Notes: generated by a model from the letters alone, not told the origin. 64,000 nt of DNA from a bacterium (GCA_024641305.1 JAHEDI010000003.1:48889-112888), one strand, 5' to 3'. Numbered from the stretch's first letter, positions 1-64,000 are shown. A program made the numbers and translations.

Positions 1-1011
1 GTCGGGATGCACGATCGCTTCGGATTTGAAGAGGAGAGATGGTGCGGCGAGACGGCAGACGGCGTTGAACGCTCGGATGATTGTGTGCGCCTGAGGCAGG
101 CTCTCGCACCGGGTTCCAAGTTGTTTCCAGATGAAGGCAGCAGCATCCATCCGAAGAATCTCGATTCCCTGATTAGCGAGGAAGAGCATTTCGCCGGCCA
201 TAGCTCGGAACACGGCGGGGTTGGCATAGTTGAGATCCCACTGGAAATGGTAAAAGGTCGCCCAGATCCACCGCCCGTCCGGTAGCTGTACAAAAGAGCC
301 AGGGTGGTCGTCGGGAAAGATCTCTCTGACCGTCTTTTCGTAGACGTCTGGGAGCTGACGGTCAGGGAAGATCCGGTAGTAGTCCTCGTATTCGCGGTCC
401 CCGGCGATAGCCCGTCTCGCCCATTCGTGTTCATTCGACGTGTGGTTGAAAACGAAGTCAACTACGAGTGAAATCCCCGCCGCTCGAAGTTCGGTAGCGA
501 GCTGGCGCAATGTGGCCATGTCGCCCAGAATCGGGTTCACTTCGCGGTAGCTCGACACCGCATAACCGCCGTCCGAATGGGGCTCGGGTGCTAAAAACAG
601 CGGCATCAGATGCAGATACGTGAGGCCCAGCTCGCGAAAGTACGGGATCTTCTGGCGCACGCCGTCGAGGTTTTTCGCGTAACGGTCGACGTAGCAGACG
701 CCTCCGAGCATCTCCCCGGATTCAAACCAGTGCGGGTTCTCTTCACGCTGCCTATCCAGCGCGATGAGATCTGCTGAACGCTCGGTGTACGACCTGGCAG
801 CGAGCGCGAGAAGTTCGTCGAGCTGTTCGGCCACATCAGGGCGATCTCCGTAGATCTCGCTGAATAGCCTGCGCAATGTCGGATAGACGAGATCAAACCT
901 CTGCTGGAATTGGACAAGAGCGCGGCGGTCGCCGTCCCATTCCCGGGTGATCTTCTTCCAATGGCTCAATGCATCGGCAGGAAGGTTGTCGGTGAGCGGC
1001 ACTGGCATAGT
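1..1011 (-). CDS. GH13 alpha-amylase family protein, amylosucrase-like. N-terminal ~337 aa only; the 3' end lies beyond the window start.
   Basis: Reverse-strand translation from the ATG at 1009-1011 reads [20 protein letters not shown]... It carries the GH13 motifs FVFNHTS and MDAAAFIWK and an amylosucrase-like N-terminus. The frame stays open to position 1. It was not in the ORF track because there is no in-window stop. Confidence 0.6.
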
Positions 1012-1138
1012 CTACGCGGAGGACCGCCGATAGATTGTCCGCCGATCACCATCCGATCAGCGAGGTTCATGCTGGCGGCCCTGGTCGGATCGGGCCATAA
1101 CTCGGCTAGCGTCGGTTTGACGTTCAGGAGGAAAAGGA

Positions 1139-1939
1139 ATGTTCGAAAACCAGACTGCCGTGATCACCGGAGGGGCCAGCGGAATCGGTCTTGGGATTGG
1201 CAAGGAGCTCGGCCGGAGGGGAGCCAGAGTGGTGCTCGCCGACCTCGACCGGAACACCCTTGCCCAAAAAGTAGGCGAACTCAGCGAGGCCGGTATCGAG
1301 GTGCTTGGTCACCCGACCGACGTGACGGACAAGGGGTCGGTGGCCGAATTAGCGGGCATGGTGGAAGCGGATCTCGGCGGATGTGACCTGCTCTTCAATA
1401 ACGCCGGCGTAGCGGTGTTCGGTCCGTTTGTAGAAGCGACCGATGCAGATTGGGAATTCACGATGGGGGTGAACTTCTGGGGCGTTCTCAACGGGCTGCA
1501 AGCCTTTGTGCCAGCCATGATCAATCGAGGTTCCGGCCATGTCGTCAACACCGCTTCGATGAGCGGGCTCGTCGGGATGGAGAATCTCAGCGTGTATTGC
1601 GCGTCAAAGTTTGCGGTGGTCGGGCTTTCCGAATCACTCCGCCGCGAATTGGCACCGTCCGGTGTCGGTGTCTCGGTGTTATGCCCGATGGTGGTCGATA
1701 CGCCGATCAGCGAAAACTCGGTCCGGATGCGACCGGCGGATCTCGTCAACGACGTCGCCTCGCCGGATGTCACTGCCAACCTCGTCGGAGGCGTCATCAG
1801 CGTTGAGCAAGTCGCCGCGCTGGTCGTCGAGGCGGTCATCAACAACGATCCATACATTCTTACTCATCCGGATCAGGCACCAATCTTGGGGCGCCGGTCC
1901 TCTCGTCTCGCCGAGGCCGCTGATCGAGTGTTCGGCTGA
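1139..1939 (+). CDS. SDR family NAD(P)-dependent oxidoreductase
   Basis: TGGASGIGLGIG Rossmann motif, NNAGV motif, and the YCASK catalytic Y-x3-K. Confidence 0.85.
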   Translation: MFENQTAVITGGASGIGLGIGKELGRRGARVVLADLDRNTLAQKVGELSEAGIEVLGHPTDVTDKGSVAELAGMVEADLGGCDLLFNNAGVAVFGPFVEATDADWEFTMGVNFWGVLNGLQAFVPAMINRGSGHVVNTASMSGLVGMENLSVYCASKFAVVGLSESLRRELAPSGVGVSVLCPMVVDTPISENSVRMRPADLVNDVASPDVTANLVGGVISVEQVAALVVEAVINNDPYILTHPDQAPILGRRSSRLAEAADRVFG

Positions 1940-3081
1940 TGGCTGGTCCGTTGTCCGGGATTCAGGTCGTCGAACTCGCCGGGATCGGCCCCGGTCCGTT
2001 CTGCGCAATGATGCTTGCCGACATGGGAGCTGAGGTCGTCCGGGTGGATCGTCCCGATCAGGTAGGGGCCGTGAACTGGAACTCGCATGATGTTCTCAAC
2101 CGCGGGCGGCGGACCATCGCAGTGAATCTCAAGCATCCTGACGGCGTCGAAGTCGTGATGAAACTGATCGAAGCGGCCGATGGGCTCATTGAGGGATTTC
2201 GACCGGGGGTTGCCGAGCGGCTCGGGCTCGGGCCGGAGTCGTGCTGGGAACGCAACCCCGGTCTTGTCTATGGTCGGATGACCGGGTGGGGGCAGAATGG
2301 CCCGCTGTCAAACACCGCCGGGCATGACATCGATTACATTGCCATATCAGGCGTTCTCGGTGCGATTGGGAGGGAGGGAGATAGGCCGGTCCCCCCGCTC
2401 AACCTCGTAGGCGATTTCGGAGGGGGCGGCCTGCTGCTGGCATTCGGGATGGTTTGTGGACTGCTTGAGGCCAGGGAGTCAGGACTGGGCCAGGTCGTCG
2501 ATGCCGCCATGACGGACGGTTCGTCGATCCTCTCCACGTTTGTCTACGGTTTGGCAGCAGCCGGTTTGTGGGACCTTGATCGCAAAGGCACAAATCTCCT
2601 GGATTCCGGGGCGCCCTGGTACGACACGTACACAACGGCGGACGGGCTCTTTATGGCGGTGGGAGCCATCGAGCCGCAGTTTTATGCGGCGCTTCTCAAG
2701 GGCCTCGGATTCGCCGAAACCGATCTCCCCGCTCAGCATGACCGGACGCGATGGCCAGATCTGCGCCGGGCTTTTTCCGAACGGTTTGCTGAGAAAACCC
2801 GGGAAGGATGGGTGGCGGTCTTCGATGGGACCGATGCGTGTGTTGCGCCGGTGCTACGGCTTAGTGAGGCGGCTGAGCATCCTCACAATGTGGCGCGGTC
2901 TACCTTTGTCGACATCGATGGGATCACGCAGCCGGCCCCTGCCCCCCGATTCAGTCGGACCTCGTCGGCTACGCCGGCTCCTCCGGCCGGGCCGGGTACT
3001 CACACCGACGTAGTCCTCGCAGACATGGGCCTGTCTGTTTCGGCGATCAAGGCACTTCGTGAGTCGGGTGCGATCGCCTGA
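1939..3081 (+). CDS. CoA-transferase family III (CaiB/BaiF, alpha-methylacyl-CoA racemase-like)
   Basis: N-terminus LSGIQVVELAGIGPGPFCAMMLADMGAEVVRVDRP is typical of family III CoA transferases. Its start overlaps the stop of the upstream SDR. Confidence 0.8.
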   Translation: MAGPLSGIQVVELAGIGPGPFCAMMLADMGAEVVRVDRPDQVGAVNWNSHDVLNRGRRTIAVNLKHPDGVEVVMKLIEAADGLIEGFRPGVAERLGLGPESCWERNPGLVYGRMTGWGQNGPLSNTAGHDIDYIAISGVLGAIGREGDRPVPPLNLVGDFGGGGLLLAFGMVCGLLEARESGLGQVVDAAMTDGSSILSTFVYGLAAAGLWDLDRKGTNLLDSGAPWYDTYTTADGLFMAVGAIEPQFYAALLKGLGFAETDLPAQHDRTRWPDLRRAFSERFAEKTREGWVAVFDGTDACVAPVLRLSEAAEHPHNVARSTFVDIDGITQPAPAPRFSRTSSATPAPPAGPGTHTDVVLADMGLSVSAIKALRESGAIA

Positions 3082-3151
3082 CTGCTCCTCGCCGCAGCTG
3101 TCTCGGTGTGACTACGATTGGCAACACAGAACGAGGTTTTTCGGAGGAATA

Positions 3152-4939
3152 ATGCAGGAGTATTCGAGTCCGACCGCGGTTGAGGTCGACCCCAATGAGA
3201 CCGTCCCGGATGGATTGTGGGAGGCCGAGCGCAACCACCCGAATCGGGCTGCCCTCGCTTACCGGGACGGTGACGGCTTCGTAGATGTTTCGACCAAGCA
3301 GCTCGCCGATCGGGTTCGGAGGATCGCGGCCGGGTTCATGGCGGCCGGCATCGAGAAGGGCGATCGCATTTGTCTGTTCTCGTCGTCTCGGCGTGAGTTC
3401 ACCGAGGTCGACTACGCCATTTGGGCGGCCGGTTGTGCGACCGTGACGATCTATGAAACTTCTTCCTCGGAGCAGGTTGAGTGGATCGTCAAAGATTCGG
3501 GAGCGACGGCCATCGTTTGCGAGAATGATCGACTGGTAGAGGTCTTCAATGAGCGGGCCGGTACGTTAGGTACGGTCAAGCACGTGTACTCGATCGAGTC
3601 TGGTGGCCTTGATGCGCTTGTCGAGTCTGGAACAGCGATTTCAGATGATGACGTGATGGCTCGCGCCGCCAGCGTCGACCAGTCGGACCTCGCCACCCTC
3701 GTGTACACATCTGGTACGACCGGTCTACCGAAGGGGTGTCATCTCACTCACCGCAACTTTGTGTTTATTACGCGCAACGTTGCCAGCGATGCGAGCGATG
3801 TGCTCTATCCGGGCGCATCGACCCTGATGTTCCTTCCTTTGGCTCACATTTTTGCGAGGCTCGTTCAGGTCGGATCGGTCAACGTAGGCTCGAAGATTGC
3901 CTTCTCCACAGGCATCCCGCAGTTGATGGAAGAGTTGCAGATGGTCAAGCCGACGTGGATCTTTTCCGTCCCGCGGGTTTTCGAGAAGGTGTACAACAGT
4001 TCCGCTGCGAAGGCCGCCGATGACGGCAAAGGCAAGATTTTCGATATCGCGGCACAGACGGCAATCGATTACGCCAAACAGCGCGAAGCCGGGGCAGTTG
4101 GGCTGGCGACTCGTGTCAAGCACATGGTCTTCGACAAGCTGGTCTATGCCAAGATCCGCGCAGCGCTGGGTGGCCGGGCTACCCACGCTATCTCAGGTGG
4201 GGCTCCATTGGGAGAGCGGCTGGGTTACTTTTATTCAGGGGTTGGCCTGAAGGTCTATGAGGGGTATGGACTCACTGAGACTTCGGCCGGATCGACTCTC
4301 AACCGCCAAGGGGCGATGAAGATCGGCACGGTCGGCAAACCCATCTCCGGTGTGTCGATCAGGATTGCCGAGGATGGCGAAGTTCTCATCGCCGGCCCTC
4401 ATGTGTTCTCGGGGTACTGGAACAACGATGCCGCTACGAGCGATGCCATCAAAGAAGGTTGGTTCCATACCGGCGACATCGGCGCCCTGGATGATGAGGG
4501 GTTCCTTCGGATCACCGGTAGGAAGAAGGAGATCATTGTCACCGCAGGTGGCAAGAATGTCGCGCCGGCGGTCCTTGAGGACCGTTTACGTGCCCATCCC
4601 CTTGTTAGTCAGTGTGTGGTGGTCGGCGACGCCCAGCCATTTATCGCGGTCATGGTGACGATCGATCCGGATGAGTTCGTTCGGTGGAAGGGTCAGCACG
4701 ACAAACAAGGCGACATCCATGAGCTTGTCGATGATGTCCATCTCCGAGAAGAGATTCAGGCAGCCATCCAGGAGGCCAACAACGCCGTATCCAAGGCAGA
4801 GGCCATCAAAGAGTTCCGGATTCTGCCTTCCGACTTCACCATCGAGGGCGGCGAGATAACCCCGACGCTCAAGGTCAAGCGCAACGTTGTTCATGACAAG
4901 TACAGCCACGTGCTGGCCGATATCTACCGCAAGAAGTAG
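3152..4939 (+). CDS. Long-chain fatty-acid--CoA ligase (AMP-binding, FadD-like)
   Basis: AMP-binding motifs YTSGTTGLPKG and the GYGLTE core. Start chosen at the ATG preceded by GGAGGAA (MQEYSS...) rather than the track's longer ORF, which would overlap the CoA transferase. Confidence 0.85.
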   Translation: MQEYSSPTAVEVDPNETVPDGLWEAERNHPNRAALAYRDGDGFVDVSTKQLADRVRRIAAGFMAAGIEKGDRICLFSSSRREFTEVDYAIWAAGCATVTIYETSSSEQVEWIVKDSGATAIVCENDRLVEVFNERAGTLGTVKHVYSIESGGLDALVESGTAISDDDVMARAASVDQSDLATLVYTSGTTGLPKGCHLTHRNFVFITRNVASDASDVLYPGASTLMFLPLAHIFARLVQVGSVNVGSKIAFSTGIPQLMEELQMVKPTWIFSVPRVFEKVYNSSAAKAADDGKGKIFDIAAQTAIDYAKQREAGAVGLATRVKHMVFDKLVYAKIRAALGGRATHAISGGAPLGERLGYFYSGVGLKVYEGYGLTETSAGSTLNRQGAMKIGTVGKPISGVSIRIAEDGEVLIAGPHVFSGYWNNDAATSDAIKEGWFHTGDIGALDDEGFLRITGRKKEIIVTAGGKNVAPAVLEDRLRAHPLVSQCVVVGDAQPFIAVMVTIDPDEFVRWKGQHDKQGDIHELVDDVHLREEIQAAIQEANNAVSKAEAIKEFRILPSDFTIEGGEITPTLKVKRNVVHDKYSHVLADIYRKK

Positions 4940-4974
4940 GGCTCGGGCCTGGCTTCGGCCAGAGCGTGTGAATG

Positions 4975-5004
4975 AAAAGAGGGACCCGCTGTGGTCCCTC
5001 TTTT
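4975..5004. terminator. Bidirectional rho-independent terminator between convergent fadD-like and cNMP-binding genes
   Basis: AAAAGA-GGGACC-cgctgt-GGTCCC-TCTTTT: a perfect 6-bp GC stem flanked by A-run and T-run on both sides. Confidence 0.6.
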
Positions 5005-5032
5005 CATGACGGCCTGAACAACGTCCGGTTCG

Positions 5033-5467
5033 CTAGCCCAACCAACTCTTGTCTGTTTCCCGCAGCCTTTCCGAAAGGGTTTCGAGGAGCTTGCGTGAGA
5101 CGCTCGGCAGCTCGTTGATGATCAGTCGGAAGTCCCGACGGCTGAAGACCAGGAGGTTGGAGTCCTGGCTTGTGACCAGCGTGGCCGACCGGGGGAGCTC
5201 GTCGAGAAGGGCCATTTCACCAACAATCTCTCCGGCTCCTTTGACGGCAAGTTTGCGGCGGTTGCGCCGAATCGTGATCTCACCCGAGACAATGATGAAG
5301 CACTCATCGCCGGGGGATCCCTCGTTGGCTAGTACTTGATGGGAGGCGACGGTCATCTCGTCGCAGTGCCGGGCCACCTCTGCTAACTCCTTTTGTGAGA
5401 GTTTGCCGAATAGCGGGATCGACTTGATGTGGGCGATCTTGTCGCTTTTCCGTCTGAAATGGGCCAA
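5033..5467 (-). CDS. Cyclic-nucleotide-binding domain protein (stand-alone cNMP-binding, no HTH)
   Basis: Crp-like cNMP-binding fold with the signature GEIVGEMALLDELPRSATLVTSQDSNLLVFSR. Only 144 aa with no DNA-binding domain. Confidence 0.7.
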   Translation of the reverse strand: MAHFRRKSDKIAHIKSIPLFGKLSQKELAEVARHCDEMTVASHQVLANEGSPGDECFIIVSGEITIRRNRRKLAVKGAGEIVGEMALLDELPRSATLVTSQDSNLLVFSRRDFRLIINELPSVSRKLLETLSERLRETDKSWLG

Positions 5468-5536
5468 CGTGCTCCCTCCTCCTCTTGGTGAGGGGATAGC
5501 TTATGTCAAGATCCTGGCGTCCGCGGCGTATCCACG

Positions 5537-5932
5537 ATGGAGCGCGTGTACATTGTCGGCATGGACATCAATGAATCTGCCAATGCACCGTTTTCGGGTA
5601 TGACCAAAGAAGAACGAGATTGGTCGATGTGGGCCCACTTCTCGACGCTGTCGGTGTTGGTTGCGATTCCCGGATTTATCGGGCCGGCGGTTATCTGGTT
5701 TTTGAAGAAGGATGAGTCGCCGGTTATCGCCGGACAGGCCAAGGAATCACTCAACTTTCAGATCACCATGTTTATTTATATGGTGATCTCGGCGCTCCTC
5801 ATCCTGGTCCTGGTTGGGGTGATTCTGTTCCCGCTCGTGATCATCGCGGATATTGTGTTTGCGATCATTGCCGGCGTCCGGGCTGGAGAAGGTGTCGAGT
5901 ACCGATATCCAATGACCATCCGGTTCCTCTGA
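5537..5932 (+). CDS. DUF4870-family small membrane protein
   Basis: Two or three TM segments. The pattern WAHFSTLSVLV...GPAVIWFLKKDESPVIAGQAKESLNFQITM is typical of DUF4870. Confidence 0.55.
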   Translation: MERVYIVGMDINESANAPFSGMTKEERDWSMWAHFSTLSVLVAIPGFIGPAVIWFLKKDESPVIAGQAKESLNFQITMFIYMVISALLILVLVGVILFPLVIIADIVFAIIAGVRAGEGVEYRYPMTIRFL

Positions 5933-6044
5933 AGTACCGGTCAACGAGTCGTACTCCGGGATGGGATCGGGCCGACCGATGTAAACCGCGGTTAACACGC
6001 GACCGCTAGGCTGTCGGGGTTGCCGAAAACGGAGCCTCAGTCGC

Positions 6045-6950
6045 ATGTCTGACATCACTTTTGATAATCGGGTTGCCATTGTTACGGGAGCTGGTGGTGG
6101 CCTCGGGAAAACCTATGCTCTCGAACTGGCGCGTCGTGGAGCCAGGGTCGTTGTCAACGATCTGGGTGGAGGGGTAGACGGATCCGGCCATTCCTCGCGA
6201 GCCGCCGATACGGTGGTGGATGAGATCGTGGCAGCTGGCGGAGAAGCCACGGCCAACTACGATTCCGTGTCGACCCCCGAGGGTGGCGCCAACATCGTCC
6301 TGACCGCCATGGACTCGTTCGGGCGGCTCGATATTCTCGTGAATAATGCCGGCATTTTGCGTGACACCTCGTTCGCCAAGATGACTACGGACCAGATCGA
6401 TGCCGTCATTGATGTTCACCTTAAAGGCGCCTTCTACGTGTCACGACCAGCCTTCGCCATCATGAAGGAAAGTGGGTATGGGCGGATCGTCAACACATCC
6501 TCGCCGTCGGGTCTCTTCGGTAACTTCGGTCAGGTCAATTACGGAGCTGCCAAAGCCGGATTGATGGGCATGGCATCGGTCATGGCGATCGAGGGAGTCA
6601 AGTACAACATCAAGGTCAACACGATTGCCCCGGTGGCCAAGACCCGAATGACCGAAGACCTGCTCGGCCCACTCGCCGACCTGGTCGACCCTGAGCAAGT
6701 CACCCCGATGGTCGTCTATCTCGCCTCAGAGGCGTGCGAACTCACGCATCAGGTGTTTTCGGTGGGAGGTGGCCGCTACGCCCGCATTTTCGTCGGGGTT
6801 GGTGACGGCTGGTTCGCCGGCCAAGGAGTGGTACCCAGCGTCGAAGACATTCACGCCAATCTGGAGACCATAGAGAACATCGATGAGTTCATCGTGCCGA
6901 TGAACAACAATGAGGAGATGGCCCTGCTCTATAAGGCGCTTCAGGGATAA
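6045..6950 (+). CDS. SDR-type 3-hydroxyacyl-CoA dehydrogenase (MFE-2 / HSD17B4 N-terminal-domain-like)
   Basis: VTGAGGGLGKTYALELARRGARVVVNDLGG and NNAGILRD motifs resemble the dehydrogenase part of peroxisomal-type multifunctional enzyme 2. Confidence 0.8.
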   Translation: MSDITFDNRVAIVTGAGGGLGKTYALELARRGARVVVNDLGGGVDGSGHSSRAADTVVDEIVAAGGEATANYDSVSTPEGGANIVLTAMDSFGRLDILVNNAGILRDTSFAKMTTDQIDAVIDVHLKGAFYVSRPAFAIMKESGYGRIVNTSSPSGLFGNFGQVNYGAAKAGLMGMASVMAIEGVKYNIKVNTIAPVAKTRMTEDLLGPLADLVDPEQVTPMVVYLASEACELTHQVFSVGGGRYARIFVGVGDGWFAGQGVVPSVEDIHANLETIENIDEFIVPMNNNEEMALLYKALQG

Positions 6951-7804
6951 TGCCGATCGACGTCTCCAAAGCCATGGATGCGTCCTTCCCGGACAGTTCG
7001 TACAGCTGGGACGTCAATGATGTAATTCTCTACCACCTCGGAGTCGGCGCAGGGGTGCCTGCCACCGAGCCCAACGAGCTTGAGTATGTGTACGAAGCGA
7101 ATTTGAAAGTGCTTCCGAGCTTCGCCTCTATCGTTCCCTTCGAAGCAATGATGAGTGTCACCAATGTCGATGGACTCGACCTTAACCTGGCCATGCTTTT
7201 ACATGGCGAGCAAGAACTCACGCTATTTCGCCCCATCCCGCCGGCCGCCAATGTCACAAATCAGGGTCGAATCGCCGGGATTTATGACAAAGGAAAAGGC
7301 GCTCTGGTGGTCGTCGATATCGATTCGCGTGACGCCGCCGGAGATCTGTTGTTTACGAATCGTTCGTCGCTCTTCCTGCGCGGCGAGGGTGGTTTTGGAG
7401 GAGAACCCGGACCTCCGTCCCGGTATCAGGCACCCGATCGGGAGCCTGATCACGTCGTGGAGTCGGTGACTTTGGAGCAGCAGGCGCTGCTGTACCGGTT
7501 ATCCGGGGATAGGAATCCTCTGCATGTCGATCCGGCATTCGCGGCGATCGGCGGGTTCGACCAACCGATTCTGCACGGGTTGTGTTCCTTTGGCATCGTG
7601 TGCAAGGCCGTCGTCGATACCGTGTTGGCTGGAGATGTCTCGCAAGTACGTGGGTACGCAGCTCGTTTCTCAGGTCCGGTGGTTCCCGGCGAGACAATCG
7701 TCACCAAGATTTGGGAGAGCGAGTCGGGTTTCCTGGTGGAGGCGATCACCAAACAACGCCAGTCAAAAGTGATTTCAAACGCCAACTTGACCGTGTTTAG
7801 CTGA
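6950..7804 (+). CDS. MaoC-like (R)-specific enoyl-CoA hydratase, double hot-dog fold
   Basis: 284 aa with two hot-dog halves. MaoC signature around DRNPLHVDPAFAAIGGFDQPILHG. Translationally coupled to the upstream SDR (ATAATG). Confidence 0.8.
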   Translation: MPIDVSKAMDASFPDSSYSWDVNDVILYHLGVGAGVPATEPNELEYVYEANLKVLPSFASIVPFEAMMSVTNVDGLDLNLAMLLHGEQELTLFRPIPPAANVTNQGRIAGIYDKGKGALVVVDIDSRDAAGDLLFTNRSSLFLRGEGGFGGEPGPPSRYQAPDREPDHVVESVTLEQQALLYRLSGDRNPLHVDPAFAAIGGFDQPILHGLCSFGIVCKAVVDTVLAGDVSQVRGYAARFSGPVVPGETIVTKIWESESGFLVEAITKQRQSKVISNANLTVFS

Positions 7805-7812
7805 GGGATGTC

Positions 7813-9006
7813 ATGACGACCACACCCGATATCGAGCAAGAACTAATCGACGAGCGAATTGCGCAACTTCTGGCTGGGACGGCCGAGCTCAGCGGACCCG
7901 ATTTCTGGGGGAAGATGTACGACCTTGGCCTCGCCTGGATCCACTTTTCAGAAGGCTTCGGTGGGCTTGGCTTGAGCCCGAAGTATCAAAAAGGAATCAT
8001 CGCCAGCCTGAGGGACAAGGGGGCGTCCTTCGCCAACTACCAGATGAACCTTCTGGGGATCGGCATGGGCGGACCGGTTCTTTCGGCACACGGCACCGAT
8101 GAACAAAAGATGAGGTGGCTTCGACCGATGTTTACTGCCGAGGAGATCTGGTGTCAGATGTTCTCCGAGCCAGGTTCCGGGTCAGACGTGGCTTCTCTTT
8201 CGATGCGGGCGGTTCGTGATGGGGACGAATGGATCGTGAACGGCCAGAAAGTGTGGACCACCCTGGCCCACACTGCATCCTGGGGCATGCTGGTCACCCG
8301 CACGGATCCGGATGTGCCCAAGCATCAGGGTCTGACCTATTTCGTCGTTGATATGAAATCGCCAGGTGTAGAGGTGCGACCGCTCTATCAGATTACCGGC
8401 GAGGCAGAGTTCAACGAGGTTTACTTCACTGACGCCCGGATTCCGGATGGTGACCGGGTTGGGGAGGTCGGCGATGGCTGGCGACTCACCCTCACCACTC
8501 TCATGAATGAGCGAGTGGCAATCGGATCAAACGTGAGCCCTCGTGGGTCAGGAGCCATTGGCGATGCCGTTCGAGTATTTAACGAAAAGGGGATCACCGA
8601 CCGATTGAAACGAGACCAGCTTGCCAGCCTGTGGGTCGAGGCTGAGGCGATGCGACTCACGAATATTCGGGCCTCGGATCACCGCAAGAAGGGCGTACCC
8701 GGCCCGGAAGGCTCCACTGGCAAGTTGCATTGGGCGGACCTCAACAAGCGGATTACCGAGTTCACGTTGGACTTGTTGGGTGCCGATGGCCTCGTGCTGC
8801 CTGGTGGGTATACGCAGAGTCGCCCGTCCATCGCTGGGCTGAGCGGTCAGACCGTCCAACGGGCCTTCTTGCGAGCGCGCGCCAACAGCATCGAAGGCGG
8901 GACGTCGGAGGTCATGAAGAACATTTTGGGCGAGCGCGTTCTGGGATTACCGGGAGAGCCACGGGTCGACAAAGATCTACCCTGGAAAGACGTCCCGCGT
9001 TCCTAG
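7813..9006 (+). CDS. Acyl-CoA dehydrogenase
   Basis: ACAD-family length and motifs (GGxG, C-terminal catalytic Glu region IEGGTSEV). Confidence 0.85.
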   Translation: MTTTPDIEQELIDERIAQLLAGTAELSGPDFWGKMYDLGLAWIHFSEGFGGLGLSPKYQKGIIASLRDKGASFANYQMNLLGIGMGGPVLSAHGTDEQKMRWLRPMFTAEEIWCQMFSEPGSGSDVASLSMRAVRDGDEWIVNGQKVWTTLAHTASWGMLVTRTDPDVPKHQGLTYFVVDMKSPGVEVRPLYQITGEAEFNEVYFTDARIPDGDRVGEVGDGWRLTLTTLMNERVAIGSNVSPRGSGAIGDAVRVFNEKGITDRLKRDQLASLWVEAEAMRLTNIRASDHRKKGVPGPEGSTGKLHWADLNKRITEFTLDLLGADGLVLPGGYTQSRPSIAGLSGQTVQRAFLRARANSIEGGTSEVMKNILGERVLGLPGEPRVDKDLPWKDVPRS

Positions 9007-9039
9007 GAACCGTTTGTCGAGTTGAGGCGTCAGACGATC

Positions 9040-9924
9040 ATGACCCGATCCTTATCAGCAATGTTATTGACCGTTACGCTGGCCCTCGCTGCTTGTGGGG
9101 GAGGTGATATCACCCAACCAGAGCCCGATCCCGTCGGTGGTGGCTCGCCCACCACGCAACCTGGTGGCCCTGTCGATACCGATATCTGGGGCTTCGATGT
9201 GCCGACCAACCCCGACGCCGTCCTCTTGGAGTGGCTGTCGGTCGGCGGCTTTGTACCGGTTGAGTACAACGTCGGACGGGCTCCCCGCTACGTGCTGACC
9301 GCCGGAGGCCTGTTGTACTTTCAAGGTCCCATGACCATGATCTATCCGGGCCCGCAATTGATCCGTTTCCAGAAAGTCCAACTTGATCAGGATCAAATGT
9401 CAGCCGTGTTGCAGGCGATCGGCCAGACCGAATTGGTCCGGTCACCGGAAGGCTCGAACGAGACCGCCAATCAGTTCGTAGCCGATGCCGATACGAGTGT
9501 CTTCGTGCTCCATCATCGGGACGGCACCACCAGCCAGTACTCCATCTACGCGTTCGGGCTTGGTGAAAACCAGGACGCAGACGTAGCGGAGTTTGCCGGG
9601 TTGGCGGCAGCCGTCGAGGCAGGCAGCAGCGGCACACCAGTCGATGCTGCCGTCGAACGCCTCCAGGTTGTTATTTCGCCAAGTGGGCCGGTTGACGACA
9701 TCGAATTGAGCTCGGTGGTTCTCTGGCCGTTCAGCGATCTAGGTGAGGTACCTGCGGTGTTCAATGACGTTCGTTGCCTGGAAATTGGCGGAGATGACCT
9801 GGCTGAGGCCGTGGCGTTATTCGATGCGGGGAATGATGCGACGTTCTACGAATCGGGAGACCAAATCTGGCGGGTCCTCGTGCGGCCCCTGCTGGCTGAC
9901 GAGGAGGCGTGCGTCACCCGGTAG
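9040..9924 (+). CDS. Lipoprotein of unknown function
   Basis: Signal peptide plus lipobox LTVTLALAAC-GGG. An alternative start is at 9022. Confidence 0.5.
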   Translation: MTRSLSAMLLTVTLALAACGGGDITQPEPDPVGGGSPTTQPGGPVDTDIWGFDVPTNPDAVLLEWLSVGGFVPVEYNVGRAPRYVLTAGGLLYFQGPMTMIYPGPQLIRFQKVQLDQDQMSAVLQAIGQTELVRSPEGSNETANQFVADADTSVFVLHHRDGTTSQYSIYAFGLGENQDADVAEFAGLAAAVEAGSSGTPVDAAVERLQVVISPSGPVDDIELSSVVLWPFSDLGEVPAVFNDVRCLEIGGDDLAEAVALFDAGNDATFYESGDQIWRVLVRPLLADEEACVTR

Positions 9925-10566
9925 TCAAGCTCCGGGAATGACGGCCAGTAGGATGCCCGATTCCAGGTTGATCGTGGCAATCGGAGAGCTGAATTGGTTT
10001 GAAAGGCCGCGGGACTCCCACGGTTCAAGCGCCTCATTGGCTAGCGGCCATCTGAGCCCCTGGGTGACGACGCCGGTGGCCGGCCCGCCGACCGCCAGGA
10101 GGCTGACCGTCGCGCCGACCGATCCGTGAAGCTGAGTCCACCGACGCACGACATATACATGCGCATGACCGGCCAACCACTCAACGTTCCGATTGGACAA
10201 ACTGGGAGCCGTGAGCACCGCGGCGTTTCCAAAGAAGTGATCGAGTCGTCCGCCATGGCCGCCCAGTACAACGATTCGTTCGGCGCCGAGTCGGACCGCC
10301 GCGTCGAGGGCCAGTTCAAGATCCGTGTAGTTCTTGTCCGTCGGATACTGTTCGATGGGAATGCCCTCGGAATCTGCCAGCGCTTTGGCGGAGACCGAAT
10401 CGAGGTCACCAACGATGAGATCGACTGCCAGGTTGAGGCGACGGGCATGGTCAAGACCTGAATCGGCAGCTATGACGTAGGCGTCGGCTGGCACATCTTC
10501 GATCTGGTCGAGGTGAACCGCGTCGCCTCCGGCAACCACAACCGCAGTAATCGGTTCGTTCAACAC
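9925..10566 (-). CDS. Thiamine pyrophosphokinase
   Basis: GDLDSV, KNYTDLELAL and GGHGGRLDH motifs match the TPK catalytic domain. Length 213 aa. Confidence 0.65.
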   Translation of the reverse strand: MLNEPITAVVVAGGDAVHLDQIEDVPADAYVIAADSGLDHARRLNLAVDLIVGDLDSVSAKALADSEGIPIEQYPTDKNYTDLELALDAAVRLGAERIVVLGGHGGRLDHFFGNAAVLTAPSLSNRNVEWLAGHAHVYVVRRWTQLHGSVGATVSLLAVGGPATGVVTQGLRWPLANEALEPWESRGLSNQFSSPIATINLESGILLAVIPGA

Positions 10567-10570
10567 TATG

Positions 10571-12502
10571 TCAATCTAGATAGCGTGCGAGCCAAGCGTG
10601 GACCTCGGAGTACCAGTAGATCGAGTTGTTCGGCTTGAGAATCCAATGATTTTCGTCCGGGAAGTAAACGAGACGAGCATCAACGCCTTTGGCCTTGAGG
10701 ACGCCGTACAGCTCAAGTCCCTGATTGATCGGGACCCGGTAGTCCTTCTCTCCGTGGATGATGAGCGTCGGCGTTTCGTAGCCGCCATAGTGGAACGATG
10801 GGCTCCAGCGGGCATTACGAACCGGATCCTCCCAGGGAGATGCCCCGGCTGCACGTTCCAGGCCGGTGGTCCAATCGGTCGCGTACATACTTGCGAGGTT
10901 TGTGACGGCCGCATGGGCGATGGCACAGGCAAATCGGTTGTCCTGGGTTGCCAGCCATGCCGTCAGGTACCCACCATAGGAGCCACCCGTAATGGCCATC
11001 CGATCTTGATCCACAACGCCGCGGACGATCAACGATTCGGTGGCTGCCAGGATATCGGCGGCCGGGCGCTTGCCCCAGGCGCCTGAGATCGATGTGGTGA
11101 AGGCATGGCCAAAGGACGAGGAACCATGGAAGTTGACCATGGCGACGACATAACCGGGCGCGGCGAAAGCATGAGCGTTCCATCGTTGGTGCCAGACGTC
11201 ACCGAAGCTGCCGTGCGGACCGCCATGAATCATGTGGACCAGCGGGTATTGGCGGCTGGAGTCGAAGTCGGGCGGGTATATGACGTACATTTGAACTGCC
11301 GCACCATCGGCGCCTTCGATCGTCGTATCTTCGACTTCACCTAGGTGGAGGTCGTCCAGGGAGGCATCGTTGAAATGGGTGAGACGTTCGAGTGACTCGC
11401 CAACCCAGGGGATGCTGATAAGTTCGGGGGGTTTGGACAACGACTGTTGCAGGAGGAAGAGGCGGTCGGGGGTCGACGCCGGGTCCGACACCGAGTGATC
11501 GGCGAGCATCCGACGTGGTTCGCCCCCGTCAAGCGGCACCAGGTAGGCCCGTGATCGGGCGGATTCTTCGGCGATTGCCAGGACGCCTGAGCCGTCCGGT
11601 ACGGCAACCCACGAAGACGGCGATAGATCCCAATCGTCGGCGAGGGCGGTCTGGGTTCCGTCGGACTCCAGCAGCGTGAGCCGCACTGGGCTTGCATAGA
11701 AATCCAGCTCCGCAGACGCCCCGAATACGATTCGGCCATCCGGCAAGAACACCGGACGGTCGTCGTCGCCGGGATTGTCGGGGGTGAGTTGGGCCAGTTC
11801 GCCGCCGGCCATCGGAACGCTCCACAGTTCGTACCGTGGCCTGGGAAGGGTTCGGTGGTCAAGGAGGGCCGCACTCACCACGAGTTGGGTACCGTCGGGC
11901 GAAATGTCGAAGTTCTCGGAGATCCCGGACAACGGAAGGCTGATGAACGCTTTCAACGTGGGAGTCAGGTCGTGCGTCAGCCCCGCCAATTCGACCTTGA
12001 AGAGATGGGTGACGTATTCGTCGGTGAGCCACGTGTCCCAGTATCGGTAGAACCGCCTTTCGGTCGTCTTGGCGCTCACCTTCGATTTGGAGCGTTCTTT
12101 GACGATCTCAGCAGTTCGGTCCGGGTCGGGACCGTACACGTTGGCCGCCACGATCAAGCCGCTTTCATCCGGTAGCCATCTCATGGCTTCCACGCCGAGC
12201 GGAAAGGAGGTCAGTACTTCGGACTCACCTCCGTCCATGGGCATCACGTGGACCTGAGGTAGATCGTTAACCTTGCGCAAGAACGCGAACTGATGGCCTG
12301 ACGGGGCAATGGCCGGGGCAGTGGCCGATGTACCGCCGGTGAGGGGCTTGCCGTCAGCCAATGCGTATATGCGTGTCAAACCTGCATCGGTGTCCGTGTC
12401 GAATGTCGTGACGGGGAAGACGCCCTGACCATGCTTGGCGACCGAGACCCGGCCAACTCGGGAGATTGCCCAGAGGTCTTCTGGGGTGATGGTTCGTGTC
12501 AT
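10571..12502 (-). CDS. S9 family serine peptidase (prolyl oligopeptidase / acylaminoacyl-peptidase-like)
   Basis: N-terminal beta-propeller region plus C-terminal alpha/beta hydrolase with the nucleophile motif ITGGSYGGY. Confidence 0.85.
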   Translation of the reverse strand: MTRTITPEDLWAISRVGRVSVAKHGQGVFPVTTFDTDTDAGLTRIYALADGKPLTGGTSATAPAIAPSGHQFAFLRKVNDLPQVHVMPMDGGESEVLTSFPLGVEAMRWLPDESGLIVAANVYGPDPDRTAEIVKERSKSKVSAKTTERRFYRYWDTWLTDEYVTHLFKVELAGLTHDLTPTLKAFISLPLSGISENFDISPDGTQLVVSAALLDHRTLPRPRYELWSVPMAGGELAQLTPDNPGDDDRPVFLPDGRIVFGASAELDFYASPVRLTLLESDGTQTALADDWDLSPSSWVAVPDGSGVLAIAEESARSRAYLVPLDGGEPRRMLADHSVSDPASTPDRLFLLQQSLSKPPELISIPWVGESLERLTHFNDASLDDLHLGEVEDTTIEGADGAAVQMYVIYPPDFDSSRQYPLVHMIHGGPHGSFGDVWHQRWNAHAFAAPGYVVAMVNFHGSSSFGHAFTTSISGAWGKRPAADILAATESLIVRGVVDQDRMAITGGSYGGYLTAWLATQDNRFACAIAHAAVTNLASMYATDWTTGLERAAGASPWEDPVRNARWSPSFHYGGYETPTLIIHGEKDYRVPINQGLELYGVLKAKGVDARLVYFPDENHWILKPNNSIYWYSEVHAWLARYLD

Positions 12503-12611
12503 GGTGCGAACCTACCAGGCTCCCAGGACGCGCATCCCCGGCAAGTAACGACGGCCATCATTGGCAGATGTGTTTATCGGCGCTCGGACTTGCCGGTCTA
12601 AGCTTTTGCCC

Positions 12612-13694
12612 ATGGACACAATCGGCGTACTGACTTCTGGTGGCGATGCGCCTGGTATGAACGCAGCCATTCGGGCAGTCGCCAAGGTCGCTTCGGCCAG
12701 GAACGTCCGGGTGCTTGGCATAGAACGCGGCTATGACGGTCTCATCGATGGTCGGTTTCGACAACTCACCAGAGCCGTGAGTTGGGGGATGGCTCCGATC
12801 GGCGCCTTGCAGTCGGAGGGCAACAAAGGTGGCACGATGCTCGGGACAGCCCGAAGTTCCCGTTTTTTGGCGCCTGAAGGTCGTCAGGAAGCTTCGAATC
12901 GGTTGCAGAGCCTCGGAGTGCGCGGCCTGATCGTCATCGGGGGCAACGGCTCGGTTGCCGGGGCTCATCACATGGCGATCGAATCGCCGATCCCGATCGT
13001 TGCCATTCCTGCCTCCATCGACAACGATATTGGGTGCACTTCGGACGCCATCGGTGTCGACACCGCCCTCAACACGATCGTGGAAGCCTGTGATCGAATC
13101 TCCGACACCGCTCAGTCTCTCAAACGGGCTTTTGTGGTCGAGGTGATGGGACGTCAATCAGGCTATCTGGCGATGTCGGCGGCCGTCGCGTCGGCAGCCG
13201 ACGCGGTTCTGATACCTGAGCACCAGAGCACGGAGGAAGAAATCGTTGATTCGATTGCCGAGCTCATTCACCGGAATCTGGCGACCGAACGGGCCAAAAG
13301 GCTTGTGCTCATCATCAAGGCAGAAGGGGTATCGATTCCCACTGATCGGTTGGTGTCAGAAATCGAAGCACGGCTGCTCGATACGAACATTGACGTGCGG
13401 GGAGTGGTGCTTGGTCACATCGTCAGGGGTGGAGCGCCCTCGTTTCATGATCGTATGTTGGCCGGGCGTCTCGGCCTGGTCGCTGTCGAGGCGATCATGA
13501 ACGGGATTACCGATCACATGACCGCTTGGAGAACGACGGTGAGTGGAGGGCGGCTCACCTCCGATCCGATGGTCGAACTCTTTCCGATCACCGATGTGCT
13601 CAACGAAACTGAGGCGCTTCTTGATGGGAGCTCCGAGATCACCAAGCGCCGGATTCGCCGCATGGAGGACATTCAGGGCGTCCTGGCTCTCTGA
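12612..13694 (+). CDS. pfkA: 6-phosphofructokinase
   Basis: GVLTSGGDAPGMNAAIRAV, IPASIDNDI and VVEVMGRQSGYLA motifs. Start at the internal ATG that gives the canonical N-terminus. Confidence 0.85.
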   Translation: MDTIGVLTSGGDAPGMNAAIRAVAKVASARNVRVLGIERGYDGLIDGRFRQLTRAVSWGMAPIGALQSEGNKGGTMLGTARSSRFLAPEGRQEASNRLQSLGVRGLIVIGGNGSVAGAHHMAIESPIPIVAIPASIDNDIGCTSDAIGVDTALNTIVEACDRISDTAQSLKRAFVVEVMGRQSGYLAMSAAVASAADAVLIPEHQSTEEEIVDSIAELIHRNLATERAKRLVLIIKAEGVSIPTDRLVSEIEARLLDTNIDVRGVVLGHIVRGGAPSFHDRMLAGRLGLVAVEAIMNGITDHMTAWRTTVSGGRLTSDPMVELFPITDVLNETEALLDGSSEITKRRIRRMEDIQGVLAL

Positions 13695-13709
13695 ACGGGC
13701 CCGTATGGC

Positions 13710-15191
13710 CTAGCGGCCGGTTCGCTCGTTTAGCTCCCGCATTCGCCGCACCACTCCGGCCGGGATATCGACGTCGGTCATCCTCCAACTCCAGTTCCCG
13801 GCCGGTTTGCCAGGGAGGTTCATCCGGGCCGAACCGTCGAGACCGAGTAGGTCCTGCAGTGGAGCGATCGACAGGGCGGCCCGTGATTCCCAGGCGGCGG
13901 TGATCAAGTCCCAGGCAATGTCGGACCCGTCGATGCTGAGGTAGGTTCGTGCTTGATGCCGGGTGGCTTCGTCGGAAGCCCTCCACCATCCGAGGGTCGT
14001 GTCGTTGTCGTGGGTCCCGGTGTAGACGACGCAGTTGGTTGGGAAGAAGTGAGGCAAGAAGGGATTTGACTCGTCGCCATCAAAGGCGAATTGGAGGATC
14101 TTCATTCCCGGCAGTTCGAACTTGTCCCGTAGCGCGAAGACGGCCGCCGAAATCTCGCCCAGGTCTTCGGCAATGATTGGCAGATCGGGAAAATGTTCTG
14201 CAACGACGTGAAAGAACCCTTCGCCTGGTCCGTTGAGCCACTGGCCACTTTCGGCGGTCGGGCTGCCTGCCGGGATCTCCCAATAGTCTGCGAACGCCCG
14301 GAAATGGTCGATGCGGGCAAGATCCACGAGGCGGAGGGTGGCGGCCAGGCGGTCCATCCACCAGCGGTAGCCCTGGTTGGCATGGACCTCCCACCGATAC
14401 TGGGGGTTCCCCCAGAGCTGTCCGGTGGATGAGAAGTAGTCGGGTGGCACGCCGGCGATGAGTGTGGCCTTCCCGGTATCGTCGACTTCGAATAGTTCCC
14501 GGTTGGCCCAGACGTCGGCCGAGTCGGACGACACAAATATGGGGAGGTCGCCAATGATCCGGATTCCCCGGGAGGCGGCGTATTGATGCAGTGCATGCCA
14601 TTGCTTGAAGAATAAGAACTGTCCGAATGCCACCCGGCGGAGTTCGTCGCCAGCGCCGAATCGTAACTGTTCGATGGCCGCCGGAACGCGGTCGCGAAAC
14701 TCGGGCGACCAACTGGTGAAGCTTCCACCGCCCTGGCGAGCTTTGATGACCATGAACAAGGCGAAATCGTCAAGCCAAGCAGACTCTGATTGCACGAATC
14801 TGTTGAATTCATCGACCAAACCGGCAGGATTGGTCTGGCGGAACGTCACATAGGCCCGGTCGATCAACGTGGTTTTCCATTTGATGGCTGCCCCGTAGTC
14901 GACCGAATGAGACGGAAAGACGGGGCGGTCAGTCGGTTGGTCCAGCAGCTGATCGCCGATGAGGAGGTCGGCACTGATGAGATACGGGTTTCCGGCAAAC
15001 GACGAGAAACACTGATACGGAGAATCCCCATATCCGGTCGGTCCAAGGGGGAGGACTTGCCAGTAGGTGCAGCCCATGGCTGCGAGTGTATCGATCCACG
15101 CGTATGAGGCTGGTCCGATATCTCCGATGCCGTCGGGCCCCGGTAGGGAAGTGGGATGGAGTAACACTCCACTTGAACGTTCTTGCAGCAT
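13710..15191 (-). CDS. malQ: 4-alpha-glucanotransferase (amylomaltase, GH77)
   Basis: SGVLLHPTSLPGP...GIGDIG N-terminus and GH77 catalytic regions. Start trimmed to the M of MLQERSSGVLLH. Confidence 0.85.
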   Translation of the reverse strand: MLQERSSGVLLHPTSLPGPDGIGDIGPASYAWIDTLAAMGCTYWQVLPLGPTGYGDSPYQCFSSFAGNPYLISADLLIGDQLLDQPTDRPVFPSHSVDYGAAIKWKTTLIDRAYVTFRQTNPAGLVDEFNRFVQSESAWLDDFALFMVIKARQGGGSFTSWSPEFRDRVPAAIEQLRFGAGDELRRVAFGQFLFFKQWHALHQYAASRGIRIIGDLPIFVSSDSADVWANRELFEVDDTGKATLIAGVPPDYFSSTGQLWGNPQYRWEVHANQGYRWWMDRLAATLRLVDLARIDHFRAFADYWEIPAGSPTAESGQWLNGPGEGFFHVVAEHFPDLPIIAEDLGEISAAVFALRDKFELPGMKILQFAFDGDESNPFLPHFFPTNCVVYTGTHDNDTTLGWWRASDEATRHQARTYLSIDGSDIAWDLITAAWESRAALSIAPLQDLLGLDGSARMNLPGKPAGNWSWRMTDVDIPAGVVRRMRELNERTGR

Positions 15192-15223
15192 ACGGCGACA
15201 CGATAGCTGCCTAGGATCGGCGG

Positions 15224-16324
15224 ATGGCTGTTGCTGGATCCGTTGTGCTCTTCTCGCTCGGTCTCGCATTGGTGGCCGCCACGCTCGTCTCAGCGGTCCG
15301 CACCGTCGTCTTGCCTCGAGCTGCCCAATCGTGGCTCACCGGGATGCTTTTCGGAGCTTCCGGCAAGCTCTTCCGCCTACTCGCCAACGAACGACGGTCC
15401 TTTGAGGCGCGGGATCGGGTCATGGCGTTGTTTGCGCCGATCACGTTGGTACTGCTGCCGGTGGTGTGGGTCATTGTGGTCGGAACGGGCTACACCGCGA
15501 TGTTCAAGGCGATCGGGGCGATAACCTGGACCGAGGCGTTCCGCATCTCTGGTTCGAGCCTGCTGACACTCGGATTTGCCCCGGTTGATACCAACCTCGA
15601 ACACGTCGTGGCTTTCTCTGAAGCCATTCTCGGACTGGGTTTGGTTGCGTTGCTCATCACTTTCTTACCGTCGATCTACTCCTCGTTTGCTCGCCGGGAA
15701 GCCATGGTCACGCTGATGGAAGTGCGCGGTGGAACTCCACCAAGTGCCACCCAGTTTCTCCTCCGGTTTCATCGAATCGGATGGATGGACCAATTGGATC
15801 AGGAGTGGGCGGCGTGGGAGCAGTGGTTTGCCGAATTGCAGGAAGCCCACACGACATTCCCTGCGTTGAATTTTCTCCGTTCCCCACAGATGGACCTTTC
15901 GTGGATAACGGCCGCCGGTGCTGCCCTCGACGCGGCCGCGCTCGCGCAGACATCGTTGGTCAGGGAGCCGAGTCCGGCAGGACGGGTGGTGATCCGAGCC
16001 GGGTTCATAACACTGCGACGGATCGCCGATGTATTCGGGATCGTCTACGACCCCGACCCCCAGTACGGCGACCCGATTGCTCTGACATTTGCCGAATTCG
16101 ATGAGGCGCTCGACGCGCTGGCTGAAGATGGAATCGCGGTGGTCGACGACCGCCAGCAGGCGTGGAGGGACTTTTCGGGTTGGCGGGTCAACTATGAAGC
16201 AGTGCTCTTGGAGATTGCCGAACTGATTATGGCGCCGTATGCGCCCTGGGTTTCGGATCGCTCAAGCGTGCAGTTGCATCCGCCTAAGCGGATTCGCTGG
16301 GGACCTCGTGGATCTCGATCGTGA
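15224..16324 (+). CDS. Hypothetical integral membrane protein
   Basis: Long ORF with several hydrophobic segments in its N-terminal half. No recognisable domain. Confidence 0.4.
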   Translation: MAVAGSVVLFSLGLALVAATLVSAVRTVVLPRAAQSWLTGMLFGASGKLFRLLANERRSFEARDRVMALFAPITLVLLPVVWVIVVGTGYTAMFKAIGAITWTEAFRISGSSLLTLGFAPVDTNLEHVVAFSEAILGLGLVALLITFLPSIYSSFARREAMVTLMEVRGGTPPSATQFLLRFHRIGWMDQLDQEWAAWEQWFAELQEAHTTFPALNFLRSPQMDLSWITAAGAALDAAALAQTSLVREPSPAGRVVIRAGFITLRRIADVFGIVYDPDPQYGDPIALTFAEFDEALDALAEDGIAVVDDRQQAWRDFSGWRVNYEAVLLEIAELIMAPYAPWVSDRSSVQLHPPKRIRWGPRGSRS

Positions 16325-17552
16325 GCTTTTCGAAGGCGCTCCGCAAGGCGCGTTCGACGTGCTCGGGGCGCTCGGCCGTGGCGAATAGGAACCCGAGGTA
16401 GCGGTTGCCTTCCGGCCATGCCTCGACCCGTTCACCCACGGGAATGCTGATCGTAAGCTTGGTTATTCCGGGAACCTTGAGCGCGGCGTGCGTCCCGTGG
16501 ACTCCCCGGAAAAAGCCAGTGGTGGCGGTAGGCAGCATCATGACTCCGGAGGCGGCGTGATATGGGCGAATCTCGGGAATTCTCATACCGAGGGCTGCCC
16601 GCAAAAGCATGGTTTCGAGGCTTGTCCCGAGGAGGCCAAATTGCAGGGCTTGGCCGCACAAGCCACCGATTGGTCTGGCGGCTACTTCAATGACTCGAAC
16701 GAAGGATCCATCGATTCGGAGCTCGGCATGGATTGGGCCTTCGGTTAGACCGATCGCATCAATCGCTCTCTGGGTGGTGGCGGCCACCTCGGTAAGTACT
16801 TCTGGCTCGTGCCGGGAGGGGGTTATGTACAGAGACTCCTCGAAGAACGGCCCGTCAAGCGGATCGGGCTTGTCCAGGACCGCAAGTATCTTCAGGCAGC
16901 CGCCGACGAGCACGCCCTCGACGGCTACTTCTTGGCCGGGTACGAACCGTTCAAAGAGCAGTGGTTCGTTGGGGTTGCGGCCCGCGCAAGCCAGGATTCG
17001 TCGGATTCGATCCACCGCTTCTGGTGCTTCTTGCGGTGAGTCGATCCGGATGACCCCTTGAGAAGCCGCCAGACTCAGGGGTTTGATGACCAGTGGCATG
17101 GTCAATTCGGAAGCCGCCTGAGCCGGATCTGCCGACCGTTCGACGACCACGAAGGGCGGCTGGGCCACCTTGGAGCGCAACGCCCGACGAAGCATCGCCT
17201 TCTCCCGTGTGATGGCAACTGCCGCAGGATGGTTATGCGCGAGTTTGAGGTCGTGGGCGGCGTAGGCGGCCACCAGCACGCCTTGATCGTCGACTGGCAC
17301 GATCGCCGCGAATGGGGTGGTGGCATGCCGCTCGACGATGTCGGCCGCCGCTTGAATCGGATTGCCAAGATCGACGAGAAGGAAGTCGGCGTCGTCAAGA
17401 AGCAACTGGCGGCGCTCCGACACGACCGTGAGTCGAACTCCAAGGTCGCGGGCAGCTTCGAGGAAGGCTGTGGCCCGATACGTCTCCGAGGGAAGGATGA
17501 TCGCGACGCGTTGCACCTCTCCATATTTGCCGGTTTGTGTGACGACCGCCAA
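16284..17552 (-). CDS. ATP-grasp domain protein of unknown specificity
   Basis: ATP-grasp fold features (VIKPLSLAASQGV, a Gly-rich loop, an EV..RP..G metal-binding region). Its 3' end overlaps the convergent gene by 41 nt. Confidence 0.55.
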   Translation of the reverse strand: MAVVTQTGKYGEVQRVAIILPSETYRATAFLEAARDLGVRLTVVSERRQLLLDDADFLLVDLGNPIQAAADIVERHATTPFAAIVPVDDQGVLVAAYAAHDLKLAHNHPAAVAITREKAMLRRALRSKVAQPPFVVVERSADPAQAASELTMPLVIKPLSLAASQGVIRIDSPQEAPEAVDRIRRILACAGRNPNEPLLFERFVPGQEVAVEGVLVGGCLKILAVLDKPDPLDGPFFEESLYITPSRHEPEVLTEVAATTQRAIDAIGLTEGPIHAELRIDGSFVRVIEVAARPIGGLCGQALQFGLLGTSLETMLLRAALGMRIPEIRPYHAASGVMMLPTATTGFFRGVHGTHAALKVPGITKLTISIPVGERVEAWPEGNRYLGFLFATAERPEHVERALRSAFEKLTIEIHEVPSESA

Positions 17553-17592
17553 AACTGAACTAACATGTCCCTTCGCGCACAGTGGAGATCCC

Positions 17593-18222
17593 TTGACTAC
17601 TCAACCGCTTTCGATAACCGATGATGCGGTCGGCAAGATTATCGAGATTCGCGATGGCGAAGAGTCAGAACACGAACTTGCCCTATTTATCGAGATTACT
17701 GGTATCAAAGGCCCGCAGTTTGTGTACGAGCTGAGCTTCATGCCGGTGTCTGACCAAAAAGAAACCGACGAGCGCTACACGTACGGATTGCTGTCGGTTC
17801 TCATTCCGAAGAAAGATGTCGCCAATCTCGATGGCGCCGTCCTGTCGCTCGGGTCTGACCCGGCCAACCCGGCATTGGCGATCGACAACCCCAATCAGCC
17901 ATCCACGCCGTTGATGAGCGGGGCAGGCATCCCCGGGGATTTGGTTGGCCCGCTCGCCGACAAGGTCCAGCAAGTGCTGGAGCGTCAGGTCAATCCTTCT
18001 ATCGCCGGACACGGGGGAGCGGCTCGTCTCGTTTCTGTCGATGACCGTACTGCCTATCTCGAGCTTATGGGTGGCTGTCAGGGCTGTGGCATGGCATCCG
18101 TAACCCTCAAGCAGGGGATTGAGCGGATCCTTAAAGATGCGATTCCCGAGCTGCTGGCGGTGGAGGACGTGACGGATCATGCTTCTGGCACTGACCCCTA
18201 CTACGAGGCCGCCAAAAAGTAA
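17593..18222 (+). CDS. NfuA-like Fe-S cluster assembly protein (IscA/HesB-fold N-domain plus Nfu C-domain)
   Basis: C-terminal Nfu motif LMGGCQGCGMASVTLKQGIE. Start placed at an in-frame TTG, because using the upstream ATG would make two divergent genes overlap at their 5' ends. The start is uncertain. Confidence 0.55.
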   Translation: MTTQPLSITDDAVGKIIEIRDGEESEHELALFIEITGIKGPQFVYELSFMPVSDQKETDERYTYGLLSVLIPKKDVANLDGAVLSLGSDPANPALAIDNPNQPSTPLMSGAGIPGDLVGPLADKVQQVLERQVNPSIAGHGGAARLVSVDDRTAYLELMGGCQGCGMASVTLKQGIERILKDAIPELLAVEDVTDHASGTDPYYEAAKK

Positions 18223-18728
18223 TCAGCGGGTTTGAATCCGCAAGATGTGGGTACGGTTCTCCCCCAAACCAGGCCGGCTTGGGTTTCCAGTCGGATCCAG
18301 GTTTCCTTGATGGCATCGGATATCCGTTTTCCCCGCCCCTCCTCAAAGAGGAGCTGTCCATCAAATCGATGTCCCCCGACCAGTTCGATAAGGGCATGGG
18401 CCCGCCCGTATTAACCAGCGGGGTAGGCGCCGGACACGGCCCGGATGGCTGACACCGTCGATTTACCGATGAGCTGAAATCTCTCTGCGCGTATCTTGAA
18501 TGGGAGCATCGGCTCGCCGTCGTCGGTCAGCAGTTCGCCGATTGTCTCAGGCCCGCTGCGATGAATCGATTGGTGAGCCAGGAAAACGGTTTTCCGGCGT
18601 CCACCGCCCCGTTCACGAGGTACAGCGTGGCAGGTACCGGCTGTTTCTTAACGTGTACAGCCTCCATGGGCACTAACCCTAGCCCTGGGGGCCACGCAGA
18701 GCGGTTGTTCTGAGTTGGCCTGATTCGT

Positions 18729-19178
18729 CTAGGCGTCTGTGTGGGCTTTGATGATGTGTTGTCGGCTCAGCCACGTTAAGACCGAACCGGTCTGGAGAGC
18801 GTGCCAGGCGAAATCGCCGTTGAGTGCATCTGAGATTCGGTCACCCATTCCGGCCGGAATGCGTAGCTGGCCTTGGAAGATATGACCGCCGGTGGTTTCG
18901 ATCCGGGCAGGCACGCTGCTAACCAGGTTCTTGGCACCGGCGGAGGTTGCCGAAACTTCGGTTCCGACGATGTGATGGCGTCCGACGAGGAAGAACCGAC
19001 CAGCCTGGTCGTGCATCGGCAACATCGGGCTTGATGAACGTATCAAATCCAACACGGTCTCATGGCCACTGTGCGTGGCTGAGAACTCTGCAAGGAAGAG
19101 CGTGCCGCGAACGACAGTGGAGTTGGTCAGGTACAGGGAAGCAGGGGTCTCAAACTTGGCGACCCGGTAGTCGTTCAT
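18729..19178 (-). CDS. Hypothetical protein co-transcribed with pilT
   Basis: 149-aa ORF whose ATG overlaps the pilT stop (ATGA). No recognised domain. Confidence 0.4.
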   Translation of the reverse strand: MNDYRVAKFETPASLYLTNSTVVRGTLFLAEFSATHSGHETVLDLIRSSSPMLPMHDQAGRFFLVGRHHIVGTEVSATSAGAKNLVSSVPARIETTGGHIFQGQLRIPAGMGDRISDALNGDFAWHALQTGSVLTWLSRQHIIKAHTDA

Positions 19179-20254
19179 GCCTGTTTGGCTGGATGGTCGG
19201 GCGGCAAGAACGGAAGGATCAGCTCGGTATTGATGGCACGTTCGAAGGCGGTTTCCGGGTCGATGCGCTTGGCCGTTAGAAGCTCAAGAATGGCGTGGTC
19301 GAGTGTTTGCATGCCTCCTGACCGCCCGGTTTGCATCAACGAGGGAATCTGGAAAGTCTTTCCCTCGCGGATCAGGTTGGCGATCGCCGGGGTGCAGATC
19401 ATGATCTCAAGAGCGGCTACTCGGCCCGGTGTGTCGACGGTCCGAAACAGCGTTTGTGCAACGACAGCCTTGAGTGAGTCCGCCAGTGTTGAGCGTATTT
19501 GCTCCTGCTCATCGGCGGGAAACACCTCGATGATCCGATCCACCGTCTTGGCCGCGTTATTGGTGTGAAGCGTGCCGAAAACCAGGTGGCCGGTGGCGGC
19601 AGCTTCGATGGCAAGGCGAATGGTTTCAAGGTCGCGCATTTCGCCAACCAGAATGATGTCCGGGTCTTCGCGCAGCGCCGCCCTGAGTGCGGCTGAGAAC
19701 GAACGGGTATGGCTGCCGACCTCCCGATGGTTGACGAGAGCCATCCGGCTTTTGTGGACGAATTCGACCGGGTCCTCAATCGTCAGGATGTGATCGTTTC
19801 TGGTCTTGTTCGCCTCGTCGATAATGGCTGCCAACGTGGTGGATTTGCCAGATCCAGTTGGGCCGGTGACGAGCACGAGGCCCTTGTGGAGTTGGGCCAG
19901 GTTTGTGACCTGACGGGGAAGATTCAGCTGCTCGCAGGTGAGGATGTCTTCGGGGATGAGACGGAACACGGCCGCTGCTCCGCTCTTTTGTACAAAAAGG
20001 TTGGCCCGGAACCGGGCTAGACCGGGCACCTGGTACCCAAAATCGACGTCACCGCTCTCCTCGAAGGACGCCCAGAGCTCCGGTGGCGTGATTTCGCGCA
20101 GCAAAGCTCTGACCGTCTGGTCATTGAGCCGTTCGGACTTGACCCGAACCAGGTTTCCGTGGATTCGCATGATCGGAACCTGGCCGGCGACCAGGTGAAG
20201 GTCCGACCCACCTTGTTGATGGAGCCCCCGAAAGAGCGGATCAAGTTTGGCCAT
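19175..20254 (-). CDS. pilT: Type IV pilus twitching-motility ATPase PilT
   Basis: Walker A GPTGSGKST, Asp box, Walker B DPDIILVGEMRD, His box, and the PilT-specific AIRNLIRE-like motif (AIANLIREGK). Confidence 0.85.
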   Translation of the reverse strand: MAKLDPLFRGLHQQGGSDLHLVAGQVPIMRIHGNLVRVKSERLNDQTVRALLREITPPELWASFEESGDVDFGYQVPGLARFRANLFVQKSGAAAVFRLIPEDILTCEQLNLPRQVTNLAQLHKGLVLVTGPTGSGKSTTLAAIIDEANKTRNDHILTIEDPVEFVHKSRMALVNHREVGSHTRSFSAALRAALREDPDIILVGEMRDLETIRLAIEAAATGHLVFGTLHTNNAAKTVDRIIEVFPADEQEQIRSTLADSLKAVVAQTLFRTVDTPGRVAALEIMICTPAIANLIREGKTFQIPSLMQTGRSGGMQTLDHAILELLTAKRIDPETAFERAINTELILPFLPPDHPAKQA

Positions 20255-20533
20255 GTGACCCTCTGTCGTCGAATTGCATTGCCGAGCGTTGCTATGACTC
20301 CATCGACCCGTCAGGCGTCCTGGTTGAGGACAACCTTGCGAGCCAGGTAGCGGGCGACTCTGGAATCAGTCTCATAATCCCCATGGTCACGCCGGTTTTC
20401 TGGCATTTGTTGGTCCTTGAGGTTCGGGCACGCAATCCTTGCGCCCGGCGATCACATGTGCCGTGGTCTGGACCGAGCTGACCGGAAATACGGAGGATCC
20501 CGGTTAACCAGGCGATCCGCGTAGGCTGTCGGC

Positions 20534-21640
20534 ATGAGTGACGGCGAAGGATACGTGCGAGAGAACCCTCCTCCGCTACCGAAGCGCCGCATGGCCTTGA
20601 AGGGTATGTATCTCGGTCGGGTGTTTGGGGTTCCTGTGACGGCGGGTCCTTCATGGGTCGTTATCATGGGCTTGCTCACCTGGAGCCTTCAGAACAACCT
20701 CAACGCCGGGTTAGCTGGTTGGCTAGCTGGTGCGTTCGGGGCCTGCATGTTTGGGGCGGGGGTTCTTCTCCACGAGGTCTCTCATTCGGTGGTGGCGATC
20801 CGCCGGGGTATCCCTGTCAAGCGCATCCGGCTGATGGTTTTCGGTGGGGTATCTGAATTGGCCCATGAGGCAAGAAGGCCCGGCGACGAATTCATGATTG
20901 CGGCGTCGGGGCCGGTCTCTTCGGCTGCGTTGGGGGTTTTGTTTCTTGCCGCAACGAATCTCACGGCTTCAGCCGTTCTGGATCCGACGCTTCGTTGGGT
21001 CGGGTGGATCAATATCTGGTTGGCGGTTACCAACCTTTTGCCGGGGATCCCTCTTGATGGGGGTCGCGTGCTGAGGTCGGCGGTTTGGAAGGCGACCGGT
21101 AACCGGGTTCAGGCGACCAGGGTGGCGGCCCGGGTGGGGCAGGTCCTCGGTGGGCTCATCATCTTGACCGGGCTAGTTCTGTTCGGGTGGCTCGGATTTG
21201 ATGGTCTGTGGGTCGGGTTCATTGGATGGATTCTGTTCGGGGCGGCCAGCGCGTCCTACGCACAACCTTTTACCGACAGCGATCTGCTGGAGCTACCGGT
21301 TGATCGGGTCATGCACAGGGTCGAGGCATATGTTTCTCCGGCGGCAAGAGTTGAGACCGTCGTGTTCGGTGAGCACGAGGTGGTCCCGGTGATGGGGCCG
21401 TGGGGCGATGTACTCGGGGTGCTGCATCGTTCGGCAATAGATCCGGCAAGGACCCAACAGGTGAGAGATGCCATGATTCCGGTTCGCAAGGCGGAGATTG
21501 TTGATAGTGGCACCACAGTCGGCAGTCTTCTGATGGCGCTGGGTTCGGCCGATTTCAACGTGGTCGTGCTGGCCTCTGGAGAACCAGTGGGCATCGTGCG
21601 CCCGTACGAACTCATCGAGTATTCGGGTCGGCCGGGCTGA
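20534..21640 (+). CDS. Site-2 protease (M50) family metalloprotease with C-terminal CBS pair
   Basis: HEVSHS zinc motif (HExxH) in a TM helix, multiple TM segments, and a C-terminal tandem CBS-like region. A start at the internal M (MALKG, 20590) is possible. Confidence 0.7.
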   Translation: MSDGEGYVRENPPPLPKRRMALKGMYLGRVFGVPVTAGPSWVVIMGLLTWSLQNNLNAGLAGWLAGAFGACMFGAGVLLHEVSHSVVAIRRGIPVKRIRLMVFGGVSELAHEARRPGDEFMIAASGPVSSAALGVLFLAATNLTASAVLDPTLRWVGWINIWLAVTNLLPGIPLDGGRVLRSAVWKATGNRVQATRVAARVGQVLGGLIILTGLVLFGWLGFDGLWVGFIGWILFGAASASYAQPFTDSDLLELPVDRVMHRVEAYVSPAARVETVVFGEHEVVPVMGPWGDVLGVLHRSAIDPARTQQVRDAMIPVRKAEIVDSGTTVGSLLMALGSADFNVVVLASGEPVGIVRPYELIEYSGRPG

Positions 21641-22331
21641 CGAGCGCCGGGACGACTGTGGCTGCCGGGCCGATTAGTTCGACAGCGGCGTGCCGACCGA
21701 TCTTGGTCGGCTCCCGATTGATGGCGATGACGGTTCGGGCCCCACCTATGAGGCCGGCCGCCGGCCAGACTTCACCGCTCGTACCGATGACCACCGTTAC
21801 ATCGGCCTGTTCTATGGCAGTTTCGGCCAAATGCCAGGCAAGTTCCGGCAACATCTCGCCAAACCACACCACGTCGGGCCGAACCATGGATCCACAGTCG
21901 GGGCAGGTGTGGAGGGCAGGCGGGTTCGATAGGTCGACCGCGCAATGGTATCCACAACCGTTTTGACATCGATCGTGATCGAGAACGCCGTGAAGGTGAA
22001 CCACGTTGTTCGCGCCGGCCCGTTCAAGAAGGTTGTCGACGTTCTGAGTGATGTGCAGCTGCCAGTTGGTGGCGGCCAGCGCCAGATGAGCGGCATTCGG
22101 GTTGGTCATTGCCAGAGTACGACGACGATGCCCGTACCATTCGGAAACCTCGTTCGGCCGGGCACGAAAGCCTGCAGCGCTTGCATAGACCGCCGGGTCG
22201 ACCTTGCTCCATACGCCGTCGGGGTCGCGGAATGTCGCGATTCCGGATTCGGCCGAGAGTCCGGCACCGGAAAACGACACCACCTGTGACGCTTCCGAGA
22301 TGAGTGTCCGGGCGTGGCGCAGGTTATCCAT
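21612..22331 (-). CDS. cobB: NAD-dependent protein deacylase (Sir2/CobB sirtuin)
   Basis: GAGLSAESGIATFRD, QNVDNLLERAG and HG...CxxC...CxxC zinc motif. 239 aa. Confidence 0.85.
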   Translation of the reverse strand: MDNLRHARTLISEASQVVSFSGAGLSAESGIATFRDPDGVWSKVDPAVYASAAGFRARPNEVSEWYGHRRRTLAMTNPNAAHLALAATNWQLHITQNVDNLLERAGANNVVHLHGVLDHDRCQNGCGYHCAVDLSNPPALHTCPDCGSMVRPDVVWFGEMLPELAWHLAETAIEQADVTVVIGTSGEVWPAAGLIGGARTVIAINREPTKIGRHAAVELIGPAATVVPALVSPADPNTR

Positions 22332-22367
22332 GAGGCTCAGTCCGGTGGGTTCGATCGGTGCTGGCGG

Positions 22368-25139
22368 TCACGGGTGTTGCTCGAGGACTTCCAGGATGGT
22401 TTCGCCATAGCTCTCCGCCTTGGTCGAGCCAATCCCCGGGCAGGTGAGAAGCTCCTCAATCGTTGTAGGTCGTCTGGCTGCGATGCCAATGAGGTGTTTG
22501 TCGGAAAGGACGATGTAGGCGGGAACGTTCTGCGCTCTGGCCGTTTCGGCCCTCCAGCTCTTGAGGGATTCGACAATGGCTGGGTTCGCTTCGTGGACCG
22601 GACGGGCAAGGGGTGCAGAAATTGATCCAACCCGTACTCGCTCCCGCCAGGGCACCGTCAACCGGGCTCCTGTCGAGAGCTCGATGATGGCTCCGTCGTC
22701 GTCGAATGCGGTAACCGTGCCGTCGTAGCCTCCCCAGCGGAGGCGATCGCCCAGCCCAGGTGCGATCCCCCCGGTTGCCGGCGGGGTGGGTCGGTCAGGT
22801 CGAGAGCTGACTGTCTTCTTTGCGTTGCGCGGGGCGGTGCCGGAGAGCTCGGCGATGAATGGCGAGGGTCGGCTCCGATCGCCTACTACGGCCACCGATT
22901 CGATGCCCCGGGTTATGGCCACATGGAATACCCGCCGTTCCTCTTCCAGATCTTCGGCCAATTGATGAGGTAGAACCCCGTCGGTGACGCTGTAGACCAG
23001 AACGCACGGCCATTCGGCGCCTTTGACCTTGTGAATTGTCGACAACATCACGCCGGTCGGTGACCCTTCGGCTGCGAGGAGGGTCTCGAGTTTGGATTGG
23101 AAGGCTGCCGGGTTCGGGTAAAGGTCGGCCAGTTGGCTGATGGCGTCCAGGTCGTCTTTGTGGCCGGATCGATCAGGGGTCGTGCGCGACTGATCCAACA
23201 GCATGGCCGCGCGATCAAGGCCGACGGTCTTGCGTACCGCTTCTACGACGTCGCTGGTTGAACCTCGGGCGGCATTGGCAACCGTTTCGAGATCGGCGAC
23301 GAATTCGTCGAATCGATCCTGGAAGCGCTCCTCAAGCCGTCCTGAGGCGGCCGTCAGTTCTTCAAGGCTCCAGCGTCCCCGGCTTGAAATCAGCGCGGAC
23401 GCCACTCGTGTCATGCGACGAGGCGGCCGACCGAGCACCTCGCGCAGGTCGTCGCGGCTCATGACCTCCGGTGACAAACCCATCCGCAGGTATGCCAGGA
23501 ACGCCCGCACCGCGGTGCGGCGGAGAAAGTCAGCCCCCACCGGAGCGGTGTGGGGGACGCCTCGTTCGGTCAGGATTGCCTGGACCGGAAGGAGTGCGTG
23601 ATTCACCCGGCTGAGGACCGCGATGTCTCTCGGACGATGATCGGTCAGCCAACCGGTCACGATGTCGGCCGCCACCGTCCCCTGGCTATCGGAAGGGGCC
23701 GCCTCAACTCGCAAGTCAGGTGGTGAAATCGGGTCGGGTGAGACGATGTTCTTGGGGATACGCCGTGCGTTATAGCTGAGGAGATGTTTGGCGGCTTCGA
23801 CCACAACCGCCGGGGACCGGTAATTGGTTTCAAGCGCGTAGTGGCCGGCGCCGGGGAAGAGATCGTCGAAACCGATGAGAAAAGCGGGGTCGGCGCCGGC
23901 GTAGCCGTAGATGACCTGGTCGTCGTCGCCGACGCCGAATACTTGGTAGGCGGGAGCGGCCACCAATCGGAGCAAAAGAAGGTACGCCGGTGTGAGGTCT
24001 TGGAACTCGTCAACGAGCAGATGACGGGCAGAACTTCGAACCCGATCACGCAGATCGGGGTTCGTGAGGAGTAGTTGGATGGCTTGATAAATCTGTTCGT
24101 CGAAGTCGACCGCCCCTCGGTCGGCCAAGCGGCGCCGGTACTGCTCATAGACCTCGACGAAGCCCGGCACGTCATCGCGCTGATCTTCCACGATTGCCGG
24201 GTCGATCAGCCCGATTCTGACACTTGTCAAGGCTTCCAGGTAGGGGGCAGTGATATCACGATTCTGCGCTGGTTGAGCTGGAATCAGCGGAGCCAGGATG
24301 GACCGTTGCTCGCGCTCGTTGAGGACGGGAACGTCACCTTTGGATGCCCGAACAATGGCATAGGCCAACGAGTGAATGGTTCGTATGGAGGAGTCGACCC
24401 CTTCGATCCGCTCGGTCATCTCCCTGGCGGCCTTGGCGTTGTAGGCGACCGCCGTGATGAGATGTGGCTCGATCCACCGGTCGCGCACGAGATGCGTGAT
24501 CCGGGCGGTGAGAGTACGGGTCTTCCCCGAACCGGCCGGGGCGATGATCCGTGCTGGGCCGGCAGCATGATTGACGGCCGCCGATTGATCGTCTGCCAGG
24601 TCGGTATCGGATGCTCGTGGATGAGCAGGTGACGTGTTGAGTGTTCCCAGTTCAATTGACTCTCGATGAACAAGAAGATCGGCGATGTCTACTGGCCCTC
24701 GTGGTCCTCCGTCGCACCAGGCGGCGCGGCCATCAGGCAACAGGATGTCGGTGACCGAGCCGGGTTTGGCACCGAGTCGTTCGGCTTTTCGGCTGTGCCA
24801 CCAGATCGGATCGGATTCAGTTCCCCGACCGTCGTAATTGTTCGCCCAGACGAGAAACTGGAGGCGTTCCTTCGGGAATTCGAAATCCGGAGGGAGTGTG
24901 TATGGCTCGGCGTCGGTGATTTCTGTTTGGCGCAGCGTCTCTGCGGGAACCTGTAGTTCGACGATGAGAGCTTCACGTTGGGTCCAGGCTTTTGCCAGGC
25001 GAGCGATGGTTTTGGCTGGGGCGGCCATGACGGCCTCATCAAGGATCACTCGATCACAATCTGACCAGGGTGCTGGAGCGACGGCAGCGGAGGTAGTAAC
25101 GATGCCGCGGCCCAAACTTGCCGGTGGAAGAGGATTCAT
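22368..25139 (-). CDS. uvrD2: UvrD2-type ATP-dependent DNA helicase (UvrD core plus C-terminal HRDC, with an extra N-terminal domain)
   Basis: Walker A IIAPAGSGKTRTL and UvrD helicase motifs. The C-terminal LKSWRAETARAQNVPAYIVLSDKHLIGIAARRPTTIEELLTCPGIGSTKAESYG matches the UvrD2 HRDC tail. Start trimmed to the internal ATG because the upstream part of the track ORF overlaps a separate small membrane ORF. Confidence 0.8.
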   Translation of the reverse strand: MNPLPPASLGRGIVTTSAAVAPAPWSDCDRVILDEAVMAAPAKTIARLAKAWTQREALIVELQVPAETLRQTEITDAEPYTLPPDFEFPKERLQFLVWANNYDGRGTESDPIWWHSRKAERLGAKPGSVTDILLPDGRAAWCDGGPRGPVDIADLLVHRESIELGTLNTSPAHPRASDTDLADDQSAAVNHAAGPARIIAPAGSGKTRTLTARITHLVRDRWIEPHLITAVAYNAKAAREMTERIEGVDSSIRTIHSLAYAIVRASKGDVPVLNEREQRSILAPLIPAQPAQNRDITAPYLEALTSVRIGLIDPAIVEDQRDDVPGFVEVYEQYRRRLADRGAVDFDEQIYQAIQLLLTNPDLRDRVRSSARHLLVDEFQDLTPAYLLLLRLVAAPAYQVFGVGDDDQVIYGYAGADPAFLIGFDDLFPGAGHYALETNYRSPAVVVEAAKHLLSYNARRIPKNIVSPDPISPPDLRVEAAPSDSQGTVAADIVTGWLTDHRPRDIAVLSRVNHALLPVQAILTERGVPHTAPVGADFLRRTAVRAFLAYLRMGLSPEVMSRDDLREVLGRPPRRMTRVASALISSRGRWSLEELTAASGRLEERFQDRFDEFVADLETVANAARGSTSDVVEAVRKTVGLDRAAMLLDQSRTTPDRSGHKDDLDAISQLADLYPNPAAFQSKLETLLAAEGSPTGVMLSTIHKVKGAEWPCVLVYSVTDGVLPHQLAEDLEEERRVFHVAITRGIESVAVVGDRSRPSPFIAELSGTAPRNAKKTVSSRPDRPTPPATGGIAPGLGDRLRWGGYDGTVTAFDDDGAIIELSTGARLTVPWRERVRVGSISAPLARPVHEANPAIVESLKSWRAETARAQNVPAYIVLSDKHLIGIAARRPTTIEELLTCPGIGSTKAESYGETILEVLEQHP

Positions 25140-25177
25140 GAGTGCCAGGCTAGGCCGTACCTGTGACACAAAAGCGG

Positions 25178-25453
25178 TCAGGCGGTCCAACCCAGCAAGC
25201 GGTCTCCCAGGTAGACCAGGAGCATCCACGTCGCCAGGGCAAGGGCCGGAGAGGCTGCGTAGAACAGGCTCTTGCGGTGCCACCACCTGGTGGCAACTCC
25301 CAACCAAACCGCCCCGATCACCCACATTACGACCACTCCCAGGATCGGAGCAACCAGGCCCGAGACGCCGTAGAACACGAGGGCGGGTACCCAAAGGGCC
25401 GTACCGACGACCCGGTTGATGATGAGCAGCCAATCGGGTTGTGATTCGGTCAT
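25178..25453 (-). CDS. Small hypothetical membrane protein (2-3 TM)
   Basis: 91-aa ORF with strongly hydrophobic segments. It lies immediately upstream of uvrD2. Confidence 0.4.
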   Translation of the reverse strand: MTESQPDWLLIINRVVGTALWVPALVFYGVSGLVAPILGVVVMWVIGAVWLGVATRWWHRKSLFYAASPALALATWMLLVYLGDRLLGWTA

Positions 25454-25782
25454 GTCAATCGTTCGTCTGGTCCGACGGTGGGGAGTTCGGACGGCATCAA
25501 TGGATTCGGTCGGTTGTCATGATACTGACGCAGTTGCCCGGCATCACACGTCGAACAGAGGTTGATGGATCGCACTCCCACAACCGACAATTGGGTTCCC
25601 CGGCCCTTTTCGACAATGGCGAGCGGCACGGCCTGCACATCGTCGCCTCCACAGCGATCACAACGAGTGGACAGATCCCTCGTCCATCGGTGCCCACAAG
25701 TCTCACAGCGGAGGTGGATGGATCCATCGTGCCGTTCTCCCGCAAGGGCGTTCGTTTCACCACAGAGGCAGGAGATGTGCAC
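25450..25782 (-). CDS. Zinc-ribbon protein (four Cys pairs)
   Basis: CxC...CETC...CDRC...CSTC arrangement in 110 aa. Its stop overlaps the start of the downstream membrane ORF. Confidence 0.45.
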   Translation of the reverse strand: MHISCLCGETNALAGERHDGSIHLRCETCGHRWTRDLSTRCDRCGGDDVQAVPLAIVEKGRGTQLSVVGVRSINLCSTCDAGQLRQYHDNRPNPLMPSELPTVGPDERLT

Positions 25783-25823
25783 GCTAAAGCCCCGTGAACG
25801 TCATACGCGTGATGATCGGGACC

Positions 25824-26168
25824 TCATCGTGCCCTGATCGAAGCCCGGAACCTACGCCACGTGGTGACTACCTCATCGGCATCAAACATGTCGGATCCGG
25901 ACTCGGCGTTCAGATTGGCAACGGTGGTGCGGACGCTGGTTTCGGAGGTCAATCCCCAGACTCCGGCCAGCTTGCGCTCCAATTCGGCCGACCGACTCCG
26001 CCCGGTATCCTCGTCTGCGAGCCGCTTGATGAAATCCCGTGCCCACCAATCCGGGTCGTACTGGCGGTTGAGGCTTTCGATCGGTTGGCCGGCGCCAGGG
26101 AGGTTGTCGAAATCACCGCGCTCTTGGGCGAGTCGGATTTGCTCCTCGACAAAATCGAATCCCATCAC
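25824..26168 (-). CDS. DUF1992 (DnaJC28-like) domain protein
   Basis: N-terminal EEQIRLAQERGDFDNLPGAGQPI matches the DUF1992 signature. Confidence 0.6.
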   Translation of the reverse strand: MMGFDFVEEQIRLAQERGDFDNLPGAGQPIESLNRQYDPDWWARDFIKRLADEDTGRSRSAELERKLAGVWGLTSETSVRTTVANLNAESGSDMFDADEVVTTWRRFRASIRAR

Positions 26169-26396
26169 AGTGTCCTATCGAACCAGTCGATCAGAAGTTT
26201 AGCCACTACTGCCCGGTCGGATGGGCTGCCGCTGACTCAAGGCAGATAGGTCCGTGGAACACGTAAAACAGTCGGCCATGACCCCGTCAGGCCTGATGTC
26301 ACGATCAGGGTGATGCCAGATCCCGACGAGTTCGGCTCCCCGCGAACCGGTGAAGGATATGGCTTCAGTCATGAAGCCACCATGGAGCGATAGGCT

Positions 26397-27722
26397 ATGT
26401 GGGTGAGAGCGCTTCTAATTTCCACATACGAGATGGGCCATCAGCCGCTTCACGTGGCCTCGCCGGCCGCTGTTCTCCGGAACGGTGGGCATGACGTCCG
26501 AGCCCAGGACCTCGCCATCGATGCGCTGGACTGGGTCGATGTCGAATGGGCTCAGGCGGTGGCGATTTCCGTGCCAATGCACACCGCCATGCGTCTCGCG
26601 GTCGAGGTGGCTGGCCGGATCAAGGCTCGTTTCCCGGATCTCCCGGTCTGTCTTTATGGTCTGTACGCCGGCATCGGCAAGGATCGAACCTTCGGCCATG
26701 TGGCCGACCGCATCATCATCGGGGAATATGAGGCTGCCCTGTCGTCGTGGGTGGACACCCTTGATAGAGGAATCACCACAGACCTGGTCAAATCTACTTT
26801 TGTCCTCCCGGCCCGTGATTTGCTACCGCCGCTCAGCCGTTACGCCAGGCTCGAGGGATCAGGCGATGATCGGATCGTCGGCTATGTCGAAGCCAGTCAC
26901 GGGTGCCGCCATCGATGTGGGCATTGCCCGATTCCTGCCATCTATGACGGTCTCTTCCGGGTGGTGGGGGCCGACGTGGTGCTCGATGACATCGCTCAAC
27001 TCGTTGACCTGGGTGCCGAGCACGTCACGTTCGGTGACCCCGATTTTTTCAACGGCCCCCATCATGCCATGCGGATCCTCGAAGAGAGCCACCAGCGATT
27101 CCCGAGCCTGACGTACGACATCACGGTCAAGGTCGAGCACATCCTCAAACATCAGGACCTATGGGGTCGGGTGGCGGCGGCCGGTGTCGTGTTTGCCGTG
27201 TCAGCGTTCGAATCGACCAATGATGGTGTTCTGACCATTCTTGACAAGGGGCATACCCGCAATGACATGGCAGTCGCCGTAGAAATCATGCGCAGGGCCG
27301 GGATGGACATCCGGCCTTCGTGGCTGCCGTTCACCCCGTGGACGACGGTCGAGGACATTGTCGATATGTTCCGATTCGTCGCGTCATACGATTTGCCGAC
27401 CGACCCGATCCAATTCACGATCAAATTGCTGATTCCCGAAGGATCCGTCCTGCTGATGAGGTCGGAGCTGGAAGCTCAACTTGGCCCGTATGACGCCGAG
27501 CGACTCACCTACGACTGGACGGCGATTGATCCGCGAACGGAGAAGCTCGCCGATCGCTACGCCGAACATGTCGAACACTCTACGCGGTCAAACACTCTTC
27601 CGAATGCGATCATCCTCGATCTATTTGCCATGGCGCTCGAAGCGGCTGGATTGCCACCTGAATCCCTCGATATAGGGAGTTTTGAAGGGAGGCCACGGCT
27701 CACTGAGCCGTGGTTCTGCTGA
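26397..27722 (+). CDS. B12-binding-domain radical SAM protein
   Basis: CRHRCGHC (CxxxCxxC) radical SAM cluster motif preceded by a B12-binding-like N-terminal domain. 441 aa. Confidence 0.75.
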   Translation: MWVRALLISTYEMGHQPLHVASPAAVLRNGGHDVRAQDLAIDALDWVDVEWAQAVAISVPMHTAMRLAVEVAGRIKARFPDLPVCLYGLYAGIGKDRTFGHVADRIIIGEYEAALSSWVDTLDRGITTDLVKSTFVLPARDLLPPLSRYARLEGSGDDRIVGYVEASHGCRHRCGHCPIPAIYDGLFRVVGADVVLDDIAQLVDLGAEHVTFGDPDFFNGPHHAMRILEESHQRFPSLTYDITVKVEHILKHQDLWGRVAAAGVVFAVSAFESTNDGVLTILDKGHTRNDMAVAVEIMRRAGMDIRPSWLPFTPWTTVEDIVDMFRFVASYDLPTDPIQFTIKLLIPEGSVLLMRSELEAQLGPYDAERLTYDWTAIDPRTEKLADRYAEHVEHSTRSNTLPNAIILDLFAMALEAAGLPPESLDIGSFEGRPRLTEPWFC

Positions 27723-27848
27723 GCAGAGCCTTCCGCGGACCAGGTCGGTTCGCTCGGTCACTAGTCACTTAGAGTGATTTCAATATGTCCCTTTCGCTCC
27801 CTCGTAGGCTTGCCTAGGGTCAGTGTCGAGCTATTGGGGGCTTCCGAA

Positions 27849-28670
27849 ATGAAACGCATCATGGTTATGCTCGTCCTCGCTGGACTCGTCATAGCCCTGG
27901 CAGTTCCTGCCAGTGCCTCGTCGGATCGAGCGATGTGGGTTTGGGACGGACCGGTCGAAGGGGTTTCCGACTTTGCGTCCGCACATGGCGTAACCGATGT
28001 GTATCTAAGCGCACCACCTGGTTTCTCACGAGATGCCAGGTATGCGTCGTTTATCGACGACGCTCGGACCCGCGGATTGCGGGTCTGGGCTGTCGCCGGT
28101 GACGCCTCCTGGGCTCAGAATCGCAACGCCTGGGTTGGTTGGACGGATGAGGTGGTTGGCGTCGGCTTGTTCGATGGAATCGTCGCCGACGTCGAGCCGT
28201 ACCTGCTGAGCGACTGGTCGGATTCGAGGAAACGATCCCGGCTCATCTCCTCTTATCTCAAGAATCTGACTGCTGCCCGACAGGCCGCCGGCTCCACCGA
28301 GATGCTGGTTGCCGTTCCATTTTGGTGGGACCTTGCCGAGTATCAAACGAAAGGTCGGACCCTGGTGGAACGGACCATGGCTGCCGCTGATGGGGTAGTG
28401 GTCATGGCCTATCGGGACCATGCAGACGGCGTCGACGGGATCATTGATCTGGCGGGCTTTGAAGTGGCTCTCGGGTCGCAGATGTCAAAGCGGGTCGTCG
28501 TGGGAGTCGAGACCGGTCCGGCATCTTCGGACAAGGTCACCTTCTGGGAGGAAGGATCCACCGCCATGGCGGCCGAATTGACCAGAGTGGAGGCGGCTTT
28601 CGGGGGCGAAACCGGATACGGCGGGGTGGCCATCCACCACTATGGCTCGTACTCGACCATGGCTCGCTAG
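27849..28670 (+). CDS. Secreted protein of unknown function (possible glycoside-hydrolase-like fold)
   Basis: Signal peptide MKRIMVMLVLAGLVIALAVPASA, then MWVWDGP... Start trimmed to the signal-peptide M. Confidence 0.5.
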   Translation: MKRIMVMLVLAGLVIALAVPASASSDRAMWVWDGPVEGVSDFASAHGVTDVYLSAPPGFSRDARYASFIDDARTRGLRVWAVAGDASWAQNRNAWVGWTDEVVGVGLFDGIVADVEPYLLSDWSDSRKRSRLISSYLKNLTAARQAAGSTEMLVAVPFWWDLAEYQTKGRTLVERTMAAADGVVVMAYRDHADGVDGIIDLAGFEVALGSQMSKRVVVGVETGPASSDKVTFWEEGSTAMAAELTRVEAAFGGETGYGGVAIHHYGSYSTMAR

Positions 28671-28681
28671 CTCGGGGCGTA

Positions 28682-30997
28682 TTACGTTTTGGCCGCCGCG
28701 ATCGTTCGAATCCGGTTGAGTAAATCGTCGATCTCTTCGATAAAGGCTGCACGGCGTTGCTCAAGGATGGACTCGCTTAGGCTTTCGGCGCGTTCTCCTG
28801 CCAATCCACGGTTCTTGGCAAGGTCCAGCGCCGTCTTGAAGAAGACCTGAGACACGGATTCGGCGGCGGTGATCTTGCCCTGGGATTGGTAGCTCTGACC
28901 CAGTCCGATCGCCTGGGACATAAAGCTCTTCTCATCGAAGGTGGCGGGAAGTGTGGTCAGTACATCGGCGACCACCGCATAGGACTCGAGAAACGGTGCG
29001 AGTGCCCATGTGCTCATCGCCGGCCGGATTGCGTCGAGGACCTCCCGGGCATCTCCGCCAAGGACCCGGGCGGGCCAGTCCGGATTGACCGCCTCGAGTT
29101 CGCTGGTGATCTCAGCTCGATATTCCTCTTTCGGAGTGAAGAAGAACTCGAACTTGAACAAATCACGAACACTCATCACCTCTTCCCAAAACAGATCAAG
29201 AGGGTCGGTCGGTCGCTCGGTAACGATTCGTTGGAGAGCCACCTCGGCGATCGCAATATTGACGAAGAAATGAATCACGACATTGCGGTAGTAGGCGGCC
29301 GACAGGTGTTGATCAGCTCCGATCTGATAAACCGGATGAGGGCCTCCATCAACCCTCGTCACAATGTCGTGTTCAACCAGACGGCCAAGGACTTCAACGA
29401 CCTGGTCGGTTCCATCCAACTGGACCCGTTCGGTCAATGGAAGACGTCTGCGAAGCACAAACTCGGCGAGTTCTCGGAGGGAGTCGGTGATCTCTTCGGC
29501 AGTGCGGGCGGTGTTGGGTCGACTCAGCAGTGCTACGCAGACACCGGCGGTTGGTGAGATCGGAGTAACCCGGCCGATCCGGACCATGACCTCGAAGGCG
29601 ACCTTCTGGATGGCGATCGATTTCTCGTCAGCATCGATGGTGCCGGCGGGTAGCGTTTTAGCCAACGAGACGGGCTCCCCGAACCTCACATACACGTTGC
29701 CGTGGCGACGTCGCAGCTGGGAGAGCGCATGTACGACCCAGGAGATGCTTTCGCCCTGTTTGGCTTCGCCTCGTTGCTCTTTGGCGTAATCGGCGACGTC
29801 CTGGATCTGGTCGTAGGCGATTGAGACCGGCAACAAGATGATGTCCTCAGCCTTTTGTCGAAGGTACGACTCGGTCACGTAGCTGAGCATCCCGAACTTG
29901 GGGGGGAGGAGCTTGCCGGATCGGCTACGGCCGCCTTCGAGATACCACTCGATCGGAAACCGCTTCTCGATCAGGAAATCGATGTACGAGCGGAGCGCGA
30001 ACTTATAGATCGGCTTGTCTTTGAACGTGCGCCTGATGAAGAAGACGCCGGATCGGCGAATGATCGGGCCGACCGGAAAGAAGTTCATGTTTATACCACC
30101 GGCCGTGTGGTTGGGAGGCCGGTTGTTCTCCCACAAGATGTACTGCAGCATCAAGCGATCCAACTGGCTCTTGTGCGAGGGGAGGAAGATCAGCGGATGT
30201 TGCTCGCCCATTTCATACAGTCGGTTTAAGTGGTCTGCGTCATAATTGATCGATCCGTATCCCTGCCGGTATATCCAGCTGATCAGATTGGCGGCCAGGT
30301 CGATCACGAGCGGTGAGTGGGTGGCAGCGATCTCTTTGAGGTTACCGATGGCTTCCTTGTGAATCGTTGCGTATGTCTTTCCGGTTTCTTTGGTCAGCAT
30401 TGAAATCCCGTCCCGGAAGGAACCGGTCCTCACGATTTCTTCGGTCAGGAACTTAGGAACCTTGTACCGATTGCCTCGCACGTGACGTTCGGCTCGTTCG
30501 AGGGTTAGCCAGGCTCTCCGCGAGACGAACTCGCGTAGGGCGACCACGTCGTCGGAGGCTTTCCACGCCTCCCGCAGGTCGGCGGCGCCAGCTGATTGGC
30601 CGAGCACGATCTGGCAGCGATCAGGAAACCTGCGAAGAAAGAGGTGCTGGCGAAGCAGGTTCGGATCCCGGGGATCTCCGAACTTAAGAAGATCCGATAG
30701 TCGGACAGATCGGGTTCCGTCCCGATCGGGTGCTTGCCACACGACCCGAACTGGCACGATGAGAGGGTCGTCGCCGCGGCCCAATCTGGCTTCAAGGCGT
30801 GGATCGGGCCGCACCCCAGGACGACGGCGGCGCGAGGGAGGGATCCGGATCGTCTCGTAGTCATGACCAAGCCGGCTCGCCCAGTTCGAAATCAGCTGTT
30901 CTTCGAGTTGGCTGGAAGCATCAACGAGCAGGACGGTCGGTCGGCCGACGGACCCTGGCCAGTCGGGCTCGATTGCAAGGGGTCGATCGTATGCCAT
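28682..30997 (-). CDS. plsB: Glycerol-3-phosphate O-acyltransferase (PlsB-like)
   Basis: ~770 aa with the HxxxxD acyltransferase motif (PSHKSQLD) and FFIRR / EGGRSRSGK blocks typical of PlsB. Confidence 0.8.
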   Translation of the reverse strand: MAYDRPLAIEPDWPGSVGRPTVLLVDASSQLEEQLISNWASRLGHDYETIRIPPSRRRRPGVRPDPRLEARLGRGDDPLIVPVRVVWQAPDRDGTRSVRLSDLLKFGDPRDPNLLRQHLFLRRFPDRCQIVLGQSAGAADLREAWKASDDVVALREFVSRRAWLTLERAERHVRGNRYKVPKFLTEEIVRTGSFRDGISMLTKETGKTYATIHKEAIGNLKEIAATHSPLVIDLAANLISWIYRQGYGSINYDADHLNRLYEMGEQHPLIFLPSHKSQLDRLMLQYILWENNRPPNHTAGGINMNFFPVGPIIRRSGVFFIRRTFKDKPIYKFALRSYIDFLIEKRFPIEWYLEGGRSRSGKLLPPKFGMLSYVTESYLRQKAEDIILLPVSIAYDQIQDVADYAKEQRGEAKQGESISWVVHALSQLRRRHGNVYVRFGEPVSLAKTLPAGTIDADEKSIAIQKVAFEVMVRIGRVTPISPTAGVCVALLSRPNTARTAEEITDSLRELAEFVLRRRLPLTERVQLDGTDQVVEVLGRLVEHDIVTRVDGGPHPVYQIGADQHLSAAYYRNVVIHFFVNIAIAEVALQRIVTERPTDPLDLFWEEVMSVRDLFKFEFFFTPKEEYRAEITSELEAVNPDWPARVLGGDAREVLDAIRPAMSTWALAPFLESYAVVADVLTTLPATFDEKSFMSQAIGLGQSYQSQGKITAAESVSQVFFKTALDLAKNRGLAGERAESLSESILEQRRAAFIEEIDDLLNRIRTIAAAKT

Positions 30998-31007
30998 GAT
31001 TGCGATC

Positions 31008-31562
31008 CTACGCACGAAAGCAGCTCGACGTATGGTCGTCAACGACCCCGACCGCCTGGAGATAGGCGTACATGATTGTGGGGCCGACAAACGTGAATCC
31101 CCGATCCTTGAGATCCTTTGACAACCTCAGTGATAGATCGGTTTGGGCTGGGATATCTCCCAGTGCTCGTGGACGGTTTACGATCACCGCTCCGTCCGTC
31201 CAGTTCCACAGGTAGTTGGCGAACGATCCGGCATCGGCTTGGACCGCGAGGAATTTCTGCGCGTTCTTGATGGCGCCGACGATTTTGAGCCGGTTCCGAA
31301 TGATGCCCGCATCTTTGAGAAGGCGGGCTTCGTCTGTGGCCGAAAAGCCCGCCACGGCATTCGGGTCGAAGTTGGCAAAGGCTTGTCGGTAGGCCGTGCG
31401 GCGCCCCAGGATGGTACGCCAACTGAGCCCGGCTTGCGCTCCCTCAAGAATGAGAAACTCGAACAGTTTTTGGTCGTCCATGACAGGCACACCCCACTCG
31501 GTGTCGTGGTAGTCGGCGTACAAATCGTCGCCGTCAGGGACCCAGGCGCAACGGATTGGCAT
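31008..31562 (-). CDS. tag: DNA-3-methyladenine glycosylase I
   Basis: Tag family: YHDTEWGVPV, LEGAQAGLSW, and a zinc site with C-terminal ...DHTSSCF. Confidence 0.85.
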   Translation of the reverse strand: MPIRCAWVPDGDDLYADYHDTEWGVPVMDDQKLFEFLILEGAQAGLSWRTILGRRTAYRQAFANFDPNAVAGFSATDEARLLKDAGIIRNRLKIVGAIKNAQKFLAVQADAGSFANYLWNWTDGAVIVNRPRALGDIPAQTDLSLRLSKDLKDRGFTFVGPTIMYAYLQAVGVVDDHTSSCFRA

Positions 31563-31593
31563 CGTGGCATCCTAGGGGCGGTAGGGTGCCGAC

Positions 31594-32049
31594 ATGCGTT
31601 TGGTTGTTCAGCGGGTTCGTCATGCGTCGGTGGTGGTCGGCGGTCGTGAGGTCGGATCGATTGGCACCGGTTTACTGGTTCTGGCCGGTACCACGCACGG
31701 CGATTCGGAAACAGACGTGCGGGTTCTGGCGGAAAAGTTGGTCAACCTCCGGGTGTTTCCCGACGCGGACGGAAAGATGAACCGATCACTGCTTGATATC
31801 GGGGGACAGCTCCTACTGGTAAGCCAGTTCACCTTGTACGGTTCGGTCATGCGCGGTAATCGGCCGTCCTTCACCGGAGCCGGAGACCCCGTCGAGGCGG
31901 CTCGCCTTCTCGACCGGCTCGAGACTGAGATACAAGATCGTGGGGTTCACGTGGCCGGTGGAGAATTTGGCGCTTCGATGGAGGTTTCTTTGCTCAACGA
32001 TGGGCCGGTGACGTTGATTCTGGAATCCGTGTCGGGCAAACTCCGCTAG
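31594..32049 (+). CDS. dtd: D-aminoacyl-tRNA deacylase
   Basis: MRLVVQRV...SQFTLY...NGPVT(L)ILE hallmarks of Dtd. 151 aa. Confidence 0.85.
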   Translation: MRLVVQRVRHASVVVGGREVGSIGTGLLVLAGTTHGDSETDVRVLAEKLVNLRVFPDADGKMNRSLLDIGGQLLLVSQFTLYGSVMRGNRPSFTGAGDPVEAARLLDRLETEIQDRGVHVAGGEFGASMEVSLLNDGPVTLILESVSGKLR

Positions 32050-35000
32050 GACTCCAACCAGGCTTTCCCTTCCGGGCAGAAGCGGAGGAAATCGCAATTG
32101 GAACAGGCACTGGACGGGATCGGGTCGAATACCTGAGCGCCGATACCTTCGGCGATGCCCGACAACCGGCTTCTGGCGGCCTCCATCCAGGCGTCATCGA
32201 TGTGTTCGGTTCGCTCGGTGAGGCTCCCGCCCCCCAGGTAGGCAAACGTGGCGATCATCTGGTCCGGTCGGGTGGGTCCGAGGGACCCCCTGTCGACGGC
32301 CACTGCATAGGCCTGGAGCTGCACGTCCATCGCCGGGTTCTCAGAGGGTCTACCCGACTTGAAGTCGACGATTTCCCATGTCCCCGGTTGTTCCTCATAT
32401 ACGGCATCGATCCGGCCACGGATTCGCATACCGTCATGGACAAACTCGAACGGCGCTTCGATAAGGCGGGCGGCCAGGGTCGAAAATCGTGACTGTTCGA
32501 ACACGGTGAACGCGCTTGCAACATCCGACGGACCTGCGTCGGGAGCGTCATAGAAGTCGTCGGTGACCTCCTCGAACGGCACCGCGCCTCGTTGGAACAG
32601 TTCGATCTTGCGATGAACGTCAACTCCGCGCCGAGCTGCGGCTGATGGGCGACGGGGAAGGCGATCGACCTCGGACCAGTAGTACCGTTTTGGGCAGCTG
32701 GCGTAGGTAACCAGAGACGTGACGGATGTGGCGAGCGGGGCGGGAATTGGTGGACCGACCGGGTCGTCTGGCAAGTCGAAGAGTATCTGCTGAAAGTCGG
32801 TCACGGCCTGATCGTAGGTCGATCGCACGCCGAGTTGATCAGCCTGATGGCTGGCCCAACCAGGGTCAGAAAGGGTGGCACGCAATGCGCCATCCCACCC
32901 ATCGGCGAATGTCGGATCGGGCGATCCTGCTAGCGGTGACCGGCGGAGCGATTCCGGTCGAACCGGGTCCTCAACCGTCCCGAGATCGACGACATCGGGC
33001 TGTTCGGCGGCGATTTCAAAGAGCCGGCTTGGCTTTCCTGGTGTCTTGCGCACTTCGGTAGTCCCGTGCCAGGTTGCCCCGGTCAGCGTCAGCCATCGGC
33101 GTGCCCTGGTTACTGCTACGTAGGCGATACGCCACTCTTGGTCCAGGTCGCGCTGGCGCAACAGGTCGCGTCGTTCTGCCTCAGTCATGTCCGCGCTAAT
33201 TGGGGGCAGCGTATGTCGGTCAAGTCGCAGTTCGTACGGGAGCATGTATGGGTGACGAAATGGATCGTCCGAGACCCCTGAGGAACTTGGGAAGTTCTTG
33301 TCGTATAAGGCGGGTATGAACACCGCGTCCCATTCGAGGCCTTTGGAGCGATGAACTGTCAGCAGAGCGACAGCATCTTCTCCTGATAGCCGGGCCGTAT
33401 CGAGTTCTTCGGTCTGCTCTTCAACCATCACGGTGAGGTAGTCGACGAACGCCCGCAACGAGGGGCGTCCTTCAAGCGGGCTCCATTCTTCGGCCAGATC
33501 GAGGAAGCGGTAGAGATTCAGTCGCGCCGACTGGCGGGCGGCGGCCGGCATAGCGGCCACCTCCGGCCAGGCTCCGGTCCTTGACAGGATCTGGCGCACC
33601 AGCTCAATCAGGTTGACGCCCTGGGCGGCCTCGAGCAGGCTCCGGTAGGTGATGTGCAGGTGTACCAGGGCGTCAATCGTGCGGTCGTCGAGTTGATCGA
33701 CCTGGAGGTGATCGTCCTGACCCAGGGTTCCGGCATCGTCGCCCTGCGTCGACGTAAGCTGGTCGAGGGCCTCGACCATCGAGCGGCCGAACTCAGGTTG
33801 GTTCTTGACCCATCGCGACAATGGTTTGACGTCGTGCATACCGAGTCGATAGCGGCTGCCCATCGCAATACGGATGAAGGCCGGCTCGTCCGACGGGTTG
33901 TCGAGCAGACGCAACCAGGCGAAAACATCGGCTACCTCAGGTATGCCAAGAAGTCCGCCCAGGTTGGCCACCTCCACGGGGATCCCGAACTCCTCGAGAG
34001 CGCCTCGGACGGCCTCAATGTCCTTGTTCTTTCTGAAGAGAACAGCGATTTCCTTCCAGGCGATGCCCTGTTCCTCGTGCAGAGCGAGCACCTGTTCGGC
34101 GATGAAGTCCGCTTCATCGACGGCGTTGCCCTCCCAACGCACGCTGACCGCTGCCGGGCTCGTCTCGTCAAGCGCCCGTAGTGGGTCGGTGACTTCTCCG
34201 AGTTCCTCGCGTATTCGATTGGCCAGGTTCAAAATGGTTTGGCCGGATCGGCGATTGAGTGTCAATGGGTAGGTCGGGGCGGGTGACCCGTCAAGGTTGG
34301 GGAAGTGGTCGCCGAATCCCGAAAAGTTCGCCAGTGATGCGCCTCGCCACTCATAAATCGTCTGGTCGGCATCTCCAACGGCCGTGATCGGGAATCCGTC
34401 TCCGAACAGCTTACGGAGCAGTTCGCGTTGGGCGGGGTTGGTGTCCTGGTATTCGTCGAGATACACGGCGTCGTAACGACTGCGAATGCGAGCCGCCAGG
34501 TCCGGGTAGTCGCTGGTGAGTCGGTTGGCTCGAAAGATCAGGTCACCGAAATCGGCCACTCCTATGCGACGTTTTTCTTGCTCATACCGCTCGATAATGC
34601 CGAGGATCTCCAGTCGGGTCTCCCACAGCTCGTCGAGCTTGGATGGCATGAGCCCGGCCAGGTGGGAGGGTTCGGCCAGGTTGTCGGCGAGAGCGGCGGC
34701 GAGCCGGGCTGGACGGTCGAGGATCCCGCTCCACGTGATGTTCAGGTACCGGTAGGTACCGCCTTCCACGGCATCGTGGAAGAGCTGACGGGCGAACGTT
34801 GGTGTGATGAGCTGCGTGTCGCGCTCCACCCCTACGAGCGGCCCGAACTCACTGAGGATCTGATGGGCGAAACCGTGATAGGTATGGACCTCAACAGTGC
34901 GCGCCGGGTCGATACGATCGGCCAAAACGTCACGGACCCGGTCGGCGAGTTCGGCAGCGGCTTTGTTGGTAAACGTGATGCCCAGGATTCGTTCAGGATC

Positions 35001-35141
35001 TGCCCCAGAGTCGATGAGGTGAGCGATGCGATGGGCGAGCGTGGTTGTCTTGCCGGTTCCCGCCCCGGCAGCAATTCGCATGGGACCGATCGGGGCACCG
35101 ATGATCGCTGACTGCTCGTCGCTCGGTAGGAATGCGGTCAT
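32046..35141 (-). CDS. adnB: ATP-dependent helicase/nuclease subunit AdnB-like (UvrD helicase plus C-terminal RecB-type nuclease with Cys cluster)
   Basis: Walker A AGAGTGKTTTL, UvrD motifs, and a C-terminal PD-(D/E)xK region (DFKSG...QLQAY) with Cys residues (CPKRYYW...CSNCDFLRFCP). Its start overlaps the adnA stop (ATGA). Confidence 0.8.
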   Translation of the reverse strand: MTAFLPSDEQSAIIGAPIGPMRIAAGAGTGKTTTLAHRIAHLIDSGADPERILGITFTNKAAAELADRVRDVLADRIDPARTVEVHTYHGFAHQILSEFGPLVGVERDTQLITPTFARQLFHDAVEGGTYRYLNITWSGILDRPARLAAALADNLAEPSHLAGLMPSKLDELWETRLEILGIIERYEQEKRRIGVADFGDLIFRANRLTSDYPDLAARIRSRYDAVYLDEYQDTNPAQRELLRKLFGDGFPITAVGDADQTIYEWRGASLANFSGFGDHFPNLDGSPAPTYPLTLNRRSGQTILNLANRIREELGEVTDPLRALDETSPAAVSVRWEGNAVDEADFIAEQVLALHEEQGIAWKEIAVLFRKNKDIEAVRGALEEFGIPVEVANLGGLLGIPEVADVFAWLRLLDNPSDEPAFIRIAMGSRYRLGMHDVKPLSRWVKNQPEFGRSMVEALDQLTSTQGDDAGTLGQDDHLQVDQLDDRTIDALVHLHITYRSLLEAAQGVNLIELVRQILSRTGAWPEVAAMPAAARQSARLNLYRFLDLAEEWSPLEGRPSLRAFVDYLTVMVEEQTEELDTARLSGEDAVALLTVHRSKGLEWDAVFIPALYDKNFPSSSGVSDDPFRHPYMLPYELRLDRHTLPPISADMTEAERRDLLRQRDLDQEWRIAYVAVTRARRWLTLTGATWHGTTEVRKTPGKPSRLFEIAAEQPDVVDLGTVEDPVRPESLRRSPLAGSPDPTFADGWDGALRATLSDPGWASHQADQLGVRSTYDQAVTDFQQILFDLPDDPVGPPIPAPLATSVTSLVTYASCPKRYYWSEVDRLPRRPSAAARRGVDVHRKIELFQRGAVPFEEVTDDFYDAPDAGPSDVASAFTVFEQSRFSTLAARLIEAPFEFVHDGMRIRGRIDAVYEEQPGTWEIVDFKSGRPSENPAMDVQLQAYAVAVDRGSLGPTRPDQMIATFAYLGGGSLTERTEHIDDAWMEAARSRLSGIAEGIGAQVFDPIPSSACSNCDFLRFCPEGKAWLES

Positions 35142-38107
35142 CGGACAAATGCCTCTCGTCCTTCGGGCCAGAGGGGGCACACCAGTTTTACGGAGCAGTT
35201 ATTGCAGTGTATGCCGATCCGCGGGGTCCAATCTTCCGCCCGGATCCCCTCGGCGATTTCGGCCATGGAACCGAGAACCTGATCGAGCCGTGACGGATCG
35301 AATGCCACCCATTTCTTCTTCCGATCGGCGGCGGGATACCAGAACTCGGCTTCGGTTGGCGTGCCGTGTTTGAGGACCTCGGGGTCTTTCTGGGCTGCCG
35401 CCAGGTAGAACGCCAGTTGAATGGATTCAGCTGCGTCGGCCTGGCTGGGGATGCTTGTTGAGGTCTTGTAATCGACAACCCGGAGTTCGCCCTCGGCTTG
35501 TCGTTCTATACGATCGGCCCGGCCATTCCAGGTGATGTCGCTGATGTCCATCGAGAGCGTGTGTTCGAGAATCACTGCCGTGGCTCCAGGACGGATCCAG
35601 TCGGCGTATAGCTCGGTCAGCAGTTTGGTGGCTTTGTTGTACCAGGCCAGTTGGCGAGCTCCGATGTCCAGGTCGTACGTGTCGAACAGTTCGTCGAGCC
35701 ATACCAGCGCATCGTCGACGGTTGAGCGGTCGGCGCCGGTTTCGACGGCGCGGCGCTCGGCCTGTTCGAGTACGTCGTGGATCAGGCTCCCGAAGGTGGC
35801 GTAGCGTCCGAATTCGCTGGCAATGCCGAGCCTCCGTTCGAAGGCGTACCGTCGCGGGCAGGCGTCATATGAGGTTGCCTGGCTCGGGGAAAACGTTGCC
35901 CGGTCGGGGATCAAGCCGTGATCGCCGCCCCGGGGGCGAACCCCGGCAAAGTCGAGTGGGTGACGAACTGAGCGGTTCGGTCTCCTGGCCAGGACTTCGG
36001 CTGCGGCCAATCGAATGCCGGCTCCTATCGTCGGGTCGGTGAGTCGTCGCCTGAGCAGCGCTTCGGCCTCGAGCGGCGTGACCGGGATCTCGTCGGTCTC
36101 GTCGACGAGGTTGAGCGGAGCGTCTTCGTCGAGGGCGGTCAGGAAACGGCTTGGTCGTTTGTCCGTTTCGTCGATACCAGCCGAGGTGGCGGTCCAGATG
36201 GCGTGGCGGGCAGCCCGGGTGGTGGCGGTGTAGGCGAGTCGCCGTTCTTCCGCCAGTCGGAATTGGAGGCTGTCGGCGATGTCGTGGTTGGGGGACAGCA
36301 GATGTGGTTGAAGGAGGGAGCGGTTCCTTCTCAGGTCGGGAAAGGTGCCTTCGGTCGCGTCGGCGATGAAGACCACATCGAACTCAAGACCTTTGGACTG
36401 GTGAAGGGTCGTGAGCGTCAACCGGTCGCCATCGGGCCGGAACGAGAGGAGCGGGTTGGCCTCGAAGTCATCCTGCTCGGTGAGCTTCCCGTATGCGTAC
36501 AGGCCTACATGAGGGTCCCGCTCAAATTGACGCTCCACCGCCTGAGCGAGCGCCGACCACGCAGCCCGATAGGGGCCTGCCGACGGAGACGCCACCAATC
36601 CTTCGAACTGGGGGAGCGTTGACCAGACGTGCCAGAATCCGTTCACGGCCGGAAGCTCAGTCGCCCAGGTGTCATCGCCGATGAGTGTTGCCAATGGCCC
36701 GAGCCACTCGGAGTCGTAGGCCTCAAGAATCGTCGCCCAGTCATTGCCGGTTGATCTGCGCAGCCGGAGCAAGTCGCGCTCGGTGGCCAGGGCCGTGCGA
36801 AACATCGGGCCGAGGAGTAGGCGGCGAATGGCCCGATCACAGTCATCGGCTGCTCCGGTCCCAACCTTGGCGTCGTGGTGATGGGCGGCGTTGGCGATAT
36901 CGAACACGGCCCTGACGCCCGGATGATCGGCCAGGCGCGTGTCCGGTGAATCGTGGGGAATGGCCCGCCGTTCAAGCGCCCGAGATAGCTCGGCGAGAAA
37001 ACGTCGTTTGGATCGAACCAGGACGGCCATCTTGTGATAGGGAACCGACTCGGTGATGTGCATCTGCTGAACCCGCTTGGCGATCCACTCGGCCTCCTGG
37101 GACTGCTGGGTGAACAGCAAACGCTCAAGCCTTCCGGCGTGAGGTGCCGGGATTACCGAGCGGATGGCTTCGGCGTGAGGGACGAGACGATTGGCCGCGT
37201 CAAGAATGACCGCCGGTACGCGAAACGACGTTGTCAGGACGTACTGTTTCACGGGTTCGTCGGGGCTGCCGAACCGGTCGCCGAATCGATCAACGTTGTC
37301 GAGTTCGGCACCCCGGAACGAATAGACGGACTGGAGCGGGTCGGCCACCACCGTCAGATTGCGGCGCCGCTTGGTAACCCCGCCGAGCAGGGCAGCCTGG
37401 GCGGCCGTGGTGTCCTGGTACTCGTCGACGAGGACATAGTGATACTGGTCGGCGAGGGCTTCCGTGATGGTGCTTCGTCCGGCTAATTCGACGGCTCGAG
37501 CTTGCAGGGTTCCGTAGTCGATTCGATCCGAGGTCGTGATCGCTTCGAGGTACTTTGCACGGAATGCGCCCAGGCCCCGCCAGTCTGCCCGGGGTGCGGC
37601 CAGTGACGACAGTGCCGCATCGTCGAGCAGGTATTCCTGGGACCGCATGATGAAGTCGGCGACCTCTTCGGCAAAACTTCGGCTATCGAGCAACGGCCGA
37701 AAGGGCAGCGGCCAATCCGCCCGGGTTTCGGTTGCGAGTAGTCCGGCGACGACGCTCACATGCTCAGGGCCGGTCAGCAGCGTCGGCATGGTGTTCCACC
37801 CGAAGGCAGCCGGAGCATGCGCCTCGAGTAGTCGATACGCAAAACTGTGAAAGGTCGAGACGCTTAGTCCGGAAATCTGCGTGGGGGCGGTCGCGGTGAT
37901 GGCGTCGCGCAGTCGAGATGCCCCGCGTCGAGAAAATGTCAGAACGAGAATCTGGGAGGGAGGCACGCCGGATTTGAGAATGGCGGCGGCCCGACGGGCC
38001 AGGAAGGTTGTTTTTCCCGTGCCTGGCCCGGCGACAATCAGTTGGGGGCCGTCCAACAAGGTAAGGGTACGGTCCCAATCGTCGGGGTCGATACGTTCGG
38101 CAGTCAC
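35138..38107 (-). CDS. adnA: ATP-dependent helicase/nuclease subunit AdnA-like
   Basis: Walker A AGPGTGKTTFL, UvrD-like motifs, and a C-terminal nuclease module with VDYKTS...QLAFY and CNNCSVKLVCP. Lies immediately upstream of adnB as in mycobacteria. Confidence 0.75.
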   Translation of the reverse strand: MTAERIDPDDWDRTLTLLDGPQLIVAGPGTGKTTFLARRAAAILKSGVPPSQILVLTFSRRGASRLRDAITATAPTQISGLSVSTFHSFAYRLLEAHAPAAFGWNTMPTLLTGPEHVSVVAGLLATETRADWPLPFRPLLDSRSFAEEVADFIMRSQEYLLDDAALSSLAAPRADWRGLGAFRAKYLEAITTSDRIDYGTLQARAVELAGRSTITEALADQYHYVLVDEYQDTTAAQAALLGGVTKRRRNLTVVADPLQSVYSFRGAELDNVDRFGDRFGSPDEPVKQYVLTTSFRVPAVILDAANRLVPHAEAIRSVIPAPHAGRLERLLFTQQSQEAEWIAKRVQQMHITESVPYHKMAVLVRSKRRFLAELSRALERRAIPHDSPDTRLADHPGVRAVFDIANAAHHHDAKVGTGAADDCDRAIRRLLLGPMFRTALATERDLLRLRRSTGNDWATILEAYDSEWLGPLATLIGDDTWATELPAVNGFWHVWSTLPQFEGLVASPSAGPYRAAWSALAQAVERQFERDPHVGLYAYGKLTEQDDFEANPLLSFRPDGDRLTLTTLHQSKGLEFDVVFIADATEGTFPDLRRNRSLLQPHLLSPNHDIADSLQFRLAEERRLAYTATTRAARHAIWTATSAGIDETDKRPSRFLTALDEDAPLNLVDETDEIPVTPLEAEALLRRRLTDPTIGAGIRLAAAEVLARRPNRSVRHPLDFAGVRPRGGDHGLIPDRATFSPSQATSYDACPRRYAFERRLGIASEFGRYATFGSLIHDVLEQAERRAVETGADRSTVDDALVWLDELFDTYDLDIGARQLAWYNKATKLLTELYADWIRPGATAVILEHTLSMDISDITWNGRADRIERQAEGELRVVDYKTSTSIPSQADAAESIQLAFYLAAAQKDPEVLKHGTPTEAEFWYPAADRKKKWVAFDPSRLDQVLGSMAEIAEGIRAEDWTPRIGIHCNNCSVKLVCPLWPEGREAFVR

Positions 38108-38284
38108 GGCCTGACAGACCCTAGACGGGCGTTATGCCGCGCTCGGCAGCGAGACCGGAGTCTCTTGAATAACCGTGAAACCGATGCCGGCTTCAGTTAG
38201 TGCTCGTTCGGCTTGGGTGAGGAGGTGTTCGGTCATGTTGTTCATACGTATACCGTACGACGAAGGTGTGACAGAATCTGCATC

Positions 38285-38764
38285 ATGATCATCCGACCCC
38301 TGATTTCGACAGACGTCGTCGAAGCAGTGGCCTTGAACAATGCCGAAGTTCCCCATGTGGGACCAACCGACCAGGAGCATCTGACCCGTTTTTTGGACTA
38401 TCCCGGAGTCGTGTGGGTTGTCGAGATGGATGACGCATTGACGGGACTGTTGGTGGCCTGTGAACCTGGCTCGACCTATGAGTCGACCAATTACCGCTGG
38501 TTCGACGAACGGTCTGACGATTTCATCTATGTGGATCGGATCGTCGTTGCTCCGTCGGCGCAGGGGTTGGGGATCGGTCGCCTTCTCTACGACCGCCTCG
38601 CAGAGGCATATGTCGGGATCGCCCGTCAGATGACCTGCGAGGTCAACCTTGATCCCCCCAACGAAGCCTCGATGGCATTTCACGAGCGGATGGGGTTCCG
38701 CCACGTCGCCACCAAGCCGGATGGCCTAAAGACAGTTGCGCTCCTTGCCCGCGAGCTGGGTTAG
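38285..38764 (+). CDS. GNAT family N-acetyltransferase
   Basis: Acetyl-CoA-binding motif VAPSAQGLGIGRLL (Q/RxxGxG/A). Start trimmed to MIIRPL. Confidence 0.65.
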   Translation: MIIRPLISTDVVEAVALNNAEVPHVGPTDQEHLTRFLDYPGVVWVVEMDDALTGLLVACEPGSTYESTNYRWFDERSDDFIYVDRIVVAPSAQGLGIGRLLYDRLAEAYVGIARQMTCEVNLDPPNEASMAFHERMGFRHVATKPDGLKTVALLARELG

Positions 38765-39453
38765 CGCCGACCCGACATGAGAAGACGCAGCACGTACCAG
38801 AACATGAGCGCCACGGAGGCGAACAAGTCGATCGCCGCCCCTACGTAGGCGTCTTCCGGATAACGGTGCAAGATATTCGATGTGTCGTACAGGATGGTCG
38901 CTCCGGCAAACACAACCATGCCGATTGAGAAGGCCGTTCCCAGCTGGAACCCGAATAGGACCGACGCAATGATGAGGCCCAGAGCCCCAAAGCCGATCCA
39001 CATGAGGGCGGTCCGCATGAAGGAGAAGTCCTTGCGGGTGACGAACACGATTCCGGTAAGGACTGCGAACCCGATGACGGTGATTGCCGCCGCCGAGGAA
39101 ATAACTCCGGGGAAGTAGGAGTCGGCGATGAAGAGGAGCGGGGCGAAGAAGACCGCTTCGAACACGATGTAGGCGCCCAGCGCAGCATATTGAGTCGGGG
39201 TCGATGAACCCGACCGGGCGAAACGTCTGCTGAGGCTGGCAAGCAGAATGAAGCCGCCCATGAATAGCAGCCAGTTTGTGTTGAACGCGAAGTCGGCCAC
39301 CCGTTGGGCAATCCCCGTGGTGAAGAGAACGTACTCGACACCGGCAAAGGCCAGAATCGACAGGAACAGCAACCGGTAGGTCTTCGCAATGAAGGCGGCG
39401 CGTCGCTGGACCGTGGTCTGGGCAACGGGAATCGGGCTGGTTTGTTCGAACAT
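38761..39453 (-). CDS. Bax-inhibitor-1 / YccA family membrane protein
   Basis: Seven hydrophobic segments, and C-terminal LDTSNILHRYPEDAYVGAAIDLFASVALMFWYVLRLL typical of the BI-1/UPF0005 family. Confidence 0.7.
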   Translation of the reverse strand: MFEQTSPIPVAQTTVQRRAAFIAKTYRLLFLSILAFAGVEYVLFTTGIAQRVADFAFNTNWLLFMGGFILLASLSRRFARSGSSTPTQYAALGAYIVFEAVFFAPLLFIADSYFPGVISSAAAITVIGFAVLTGIVFVTRKDFSFMRTALMWIGFGALGLIIASVLFGFQLGTAFSIGMVVFAGATILYDTSNILHRYPEDAYVGAAIDLFASVALMFWYVLRLLMSGRR

Positions 39454-39629
39454 GTATGACCTCCGTCTCCAAATACTAGAGCCAAACGCGCGATAGTTAC
39501 CGACGGACCTTGCCAGGGGCATAAGGCAGTTGGTCTTCAACGAGTCGGCGCGGTATTTCAGATAGAGTCCCGAACCGGATCCTGATAGACCGCATCCGGT
39601 CGGGAATTCTGCTTCAGGCGGCCGCGCAA

Positions 39630-39803
39630 CTAGGCCGCGACGACTCCGCAGATCCAGCACTCCAAAGCCTCGATGCCGGCCACGTCGAGCACCAACGCGG
39701 CGTGATCGTAGGCCCCGTTACAGACCGGGCAGGAAGGTGCTGGGCCGTCAAAGTCGACCTCGACGCCTATGTCCAATTCGGCTAGTAGTTCGGTAAATTC
39801 CAT
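39630..39803 (-). CDS. Small zinc-ribbon-like protein (57 aa, CPVC...CWIC)
   Basis: Short ORF with two CxxC pairs. It sits between the Cas4-like nuclease and the BI-1 gene on the same strand. Confidence 0.35.
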   Translation of the reverse strand: MEFTELLAELDIGVEVDFDGPAPSCPVCNGAYDHAALVLDVAGIEALECWICGVVAA

Positions 39804-39908
39804 ACGTGTAATTCTACCGGCTGCCGGGGACAAACACGCTGGTTCGGACCTGGGTCCGGGTATTGACAGAGTGAGGCGTCGCGGTTGGCTGTCGGAAGAT
39901 TTGGGCTG

Positions 39909-40718
39909 CTACGAAGCGGCCGCGTCGGCTGTTTCGGCGCCGATCGCGCCAAATGCCGGGCACAGATCTTGGTATGAGCACCAATCGCACAGTTTGTTGA
40001 CTCTCGGCGGGAAGGTCTGGCTCTCGATCGCTCGATCGATGGCTTTCCAGAGTGCCTGGAGCTGTTGATTCATGGCGTCGAGATGGCCATCGGTAACCTC
40101 GAGCCGGTACATGGTGGGCCCGTTCAGATAGAGCAGACGTACCTCGACGGGTGTTCTTCCTAGCTTCTCCCTGATCAATAGCGCGTAGATCTTCAGGGCA
40201 AAAAAGGCCGGCTCGGCGAAACGCTCCGGGGGCGCCTTTCCAGACTTGTAATCGGTGATGATGAGCTCACCGGAGGGCGTCTCATCGATGCGGTCGAGAA
40301 TGCCGCGGATGGTGATGTCTCCCAGGGGTTGGAGCATGTCCATTTCCCGTTCGAGCGGATGGACTTCAGGCGGGTTCTCCACCGAGAAATAATTGGCCAG
40401 GAGTTTCATACTGTCGACGCCCCAAGTGCGTTCCTCATCCACGCTGGCGAACAGGTCGGCGTACTCCTCGGTGGCTCGCATTTGAGTCCAGGCGTCGCGG
40501 AACAAGTCATACAGTTTTTCGGGCGTCCGGGCGGTAGGGGGAAGGTCATAGAGTTTCTGGAGAGCCAGGTGTGCGGTGGTTCCCCGCGCTTGATGCACGG
40601 TGGTTGGTTCGGGAAGTTTGTCGATCGAGCGAAACTTGAAAAGCTGTGGACACAGCTTGAAGTCGCTCGCTCGACTCGGTGAAAGTGTCTCCAATGCCAT
40701 GGTGCGACTATACGACAT
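39909..40718 (-). CDS. PD-(D/E)xK (RecB/Cas4-like) nuclease with C-terminal Cys cluster
   Basis: Core IITDYKSGKAP...(E)..AL.IYALL nuclease motif (D-x-K plus QxxxY), a C-terminal CDWCSYQDLCP cluster and an N-terminal Cys (FKLCPQLF). This fits a Cas4-like 4Fe-4S nuclease domain. Confidence 0.7.
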   Translation of the reverse strand: MSYSRTMALETLSPSRASDFKLCPQLFKFRSIDKLPEPTTVHQARGTTAHLALQKLYDLPPTARTPEKLYDLFRDAWTQMRATEEYADLFASVDEERTWGVDSMKLLANYFSVENPPEVHPLEREMDMLQPLGDITIRGILDRIDETPSGELIITDYKSGKAPPERFAEPAFFALKIYALLIREKLGRTPVEVRLLYLNGPTMYRLEVTDGHLDAMNQQLQALWKAIDRAIESQTFPPRVNKLCDWCSYQDLCPAFGAIGAETADAAAS

Positions 40719-41399
40719 AGGAGTGACACGTTTGTTATTCGCTTCGGTTGCGGCCGGGCGATGTTCCGCCGATTTCGCATGAGAAAGCCGTTGTCGAGGC
40801 AAAGCGCGAAACCTTTGGCTAGCTCGCGAAATTTAGGTACCGAATTAACTTGGCAGTCCTCCCGAAGTGCGGTACGTTTATTGAACCGCATCGACGGGAC
40901 GGCCGGAGGGGCAACTCACCGGACAGAGCGACGGAGCGGATTGCTGAAACCGAGAGGGTTCAGTGAAAGCTACTGGGAGAACGAGGCCCTCGGGCAGCGG
41001 AGTTCCAGAAAGCGGGGAAGCCCTGAAGTGGCACAGGCGCAAGTCTGAGTCTCGGCAGGGCTTCTTGCTTTAACCAGCCACCGGTTCGTCCGTCTCACTG
41101 CTGACGGTCCCGGCGTTTATCACTCAGGTGGATGTTCCGTCGAAACCGATGATGCGACTCTGTCATGGTTCCCGCCCTGCCCTGCTTGGCCGGCCGGTGA
41201 ATGGATGAGCCCGTCTGAAAATCGTCATCCGAGGTGGCCAAACTCGCCGCCAGGTCTGACCCAGAAGTCCCAGCGACCCTGCCCGTGATGCGGTTCGCGA
41301 AAATTAGTCTCAAGTCGCGAAATCTAACCACGATCTGAGCTTGCCAAGTCGGTCCCGGTGTTCTACTTTTCATCTTGTTCGAAGCGGGGCGACCCGCAG

Positions 41400-41870
41400 A
41401 GAGCACCGACAACCTGAAACCTTCGGGCGACAGGGCTGGCCTTCGGGTCGGTGTTGGAGTCCCGGCAACGGGACAGCCGCTTGAACGGCTGAAACCGCCT
41501 TCGGGTGGGGACAACGTTGGAGAGGTAGGTGGAACCGAAGAAGGAGCCTTCGGGTTCGTTGGACGGAACCGCCGAGGCCCGCAAGGGTCGCCCTTTTTGG
41601 GCAAAGTGTGAGAGCACTGGACCGCAAGGAAACGTGCAGGATCGCTGGCAACGGTCGACCGGAAACGTGAGATCTAGCCACCGCCAACCGGCCCTCGGGC
41701 CAGTTGGTTGCAGAAGAGCCTTCGGGTTCGGACGCATGCCAGTGAAGGAGTCTTTCGGGACACACCCACCGGCGACGAGACAACCCCGAGAGGGTGAAGA
41801 CTTCGGTCGGAACTTACTCGGGGTTTCTCGCGTTGGGGCAACATTCGCTTGCCGATGCCGGGTAAAGTTT
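41400..41870 (+). other. Candidate structured RNA or long structured 5' leader: an array of UUCG/CUCG-tetraloop hairpins upstream of the PH-SHOCT gene
   Basis: At least 8 occurrences of CC-UUCG-GG, GCC-CUCG-GGC and GAC-UUCG-GUC hairpins, with recurring GAAACC and GTTGG spacers, in ~470 nt. No convincing ORF on either strand. Coordinates are approximate. Confidence 0.35.
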
Positions 41871-41874
41871 CTCC

Positions 41875-42465
41875 ATGGCATATCCGACCAAACTGCTCAG
41901 TGACGGCGAAAAGGTAGTGAGAGAATTTCGACCCCATTGGCAGGCGATCGCCCTGCCCGTAGGGATTGTTCTCGGTACGACCGTCGTCGGAGGCGTGCTC
42001 GGAGCGATACTCGAGAATGTTGCCGTACCTTTGGCCATCGGGGTGGTGCTCGGATTGGTAATTTCGATTCCGAAACTGATGGTGTGGGCCTTCACCAAGT
42101 ACGTGATCACCAACGAACGGGTGATTGTTCGATCCGGCGTGTTCGCTCGCCATGGGAAAGAAATACCCCTAGAGGTCATCAACGATGTGGCGTTTTCCCA
42201 GAGCCTGCTGGAGAGGATGGTCGGATCTGGTGATCTATTGCTCGAATCTGCCGGCGAAATGGGGCAGTCAAGGTTTACGAACATTCCCACACCTGAGGAG
42301 ATTCAAACGCTGATTTATAAAGCCCGGGAGAGTCGAATGTCCGCTCTGAACTCGGGTCAAACCGCCGCCGACACGCTGACGACGCTCGCCCAACTCCACC
42401 GCGATGGGGTTCTCACAGACGAGGAGTTTGAGGCGAAGAAGCACAAGCTGCTCGGAGAGATTTAG
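41875..42465 (+). CDS. Membrane PH-domain (bPH_2 / YdbS-like) protein with C-terminal SHOCT domain
   Basis: Two N-terminal TM helices followed by a bPH_2-like domain. C-terminal LAQLHRDGVLTDEEFEAKKHKLL matches the SHOCT motif. Confidence 0.65.
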   Translation: MAYPTKLLSDGEKVVREFRPHWQAIALPVGIVLGTTVVGGVLGAILENVAVPLAIGVVLGLVISIPKLMVWAFTKYVITNERVIVRSGVFARHGKEIPLEVINDVAFSQSLLERMVGSGDLLLESAGEMGQSRFTNIPTPEEIQTLIYKARESRMSALNSGQTAADTLTTLAQLHRDGVLTDEEFEAKKHKLLGEI

Positions 42466-42942
42466 TTGGCGTCTGTCTCCATTACGTTGGCAACCATCGA
42501 CGTCGCCAACCGGCAAATTCCCCACCGATTGAGCGTCATTGGCTCGGTATCGAGCGCTGACGAAGCGGCGGCCGCCCGTGGGGTAGCCGTCAGCGCTCTC
42601 ATCAAATCAATCGTGATCCGGCTGAGTGAAGACCAGTATCTCTTTGTGCTCGTTCCAGGCGATCGGGCCATCGATTGGTCGAAACTGAGAGCTGAATTGG
42701 GGGTCTCTCGGCTGTCTTTGCCGTCAGCCGAGGAGGCGTTTGCAGTCACCGGGTATGTGCGCGGGACGATCACCCCGTTTGGGTCGTCTACCGCCTGGCC
42801 GGTAATCATCGATGAACGACTTGTCGGTCTTGGGGAGGTCGCGATTGGCGGCGGTGGAGGAGGGATTGGCATTCATCTGGATCCCGCCGCCTTGGTGACT
42901 GCTTTTGATGCCCGGGTGGCCGACGTCACGAAAGCCGGTTGA
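42466..42942 (+). CDS. YbaK/ProX-type aminoacyl-tRNA deacylase domain protein
   Basis: YbaK/EbsC-like editing domain pattern, including the GG-rich ...GGGGGGIGI region. A TTG start abuts the upstream stop. Confidence 0.6.
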   Translation: MASVSITLATIDVANRQIPHRLSVIGSVSSADEAAAARGVAVSALIKSIVIRLSEDQYLFVLVPGDRAIDWSKLRAELGVSRLSLPSAEEAFAVTGYVRGTITPFGSSTAWPVIIDERLVGLGEVAIGGGGGGIGIHLDPAALVTAFDARVADVTKAG

Positions 42943-42989
42943 TGGTCGACCTTTTGTGATCAGATGTCGTATCCTGATGTCACGCCGAC

Positions 42990-43298
42990 ATGTCGCGAAA
43001 TCGAAGGGGACTAGACACCATGTACGAGGTGATGGAGTACACGGACGTGCGACCGTCCATTGACAACCCGAATCCGACTCCGCTTGAGCGTTCGATCGGG
43101 GTGTTTGAGGTTGAGCAAGATGCTGTGGAAGCCGGTCGAGCGGTCCGGGCCGAGTTCATCGAGTCGGAACGAGCCGAGTACACATGGTGGACGGTGCGTC
43201 AGCCCGGGTCACGTCTGGCCAACTGGATTGCTGATTCCCATTCGCCCAAGGAGTTCATGCTCGATCTCACCAGCGGTGAGCTCGTCGAGATGGAATGA
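42990..43298 (+). CDS. Hypothetical small protein
   Basis: 102-aa ORF filling the gap between ybaK-like and pghP-like genes. Its stop overlaps the next start (ATGA). No recognisable domain. Confidence 0.35.
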   Translation: MSRNRRGLDTMYEVMEYTDVRPSIDNPNPTPLERSIGVFEVEQDAVEAGRAVRAEFIESERAEYTWWTVRQPGSRLANWIADSHSPKEFMLDLTSGELVEME

Positions 43299-43861
43299 GT
43301 CGATTCGGGGAATTCCTGGCCGTCGACGGTGTCCGGGAGGAATTGACCATCGGGTCCGTGGTAGGCGTCATGGCACTTCACGGAGGCCTTGAATTCGGGA
43401 CACGCCGGTTGGCCAGGTCAATCGGCGATCTCCTACCCGTGAGTCTGTACACCGTGGTTCAACCAGTCGGTCTTGCCTGGCACCTGCCGTCGACCGCGTA
43501 TGACCGCGCGATGAGTCCCAACCTTCATCGGTTCCTTGAGCATGTCCGACTGGTGGTTTCGTTTCATGGCTATCACCGACCCGAACTCCCTGACAAGGTT
43601 CTTCTGGGTGGTACCAACCGATCCCTTGCTGCGGCCCTCGAAGCGGCCCTCACCGTCGAAGGGGTTCCGGCTGTATCCAATCTGGCCGCAATCCCGAGGG
43701 CCCTCAGGGGGCAGCACGCCCGGAATCCGGTCAATATTCCGATCGAAGCCGGTGTCCAAGTCGAACTTCCCCGGTCAATGCGCCGACCGGTCCCGTTGGT
43801 TGGCATCGTGAGAGCGCTAAGTAAAGTGCTCGAGGGAATGTCTGAGTCGCCGTCCGTCTAG
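43295..43861 (+). CDS. Poly-gamma-glutamate hydrolase (PghP)-like family protein
   Basis: ALHGGLEFGT motif (HGG.xE.GT) and ~190 aa size match the PghP / UPF0714 family. Confidence 0.5.
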   Translation: MSRFGEFLAVDGVREELTIGSVVGVMALHGGLEFGTRRLARSIGDLLPVSLYTVVQPVGLAWHLPSTAYDRAMSPNLHRFLEHVRLVVSFHGYHRPELPDKVLLGGTNRSLAAALEAALTVEGVPAVSNLAAIPRALRGQHARNPVNIPIEAGVQVELPRSMRRPVPLVGIVRALSKVLEGMSESPSV

Positions 43862-43892
43862 TGTGGCACGGTCGACTCTGGAGAGTGCATTC

Positions 43893-44258
43893 ATGCTTTT
43901 AGAGATTCATCGGAATCTGGCCTACTTCGTCGTCGGTTCTTGTGGCTCGATGGGACTGGTCGGAGTCGGCTTCGGCATTGCCAAGAAAAACCCCCCTGCC
44001 TGGTTCGCGATCGCCCGGTATGTTGCTCTTGGATCGGCTCTCGTGCAGGTCTCGTTGGGTTTGATCATGTACGGTCGGAACAACAACCCTGGCTCGATAC
44101 ACATGTTCTACGGCATTGTCACCTTGTTCACGTTGGCTTTCGCCTACATCTATCGGCTGACATTGGCGAGAAGGCCCGCGCTTGGGTGGGGGTTCTTGTT
44201 GTTGTTTGTAATGGGCCTCGGCATCCGCGGTTGGATGAATTTCGGGCAGAGTTTCTAA
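43893..44258 (+). CDS. Hypothetical 4-TM membrane protein
   Basis: Hydrophobic ORF immediately downstream of the pghP-like gene. Confidence 0.4.
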   Translation: MLLEIHRNLAYFVVGSCGSMGLVGVGFGIAKKNPPAWFAIARYVALGSALVQVSLGLIMYGRNNNPGSIHMFYGIVTLFTLAFAYIYRLTLARRPALGWGFLLLFVMGLGIRGWMNFGQSF

Positions 44259-44273
44259 GGAGGGCAAGGGCAA

Positions 44274-45059
44274 ATGGGAATTCTGACTGACAAGAAGCTC
44301 CTTATCACCGGAGTATTGACGGACGATTCGATTGCATTCCACATTGCGCGCATCGCCCAGGAGGAGGGCGCCGAGATAGCTCTGACCGGATTTGGTCGAG
44401 GGCTGCGACTCACCGAACGAACGGCCGCGAGATTGCCGCAACCGGCCGATGTGTACGAGTTGGACATCAACGATCCCTCGCACATGGAGGCTCTTGTCGT
44501 TGCCCTCACAGACAAGTGGGGAAAGGTTGATGGCGCTCTCCACGCCATTGCCTATGCGCCGGAGGATGCTCTGGGCGGCAACTTCCTCAACACTCCTCCC
44601 GAAAGCGCTCAGACCGCCTTTATCACCTCGGCATTCTCTTACAAGACGCTGGCGGTCGGGCTCCGACCCCTTCTCCAGGCAGCCGGCGGCGGTGGATTGG
44701 TTACGCTCGATTTCGACAATTCGAAAGCCTGGCCGGTGTACGACTGGATGGGGGTCGCCAAAGTAGCGCTTGAGGCCGTGACCCGGTATCTAGCCAGAGA
44801 TCTGGGGGCAGATCACATTCGGGTCAACGCGGTGGCAGCCGGGCCACTCAGCACCGTGGCCGCCAAATCGATTCCGGGTTTCCGGGGATTTGAAGACATC
44901 TGGGAGACTCGAGCTCCGCTGGGGTGGGATCCGACCGACCCGGACCCCGTCGCCAGAATGGCGTGTGTCCTCATGTCGGATTGGGCGCTGATGACTTCCG
45001 GTGAGGTAATCCATGTCGACGGTGGGTTCGACGCCATCGCCGCCGCCCCTGGCGAATAG
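44274..45059 (+). CDS. fabI: Enoyl-[acyl-carrier-protein] reductase (NADH), InhA/FabI type
   Basis: Aligns by eye along the full length to mycobacterial InhA: LITGVLTDDSIAFHIARIAQEEGAEIALTGF and the Y...K catalytic pair region WMGVAKVALEAVTRYLA. Confidence 0.9.
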   Translation: MGILTDKKLLITGVLTDDSIAFHIARIAQEEGAEIALTGFGRGLRLTERTAARLPQPADVYELDINDPSHMEALVVALTDKWGKVDGALHAIAYAPEDALGGNFLNTPPESAQTAFITSAFSYKTLAVGLRPLLQAAGGGGLVTLDFDNSKAWPVYDWMGVAKVALEAVTRYLARDLGADHIRVNAVAAGPLSTVAAKSIPGFRGFEDIWETRAPLGWDPTDPDPVARMACVLMSDWALMTSGEVIHVDGGFDAIAAAPGE

Positions 45060-45075
45060 CCACCCGGGGCGATTT

Positions 45076-46842
45076 CTAGGTCGAGTTTCTGGCTCCTCTG
45101 GCCGGCCGGCCAGGGACGTTGCTGAGCGGGGCAAACTCCGGGTCGGCCCGATTGGTCATGAATCCAGCTCTTAGCGGGAGCGTGACTGTGAACGTGGCTC
45201 CGCCTCCAGGAGTGTCGGTCAGTTCGATGAGACCCCCCATCGCCTCGGTCAGCGATCGGACAATCCACAACCCGAGGCCGGTTCCGCCCTGGTGTCTCGT
45301 CGCAGCAGGCGCCAATTGAGCGAATCGTTCGAAGGCGACGTCCCGGAGGTCCTCGCGAATGCCCTCACCATGGTCGATGACCTGAATCCGGACAGTAGTG
45401 CCGGTTTGTTGAGCCGCGATGTCGATGATCTGGTTCGGTGCGTATTTGAGGGCGTTTTCGATGAGGTTGCGCAGAATGCGGGATAGGTGATCCGGATCCA
45501 CTTCGATGCCGACATCTTTGTGAACCGAGGATCTCACGAGTCCCTCAGCGCCAGGAATCATGGCGGTGGTCTCGTCGACAAACATTCGAAGCTGAACCGG
45601 GACCGGGTGCTGGGGGAGGGCGTTGTTGTCGATTCTTGAAACCATCAACAGGTCCTCGATCAGGCGTCGCAATCGATCTGATTGAGTTCGGGCCGAATGC
45701 AGGAGATCACGGGCGGCTGGTTCCTGGGGTGCCAGCTCGGGACGAGCCAGCGTGGCCAGCGAACCGATGATCGAGGTCAGAGGGGTTCGCAACTCATGGC
45801 TAACGACGCTTACGAAGTCGGTCTTCATTTGTGCCACATCTTCCATCCGCTTTGAGGTCTCGGCGGCCGCCTCATATCGCTCAAGTTGCGCCAGGATGAG
45901 AGCCGCGGGAGCCGCCAGAGACTCGAAGGTTTCCAGGTCTTCATCGGTGAAGTCGCCGTCGAGTTTGTCGGCAATAACCATGACGCCGATTGGTCGCTGC
46001 TCGACCAACAGAGGAACGGACAGCGCCGTTTTGATGCCAAGTTCGTAGAGGATGCCAGTATCCGGTTCGGCCCCGGCTTCATAACGAGCGGACTGGCGAT
46101 TCAAGAACACCGACGTCAGGTAGTTACGTTCTCTAAGCGAGATGTCGTATGCACCGATGTCGAGTTCGTTTCCAGAGGTCCAGATTGGGCTGACGACGAC
46201 CAAAGAGCCGAATCTCGGTTGATGAAGCAACACGAATCCGAGCTGAGCATCGAGGAATGAGCCGATTTTGCCGACGAGCGTGGGTAACACCGTCCCCAGA
46301 CTTTGGCCCTCGGCCATCGTCCGGGACACTTCGTAGAGGCGTTCGAGTTGAGTCTCGCGGCGTCGTAACTCAAGTTCGCGGGTATGGCCCTGATATGCCT
46401 CCCAGCGGAACTCGCTGGTCACCGCGCTCAACACGATGGCGACCACGATCAGCGTGGCGCTTTGGACGATCACTTCTTCCCTCGGCCTCAACGTTTCCCC
46501 GAACGCGTATGGCATGACAAAGTTGAGGATCAGAAGGATGCTGGTCGCAGAGAAATGGATCCACCGACCTCCCAGAGCTGCGGTGAACGAGATGACGGCA
46601 AAGTAGTCGATGAAGACGAGGGATCGAATCGGGGCGAGGGTCGACGCCAGGGCCAACGCGGCGATCACGAGGATGGCGCTGAGGCCCATGATGATCTCGC
46701 CGCTCAGGCGCAGGAGGGTGGACTCCCAATCGATGAATGGCAGGATGGAGAAGGTAATTGCGACCGCCAGAACCGGAGCCCACAAACGGGGTTCGCTGAG
46801 CGGTACCTTCAGTCGATAGGCCCCGAACGTGGTGAGCGCCAC
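45076..46842 (-). CDS. Sensor histidine kinase with multi-TM N-terminus and GAF-like domain (orphan)
   Basis: HisKA H-box SHELRTPLTSI, and HATPase_c N/G1/G2 boxes (LRNLIENALKYAP, DHGEGI, GGTGLGL). No response regulator adjacent. Confidence 0.8.
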   Translation of the reverse strand: MALTTFGAYRLKVPLSEPRLWAPVLAVAITFSILPFIDWESTLLRLSGEIIMGLSAILVIAALALASTLAPIRSLVFIDYFAVISFTAALGGRWIHFSATSILLILNFVMPYAFGETLRPREEVIVQSATLIVVAIVLSAVTSEFRWEAYQGHTRELELRRRETQLERLYEVSRTMAEGQSLGTVLPTLVGKIGSFLDAQLGFVLLHQPRFGSLVVVSPIWTSGNELDIGAYDISLRERNYLTSVFLNRQSARYEAGAEPDTGILYELGIKTALSVPLLVEQRPIGVMVIADKLDGDFTDEDLETFESLAAPAALILAQLERYEAAAETSKRMEDVAQMKTDFVSVVSHELRTPLTSIIGSLATLARPELAPQEPAARDLLHSARTQSDRLRRLIEDLLMVSRIDNNALPQHPVPVQLRMFVDETTAMIPGAEGLVRSSVHKDVGIEVDPDHLSRILRNLIENALKYAPNQIIDIAAQQTGTTVRIQVIDHGEGIREDLRDVAFERFAQLAPAATRHQGGTGLGLWIVRSLTEAMGGLIELTDTPGGGATFTVTLPLRAGFMTNRADPEFAPLSNVPGRPARGARNST

Positions 46843-47023
46843 CAGGAACCAGACCGCCCCGATGGCGATTCTCCAGAGCCGGGCCCGAAACGGTGCCAGG
46901 ATCGTCCTGCGTTGCTGATGGGTCAGATGGATGGCGATAGTCGGTTCCTCTCACCGGCCAGGGTAACCTGCGCGCCATGATTGTTGAGGAAACGCGCTCC
47001 TACACCGTATCGGCTGATTTGTT

Positions 47024-47761
47024 GTGGCGCTGAAAGCCTTCGCCGATGGAGCTTTTTTTGCCGATGTCATCGGCGCAGACCGCCCCAGGGTTCTGGCCCT
47101 GCACGGATGGGCCCGCTCGCATGCCGACTTCAAGACGGTCCTATCAGGATTCGACGCCATCTCTGTCGACTTTCCCGGGTTCGGGGCATCTCCCCAACCG
47201 GCGACCGGTTGGGGAGCGGCCGATTATGCCAACGCCGTTCGACCAGTATGGGACGTCTTCGACGAACCGCCCCTGGTGATCGGCCACTCATTTGGCGGTC
47301 GGGTGGCTGTTCATCTCGCTGAGGATATGCCCATGCGTTCATTGGTGCTCATCGGCGTGCCGTTGATTCGACCTCCTTCGAAGCGCCAGGCCGCGCCGGC
47401 TTTTCGTATGATGCGCCGCCTGCATCGACTCGGACTGGTCTCAGACGCAAAGCTCGAAGCGCTCCGGCAGCGATATGGATCGGCCGACTATCTGGCTACG
47501 AGTGGGGTCATGCGTGACGTCTTCGTGAGGGTTGTCAACGAGTCGTATGAGGAGCAGCTCGACCACCTGACGGTTCCGATTGAAATGCTCTGGGGATCGC
47601 TTGATACGGCGGCCCCGCTTGACCTGGCGACCCAGGCGTACGAGCGCCTTTTGTCCAACGGTGCCGACGTCCGGATGCAGGTGTTGGACGGAGTTGGCCA
47701 TCATGTGATGGCCGAGCAGCCGGAGATGGTTCGGTCTTTGATAGCGGAGCTGTTGGAATGA
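47024..47761 (+). CDS. Alpha/beta hydrolase fold protein
   Basis: GHSFGG nucleophile elbow and HG oxyanion region (LHGWA). 245 aa. Confidence 0.75.
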   Translation: MALKAFADGAFFADVIGADRPRVLALHGWARSHADFKTVLSGFDAISVDFPGFGASPQPATGWGAADYANAVRPVWDVFDEPPLVIGHSFGGRVAVHLAEDMPMRSLVLIGVPLIRPPSKRQAAPAFRMMRRLHRLGLVSDAKLEALRQRYGSADYLATSGVMRDVFVRVVNESYEEQLDHLTVPIEMLWGSLDTAAPLDLATQAYERLLSNGADVRMQVLDGVGHHVMAEQPEMVRSLIAELLE

Positions 47762-49272
47762 ACGGGGTGTTCGTCGTCGCTGCGACGTTTGTCGGAGCGG
47801 TTTCTTCGTTGCGATGGTTCCGGGTTGCCCAGCGCGAGCATTACTTGCCCTGGTCCGTGTCGGTGTTCGCCAGGCGATGGTGGCTTATTGATGCGGTGAA
47901 CGTGACGCTGATAGCCGTGGCGGCAACGAGTGCGGCTCTCGCCCTCGTTGGGATTGTTCCCCTGGTCACCGGAAGCGTCACACTCATCTGTGTCCTCGTC
48001 GGCCCGATCGGGCTTTCCCTTAAAGGCACTTCATCACCGTTGGCGTGGACCGACCGGTTGCGACGGGTCGCTCTGGCCGCCGGCGTTCTCTGGGTCATCA
48101 TGGTCGCCATCGGCGGGCTCACGGGATCGATTGGACTGTTGGCCTATGAAGCGGTGGCTCTGCCGTTGGTTGTCGACGTGGCGTTGGCCATCATGTGGCC
48201 GCTGGAAATGCGTTCGCAACGGACCTGGATCGATCAGGCCCTCACTCGGATTACGTCAGTCAAGCCGACGGTTATTGGAATTACGGGATCATATGGAAAG
48301 ACCACCACCAAGGAGTACACCCGGCGGTTGCTGACCAGTCACGGTGCCACTGTGGCCACCCCGGCCAGTTTCAACAACAAGATGGGCCTGGCGCGGGCGA
48401 TTAATGAGCATCTCAGCGACGGCAGTCAGTACTTCATCGCCGAGATGGGAACATATGGACCAGGGGAAATTGCAGAGATGTGCCAGTGGGTTCCACCGCA
48501 GGTGGCGGTAATAACCGCCATTGGACCGGTGCACCTCGAACGATTCGGATCGCTCGAGCGGGTTGTCGAGGCGAAATCCGAAATCTTCGCCGACGCCCAA
48601 GTGGTTGTCTTGAATGTGGATGACGACCATCTGGCACGACTGGCCGACTCGATCAAAGACAAGCGGGTCGTCAGGGTCTCCGCAGGAAAGGTGGCCGCGG
48701 CCAATATTGTCCTTGCCGCCGAGGGAGACAATGTCGAGGTTCGGGTCGACGGTTCGTTGGTGGCGCAGGTTCCGTCCGTGCCACTTCTTTCGAATCTTGC
48801 CTGCGCCATCGGGGTGCTGGTAGGTCTCGAACTCCCGCTGGCTCGTCTGACTGACGCCTTGCGAGGAGCTGATACTCCTGATCATCGTCAATCCGTTTTC
48901 ACCTCTGAAGCTGGGGTGGTCATTATCGATGACACGTACAACTCGAACCCGACCGGCGGCCAGGCGGCTCTTGATCGCCTTGCCCAACTTGGCACAGGGC
49001 GCCGGGTCGTCGTAACACCTGGCATGGTCGAATTGGGGGATCAACAGGCCATCGAGAATCGCCACTTCGCCGAGAAGGCGGGTTCTGTGGCCGACCAGCT
49101 CCTCGTCGTGGCCAGGACCAACCGCCGGGCGTTGCTGGACGGAGCCGCGAACGTTTCGCTTCCGGTTATCGTTGTTCCATCACGAGAGGCGGCAGTGTCC
49201 TGGGTTCGCGAGAACCTTGGACCGGGAGACGCCGTTCTGTATGAAAACGACCTGCCTGATCACCACCCTTAG
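47758..49272 (+). CDS. Mur ligase family protein, MurF-like C-terminal domains fused to an N-terminal ~170-aa polytopic membrane domain
   Basis: P-loop GITGSYGKTTTKE, IDDTYNSNPTG and TPGMVELGD motifs are MurF-like. The first ~170 aa contain about 4 TM helices in place of the usual MurF N-domain. Its start overlaps the upstream hydrolase stop (ATGA). Confidence 0.7.
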   Translation: MNGVFVVAATFVGAVSSLRWFRVAQREHYLPWSVSVFARRWWLIDAVNVTLIAVAATSAALALVGIVPLVTGSVTLICVLVGPIGLSLKGTSSPLAWTDRLRRVALAAGVLWVIMVAIGGLTGSIGLLAYEAVALPLVVDVALAIMWPLEMRSQRTWIDQALTRITSVKPTVIGITGSYGKTTTKEYTRRLLTSHGATVATPASFNNKMGLARAINEHLSDGSQYFIAEMGTYGPGEIAEMCQWVPPQVAVITAIGPVHLERFGSLERVVEAKSEIFADAQVVVLNVDDDHLARLADSIKDKRVVRVSAGKVAAANIVLAAEGDNVEVRVDGSLVAQVPSVPLLSNLACAIGVLVGLELPLARLTDALRGADTPDHRQSVFTSEAGVVIIDDTYNSNPTGGQAALDRLAQLGTGRRVVVTPGMVELGDQQAIENRHFAEKAGSVADQLLVVARTNRRALLDGAANVSLPVIVVPSREAAVSWVRENLGPGDAVLYENDLPDHHP

Positions 49273-49281
49273 GAGCATCCA

Positions 49282-50367
49282 ATGAGCCCGCGACCTGCAG
49301 TCGTCTTTGGAGGGCCCTCGCCCGAGCACGACATCTCCATCCTTACCGGACTTCAGGCGGCCCGGGTTCTAGCCACATCCGGGCGCGAGGTCGATGTGAT
49401 CTACTGGACAAAGACCGGCCAATGGTTCTCGGTCGATGCGGCTTCCGAGGCGGCGCATTTCTCACAAGGGGTTCCTGCCAAGGCCAAACCGCTCCGCTTT
49501 GAGCCAGAACCGGGAGGTGGTTTCTTCAACAAGAAGAAACCACTCGACGTCTCGGTGGTCCTGAACGCCTGTCATGGTGGTCCGGGGGAGGACGGGACGC
49601 TGCAAGGATTGTTCGACCTTGCCGGCCTCAGATACACCGGTCCTGACTCGGCTGCCTCAGCGCTCGGCATGGACAAGCTTGCCTTTGGTGGATTGATGGT
49701 CGCCGCTGGCCTTCCCAGCCTGCCGCGCCTGCTTGTCGGCGGTCCGGCCCCTGACTTCGAGGGGCCTTATATCGTCAAACCTCGCTATGGAGGCTCTTCG
49801 ATCGGTATCAGCGTTGTTGAGGATTATGACACTGCTTTGGCGCTTCTGAAGACCTCGCCGCACATGGTCAAAGGCGCGGTACTGGAACCGTTCCTTTCCG
49901 GGTCACAGGATCTCAACGTCGCCGTTCGAACGTATCCTCAGGTGGAGACGTCGGCCATCGAAGCTCCGCTACGCGACTCTGATCAGATCTATGACTATGC
50001 CCAAAAGTATCTGGAAGGCGATGGTGGTATGGATGCTGCCAAACGTGAGCTTCCGGCCAACCTGCCCGAAGAAGACGCGACCCGCATCCGGCGGATGGCC
50101 AAACAAATCGTAGACCTTGCCCGACTGCGCTCGGTGGCCAGGATCGATTTCCTCGCCCACGACGGCGTCATCTATGTGAATGAGGTAAATACGATCCCGG
50201 GAAGTCTGGCCGGTTATCTCTGGATTGATCCGCCGATCGGGCGTGCCCAGCTACTTGGGGACATGCTTGAGGAAGTGACGAAACTCCCGCCGACGAGGTA
50301 CACCACCGCAGGTGCTGACGGGACGGCGCTACGAAGTGCCGGCTCGATCGCTTCCAAACTCGGCTAG
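49282..50367 (+). CDS. ddl: D-alanine--D-alanine ligase
   Basis: CHGGPGEDGTLQGLFDLAGLRYTG and ATP-grasp C-terminal motifs (EVNTIPG). Confidence 0.85.
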   Translation: MSPRPAVVFGGPSPEHDISILTGLQAARVLATSGREVDVIYWTKTGQWFSVDAASEAAHFSQGVPAKAKPLRFEPEPGGGFFNKKKPLDVSVVLNACHGGPGEDGTLQGLFDLAGLRYTGPDSAASALGMDKLAFGGLMVAAGLPSLPRLLVGGPAPDFEGPYIVKPRYGGSSIGISVVEDYDTALALLKTSPHMVKGAVLEPFLSGSQDLNVAVRTYPQVETSAIEAPLRDSDQIYDYAQKYLEGDGGMDAAKRELPANLPEEDATRIRRMAKQIVDLARLRSVARIDFLAHDGVIYVNEVNTIPGSLAGYLWIDPPIGRAQLLGDMLEEVTKLPPTRYTTAGADGTALRSAGSIASKLG

Positions 50368-50374
50368 CAACCTC

Positions 50375-50608
50375 TTACAGGTTGACGACGGCGCAGGTGA
50401 GGGTTCGGGTGATGCCTTCGACCGCCTGAACCCTGGCAACAACCAGTTTGCCGAGTTGGTCGACGTCGTCGGCGCTGACCTTGATGATTACGTCGTATGG
50501 GCCGGTCACATCGTCAGCTGCCTGGACACCGGGGATCTTGCGGACTTCGGTCGCCACATGGGCAGCCTGGCCGACTTCGCTTTGAACTAACAGGTACGCC
50601 TCAACCAT
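50375..50608 (-). CDS. Stand-alone Lrp/AsnC-type RAM (ligand-binding) domain protein
   Basis: 77 aa. YLLVQSE...IPGV.......G.YDVIIKV is the RAM/ACT-like domain pattern. No HTH. Confidence 0.55.
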   Translation of the reverse strand: MVEAYLLVQSEVGQAAHVATEVRKIPGVQAADDVTGPYDVIIKVSADDVDQLGKLVVARVQAVEGITRTLTCAVVNL

Positions 50609-50652
50609 GGTGTTCTCCTTCCGAGTGCGCAGTCTACGCGCATCGTGCGGAT

Positions 50653-50865
50653 CTATGACCCGTCTACACCGAGCCGGATATTGGACGCGAACGATTGACC
50701 GCCATCGTCGATGACGTCAAAAACGATTCGCTGACCCTGACGAAGCGAGCGGAAAACCGACCCGCCGAGGGTGCCTGCTCTGAGCAAGACCTCTCGTCGA
50801 TCGCTGTCACTGACGACAATGCCAGCTCCCGTAACCGGGTCATACAGCTTGACGATTCCTTGCAT
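50653..50865 (-). CDS. Cold-shock-domain-like small protein
   Basis: MQGIVKLYDP..GAGIV N-terminus resembles Csp MxGxVKWFN..KGFGFI, but it is divergent. Confidence 0.45.
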   Translation of the reverse strand: MQGIVKLYDPVTGAGIVVSDSDRREVLLRAGTLGGSVFRSLRQGQRIVFDVIDDGGQSFASNIRLGVDGS

Positions 50866-51054
50866 TTAGGCCTTCTCGACCTTCCCGGCCTTGAGGCACG
50901 AGGTGCAGACGCGGGCCTGACGGGTATTTGACCCGTGCTTGACGCGCACTTTTTGGATGTTTGGTGTCCAGGTTCGGCTGGAGCGCTTGTGCGAGAAAGT
51001 CACTTTCTTGCCGAACGTGGGCTCTTTGCTGCAGATTTCGCAACGATTTGCCAT
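50866..51054 (-). CDS. rpmB: 50S ribosomal protein L28
   Basis: MANRCEICSKEPTFGKKVTFSHKRSSRTWTPNIQKV...CTSCLKAGKV matches L28 closely. Start trimmed to MANRC. Confidence 0.85.
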   Translation of the reverse strand: MANRCEICSKEPTFGKKVTFSHKRSSRTWTPNIQKVRVKHGSNTRQARVCTSCLKAGKVEKA

Positions 51055-51128
51055 TTTTGGGATCTCCTCGATCGGCGGGGAATCGTAGCAGCGGCGCTCG
51101 TGCGAGAAAAATGCGAGATGGGTCGAGG

Positions 51129-53345
51129 ATGACCAAGGTTGTCCCACCCAACTGGCACAATGCGCTGATGACCGAACGCAGCCTTGCCTATCTTTGCACG
51201 GTACCCGTAACGAAAGTTTCGGGCCTGTCTGGCAAGCGTGGCGCGGCGCTTACCAAGGCCGGGATTCGATCGGTTGGCGACCTGCTTCTTCACGTGCCCC
51301 GGCGGTACGTGGATCGCTCGACCCAGGCGGACCTTCTCGGCGTCGCCTCTGGCGAAGAAGTCACCGTGATCGTGACGGTGCAAAAGGTGTCCGTCCGGCG
51401 GGTTCGGAAAAACCTGACGATCATCGATGCGGTATGCACCGATGGCGAGGGCATCCTCAATGTGACCTGGTTCAACCAGGCGTTCCGGGCCAAGCAGTTG
51501 ACCGAGGGGGCTGAGATTGCGTTGTCAGGCAAGATCGAGCGATACCGGGGGCGCCTCCAGATGAAGGCTCCGGCCGTCGATGTTCTCGGGACGGCTAGCG
51601 AGTCGCTGACGACTGGCCGGGTGGTTCCGATTCATCCATCGGTCGGTGAGGTGGGGCCGGGGTACATGCGTCGGGCGATGCACAACGCCCTCCAGAGATC
51701 GATGCCGATGTCAGATCCCCTGCCCGAGTCGTTGCTGGATCGTCTCGATCTCATGGACCGGCAATCGGCGCTTGGATCGATCCACTTTCCTGACACGTTG
51801 AGTGAGGTTCCGGCTGCTCGCAAGCGGTTGGTTTTTGACGAGTTCTTTAGGCTTGAAGTCGCGTTGGCTCTCACGAAGAATCAGCGGGCCCATACGGCCG
51901 TTGGCATCTCGCATGTTCCGAGCCGTGATCTCGTCGATCGGTTCTTGACCGGGCTGCCATTTTCCCCGACCGGGGCCCAGGATCGGGTTCTGGCGGAGAT
52001 TATTGACGACATGGTTTCGGAGCATCCCATGCACCGTCTTCTTCAGGGCGAGGTCGGCTCCGGAAAAACCGTGGTGGCTGTCGCGACGCTGCTCCTGGCG
52101 GTCGAGGGCGGGTACCAGGGCGCCATCATGGCTCCGACCGAGGTGTTGGCCGCCCAGCATTATCTTGGTGTGTCGGATCTGCTTGAAGGAGCCGGGATGG
52201 CGTCGGTCCCCTTGGTGGACCAGGTGAGTTTGTTCGATCAGCCAGATTCGCCAGCCGGGTTGCCACAGCCGGAGCGCCCCATCGTGGTTGCCTTGCTCAC
52301 CGGATCGACGGCCGAGTTGTCGAATCGAGTCGATGCCGTCCGTGCCGATGTTTTGGAAGCGGTCGCCTCGGGCGAAGCAGATATTGTGATCGGTACGCAC
52401 GCACTCATCCAGGAAGGCGTCGATTTCGGCCATCTCGGGGCCGCAGTGATAGACGAACAGCACCGGTTCGGCGTCCACCAGCGGGTTAGCTTGAAGGACA
52501 AAGCCCACAACCAGGACCCTGATCTGCTCATCATGACGGCAACTCCGATCCCGCGAACCCTGTCGATGACCCTGTACGGGGACCTCGATGTTTCATTGCT
52601 GGACGAAATGCCACCGGGGAGAACCCCGGTGATTACGACGGAGCTCTCCAAGGAGTCGATGGAGGAGGTCTATGCGTTGATCCGCGCCGAGGTCGATGCC
52701 GGTCGCCAGGTGTTTGTGGTTTGCCCGCTTGTCGAAGATTCGGACAAGATCGAAGCGTCCTCGGCGACCGTTGAACACGCCCGACTCGCCGGCGTGTTCA
52801 ACGATCTCAACGTTGCGCTGCTTCACGGTCAAATGAAACCGCGCGAGAAGGAAGCCGTCATGGACTCGATGAGGGCTGGGGACATCGACGTTCTGGTGGC
52901 GACTACGGTCATCGAGGTGGGCATCGATATCCCGAATGCCACACTGATGGTCATCGAGGACGCCGAGCGGTTCGGGCTAAGTCAGCTCCACCAACTTCGG
53001 GGACGGGTTGGGCGGGGAGAACACGTCTCGCGCTGCATATTGCTCGCCGATCCCACGACCGACGAAGGGATCGCCAGAATCGCCGCCATGATCGAGACAA
53101 CCGACGGGTTTCGTCTCGCCGAGGAGGATCTCCGGATTCGCGGTCAGGGGACCGTATTCGAGGCCCGCCAGGCGGGGTCAGGCGATCTGAGGATTGCCGA
53201 CCTTCTGAGGGACCTCGACATTCTCGTGGCTGCCAGGCGGGAAGCCTTTGCGATGGTGGCCGATCAGCTAGTCCTCACAGGTGAAATTGGCGAGGAAGTC
53301 GAAGCCCTTCTCGGCGATCGCAAAGAATGGTTGTTCGTCTCATGA
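51129..53345 (+). CDS. recG: ATP-dependent DNA helicase RecG
   Basis: Wedge/N-domain, Walker A GEVGSGKT, DEQHRFG, and the C-terminal RecG TRG motif. The start is uncertain (51111, 51129 or 51168 are possible). Confidence 0.85.
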   Translation: MTKVVPPNWHNALMTERSLAYLCTVPVTKVSGLSGKRGAALTKAGIRSVGDLLLHVPRRYVDRSTQADLLGVASGEEVTVIVTVQKVSVRRVRKNLTIIDAVCTDGEGILNVTWFNQAFRAKQLTEGAEIALSGKIERYRGRLQMKAPAVDVLGTASESLTTGRVVPIHPSVGEVGPGYMRRAMHNALQRSMPMSDPLPESLLDRLDLMDRQSALGSIHFPDTLSEVPAARKRLVFDEFFRLEVALALTKNQRAHTAVGISHVPSRDLVDRFLTGLPFSPTGAQDRVLAEIIDDMVSEHPMHRLLQGEVGSGKTVVAVATLLLAVEGGYQGAIMAPTEVLAAQHYLGVSDLLEGAGMASVPLVDQVSLFDQPDSPAGLPQPERPIVVALLTGSTAELSNRVDAVRADVLEAVASGEADIVIGTHALIQEGVDFGHLGAAVIDEQHRFGVHQRVSLKDKAHNQDPDLLIMTATPIPRTLSMTLYGDLDVSLLDEMPPGRTPVITTELSKESMEEVYALIRAEVDAGRQVFVVCPLVEDSDKIEASSATVEHARLAGVFNDLNVALLHGQMKPREKEAVMDSMRAGDIDVLVATTVIEVGIDIPNATLMVIEDAERFGLSQLHQLRGRVGRGEHVSRCILLADPTTDEGIARIAAMIETTDGFRLAEEDLRIRGQGTVFEARQAGSGDLRIADLLRDLDILVAARREAFAMVADQLVLTGEIGEEVEALLGDRKEWLFVS

Positions 53346-53881
53346 GGGTCATCGCTGGACGGTCCAAGGGTCGGCGCCTCAACGCCCCTCCAGGGGACTC
53401 GACCCGACCGATGCAAGACCGGGTCAAAGAAGCGCTCTTCTCCTCGCTCGGGTCGGTGGTCGTCGGTGCCGACGTGCTTGATTTGTACGCCGGAACCGGG
53501 TCAATGGGCCTCGAGGCCCTCAGCCGGGGCGCCAGACGGGCAGTGTTTGTCGAGCGGAACCGGATGGCGGTTACCTTCTTGCGCAAGAACTGTGAGGCGG
53601 TCGGTCTCGGTGGCGAAGTGGTACCAGTCGACGTCGCCCGATTCTTGGCGCAGCGTTCCGACTCATTTGATCTCGTTTTTGTTGACCCACCGTATGCTGA
53701 CAGCGATGCAGAGGTGGGCCGGACCATGGCGGCGGTGGCCGGTCGGTTGCGGCCGGGGGGGTTGGCAGTTCTCCATCGGAAGGTCGGATCTGCGCTTCCT
53801 GAAACGGAAAGCCTCGTGTTGGTCGACGAGCGGCGATACGGTAGTGCACAACTTTGGCGTTTCCAGAAGGAGTCGACATGA
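53342..53881 (+). CDS. rsmD: 16S rRNA (guanine966-N2)-methyltransferase RsmD
   Basis: RIIAGxxKGRxL-type N-terminus (RVIAGRSKGRRL), DLYAGTGSMGLEALSRGA SAM motif and DPPY motif. ATGA overlap with recG. Confidence 0.8.
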   Translation: MRVIAGRSKGRRLNAPPGDSTRPMQDRVKEALFSSLGSVVVGADVLDLYAGTGSMGLEALSRGARRAVFVERNRMAVTFLRKNCEAVGLGGEVVPVDVARFLAQRSDSFDLVFVDPPYADSDAEVGRTMAAVAGRLRPGGLAVLHRKVGSALPETESLVLVDERRYGSAQLWRFQKEST

Positions 53882-54342
53882 CGGTGGCATTATGTGCGGG
53901 GAGTTTTGACCCGCCGACCAACGGCCATCTCGACTTGATCCGAAGAGCGGCGTCGATGTTCGACGAGGTAGTGGTCGGGATAGTTGTCAACCCGGCAAAG
54001 ACGGCCCGCCTGTCGGCCGATCGGCGGATGGGCCTTATGAGCGACCTTCTGGTGGATCGGACCAATGTCCGGGTGGAGACGTTCTCGGGCCTGGTTGTCG
54101 AGTTGGCTGCGTCTGTCGAGGCTCAGGTCATCGTCAAGGGGGTTCGAGGGGTGGCCGACTTCGAGGCAGAAATCCAGATGGCGCACATGAACCGCCATCT
54201 GTCAGGCATCAACACCGTTTTCCTTCCGGCCAGCCCGGAAGTAGCTCATATTTCATCATCATTGGTCAAAGAAATATTCGCACTTGGAGGCTCGATCGAA
54301 GGCCTGGTGCCTCCGTCGGTAGCCGTCGCTTTAGAGGAGTAG
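53878..54342 (+). CDS. coaD: Phosphopantetheine adenylyltransferase
   Basis: CAGSFDPPTNGHLDLIRRA (the H/TxGH nucleotidyltransferase motif). ATGA overlap with rsmD. Confidence 0.85.
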   Translation: MTVALCAGSFDPPTNGHLDLIRRAASMFDEVVVGIVVNPAKTARLSADRRMGLMSDLLVDRTNVRVETFSGLVVELAASVEAQVIVKGVRGVADFEAEIQMAHMNRHLSGINTVFLPASPEVAHISSSLVKEIFALGGSIEGLVPPSVAVALEE

Positions 54343-54348
54343 ATCATT

Positions 54349-55077
54349 ATGTCTGACAATCGTTTTGGAGATTCCAACGAACGGGGAGGATCGGCAACGC
54401 GGACGCCCGATGACCCTTTGGCCGATTTCGTCGACATCATCGGCGACGAGACGGTTGAAAACTTTGAGGACGTTCTCGCCGCCGACCCCGAGGACGTGTT
54501 TTCGAAGGTCATACCGATGCCAGGCATTGGCATCGACCTGACTGACCCACTCGACAGTTCCGAGGTCGGCGCGGTCGAGTCGATGCTTGAAGAACTCGTC
54601 GCACAATTGCTTGAGGCCAAGACGATGCCTCTTTCGCAGAATGTGCTGGTGAACAAGGCAGCCTTCATTACCAATCTCCAACGTATCTTGTCGCTGCTAC
54701 CCGACGAGTTGCGGGCCGCTCGATGGATGATCAGGGAACAAGCCGCCTTTGTGGCGCGCACGACTGAGAAGTCGAAAGAGATCCTGGCTCAGACCAATCA
54801 CAAGGCCCATGCGATCATGGAAAACGCCCGTCACCAGGCCGATCTCATGGTGTCCCAGTCGAACATAGTGGCCGAGGCAGTGGAGGAAGCCAACATCCTG
54901 GTGCGCAATGCCGAAGGCGAAGGCCGACGGATTCGACTCCAGGCCGAGGATTATGGCGAAGACCGACTCGTTCAGCTTGAACATCTGTTCGGGAATCTGA
55001 TCCGCCAGGTCCGCGACACACGCGCCGAATTCCACCAGGCACGCCCGCCGGCCGGTGAGGTCCCGATTCTGGATTGA
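54349..55077 (+). CDS. Conserved hypothetical protein; acidic N-terminus and coiled-coil C-terminal half
   Basis: No catalytic motifs. Sits in the conserved position between coaD and yceD. Confidence 0.45.
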   Translation: MSDNRFGDSNERGGSATRTPDDPLADFVDIIGDETVENFEDVLAADPEDVFSKVIPMPGIGIDLTDPLDSSEVGAVESMLEELVAQLLEAKTMPLSQNVLVNKAAFITNLQRILSLLPDELRAARWMIREQAAFVARTTEKSKEILAQTNHKAHAIMENARHQADLMVSQSNIVAEAVEEANILVRNAEGEGRRIRLQAEDYGEDRLVQLEHLFGNLIRQVRDTRAEFHQARPPAGEVPILD

Positions 55078-55105
55078 CCCTCACCGGAGTAGTCTGGCCC
55101 GCATT

Positions 55106-55600
55106 ATGAAGGTGGTTGTTTCCGATCTTATTGGCACACCAGGTGCGCATCGCCAGGATCAGATCTCTCTCGAGGTTGCGGCTGTCATGGACGCGGCCAA
55201 ACTCGAAGGGCCCGTCACCGGTTCGGTTCGCTATGACGCCGGAGTTCGCGACATCATGGCATCAGGGCGCATGGAGTACGTGGCAACGGCAATCTGCATT
55301 CGGTGTCTGATCGAATTCGACTATCCCGGCAAGGCGACATTCAGCCAGCTTTATGCCGACGATCCCCAATCTGAAGATGTCATGCAAATCCATGAACACG
55401 GCGTAATCGACATCGAACCGCCCATCCGCGACGAGGTCGTTTTGAGCCTGCCACTGTCTCCGGTATGCCGGCCGGATTGCGCCGGACTTTGTTCTACGTG
55501 CGGAACCGACTTGAATAGGGAACCGTGCGAAGGTCACGATGACGTGAGTTCGTCGCCTTTCGCTATATTGGCTCAGCTTTTAGACCCCGAAGACCTGTAA
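55106..55600 (+). CDS. yceD: YceD (DUF177) family protein
   Basis: Cys-rich C-terminus CIRCL...CRPDCAGLCSTCGTDLN, with rpmF immediately downstream as is typical. Confidence 0.7.
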   Translation: MKVVVSDLIGTPGAHRQDQISLEVAAVMDAAKLEGPVTGSVRYDAGVRDIMASGRMEYVATAICIRCLIEFDYPGKATFSQLYADDPQSEDVMQIHEHGVIDIEPPIRDEVVLSLPLSPVCRPDCAGLCSTCGTDLNREPCEGHDDVSSSPFAILAQLLDPEDL

Positions 55601-55610
55601 GGAGTTCGCC

Positions 55611-55793
55611 GTGGCGGTCCCCAAGAAAAAAATGTCGCGTTCGCGCACCCGCCGACGCAAGTCGCAGTGGAAGATGGAGCATCCGACTCCTTCGAAGTGC
55701 CCTCAGTGCCACGAACCCAAACGTCCGCATCGAGCATGCGCGGCGTGCGGTACCTATCGTGGCCGAGAGGTCACCGTTCCCGCCGACCATTAG
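55611..55793 (+). CDS. rpmF: 50S ribosomal protein L32
   Basis: MAVPKKKMSRSRTRRRKSQWK...CPQCHEPKRPHRACAACGTY. GTG start. Confidence 0.85.
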   Translation: MAVPKKKMSRSRTRRRKSQWKMEHPTPSKCPQCHEPKRPHRACAACGTYRGREVTVPADH

Positions 55794-55826
55794 GAGCGCG
55801 CCCTGGCCCGTGTAGCGCTTGATGCG

Positions 55827-56777
55827 ATGGGCGGCGACCATGCGCCTGTCGAGACGGTCGCCGGCGCAGTCCTGGCAGCCGAGCGGGGCGTCGATGTCGT
55901 TCTGGTCGGTAACGAGTTGCAGCTTCGTGGGCAATTGGAAGCGCATGGCGCCGATCTGCCCATCGTCCATGCCAGCCAGAAGATCGGCATGGCTGATAAT
56001 CCGGTGCGGGCCATTCGCGAGCGTCCTGGCTCGTCAATCGTCCGGGCGGCTCAACTCGTCCGCGACGGGGAGGCTGACGCATTGGTATCGGCCGGGTCAA
56101 CGGGAGCTTCTCTGGCGGCGGCCGCCATCATCATTGGTCGGTTGCCGGGGGTGCTTCGTCCGGCCATCGCTACTATCTTTCCAACCCCGTACAAGCCGAC
56201 GGTGGTCCTCGATAGCGGGGCCAACCCAGACTGCAAGCCGGAGCATCTCAACCAGTTCGCCGTCATGGGTAGTCAGGTGGCCAGGGTGTACCTTGGCTGC
56301 GATAACCCGCGTGTTGGACTGTTGACCATCGGTGAGGAGCGGGGCAAAGGGCGCGACCTCGAGCGGGCTGCCTACGATCTCCTGGAATGGGATCCGGCAG
56401 TCAACTTCGTCGGCAATGTCGAAGGACGAGATCTCGCCAATGACATTGCTGATGTCTTTGTAACGGATGGTTTCACGGGCAATGTGACGCTGAAGACCGC
56501 CGAAGGAATGATGCGAATAACGCTCGGCATGTTTTCTGACATTGCAGCCGCTTTATCCGAGGCAGCGAGGTCTGAGCTACTTCCACACCTGAAGCGGCTC
56601 GCCGAGGCTATGTCCGCAGACCATGGCGCACACCTGGTTGGGTCGAAAGGGGTGGTCGTTATCGGGCACGGATCTGCAACGGCGATGGGTATCGCCAACG
56701 CCCTGGCGATGGCAGCCGATGGGGCCCGTCGCGGGCTAGTCAGCGAGATCGCCAACCAGCTTGGCTCCGAATCTTGA
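55827..56777 (+). CDS. plsX: Phosphate acyltransferase PlsX
   Basis: DAMGGDHAP N-terminus and a PlsX core. An upstream non-ATG start is possible (the frame is open back to the rpmF stop). Confidence 0.85.
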   Translation: MGGDHAPVETVAGAVLAAERGVDVVLVGNELQLRGQLEAHGADLPIVHASQKIGMADNPVRAIRERPGSSIVRAAQLVRDGEADALVSAGSTGASLAAAAIIIGRLPGVLRPAIATIFPTPYKPTVVLDSGANPDCKPEHLNQFAVMGSQVARVYLGCDNPRVGLLTIGEERGKGRDLERAAYDLLEWDPAVNFVGNVEGRDLANDIADVFVTDGFTGNVTLKTAEGMMRITLGMFSDIAAALSEAARSELLPHLKRLAEAMSADHGAHLVGSKGVVVIGHGSATAMGIANALAMAADGARRGLVSEIANQLGSES

Positions 56778-57442
56778 TGCTGAAGGATCTGCAAGAGGCG
56801 CTCTCCTATACCTTCACCAATGTGTCTTTGCTCGAACACGCCTTGCTGCATCGTTCATTCGCGGCTGAGGGGCCGGTCGGAGACGACAACGAAAGACTTG
56901 AGTTCCTTGGTGATGCCGTCCTTCAGTTGGTGGTAACCGATCACCTGTACACCAACTATCCCCACCTCCGCGAGGGGACCATGGCCAAAGTGCGGGCGGC
57001 TTGTGTCAACCGCGATGAACTGGCGAATCTGGCTCACTTGTTGCATATCGGAGAGAACCTGGCTTTGGGGCGCGGGGAAGAAGCCTCGGGCGGACGAAAG
57101 AAAGCATCCATCCTCGCCGATGCTATGGAGGCCGTCATTGCGGCGGTCTACATCGATGGTGGCATTGATATGGCCCGGCACGTGATCCTGAAACTCTGGA
57201 CCCCGCTGGTGGCTGCCAGGGCAGTCGAACCCGGAAAGCGCGATTACAAGACTCGTCTCCAAGAAGAACTGGCCTCCCGGGGCCTACGGCCTCGATACCG
57301 GGTCACCGAGTCGGGACCTGATCACGCCAAGACGTTTGAGGCGCAACTTGAGGTGGACGGCAAGCCGGCCGGGTCCGGCGAAGGCAAATCGAAGAAAGAA
57401 GCCGAGCAAGCGGCCGCCGCCGAAGCCCTCGACACGCTGTAG
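56774..57442 (+). CDS. rnc: Ribonuclease III
   Basis: ERLEFLGDAVL RNase III signature and a C-terminal dsRBD. ATGA overlap with plsX. Confidence 0.85.
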   Translation: MMLKDLQEALSYTFTNVSLLEHALLHRSFAAEGPVGDDNERLEFLGDAVLQLVVTDHLYTNYPHLREGTMAKVRAACVNRDELANLAHLLHIGENLALGRGEEASGGRKKASILADAMEAVIAAVYIDGGIDMARHVILKLWTPLVAARAVEPGKRDYKTRLQEELASRGLRPRYRVTESGPDHAKTFEAQLEVDGKPAGSGEGKSKKEAEQAAAAEALDTL

Positions 57443-57452
57443 CCGACTGCCC

Positions 57453-58283
57453 ATGCCGGAGTTACCCGAAGTCGAAACCACCAGACGATCGTTGGCGCCC
57501 GTCATGGAGGGTCGCCGATTCGTCAAGGTTGACATTCGACGCCCCCGCATGACCCGGCGGAATGAGCGACCAGACGACGTCGTCGATCGATTGGTCGGAA
57601 GACGGCTCAACCATCTGGGGAGAATCGGCAAGTTCATGGTGGGTGAGGTCGAGGGAGACATCACACTCATCATGCATCTGGGGATGTCGGGCAAGTTCCA
57701 AATCAAGGCGGTCGGAGATCCTGATGACAAACACACCAACGTCGTGTTCGTCACCGACCGCAACGAGGAAATTCGCCTGGTCGACCCTCGCACGTTTGGG
57801 TTCGTCGCCGCCCACACCCCGGATGAACTGGACCACTCATCGATTGGTGGCCTCGGTCCTGATGCCCTCGACGCTCTTCCTGGTGCGCCCGTCCTCTTCG
57901 ATCGGATGGCGGGCCGCAAGGTAGCTGTCAAAACGCTGCTTCTCGATCAGCGCTTCCTGGCCGGTCTCGGGAATATCTACGCTGACGAGGTGCTGGCAAG
58001 GGCCAAGGTCAGGGGCGATCGGTTGGCCGGCGGCCTGACATTTGACGAGGTGAAGGCGATCCGTTCCTCAATCGGACCGGTGCTCAGAGCAGGACTCAAG
58101 TACGGAGGAACCAGCCTCGACGATCTTGCCTATTTGCTTCCTGATGGTCGCGCCGGCGAATACACGAGGCGCCTTCAGGTGTATGGCAGGGAAGGGGACG
58201 ACTGCCGCACGTGCGGAACGCCGATCAGCCGAACCGTGCTCGGCGGCCGGTCGAGTTTCTGGTGCCCCGCCTGCCAAACCTGA
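57453..58283 (+). CDS. mutM: Formamidopyrimidine-DNA glycosylase
   Basis: MPELPEVETTRR N-terminus (catalytic P2/E3) and a C-terminal CxxC...CxxC zinc finger (CRTCG...CPACQ). Confidence 0.85.
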   Translation: MPELPEVETTRRSLAPVMEGRRFVKVDIRRPRMTRRNERPDDVVDRLVGRRLNHLGRIGKFMVGEVEGDITLIMHLGMSGKFQIKAVGDPDDKHTNVVFVTDRNEEIRLVDPRTFGFVAAHTPDELDHSSIGGLGPDALDALPGAPVLFDRMAGRKVAVKTLLLDQRFLAGLGNIYADEVLARAKVRGDRLAGGLTFDEVKAIRSSIGPVLRAGLKYGGTSLDDLAYLLPDGRAGEYTRRLQVYGREGDDCRTCGTPISRTVLGGRSSFWCPACQT

Positions 58284-58349
58284 CGACGGAGCGAAGACCG
58301 TAACGCGCGTGATATCCTCAATTGCGACTAATCACAGGATTGTAATTAC

Positions 58350-61300
58350 GTGTACCTCAAGTCTCTGAAAATAACGGGGTTCAAGTCGTTCGCTGATCGA
58401 ACGCGTATTGAATTTGAGCCCGGTGTGACCGTGATTGTCGGACCGAACGGCTCTGGAAAGTCGAACGTGGTCGACGCCGTCGCCTGGGTCATGGGTACGC
58501 AGTCGACCAAGAACCTTCGAACTGAAAAGATGGAGGACGTCATCTTCGCCGGCACGGCGATGCGACCGTCGCTTGGCAGGGCCGAAGTATCTCTCACGTT
58601 CGATAACGAATCGCGTCAGCTCCCGTTGGATCTGGCTGAGGTAACCGTGACCCGGCGGTTGTATCGCGACGGCTCGTCCGATTACGAGATCAACGGGGTT
58701 ACCTGTCGGCTCCTCGACGTCCAGGAGATGCTGGCGGATTCGGGTGTCGGCCGGCATCAACATGTGATTGTCGGACAGGGTCAACTTGACGCGGTCCTCA
58801 ATGCCAAGGCTGACGATCACCGGGCGATCATTGAGGAAGCAGCCGGTATTCTCAAACACCGGCAGCGCAAGGATCGTTCGATCCGACGCCTGGAACGGAC
58901 CGACGCAGACGTCTTTCGCCTGAATGACATCCTCAAGGAGCTCAAGCGCCAGGTTCGACCGTTGAAGCGACAGGCGGACGACGCCAATCGATTTGAGGGT
59001 GTTCGATCTGAAATCCAAGGCCTCCGTCTCTTCCTCGGTGGCGAAACCCTGCGCAAGATCAGCCACCGCATTGCCGAGGCCGAAGCAGAAGAGTCGACCA
59101 GGACCAACTCGCTGGCGCTGACCCAGAGAGAGCTCGATCAGATCGAAAGTTCGCTCGAACCGCTGGCGGATGCGGCTGGAGAAGCCGGCCGAGCCCTTGA
59201 CCGCGATACGGCCGCTGCCGCCCGGTTGGAGACCACGGCGGAGCGCCTGCGTTCGACGTCGACTCTCGCCGCCGAGCGCGGTCGCAGCTTGTCAGCACGG
59301 CTTGAGGGAGCCGGCGAGAGACGATGCGATCTTCAGGCCGAAGCCGAAGAGTTGAAGATCAACCTTGCGCTATCGATTGAGGACCAGGCCGCGGCAGCCG
59401 GGGCCGCTGAACGCTCGGCGCGGATTCTGGCCGGCCTGGAGGACGAAGAGCGCTCGCTGGCCGAACAGGAAGCCATGCCGGCTGAGGGTGCCATCGCCAT
59501 TGTGCGCGGGGACCTGCGATCAGGTCAAGCTGCTAACGACCGCGACCGGCGCGAGCGCGACCAGATAACCAAACGCCTCGATGGACTCGTGGCCCAGGTC
59601 GACCGGGAAACTGCCGAGATTGACCGGGCCAACGAAGACATACTCGCCTTGGATGCTGAGCAGGGCCTTGCCCAGTCAGAACACGAGGTGGCTCGTCGGG
59701 CGCTTACGGAAGAGGCCGACCGTTTTGCGGCTACCGAGGCTGATGTCAAGGCTGCCGAGCTCACGTTGGCCTCCGCCGCCGCCCGGGTCGATGCTCTCGA
59801 AGGAGCGGTCGCCGGTTTGGCCGACCCCGCTGCGAGACAGCGAGCCGAAACCGCTGAACAGGTGACGGGTCCGATCGCTCAAGCTCTCGACATCCCCGCT
59901 GAGTTGGCGGCTGCGGTGGATGCCGCCCTCGGGCTGTGGGCAGACGCGCTGACGGTGACGTCACCGTCGGACCTCGGAGTGATCGTCGGAGATTTGAAAT
60001 CTGAAGGTTTTGGCGGCGTACCGATGGTTACTCATGCCCAGGGCGACCTGTCGATCGCCGGCGAAGTTGCCGAGACCTGGGGGCTGCAAACGTTGATCGA
60101 GGCCCTCGGTCCGAATGCCGACCGCCAGCTTGCCGGCACTTTGCTCGGTGATGTAGTCCTGGCGGAGGGATGGTCTTCGGGCTGGGAGATCGTTCAACGC
60201 CACCCATTGGTTCGGGTGGTGACCCCGGAAGGTGATCTCATCACGTCCTACGGGATCCGGATCGCCAATCCCGATGGGGCGACTCCGGCGATGTTGGAGG
60301 TCGCCCTGGTGTCGCTCGAACGGGCCGAACAGGAGGCTGCCAGAGCCAGGAGCAGGTACCTAACGGCCAAGCGGGAACACGAACAATCCAAAGCCAACGA
60401 GGTGCAAGCCCGGTCCGGCCTTGAACGCATCGAGGCCCGCCTGTCGGGTACGACCGAGGCGCTCGGCCGGTTGACGAGGTCGCGGGTTGGTCTCGTCGAG
60501 GAGATTGCTCGCCTTGAGGGCCGCCGCACGGCCATTGCGGAGTCGGCTTCTGAGCGCGAAGAGCAGATCGCCCGGTTGGAGCAGCGCCTGGCCGCCCTGG
60601 AGGGCGAGGAAGCGGAACGCCAAAAAGCGTGGGAGGCATTGGCGGAGCGTCGCCGGGAGGTTGCCAACCGACGGGATGAGGCGAAAATCGCCGCCCAAGA
60701 ATCCGCTTCCACCCATGGCGCGATTATTGAGCGACGAGCCATGTTGCAGCGTCGGCTCGATGAGGTCTCAAACGAGTCGACCGAATTGGAAGCCAACCCG
60801 GTCGACCCGACAGAGATCAAACATCTGGAGCAGATTGACGCCCAGGCTCGCCAGGCTCTTGACATCGTTCGTCAGCATATCGCCACGCTGCGGGTCCGGC
60901 AGGTGAAGTTACGAGAAGAAGCTGGTGAAGCGGGCCGTAAGCTGCGTGACACACGGAACCGTCGTGACGAACTCCAGCGGACGATCGGAGTGAACAAGGA
61001 GCGTCTCTCGAAGCTGGGTATCGAGCTCGCCGAATTGCGCGTCCGTTTGGAGGCGACCGCTGAAGGCCTACGCAGGGACGCAGATGCCAACGAGGAGCAG
61101 GCTCTCGCCGCCCCTCGCCCAGAGCTGGCTGAAGATATCGACATGCGCGAACGACTCAATGAGCTTGAGAATGAGCTGCGTCGGATGGGTCCGATCAATC
61201 CACTTGCGGCAGCCGAGTATCGCGAGCTGAATGAGCGGTACGAGTTCATGCAAGTCCAACTCGACGACCTTGAGCAAGCCAGGAATGAGCTGAGAGCGGT

Positions 61301-61802
61301 CATCCGGGCGGTTGATGAGCAAATCGTGGAGCTCTTTACAGAGGCGTTCCATCAGGTCGCTCGGTTTTACGAAGAGCATTTCTCGATTCTGTTCCCCGGC
61401 GGTCGCGGGCAATTGATCCTGACCGATCCCGAAAACCCGCTCCTGACCGGCGTCGATATCAAGGCTCAACCCCTTGGCAAGAAGGTCAGTCGTCTTCAGT
61501 TGCTGTCTGGTGGCGAGCGGTCGTTGGCTGCTCTGGCTTTTCTGTTTGCGGTGTTCAAAGCCCGGCCTAGTCCGTTCTATATCATGGACGAGGTCGAAGC
61601 TGCCCTCGACGATGCCAACCTCCACCGCTTTCTCGACCTGGTTGAGAACTTCCGGGAGTCTGCCCAGCTTATGATCGTCACCCATCAGCAGCAGACCATG
61701 GAGTGTGCCGACGTCCTATATGGGGTCACCATGGAACCGGGCGGATCCTCAAAGGTCATCGCCAAGAAGATGAGCGGTCAACTGGCCTTTGAAGACGCCT
61801 AA
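58350..61802 (+). CDS. smc: Chromosome partition protein Smc
   Basis: N-terminal Walker A GPNGSGKSN, long coiled coils, a hinge, the C-terminal signature LSGGERSLAALAFLFA, and Walker B/D-loop. Confidence 0.9.
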   Translation: MYLKSLKITGFKSFADRTRIEFEPGVTVIVGPNGSGKSNVVDAVAWVMGTQSTKNLRTEKMEDVIFAGTAMRPSLGRAEVSLTFDNESRQLPLDLAEVTVTRRLYRDGSSDYEINGVTCRLLDVQEMLADSGVGRHQHVIVGQGQLDAVLNAKADDHRAIIEEAAGILKHRQRKDRSIRRLERTDADVFRLNDILKELKRQVRPLKRQADDANRFEGVRSEIQGLRLFLGGETLRKISHRIAEAEAEESTRTNSLALTQRELDQIESSLEPLADAAGEAGRALDRDTAAAARLETTAERLRSTSTLAAERGRSLSARLEGAGERRCDLQAEAEELKINLALSIEDQAAAAGAAERSARILAGLEDEERSLAEQEAMPAEGAIAIVRGDLRSGQAANDRDRRERDQITKRLDGLVAQVDRETAEIDRANEDILALDAEQGLAQSEHEVARRALTEEADRFAATEADVKAAELTLASAAARVDALEGAVAGLADPAARQRAETAEQVTGPIAQALDIPAELAAAVDAALGLWADALTVTSPSDLGVIVGDLKSEGFGGVPMVTHAQGDLSIAGEVAETWGLQTLIEALGPNADRQLAGTLLGDVVLAEGWSSGWEIVQRHPLVRVVTPEGDLITSYGIRIANPDGATPAMLEVALVSLERAEQEAARARSRYLTAKREHEQSKANEVQARSGLERIEARLSGTTEALGRLTRSRVGLVEEIARLEGRRTAIAESASEREEQIARLEQRLAALEGEEAERQKAWEALAERRREVANRRDEAKIAAQESASTHGAIIERRAMLQRRLDEVSNESTELEANPVDPTEIKHLEQIDAQARQALDIVRQHIATLRVRQVKLREEAGEAGRKLRDTRNRRDELQRTIGVNKERLSKLGIELAELRVRLEATAEGLRRDADANEEQALAAPRPELAEDIDMRERLNELENELRRMGPINPLAAAEYRELNERYEFMQVQLDDLEQARNELRAVIRAVDEQIVELFTEAFHQVARFYEEHFSILFPGGRGQLILTDPENPLLTGVDIKAQPLGKKVSRLQLLSGGERSLAALAFLFAVFKARPSPFYIMDEVEAALDDANLHRFLDLVENFRESAQLMIVTHQQQTMECADVLYGVTMEPGGSSKVIAKKMSGQLAFEDA

Positions 61803-61805
61803 CGT

Positions 61806-62828
61806 ATGGTTGTGGACACAACCCTGATCATCATTCTGGTGGTTGCGGCCGTTCTGGTGATCGGCGGCGGACTGTTCTACACGTTGCGAGGGCGCCGCAC
61901 CCACGGAGCGATCGACGAGACAGCGCCTACACAGAAAGCGGCCCCCACTGCCTCCCTGGCCGATCGACTCGCCAGGACCCGTACGACCCTTGGCGGCAAG
62001 CTTCGCGAAGCCCTTGGATCCACGACGGGAGACATGTATGAGGGCCTTGAAGAGGCGCTGATCGCGGCGGATCTCGGGGTCGCCACGGCGACGAGCATCG
62101 TTGATAAGGTCAGGCGAAGCAACCCGGATACCCCCGACGACGTCCGGGCTGCGCTTCGGTCCGAGTTGCTGTCAACCTTGCGGGGTCAAGACCGCTCGAT
62201 TCGACAAGTCAACAAGCCGTCGGTGATCGTCGTCGTTGGAGTAAACGGCGTTGGCAAGACGACGACCATCGCCAAATTGGCTGCTCGACTCCGCGAAGAA
62301 GGCACGGAAGCGATCCTTGGGGCGGCTGACACGTTCAGAGCGGCCGCTGACACGCAGCTTCGAACGTGGGCGAACAGGGTCGGCGTTGAGATCATTACGG
62401 CTGCCTCCGGATCCGATCCCGCTTCGGTCGCCCACGATGCGTATCAGGCGGCCAAGTCCCGAGGTAAAGGGGCTGTGATTGTGGACACCGCTGGGCGACT
62501 TCACTCGAAGACCAACCTCATGGCTGAACTGAGCAAGATCGTTCGTGTCCTTGAGAAAGAGTCGGGGACGATCGACGAGGTACTTCTCGTCCTCGACGCC
62601 ACCACCGGTCAAAACGGGTTCGCTCAAACCAAGCAGTTCACCGATGCTGTCGGAGTGACGGGTATCGTTCTTACCAAAATGGATGGCACAGCCAAAGGTG
62701 GCATCGCCATCGCCGTCGAGAAAGAATTGGGGATCCCTGTGAAATTTATCGGAGTCGGTGAGGGTGTTGCCGATCTTGTCCGGTTCGACCCTGAGTCGTT
62801 TGTGGATGCCCTGTTGGCTGACGCCTGA
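61806..62828 (+). CDS. ftsY: Signal recognition particle receptor FtsY
   Basis: SRP GTPase motifs GVNGVGKTTT, DTAGR and TKMDG. Confidence 0.9.
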   Translation: MVVDTTLIIILVVAAVLVIGGGLFYTLRGRRTHGAIDETAPTQKAAPTASLADRLARTRTTLGGKLREALGSTTGDMYEGLEEALIAADLGVATATSIVDKVRRSNPDTPDDVRAALRSELLSTLRGQDRSIRQVNKPSVIVVVGVNGVGKTTTIAKLAARLREEGTEAILGAADTFRAAADTQLRTWANRVGVEIITAASGSDPASVAHDAYQAAKSRGKGAVIVDTAGRLHSKTNLMAELSKIVRVLEKESGTIDEVLLVLDATTGQNGFAQTKQFTDAVGVTGIVLTKMDGTAKGGIAIAVEKELGIPVKFIGVGEGVADLVRFDPESFVDALLADA

Positions 62829-63241
62829 TGCACGTCGAAAACGACGCCGTTCTCGTTGCAGCAGCTCGGGGAGCAGCAGAGCACGCCTATGCGCCGTATT
62901 CGAAGTTCCGGGTTGGGGCGGCCGTCCTCACCGCAGCCGGGGAGATTGTCACCGGCTGTAATGTCGAGAACGCCGCCTACGGAAGCTCCATCTGTGCCGA
63001 GGTAACCGCCATCGTCACGGCAGTCTCGCAGGGGGCGCGCTCGATGAGCGCGATTGCGGTGGCGTGTCTTGATGCCGATTCTCTCGACGGCGCCTACCCG
63101 TGCGGAAACTGCCGTCAAATCATCAACGAGTTTGGAATCACCCGAATCATTGTGACGACTGCGGTTGGTGAGAGTCGTTCGCACACCAATGCAGAGTTGC
63201 TTCCGTACGGTTTTTTTCTCAATCCCGAGTCGGATGATTGA
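62828..63241 (+). CDS. cdd: Cytidine deaminase
   Basis: CAE zinc motif (CAEVTAI) and PCGNCRQ. ~137 aa. Confidence 0.8.
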   Translation: MHVENDAVLVAAARGAAEHAYAPYSKFRVGAAVLTAAGEIVTGCNVENAAYGSSICAEVTAIVTAVSQGARSMSAIAVACLDADSLDGAYPCGNCRQIINEFGITRIIVTTAVGESRSHTNAELLPYGFFLNPESDD

Positions 63242-63275
63242 GCGGGTCGCCTCCCCTTGGTGACCAAACAAAGAA

Positions 63276-63306
63276 AGCGGCGGGCCGACAGCCCGCCGCT
63301 TTCGTA
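63276..63306. terminator. Bidirectional rho-independent terminator between convergent cdd and etfA
   Basis: AGCGGCGGGC-cgaca-GCCCGCCGCT: a perfect 10-bp GC-rich stem, followed by TTCGTATTC on the + strand and preceded by an A-rich run. Confidence 0.55.
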
Positions 63307-63324
63307 TTCATAACTGCCTTCTCG

Positions 63325-64000
63325 TTAACGGTTTTCCAAAGCCTCAATCAGTTTTGGAAGGACCTGGTGGACGTCGCCGACGATTCCCAGATCCGCCACG
63401 GCAAAGATGGGAGCTTCTTCGTCCTTGTTGATGGCGATAATCATCTTCGAGTCTTTCATGCCGACGAGATGTTGCATGGCGCCCGACAGGCCGCAGGCGA
63501 TGTAGACATCAGGTTTGACGGTCTTGCCGGTCTGTCCAACCTGCTTGGAATAGGGCACCCAGCCGGCATCGACAATGGCTCTGGTGGCTCCGGTGGCGGC
63601 TTTGAGTGGGGCGGCCAGTCTCTCGACCAGCTCAAAGCCCTCGACACTTCCCAGTCCGCGACCGCCTGCCACGATGACTGCCGCCTCCTCGAGCTTGGGT
63701 CCTTCGGTCTTTTCGACAAATGATCCGGTCACGCGAGCAGAACCCGCATGCCCGGCGTCGGGCATGGGTACGGTGGTCACGGTTGGAGCTCCTCCGCCCG
63801 CTGATTCGGCCGGGAATGACTTCGGTCGGATCAGTACTAGGTGCGGACCGGGGCCCTCGAACATCGTGGTCACGAGTTGGCTACCGCCGAAGATCTCGGT
63901 CGTTACTCCAACCGATCCATCGAGCGACACATCAATGCCGTTCGAGATCATTGTTCGATCAAGCCGGGTCGATAGTCGACCGGCCACATCTCGATCTGTA
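63325..64000 (-). CDS. etfA: Electron transfer flavoprotein alpha subunit, C-terminal ~225 aa; the 5' end lies beyond the window
   Basis: C-terminal FAD-binding region [37 protein letters not shown]. The reading frame is open to the window edge. Confidence 0.75.

Follow-up and report, generated by a model that had tools for sequence, protein, structure and literature searches.

A membrane-integral MurF-type ligase in an operon with an alpha/beta hydrolase and Ddl as the probable housekeeping MurF of its organism

The stretch of DNA analyzed here (the window) comprises 64,000 nucleotides from the genome of an Acidimicrobiia bacterium (GCA_024641305.1, JAHEDI010000003.1:48889-112888). Three open reading frames of one operon were confirmed in it, all of them on the plus strand, with the following features:

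46843..47023, no strand assigned: intergenic region between the divergent histidine kinase and hydrolase genes, presumed promoter region of the operon
47024..47761, plus strand: first gene of the operon, alpha/beta-fold serine hydrolase, 245 amino acids, cytoplasmic, without a close characterized relative
47758..47761, plus strand: ATGA overlap of the hydrolase stop codon (TGA) and the ligase start codon (ATG), read from the sequence
47758..49272, plus strand: second gene, membrane-anchored MurF-type ligase, 504 amino acids
49271..49275, plus strand: AGGAG Shine-Dalgarno sequence of ddl, sharing bases with the stop codon of the ligase (49270-49272), read from the sequence
49282..50367, plus strand: third gene, D-alanine--D-alanine ligase (ddl) of a module-specific type, 361 amino acids

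The ligase starts inside the stop codon of the hydrolase, as the initial annotation had described, and this ATGA overlap is taken as indicating translational coupling of the two genes. An overlap of four or one nucleotides was found at the equivalent position in the loci L001, L084, L085, L086, and L089. The adjacency of ligase and ddl was also described correctly, but the gap between the ligase stop codon and the ATG of ddl is 9 nt instead of 10 nt. The histidine kinase gene is encoded on the minus strand with its start at 46842. Since a consensus scan found no sigma-70-like site in 46843..47023, the operon promoter is placed there from the gene layout only.

The ligase can be divided into a membrane module and two catalytic domains:

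47758..48201, plus strand: N-terminal membrane module, amino acids 1-148 (about 1-150), five predicted transmembrane helices with N-out/C-in topology, taking the place of domain 1 of MurF
47806..47883, plus strand: cytoplasmic loop 1, amino acids 17-42, motif R-x-x-R-V-A-Q-R-E-H-Y ... F-x-x-R-W, from alignments
48001..48066, plus strand: cytoplasmic loop 2, amino acids 82-103, motif G-P-x-G-L ... G ... L-x-W-T-x-R-L-R-R, from alignments
48280..48813, plus strand: Mur ligase central (ATP-binding) domain, amino acids 175-352, P-loop GITGSYGKTTTKE, Pfam PF08245 (Mur_ligase_M), 6e-33
48883..49239, plus strand: Mur ligase C-terminal domain, amino acids 376-494, with DDTYNSNP and TPGMVELG, Pfam PF02875 (Mur_ligase_C)

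The MurF-type motifs quoted in the initial annotation are present in the sequence. The central domain contains the P-loop G-x-x-G-K-T as well as the catalytic Glu, His, and carbamylated-Lys positions, and at least 90% of the 121 family members compared share each equivalent of K111, T112, E158, H188, K202, and E204 of Escherichia coli MurF. In the C-terminal domain the equivalents of R316, D331, N334, N336, M361, E363, L364, and G365 are retained; D-x-Y-N-x-N and M-x-E-L-G occur in at least 90% of the same 121 members. Among the NCBIfam models, murF scored 209.4 bits, murD 75, murC 57, and murE 49 or less. The murF score lies below the curated cutoff of 288.6 bits (TIGR01143), and a membrane ligase from Nocardioides reached 194.7 bits against this model. 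The best PDB sequence matches are MurF chains, and the best fold matches are the MurF structures 4qf5, 3zl8, and 4cvm. By sequence and fold comparison, the ligase is closest to MurF and not to MurC, MurD, MurE, MurT, Mpl, CphA, or FolC. MurT as an identity was rejected, as the MurT model gave 15.9 bits (cutoff 800) and no glutaminase gene is adjacent.

The membrane family keeps 33 of the 86 positions which are invariant in canonical MurF, and the signature P-x-T-L-L-R following NN..G in MurF is replaced by A-R-A-I-N-E-H-L, so that the acceptor site is altered. Furthermore, the family-specific C-terminus VLYENDLPDH, which comes after the motifs of the C-terminal domain, is invariant, whereas the canonical MurF sequences inspected end in VL(V/F)K(G/A)SR.

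Domain 1 of MurF (PF01225-type) binds the substrate at its UDP end. In the ligase, a Pfam search gave no match before residue 175, including none to PF01225. The alignment with the NCBIfam murF model does not begin until profile position 65 of 418, and that with the MurF chains of the PDB not until about chain residue 74-116. This domain is therefore truly absent. Its replacement by membrane helices, proposed in the initial annotation, is borne out by the prediction, but over the first ~170 amino acids about four helices had been counted, while 118 homologs show five hydrophobic segments. AlphaFold2 predicts a confident N-terminal helical bundle with a pLDDT of 96.6 for residues 1-165 (88.6 for the whole ligase). 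The predicted cytoplasmic segments average 4.4-5.3 Lys/Arg (loop 2: 4.8) and the outside turns about 0.1, which is a clear case of the positive-inside rule. The membrane module is real and looks functional; a relative of it was found in neither Pfam nor PDB.

In loop 1, the residues R19, R22, Q25, R26, E27, H28, Y29, F37, R40, and W41 are invariant in the alignments A1 and A3, with the core W20, R22, A24-Y29, and W41 being invariant also in A2, which takes in Actinomycetes and Ca. Actinomarina. For loop 2 this applies to P83, G85, G90, W97, T98, and R100 (A1 and A3) and to P83, G85, T98, and R100 (also A2). Across Acidimicrobiia, Actinomycetes, and Ca. Actinomarina, RVAQREHY, W41, P83, G85, T98, R100, and E150 do not vary. 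The alignment with PaMurF begins at query residue 139, and the long helix 135-168 matches the final helix of domain 1 in canonical MurF, which suggests that the overall geometry is unchanged.

The architecture together with the motifs RVAQREHY and GP.GL..WT.R was found in at least 592 species-representative genomes, mostly of Acidimicrobiia and some of Actinomycetes, and clustering at 50% identity gives more than 250 clusters with this architecture, a recurrence far in excess of chance. Orthologs lacking the N-terminal extension would have pointed to a misassembled start; the orthologs carry it, and therefore the ligase start is not misplaced. An artefact, i.e., a wrong start codon or a misassembly fusing hydrophobic sequence to a normal MurF, is practically excluded, since hundreds of independent assemblies, isolate genomes among them, cover the full length and show the conserved N-terminal motifs. 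The confident structure prediction and the overlap of the ligase start with the upstream stop codon in many lineages also speak against it.

The trio of hydrolase, ligase, and ddl, which the initial annotation had suggested to look for in relatives, is a conserved arrangement, seen at about 70-77 of 80 loci, the hydrolase being located upstream in about 77 and ddl downstream in about 70 of them. In the ligase tree the copies of Actinomycetes split from those of Acidimicrobiia, which fits an old, mostly vertical inheritance.

Three further observations concern the distribution. In Arsenicicoccus the membrane ligase lies in a non-housekeeping neighbourhood and looks accessory. In locus L085 it shares an island with a VanX/DdpX-like M15 peptidase and with a soluble MurF that is truncated. 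Only some Nocardioides species carry the membrane ligase.

The hydrolase matches the Pfam families Abhydrolase_6 (2e-18), Abhydrolase_1, and Hydrolase_4, its best PDB match has only 39 bits, and no equivalog-level NCBIfam family was matched. Its triad of Ser (GHSFGGR), Asp (WG..D), and C-terminal His is conserved in 79 orthologs, and the protein is thus an active-looking alpha/beta serine hydrolase. Because the same family also overlaps a soluble MurF in N. baekrokdamisoli, the hydrolase is a genuine, conserved partner of MurF as such.

The Ddl matches Dala_Dala_lig_N and Dala_Dala_lig_C in Pfam and scores 194.6 bits, below the NCBIfam cutoff of 245.65; its best PDB relative is DdlA of M. tuberculosis (3lwb). 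It keeps the equivalents E15, H63, K97, K144, S150, K215, Y216, R255, D257, E270, N272, and G276. The ATP-grasp fold, the catalytic residues of DdlB, and the triad Glu15/Ser150/Tyr216 are found in all six module Ddls aligned, and 72 orthologs show conservation of the motifs. According to alignments, a tail is present which canonical DdlA and DdlB lack:

50227..50364, plus strand: family-specific Ddl C-terminal tail, about amino acids 316-361, ending ...G.aL..AG.IasKLG

All module Ddls have a Tyr in place of Ser281 of the D-Ala2 site. This exchange and the scores below the cutoffs would suit a module of the glycopeptide resistance type, in which a Ddl-like enzyme makes an alternative dipeptide or depsipeptide and a dedicated MurF installs it. 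In Actinomycetes, MurF paralogs have been described beside van genes (PMC8698665), and L085, alone among the loci, has a gene for a VanX-like M15 peptidase. Nevertheless, this explanation is very improbable: vanH, vanX, and vanRS are missing near the trio in the 80 loci, and Ddl occupies the housekeeping position gpsA-ddl-DUF3515. It also keeps Ser150 and Tyr216, residues typical of D-Ala-D-Ala and not of D-Ala-D-Lac ligases (cf. DdlB, VanA). In an NCBIfam scan, all Van ligase models stayed far below their cutoffs. In addition, van-like genes have been reported as missing from the genomes of Acidimicrobiales and Actinomarinales (PMC8698665).

The initial annotation had proposed, as one of two options, a MurF paralog acting on a membrane-associated acceptor, with a canonical murF to be sought in a dcw cluster. 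In five Acidimicrobiales dcw clusters (L115, L116, L118, L119, and L132), 42-99 bp separate murE from the mraY that follows it; murF is absent from all five, and a relaxed search found no separate MurF-like gene in them. These clusters form one MraY clade. Four carry the NCBI name 'Acidimicrobiales bacterium', with which the FtsZ of L118 agrees, and the named control clusters with an intact murF are all non-Acidimicrobiia. The murF-less clusters and the membrane-ligase loci do not share a contig but come from the same class, and the comparison therefore holds at the level of the lineage. No other Mur ligase was detected in the window and 82 loci. The membrane ligase is probably the only murF of the source organism. 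As dcw clusters of Propionibacteriaceae and Microbacterium contain murF, those Nocardioides and Microbacteriaceae genomes which have the membrane form may also possess a dcw copy.

Within Nocardioides the two forms can be compared at one slot, bounded by a PLP gene and Ddl2. In all six genomes without the membrane form, this slot holds a full-length canonical soluble MurF and DdlA. Two of these MurFs score 400-423 bits against TIGR01143, above the cutoff of 288.6, the other four being assigned by their PF01225+M+C architecture and 58-69% identity; DdlA was scored in the same two genomes (471-479 bits). In all three genomes with the membrane form, the slot is occupied by hydrolase, membrane ligase, and module Ddl, and no canonical murF or ddlA lies within 10 kb. 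The module-type Ddl co-varies with the membrane MurF. Over the ligase domains, the soluble MurFs of the slot are only 28-38% identical to the membrane form. In N. baekrokdamisoli the hydrolase overlaps the soluble MurF by GTGA and is 58-59% identical to other Nocardioides copies (family identity 45-59%). The canonical murF-ddlA pair and the trio with the membrane ligase are thus interchangeable at this locus. From the murF-less dcw clusters and the occupancy of the Nocardioides slot, it follows that the membrane ligase behaves as a housekeeping MurF, so that the other option of the initial annotation, an unusual fusion, comes closer than the paralog.

An accessory paralog beside a canonical cytoplasmic MurF, which together with the hydrolase and Ddl would make up a separate module for peptide ligation, repair, or remodelling on another membrane acceptor, would account for the score below the murF cutoff, the diverged acceptor site, and the accessory-looking context in Arsenicicoccus. 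The second MurF-like gene and the VanX/DdpX-like peptidase in the L085 island, the presence of the membrane form in only some Nocardioides species, and the dcw murF kept by related Actinomycetes families can be read in the same way. However, the L085 soluble MurF is truncated, the Nocardioides module replaces the murF-ddlA pair and is not added to it, and the Acidimicrobiales dcw clusters lack murF with no other MurF-type gene seen there. The streamlined Ca. Actinomarina, moreover, retains the trio. The paralog is hence regarded as quite unlikely.

The best explanation, with a probability of about two in three, is that the 504-residue ligase is the housekeeping MurF of the organism in a membrane-integral form, which uses D-Ala-D-Ala from the co-transcribed Ddl. 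The membrane MurF would add this dipeptide, supplied by the matching Ddl of the operon, to the MurNAc-tripeptide precursor for bulk peptidoglycan. The five-helix module replaces domain 1, the part of MurF that binds the precursor by its UDP end, and the two invariant Arg-rich loops of the module, predicted to face the cytoplasm beside the catalytic domains, may take over the binding of the diphosphate end of the precursor. The acceptor would be UDP-MurNAc-tripeptide, favoured over a lipid-linked one, and the product would arise at the membrane, beside MraY. The operon is situated at the classical actinobacterial ddl locus and outside the dcw cluster.

The loss of the UDP-binding domain would equally be predicted by a non-UDP acceptor. 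A sole MurF could act on a lipid-linked precursor with the last steps in reversed order: MraY would first move phospho-MurNAc-tripeptide to undecaprenyl phosphate, and D-Ala-D-Ala would then be added on lipid I/II at the inner membrane face. The invariant Arg-rich loops at the membrane-cytoplasm interface, the altered acceptor-side signature, the murF-less Acidimicrobiales dcw clusters, and the precedent of MurT-GatD, which works on lipid II, are compatible with this. On the other hand, the free exchange with soluble MurF in Nocardioides is easier to tolerate with UDP-MurNAc-tripeptide as the unchanged substrate; a lipid-linked one would require the MraY enzymes of sister species to differ in the substrate they prefer. 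The alignment of helix 135-168 with domain 1 suggests the same geometry, and this order of steps is considered unlikely. For what looks like the only MurF of the cell, the unexpected point is that an enzyme known as a soluble, cytoplasmic target of antibiotics is found in a membrane-anchored form, its usual substrate-binding front being swapped for a conserved five-helix anchor.

Several known systems resemble parts of this arrangement. PgsB/CapB, the poly-gamma-glutamate synthetase, is a membrane-anchored Mur-ligase-like amide ligase and shares the tethering of a Mur-ligase fold to the membrane. In contrast to the ligase described here, PgsB has a single N-terminal anchor, a different chemistry, and no MurF-specific motifs, and Pfam and NCBIfam scans of the ligase gave no match to this family. 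MurT-GatD is the lipid II isoglutamine synthase, in which MurT is a relative of the Mur ligases without the N-terminal nucleotide-binding domain and a precedent for a Mur-type ligase working on a membrane-bound precursor. The fold, the missing UDP-binding domain, and a hydrolase-type partner are common to both systems, whereas MurT lacks a transmembrane domain and a linkage to ddl, and its partner is a glutaminase and not an alpha/beta hydrolase.

In Firmicutes such as Bacillus subtilis, ddl and murF form an operon and the dcw cluster goes from murE to mraY. There, too, murF adjoins ddl outside a dcw cluster without murF, but here the order is murF-ddl, a hydrolase is coupled upstream, and MurF is membrane-integral. 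The soluble murF-ddlA operon of Nocardioides (N. dokdonensis, N. baekrokdamisoli, Nocardioides sp. BP30, and others) has the same slot, orientation, and gene order as the membrane trio, and that of N. baekrokdamisoli is also preceded by a hydrolase of the same family. However, its MurF is full-length with a PF01225 domain 1 and its Ddl is a canonical DdlA. The natural MurE-MurF fusion (8f5d) is soluble and joins two complete ligases (PMC10214165). It shows another way of physically organizing MurF with neighbouring pathway steps, while in the present case a membrane anchor replaces a domain.

Finally, canonical MurF (TIGR01143; 1gg4, 4qf5, 3zl8, 4cvm) has the central and C-terminal domains and their fold in common with the membrane form, and the P-loop, the Mg/ATP residues, the carbamylated-Lys position, D-x-Y-N-x-N, M-x-E-L-G, and the linkage to ddl are kept. 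The membrane form differs by its five-helix module for domain 1 and its integration into the membrane, by ENDLPDH instead of KGSR and A-R-A-I-N-E-H-L instead of P-x-T-L-L-R, by its score below the curated cutoff, and by its location, which is always outside the dcw cluster. Both enzymes probably perform the same step of the pathway.

The MurF-like ligase of the window is the middle gene of three co-directional genes, which were read from the layout of the open reading frames as follows.

Genes of the hydrolase–ligase–ddl operon in the window
47024-47761, co-directional with the ligase and ddl genes: alpha/beta hydrolase, 245 aa
47758-49272, co-directional with the hydrolase and ddl genes: Mur-type ligase, 504 aa
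49282-50367, co-directional with the hydrolase and ligase genes: Ddl (D-Ala-D-Ala ligase), 361 aa

The coupling of hydrolase and ligase described in the initial annotation is seen in the sequence, where the ligase start contains the hydrolase stop (ATGA). The ligase also lies just before ddl as described, although the ATG of ddl follows the ligase stop after 9 nt and not 10; an AGGAG motif overlaps this stop. The operon is bordered upstream by a divergent GAF-histidine kinase gene and is followed by convergent small genes (AsnC-type, cold-shock-type, rpmB) and then by recG, rsmD, and coaD, a layout which agrees with that of the annotated ortholog locus L001. The nearest relatives are Acidimicrobiia MAGs, with 95 and 75% identity. 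Neither a second Mur ligase nor a gene of the cell-wall and division (dcw) cluster was found in the window, an Rfam scan of it returned no RNA element, and a promoter and terminator scan gave signals at background level only.

The remaining genes of the window are ordinary housekeeping genes, including AdnAB-like helicase-nucleases, a PlsB-like acyltransferase, PlsX, and RNase III. The AdnAB-type pair consists of two adjoining large UvrD-helicase/PD-(D/E)XK nuclease genes (1044 and 989 aa) at 32046-38107 on the minus strand, and a stand-alone PDDEXK_1 protein is encoded at 39909-40802. A gene for a PF05908 poly-gamma-glutamate-hydrolase-like protein (43295-43861) occurs otherwise only in the closest relative, locus L050. 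It is followed by a gene for a 131-aa membrane protein without a Pfam family (43863-44258), which many Acidimicrobiia keep, together with fabI, ahead of the trio.

The MurF-type catalytic domains claimed for the ligase are well supported. Pfam detects only the central (residues 175-352) and the C-terminal domain (376-494), and among the NCBIfam models murF leads by a wide margin with 209 bits, which is below its cutoff of 288.6 bits; its alignment begins only at profile position 65. Chains of MurF in the PDB align from about residue 74-116 on, and the top fold matches of the AlphaFold2 model are MurF structures. In comparison with six canonical MurFs (from Escherichia coli, the dcw cluster of Tsukamurella, and four Nocardioides), 33 of the 86 canonical-invariant positions are retained in 90% or more of 121 family members; among them is the catalytic core, namely the P-loop, E158, H188, K202, E204, R316, D331/N334/N336, and M361/E363/L364/G365 (E. 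coli numbering). Following NN..G, the membrane form carries A-R-A-I-N-E-H-L, whereas MurF has P-x-T-L-L-R, and its C-terminal end shows an invariant ENDLPDH instead of KGSR. The curated libraries Pfam and NCBIfam hold no model for this ligase family or for its N-terminal module. Since the curated models score the ligase below threshold, its naming at NCBI is inconsistent (MurF or 'Mur ligase family protein'), which can lead to misreadings of reconstructed pathways in Acidimicrobiia.

The N-terminal transmembrane region noted before is present in all 118 homologs examined, but it comprises five hydrophobic segments within residues 1-150 and not about four. AlphaFold2 predicts helices at 2-26, 33-44, 46-64, 68-81, 99-122, 125-133, and 135-168, of which the long last one extends into the ligase part (mean pLDDT of 88.6 for the whole protein and 96.6, with a pTM of 0.89, for the module modeled alone). 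Lysine and arginine are concentrated in the segments 19-45 (mean 5.3), 82-103 (4.8), and 149-170 (4.4), with about 0.1 in the two short turns, and the positive-inside rule thus unambiguously predicts an N-out/C-in topology, by which both conserved loops would lie on the cytoplasmic side, next to the catalytic domains. No other portion of the module is as conserved as these two loops; R-V-A-Q-R-E-H-Y, W41, P83, G85, T98, R100, and E150 do not vary, even in an alignment extended to Actinomycetes and Ca. Actinomarina. The module was searched for exhaustively among 1.84 billion representatives and occurred in only about 250 clusters, always N-terminal to the ligase. As it recurs at the same ligase N-terminus with invariant loop motifs, a start-codon artefact was rejected. 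The few 'internal' occurrences of the module are frameshifted read-throughs from the overlapping hydrolase gene, and apparent hydrolase-ligase fusion proteins in the representative search were rejected for this reason.

A scan of species-representative genomes showed that the family is encoded in at least 592 genomes. The best 80 loci belong nearly all to Acidimicrobiia, including complete sponge-symbiont chromosomes and the streamlined Ca. Actinomarina, with a minority from Actinomycetes (Nocardioides isolates, Homoserinimonas/Rhodoglobus-type Microbacteriaceae, and a Propionibacteriaceae MAG). The trio is conserved in these relatives, the hydrolase being located directly upstream in about 77 and ddl directly downstream in about 70 of the best 80 loci. 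No dcw genes and no other Mur ligases were found in 82 related loci. In the ligase tree the Actinomycetes copies form their own sister clade beside the Acidimicrobiia and not inside them, and a recent horizontal transfer from Acidimicrobiia to Actinomycetes was rejected on this basis. The family is also encoded by cultured bacteria, among them N. luteus, N. albus, N. panzhihuensis, N. bruguierae, and Arsenicicoccus dermatophilus. The plasmid records searched contained no membrane form, and where large 'plasmid' records carried a canonical actinobacterial murF, the source was in no case related to a membrane-form genome.

The taxonomic labels of MAGs are those given by the depositors. Three loci deposited as Acidobacteria or Gammaproteobacteria (L006, L008, L014) show full Acidimicrobiia synteny (fabI, histidine kinase, hydrolase, ligase, ddl, recG) and identities typical of Acidimicrobiia, and are therefore probably mis-binned or mislabeled. 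On a Ca. Spongiisocius chromosome (OZ241858.1; L013:11662-13599) a defence-type pair of RloB and AAA_21 occupies the usual place of ddl directly downstream of the ligase, and ddl was not found within 10 kb of the ligase. The one locus with neither hydrolase nor ddl (L069:8481-11548) encodes a 506-aa PF04185 phosphoesterase of the phospholipase C/acid phosphatase family, which ends exactly at the start of the membrane ligase.

The initial annotation regarded the ligase as a possible paralog of a dcw-encoded MurF, a view that the dcw clusters of the lineage do not support. A metagenome scan with an actinobacterial MraY yielded 80 dcw loci, most of them with the order murE-murF-mraY. In five loci forming one MraY clade (L115, L116, L118, L119, L132), mraY follows murE after 42-99 bp without murF, and a relaxed search of these loci detected no separate MurF-like gene. 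The MraY clusters of four of the five contain NCBI proteins labeled 'Acidimicrobiales bacterium', in agreement with FtsZ of L118. Named controls with an intact dcw murF were Propioniferax, Propionibacteriaceae, Ca. Nanopelagicales/Actinomycetota, and an unclassified Actinomycetota MAG. This evidence applies at the level of the lineage, as the murF-less clusters and the membrane-form loci are from different contigs of the same class. The membrane-form Nocardioides and Microbacteriaceae genomes may also keep murF in the dcw cluster, as related families do.

Between murE and mraY, a Micrococcales locus (L102:9681-9947) and two loci of Pontimonas-like Microbacteriaceae (L109:5372-5680 and L112:9645-9923) retain no more of murF than about 100 aa of its C-terminal part. 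The dcw murF has thus been lost repeatedly in the phylum, and these three lineages must encode MurF elsewhere.

The trio also replaces canonical murF-ddlA in Nocardioides. Using the neighboring compact Ddl2 as an anchor, the same site was inspected in six genomes that lack the membrane form. In each of them, the space between the PLP-enzyme gene and Ddl2 is occupied by a soluble MurF of full length, domain 1 (PF01225) included, and then by a canonical DdlA. Two of the genomes were scanned with the murF model, and their soluble MurF scores 400-423 bits; of the six copies, the four compared with the Tsukamurella dcw MurF are 45-48% identical to it. In all three genomes with the membrane form this slot holds the hydrolase, the membrane ligase, and the module Ddl, the Ddl type paired with it, and no canonical murF or ddlA was found within 10 kb. 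The two forms are therefore interchangeable at one locus, and the Ddl type co-varies with the MurF type. An intermediate is present in N. baekrokdamisoli (AP019307.1, 2.97 Mb; L089:12445-14528, minus strand), where a module-family hydrolase, with 58-59% identity to other Nocardioides copies and 45% to that of the window, shares a GTGA overlap with a canonical soluble MurF, after which a canonical DdlA is encoded. The partnership of hydrolase and MurF is thus independent of the membrane anchor, and the hydrolase belongs with MurF as such.

Ddl2 itself (about 318 aa) was rejected as an accessory gene, since it is a genus-wide second Ddl, located beside DUF3515 and thiL (L082:12731-13687, minus strand; also L086, L087-L090, L093, and L094). 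It coexists with canonical DdlA or with the module Ddl and scores just under the curated Ddl cutoffs (229 vs. 243). Both copies aligned have alanine at the Mg-binding Asn272 position of E. coli DdlB ('LEVAITPG'), and arginine replaces Lys215 in the YR527 copy.

Among the partners of the ligase, the hydrolase retains Ser (GHSFGGR), Asp, and His in 79 orthologs. The NCBIfam and PDB comparison revealed no close characterized relative, so that no specific function is proposed. The module Ddl keeps all DdlB catalytic residues examined, including the pair Ser150/Tyr216, which is typical of D-Ala-D-Ala ligases. All members have tyrosine where DdlB has Ser281 and share a conserved tail, about 45 aa long, at the C-terminus; the module Ddl scores under the curated cutoffs. 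A GNAT acetyltransferase is encoded beside the ddl of a murF-ddl pair in Arsenicicoccus (L084:12031-12540, membrane form) and in Nocardioides sp. BP30 (L088:11048-11614, soluble form); its recurrence in two unrelated arrangements may be meaningful.

The simplest account, at the level of the lineage, is that the membrane form would be the housekeeping MurF of Acidimicrobiia, with its gene relocated to the ddl locus and the protein anchored in the membrane. A role as MurF in the pathway is suggested by the intact catalytic core, the linkage with a D-Ala-D-Ala ligase, the dcw clusters without murF, and the replacement of canonical murF-ddlA in Nocardioides. In some Actinomycetes the trio may act as an accessory second system, as its neighborhood in Arsenicicoccus is not a housekeeping one and as it occurs on one Mycobacteriales-like contig beside a truncated soluble MurF and a VanX-like peptidase. 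On this contig (JAPPSC010030142.1; L085:7983-14599), whose label Gordonia sp. HS-NH1 is doubtful because the assembly has more than 30,000 contigs, the trio belongs to an island located upstream of nuoA and the gene of an Rv3143-type response regulator. Other genes of this island encode a 394-aa protein, a VanX/DdpX-like M15 dipeptidase, and a divergent 381-aa soluble MurF, which passes the murF cutoff, begins at the position corresponding to residue 80 in E. coli, and lacks domain 1, with stop codons upstream.

For such a housekeeping MurF, UDP-MurNAc-tripeptide is the favored acceptor, and the Arg-rich loops would take over the binding of the diphosphate. The swap between sister species of Nocardioides would be easier with an unchanged MraY substrate, and helix 135-168 is aligned to the helix that ends canonical domain 1. 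Both observations speak against a lipid-linked acceptor, which we consider less likely but a serious alternative. In that case the loops would bind the undecaprenyl-diphosphate head group and D-Ala-D-Ala would be added to the tripeptide of lipid I/II, with the coupled hydrolase acting on the same lipid-linked intermediate, e.g., in stem trimming or editing. The missing UDP-binding domain, the conserved loops at the membrane interface, and the altered acceptor-side signature of MurF would fit such a substrate. If this applied, the pentapeptide stem would be built after the MraY step and not before it in a whole bacterial class and some Actinomycetes.

MurF is an essential and heavily studied antibiotic target and is known from textbooks as a soluble cytoplasmic enzyme of three domains. 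The searchable literature on membrane-bound MurF, MurF paralogs, and dcw/murF in Acidimicrobia contained no account of a membrane-integral MurF; in PMC10214165, PMC4255298, and PMC3035218 the sole relevant point was the meso-DAP of A. ferrooxidans. A class abundant in soils, oceans, and sponges appears to use a membrane-integral MurF without the UDP-binding domain. This shows that domain 1 is replaceable, raises the question of how the acceptor is recognized, and provides genetic support for an organization of the last cytoplasmic steps of peptidoglycan synthesis at the membrane beside MraY. The conserved, translationally coupled alpha/beta hydrolase is a new partner of MurF. The membrane form is of moderate to high interest for cell-wall biology, and Nocardioides strains in culture, with the soluble or the membrane form at one locus, are a ready test system.

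In Microbacteriaceae-type loci the gene order is gpsA, hydrolase, ligase, ddl, and DUF3515. This is the same arrangement as gpsA-ddlA-DUF3515, which we take to be the classical actinobacterial one (Rv2982c-Rv2980 in Mycobacterium tuberculosis), with two genes inserted ahead of ddl. The membrane form is a variant of a known enzyme and not a new kind of system.
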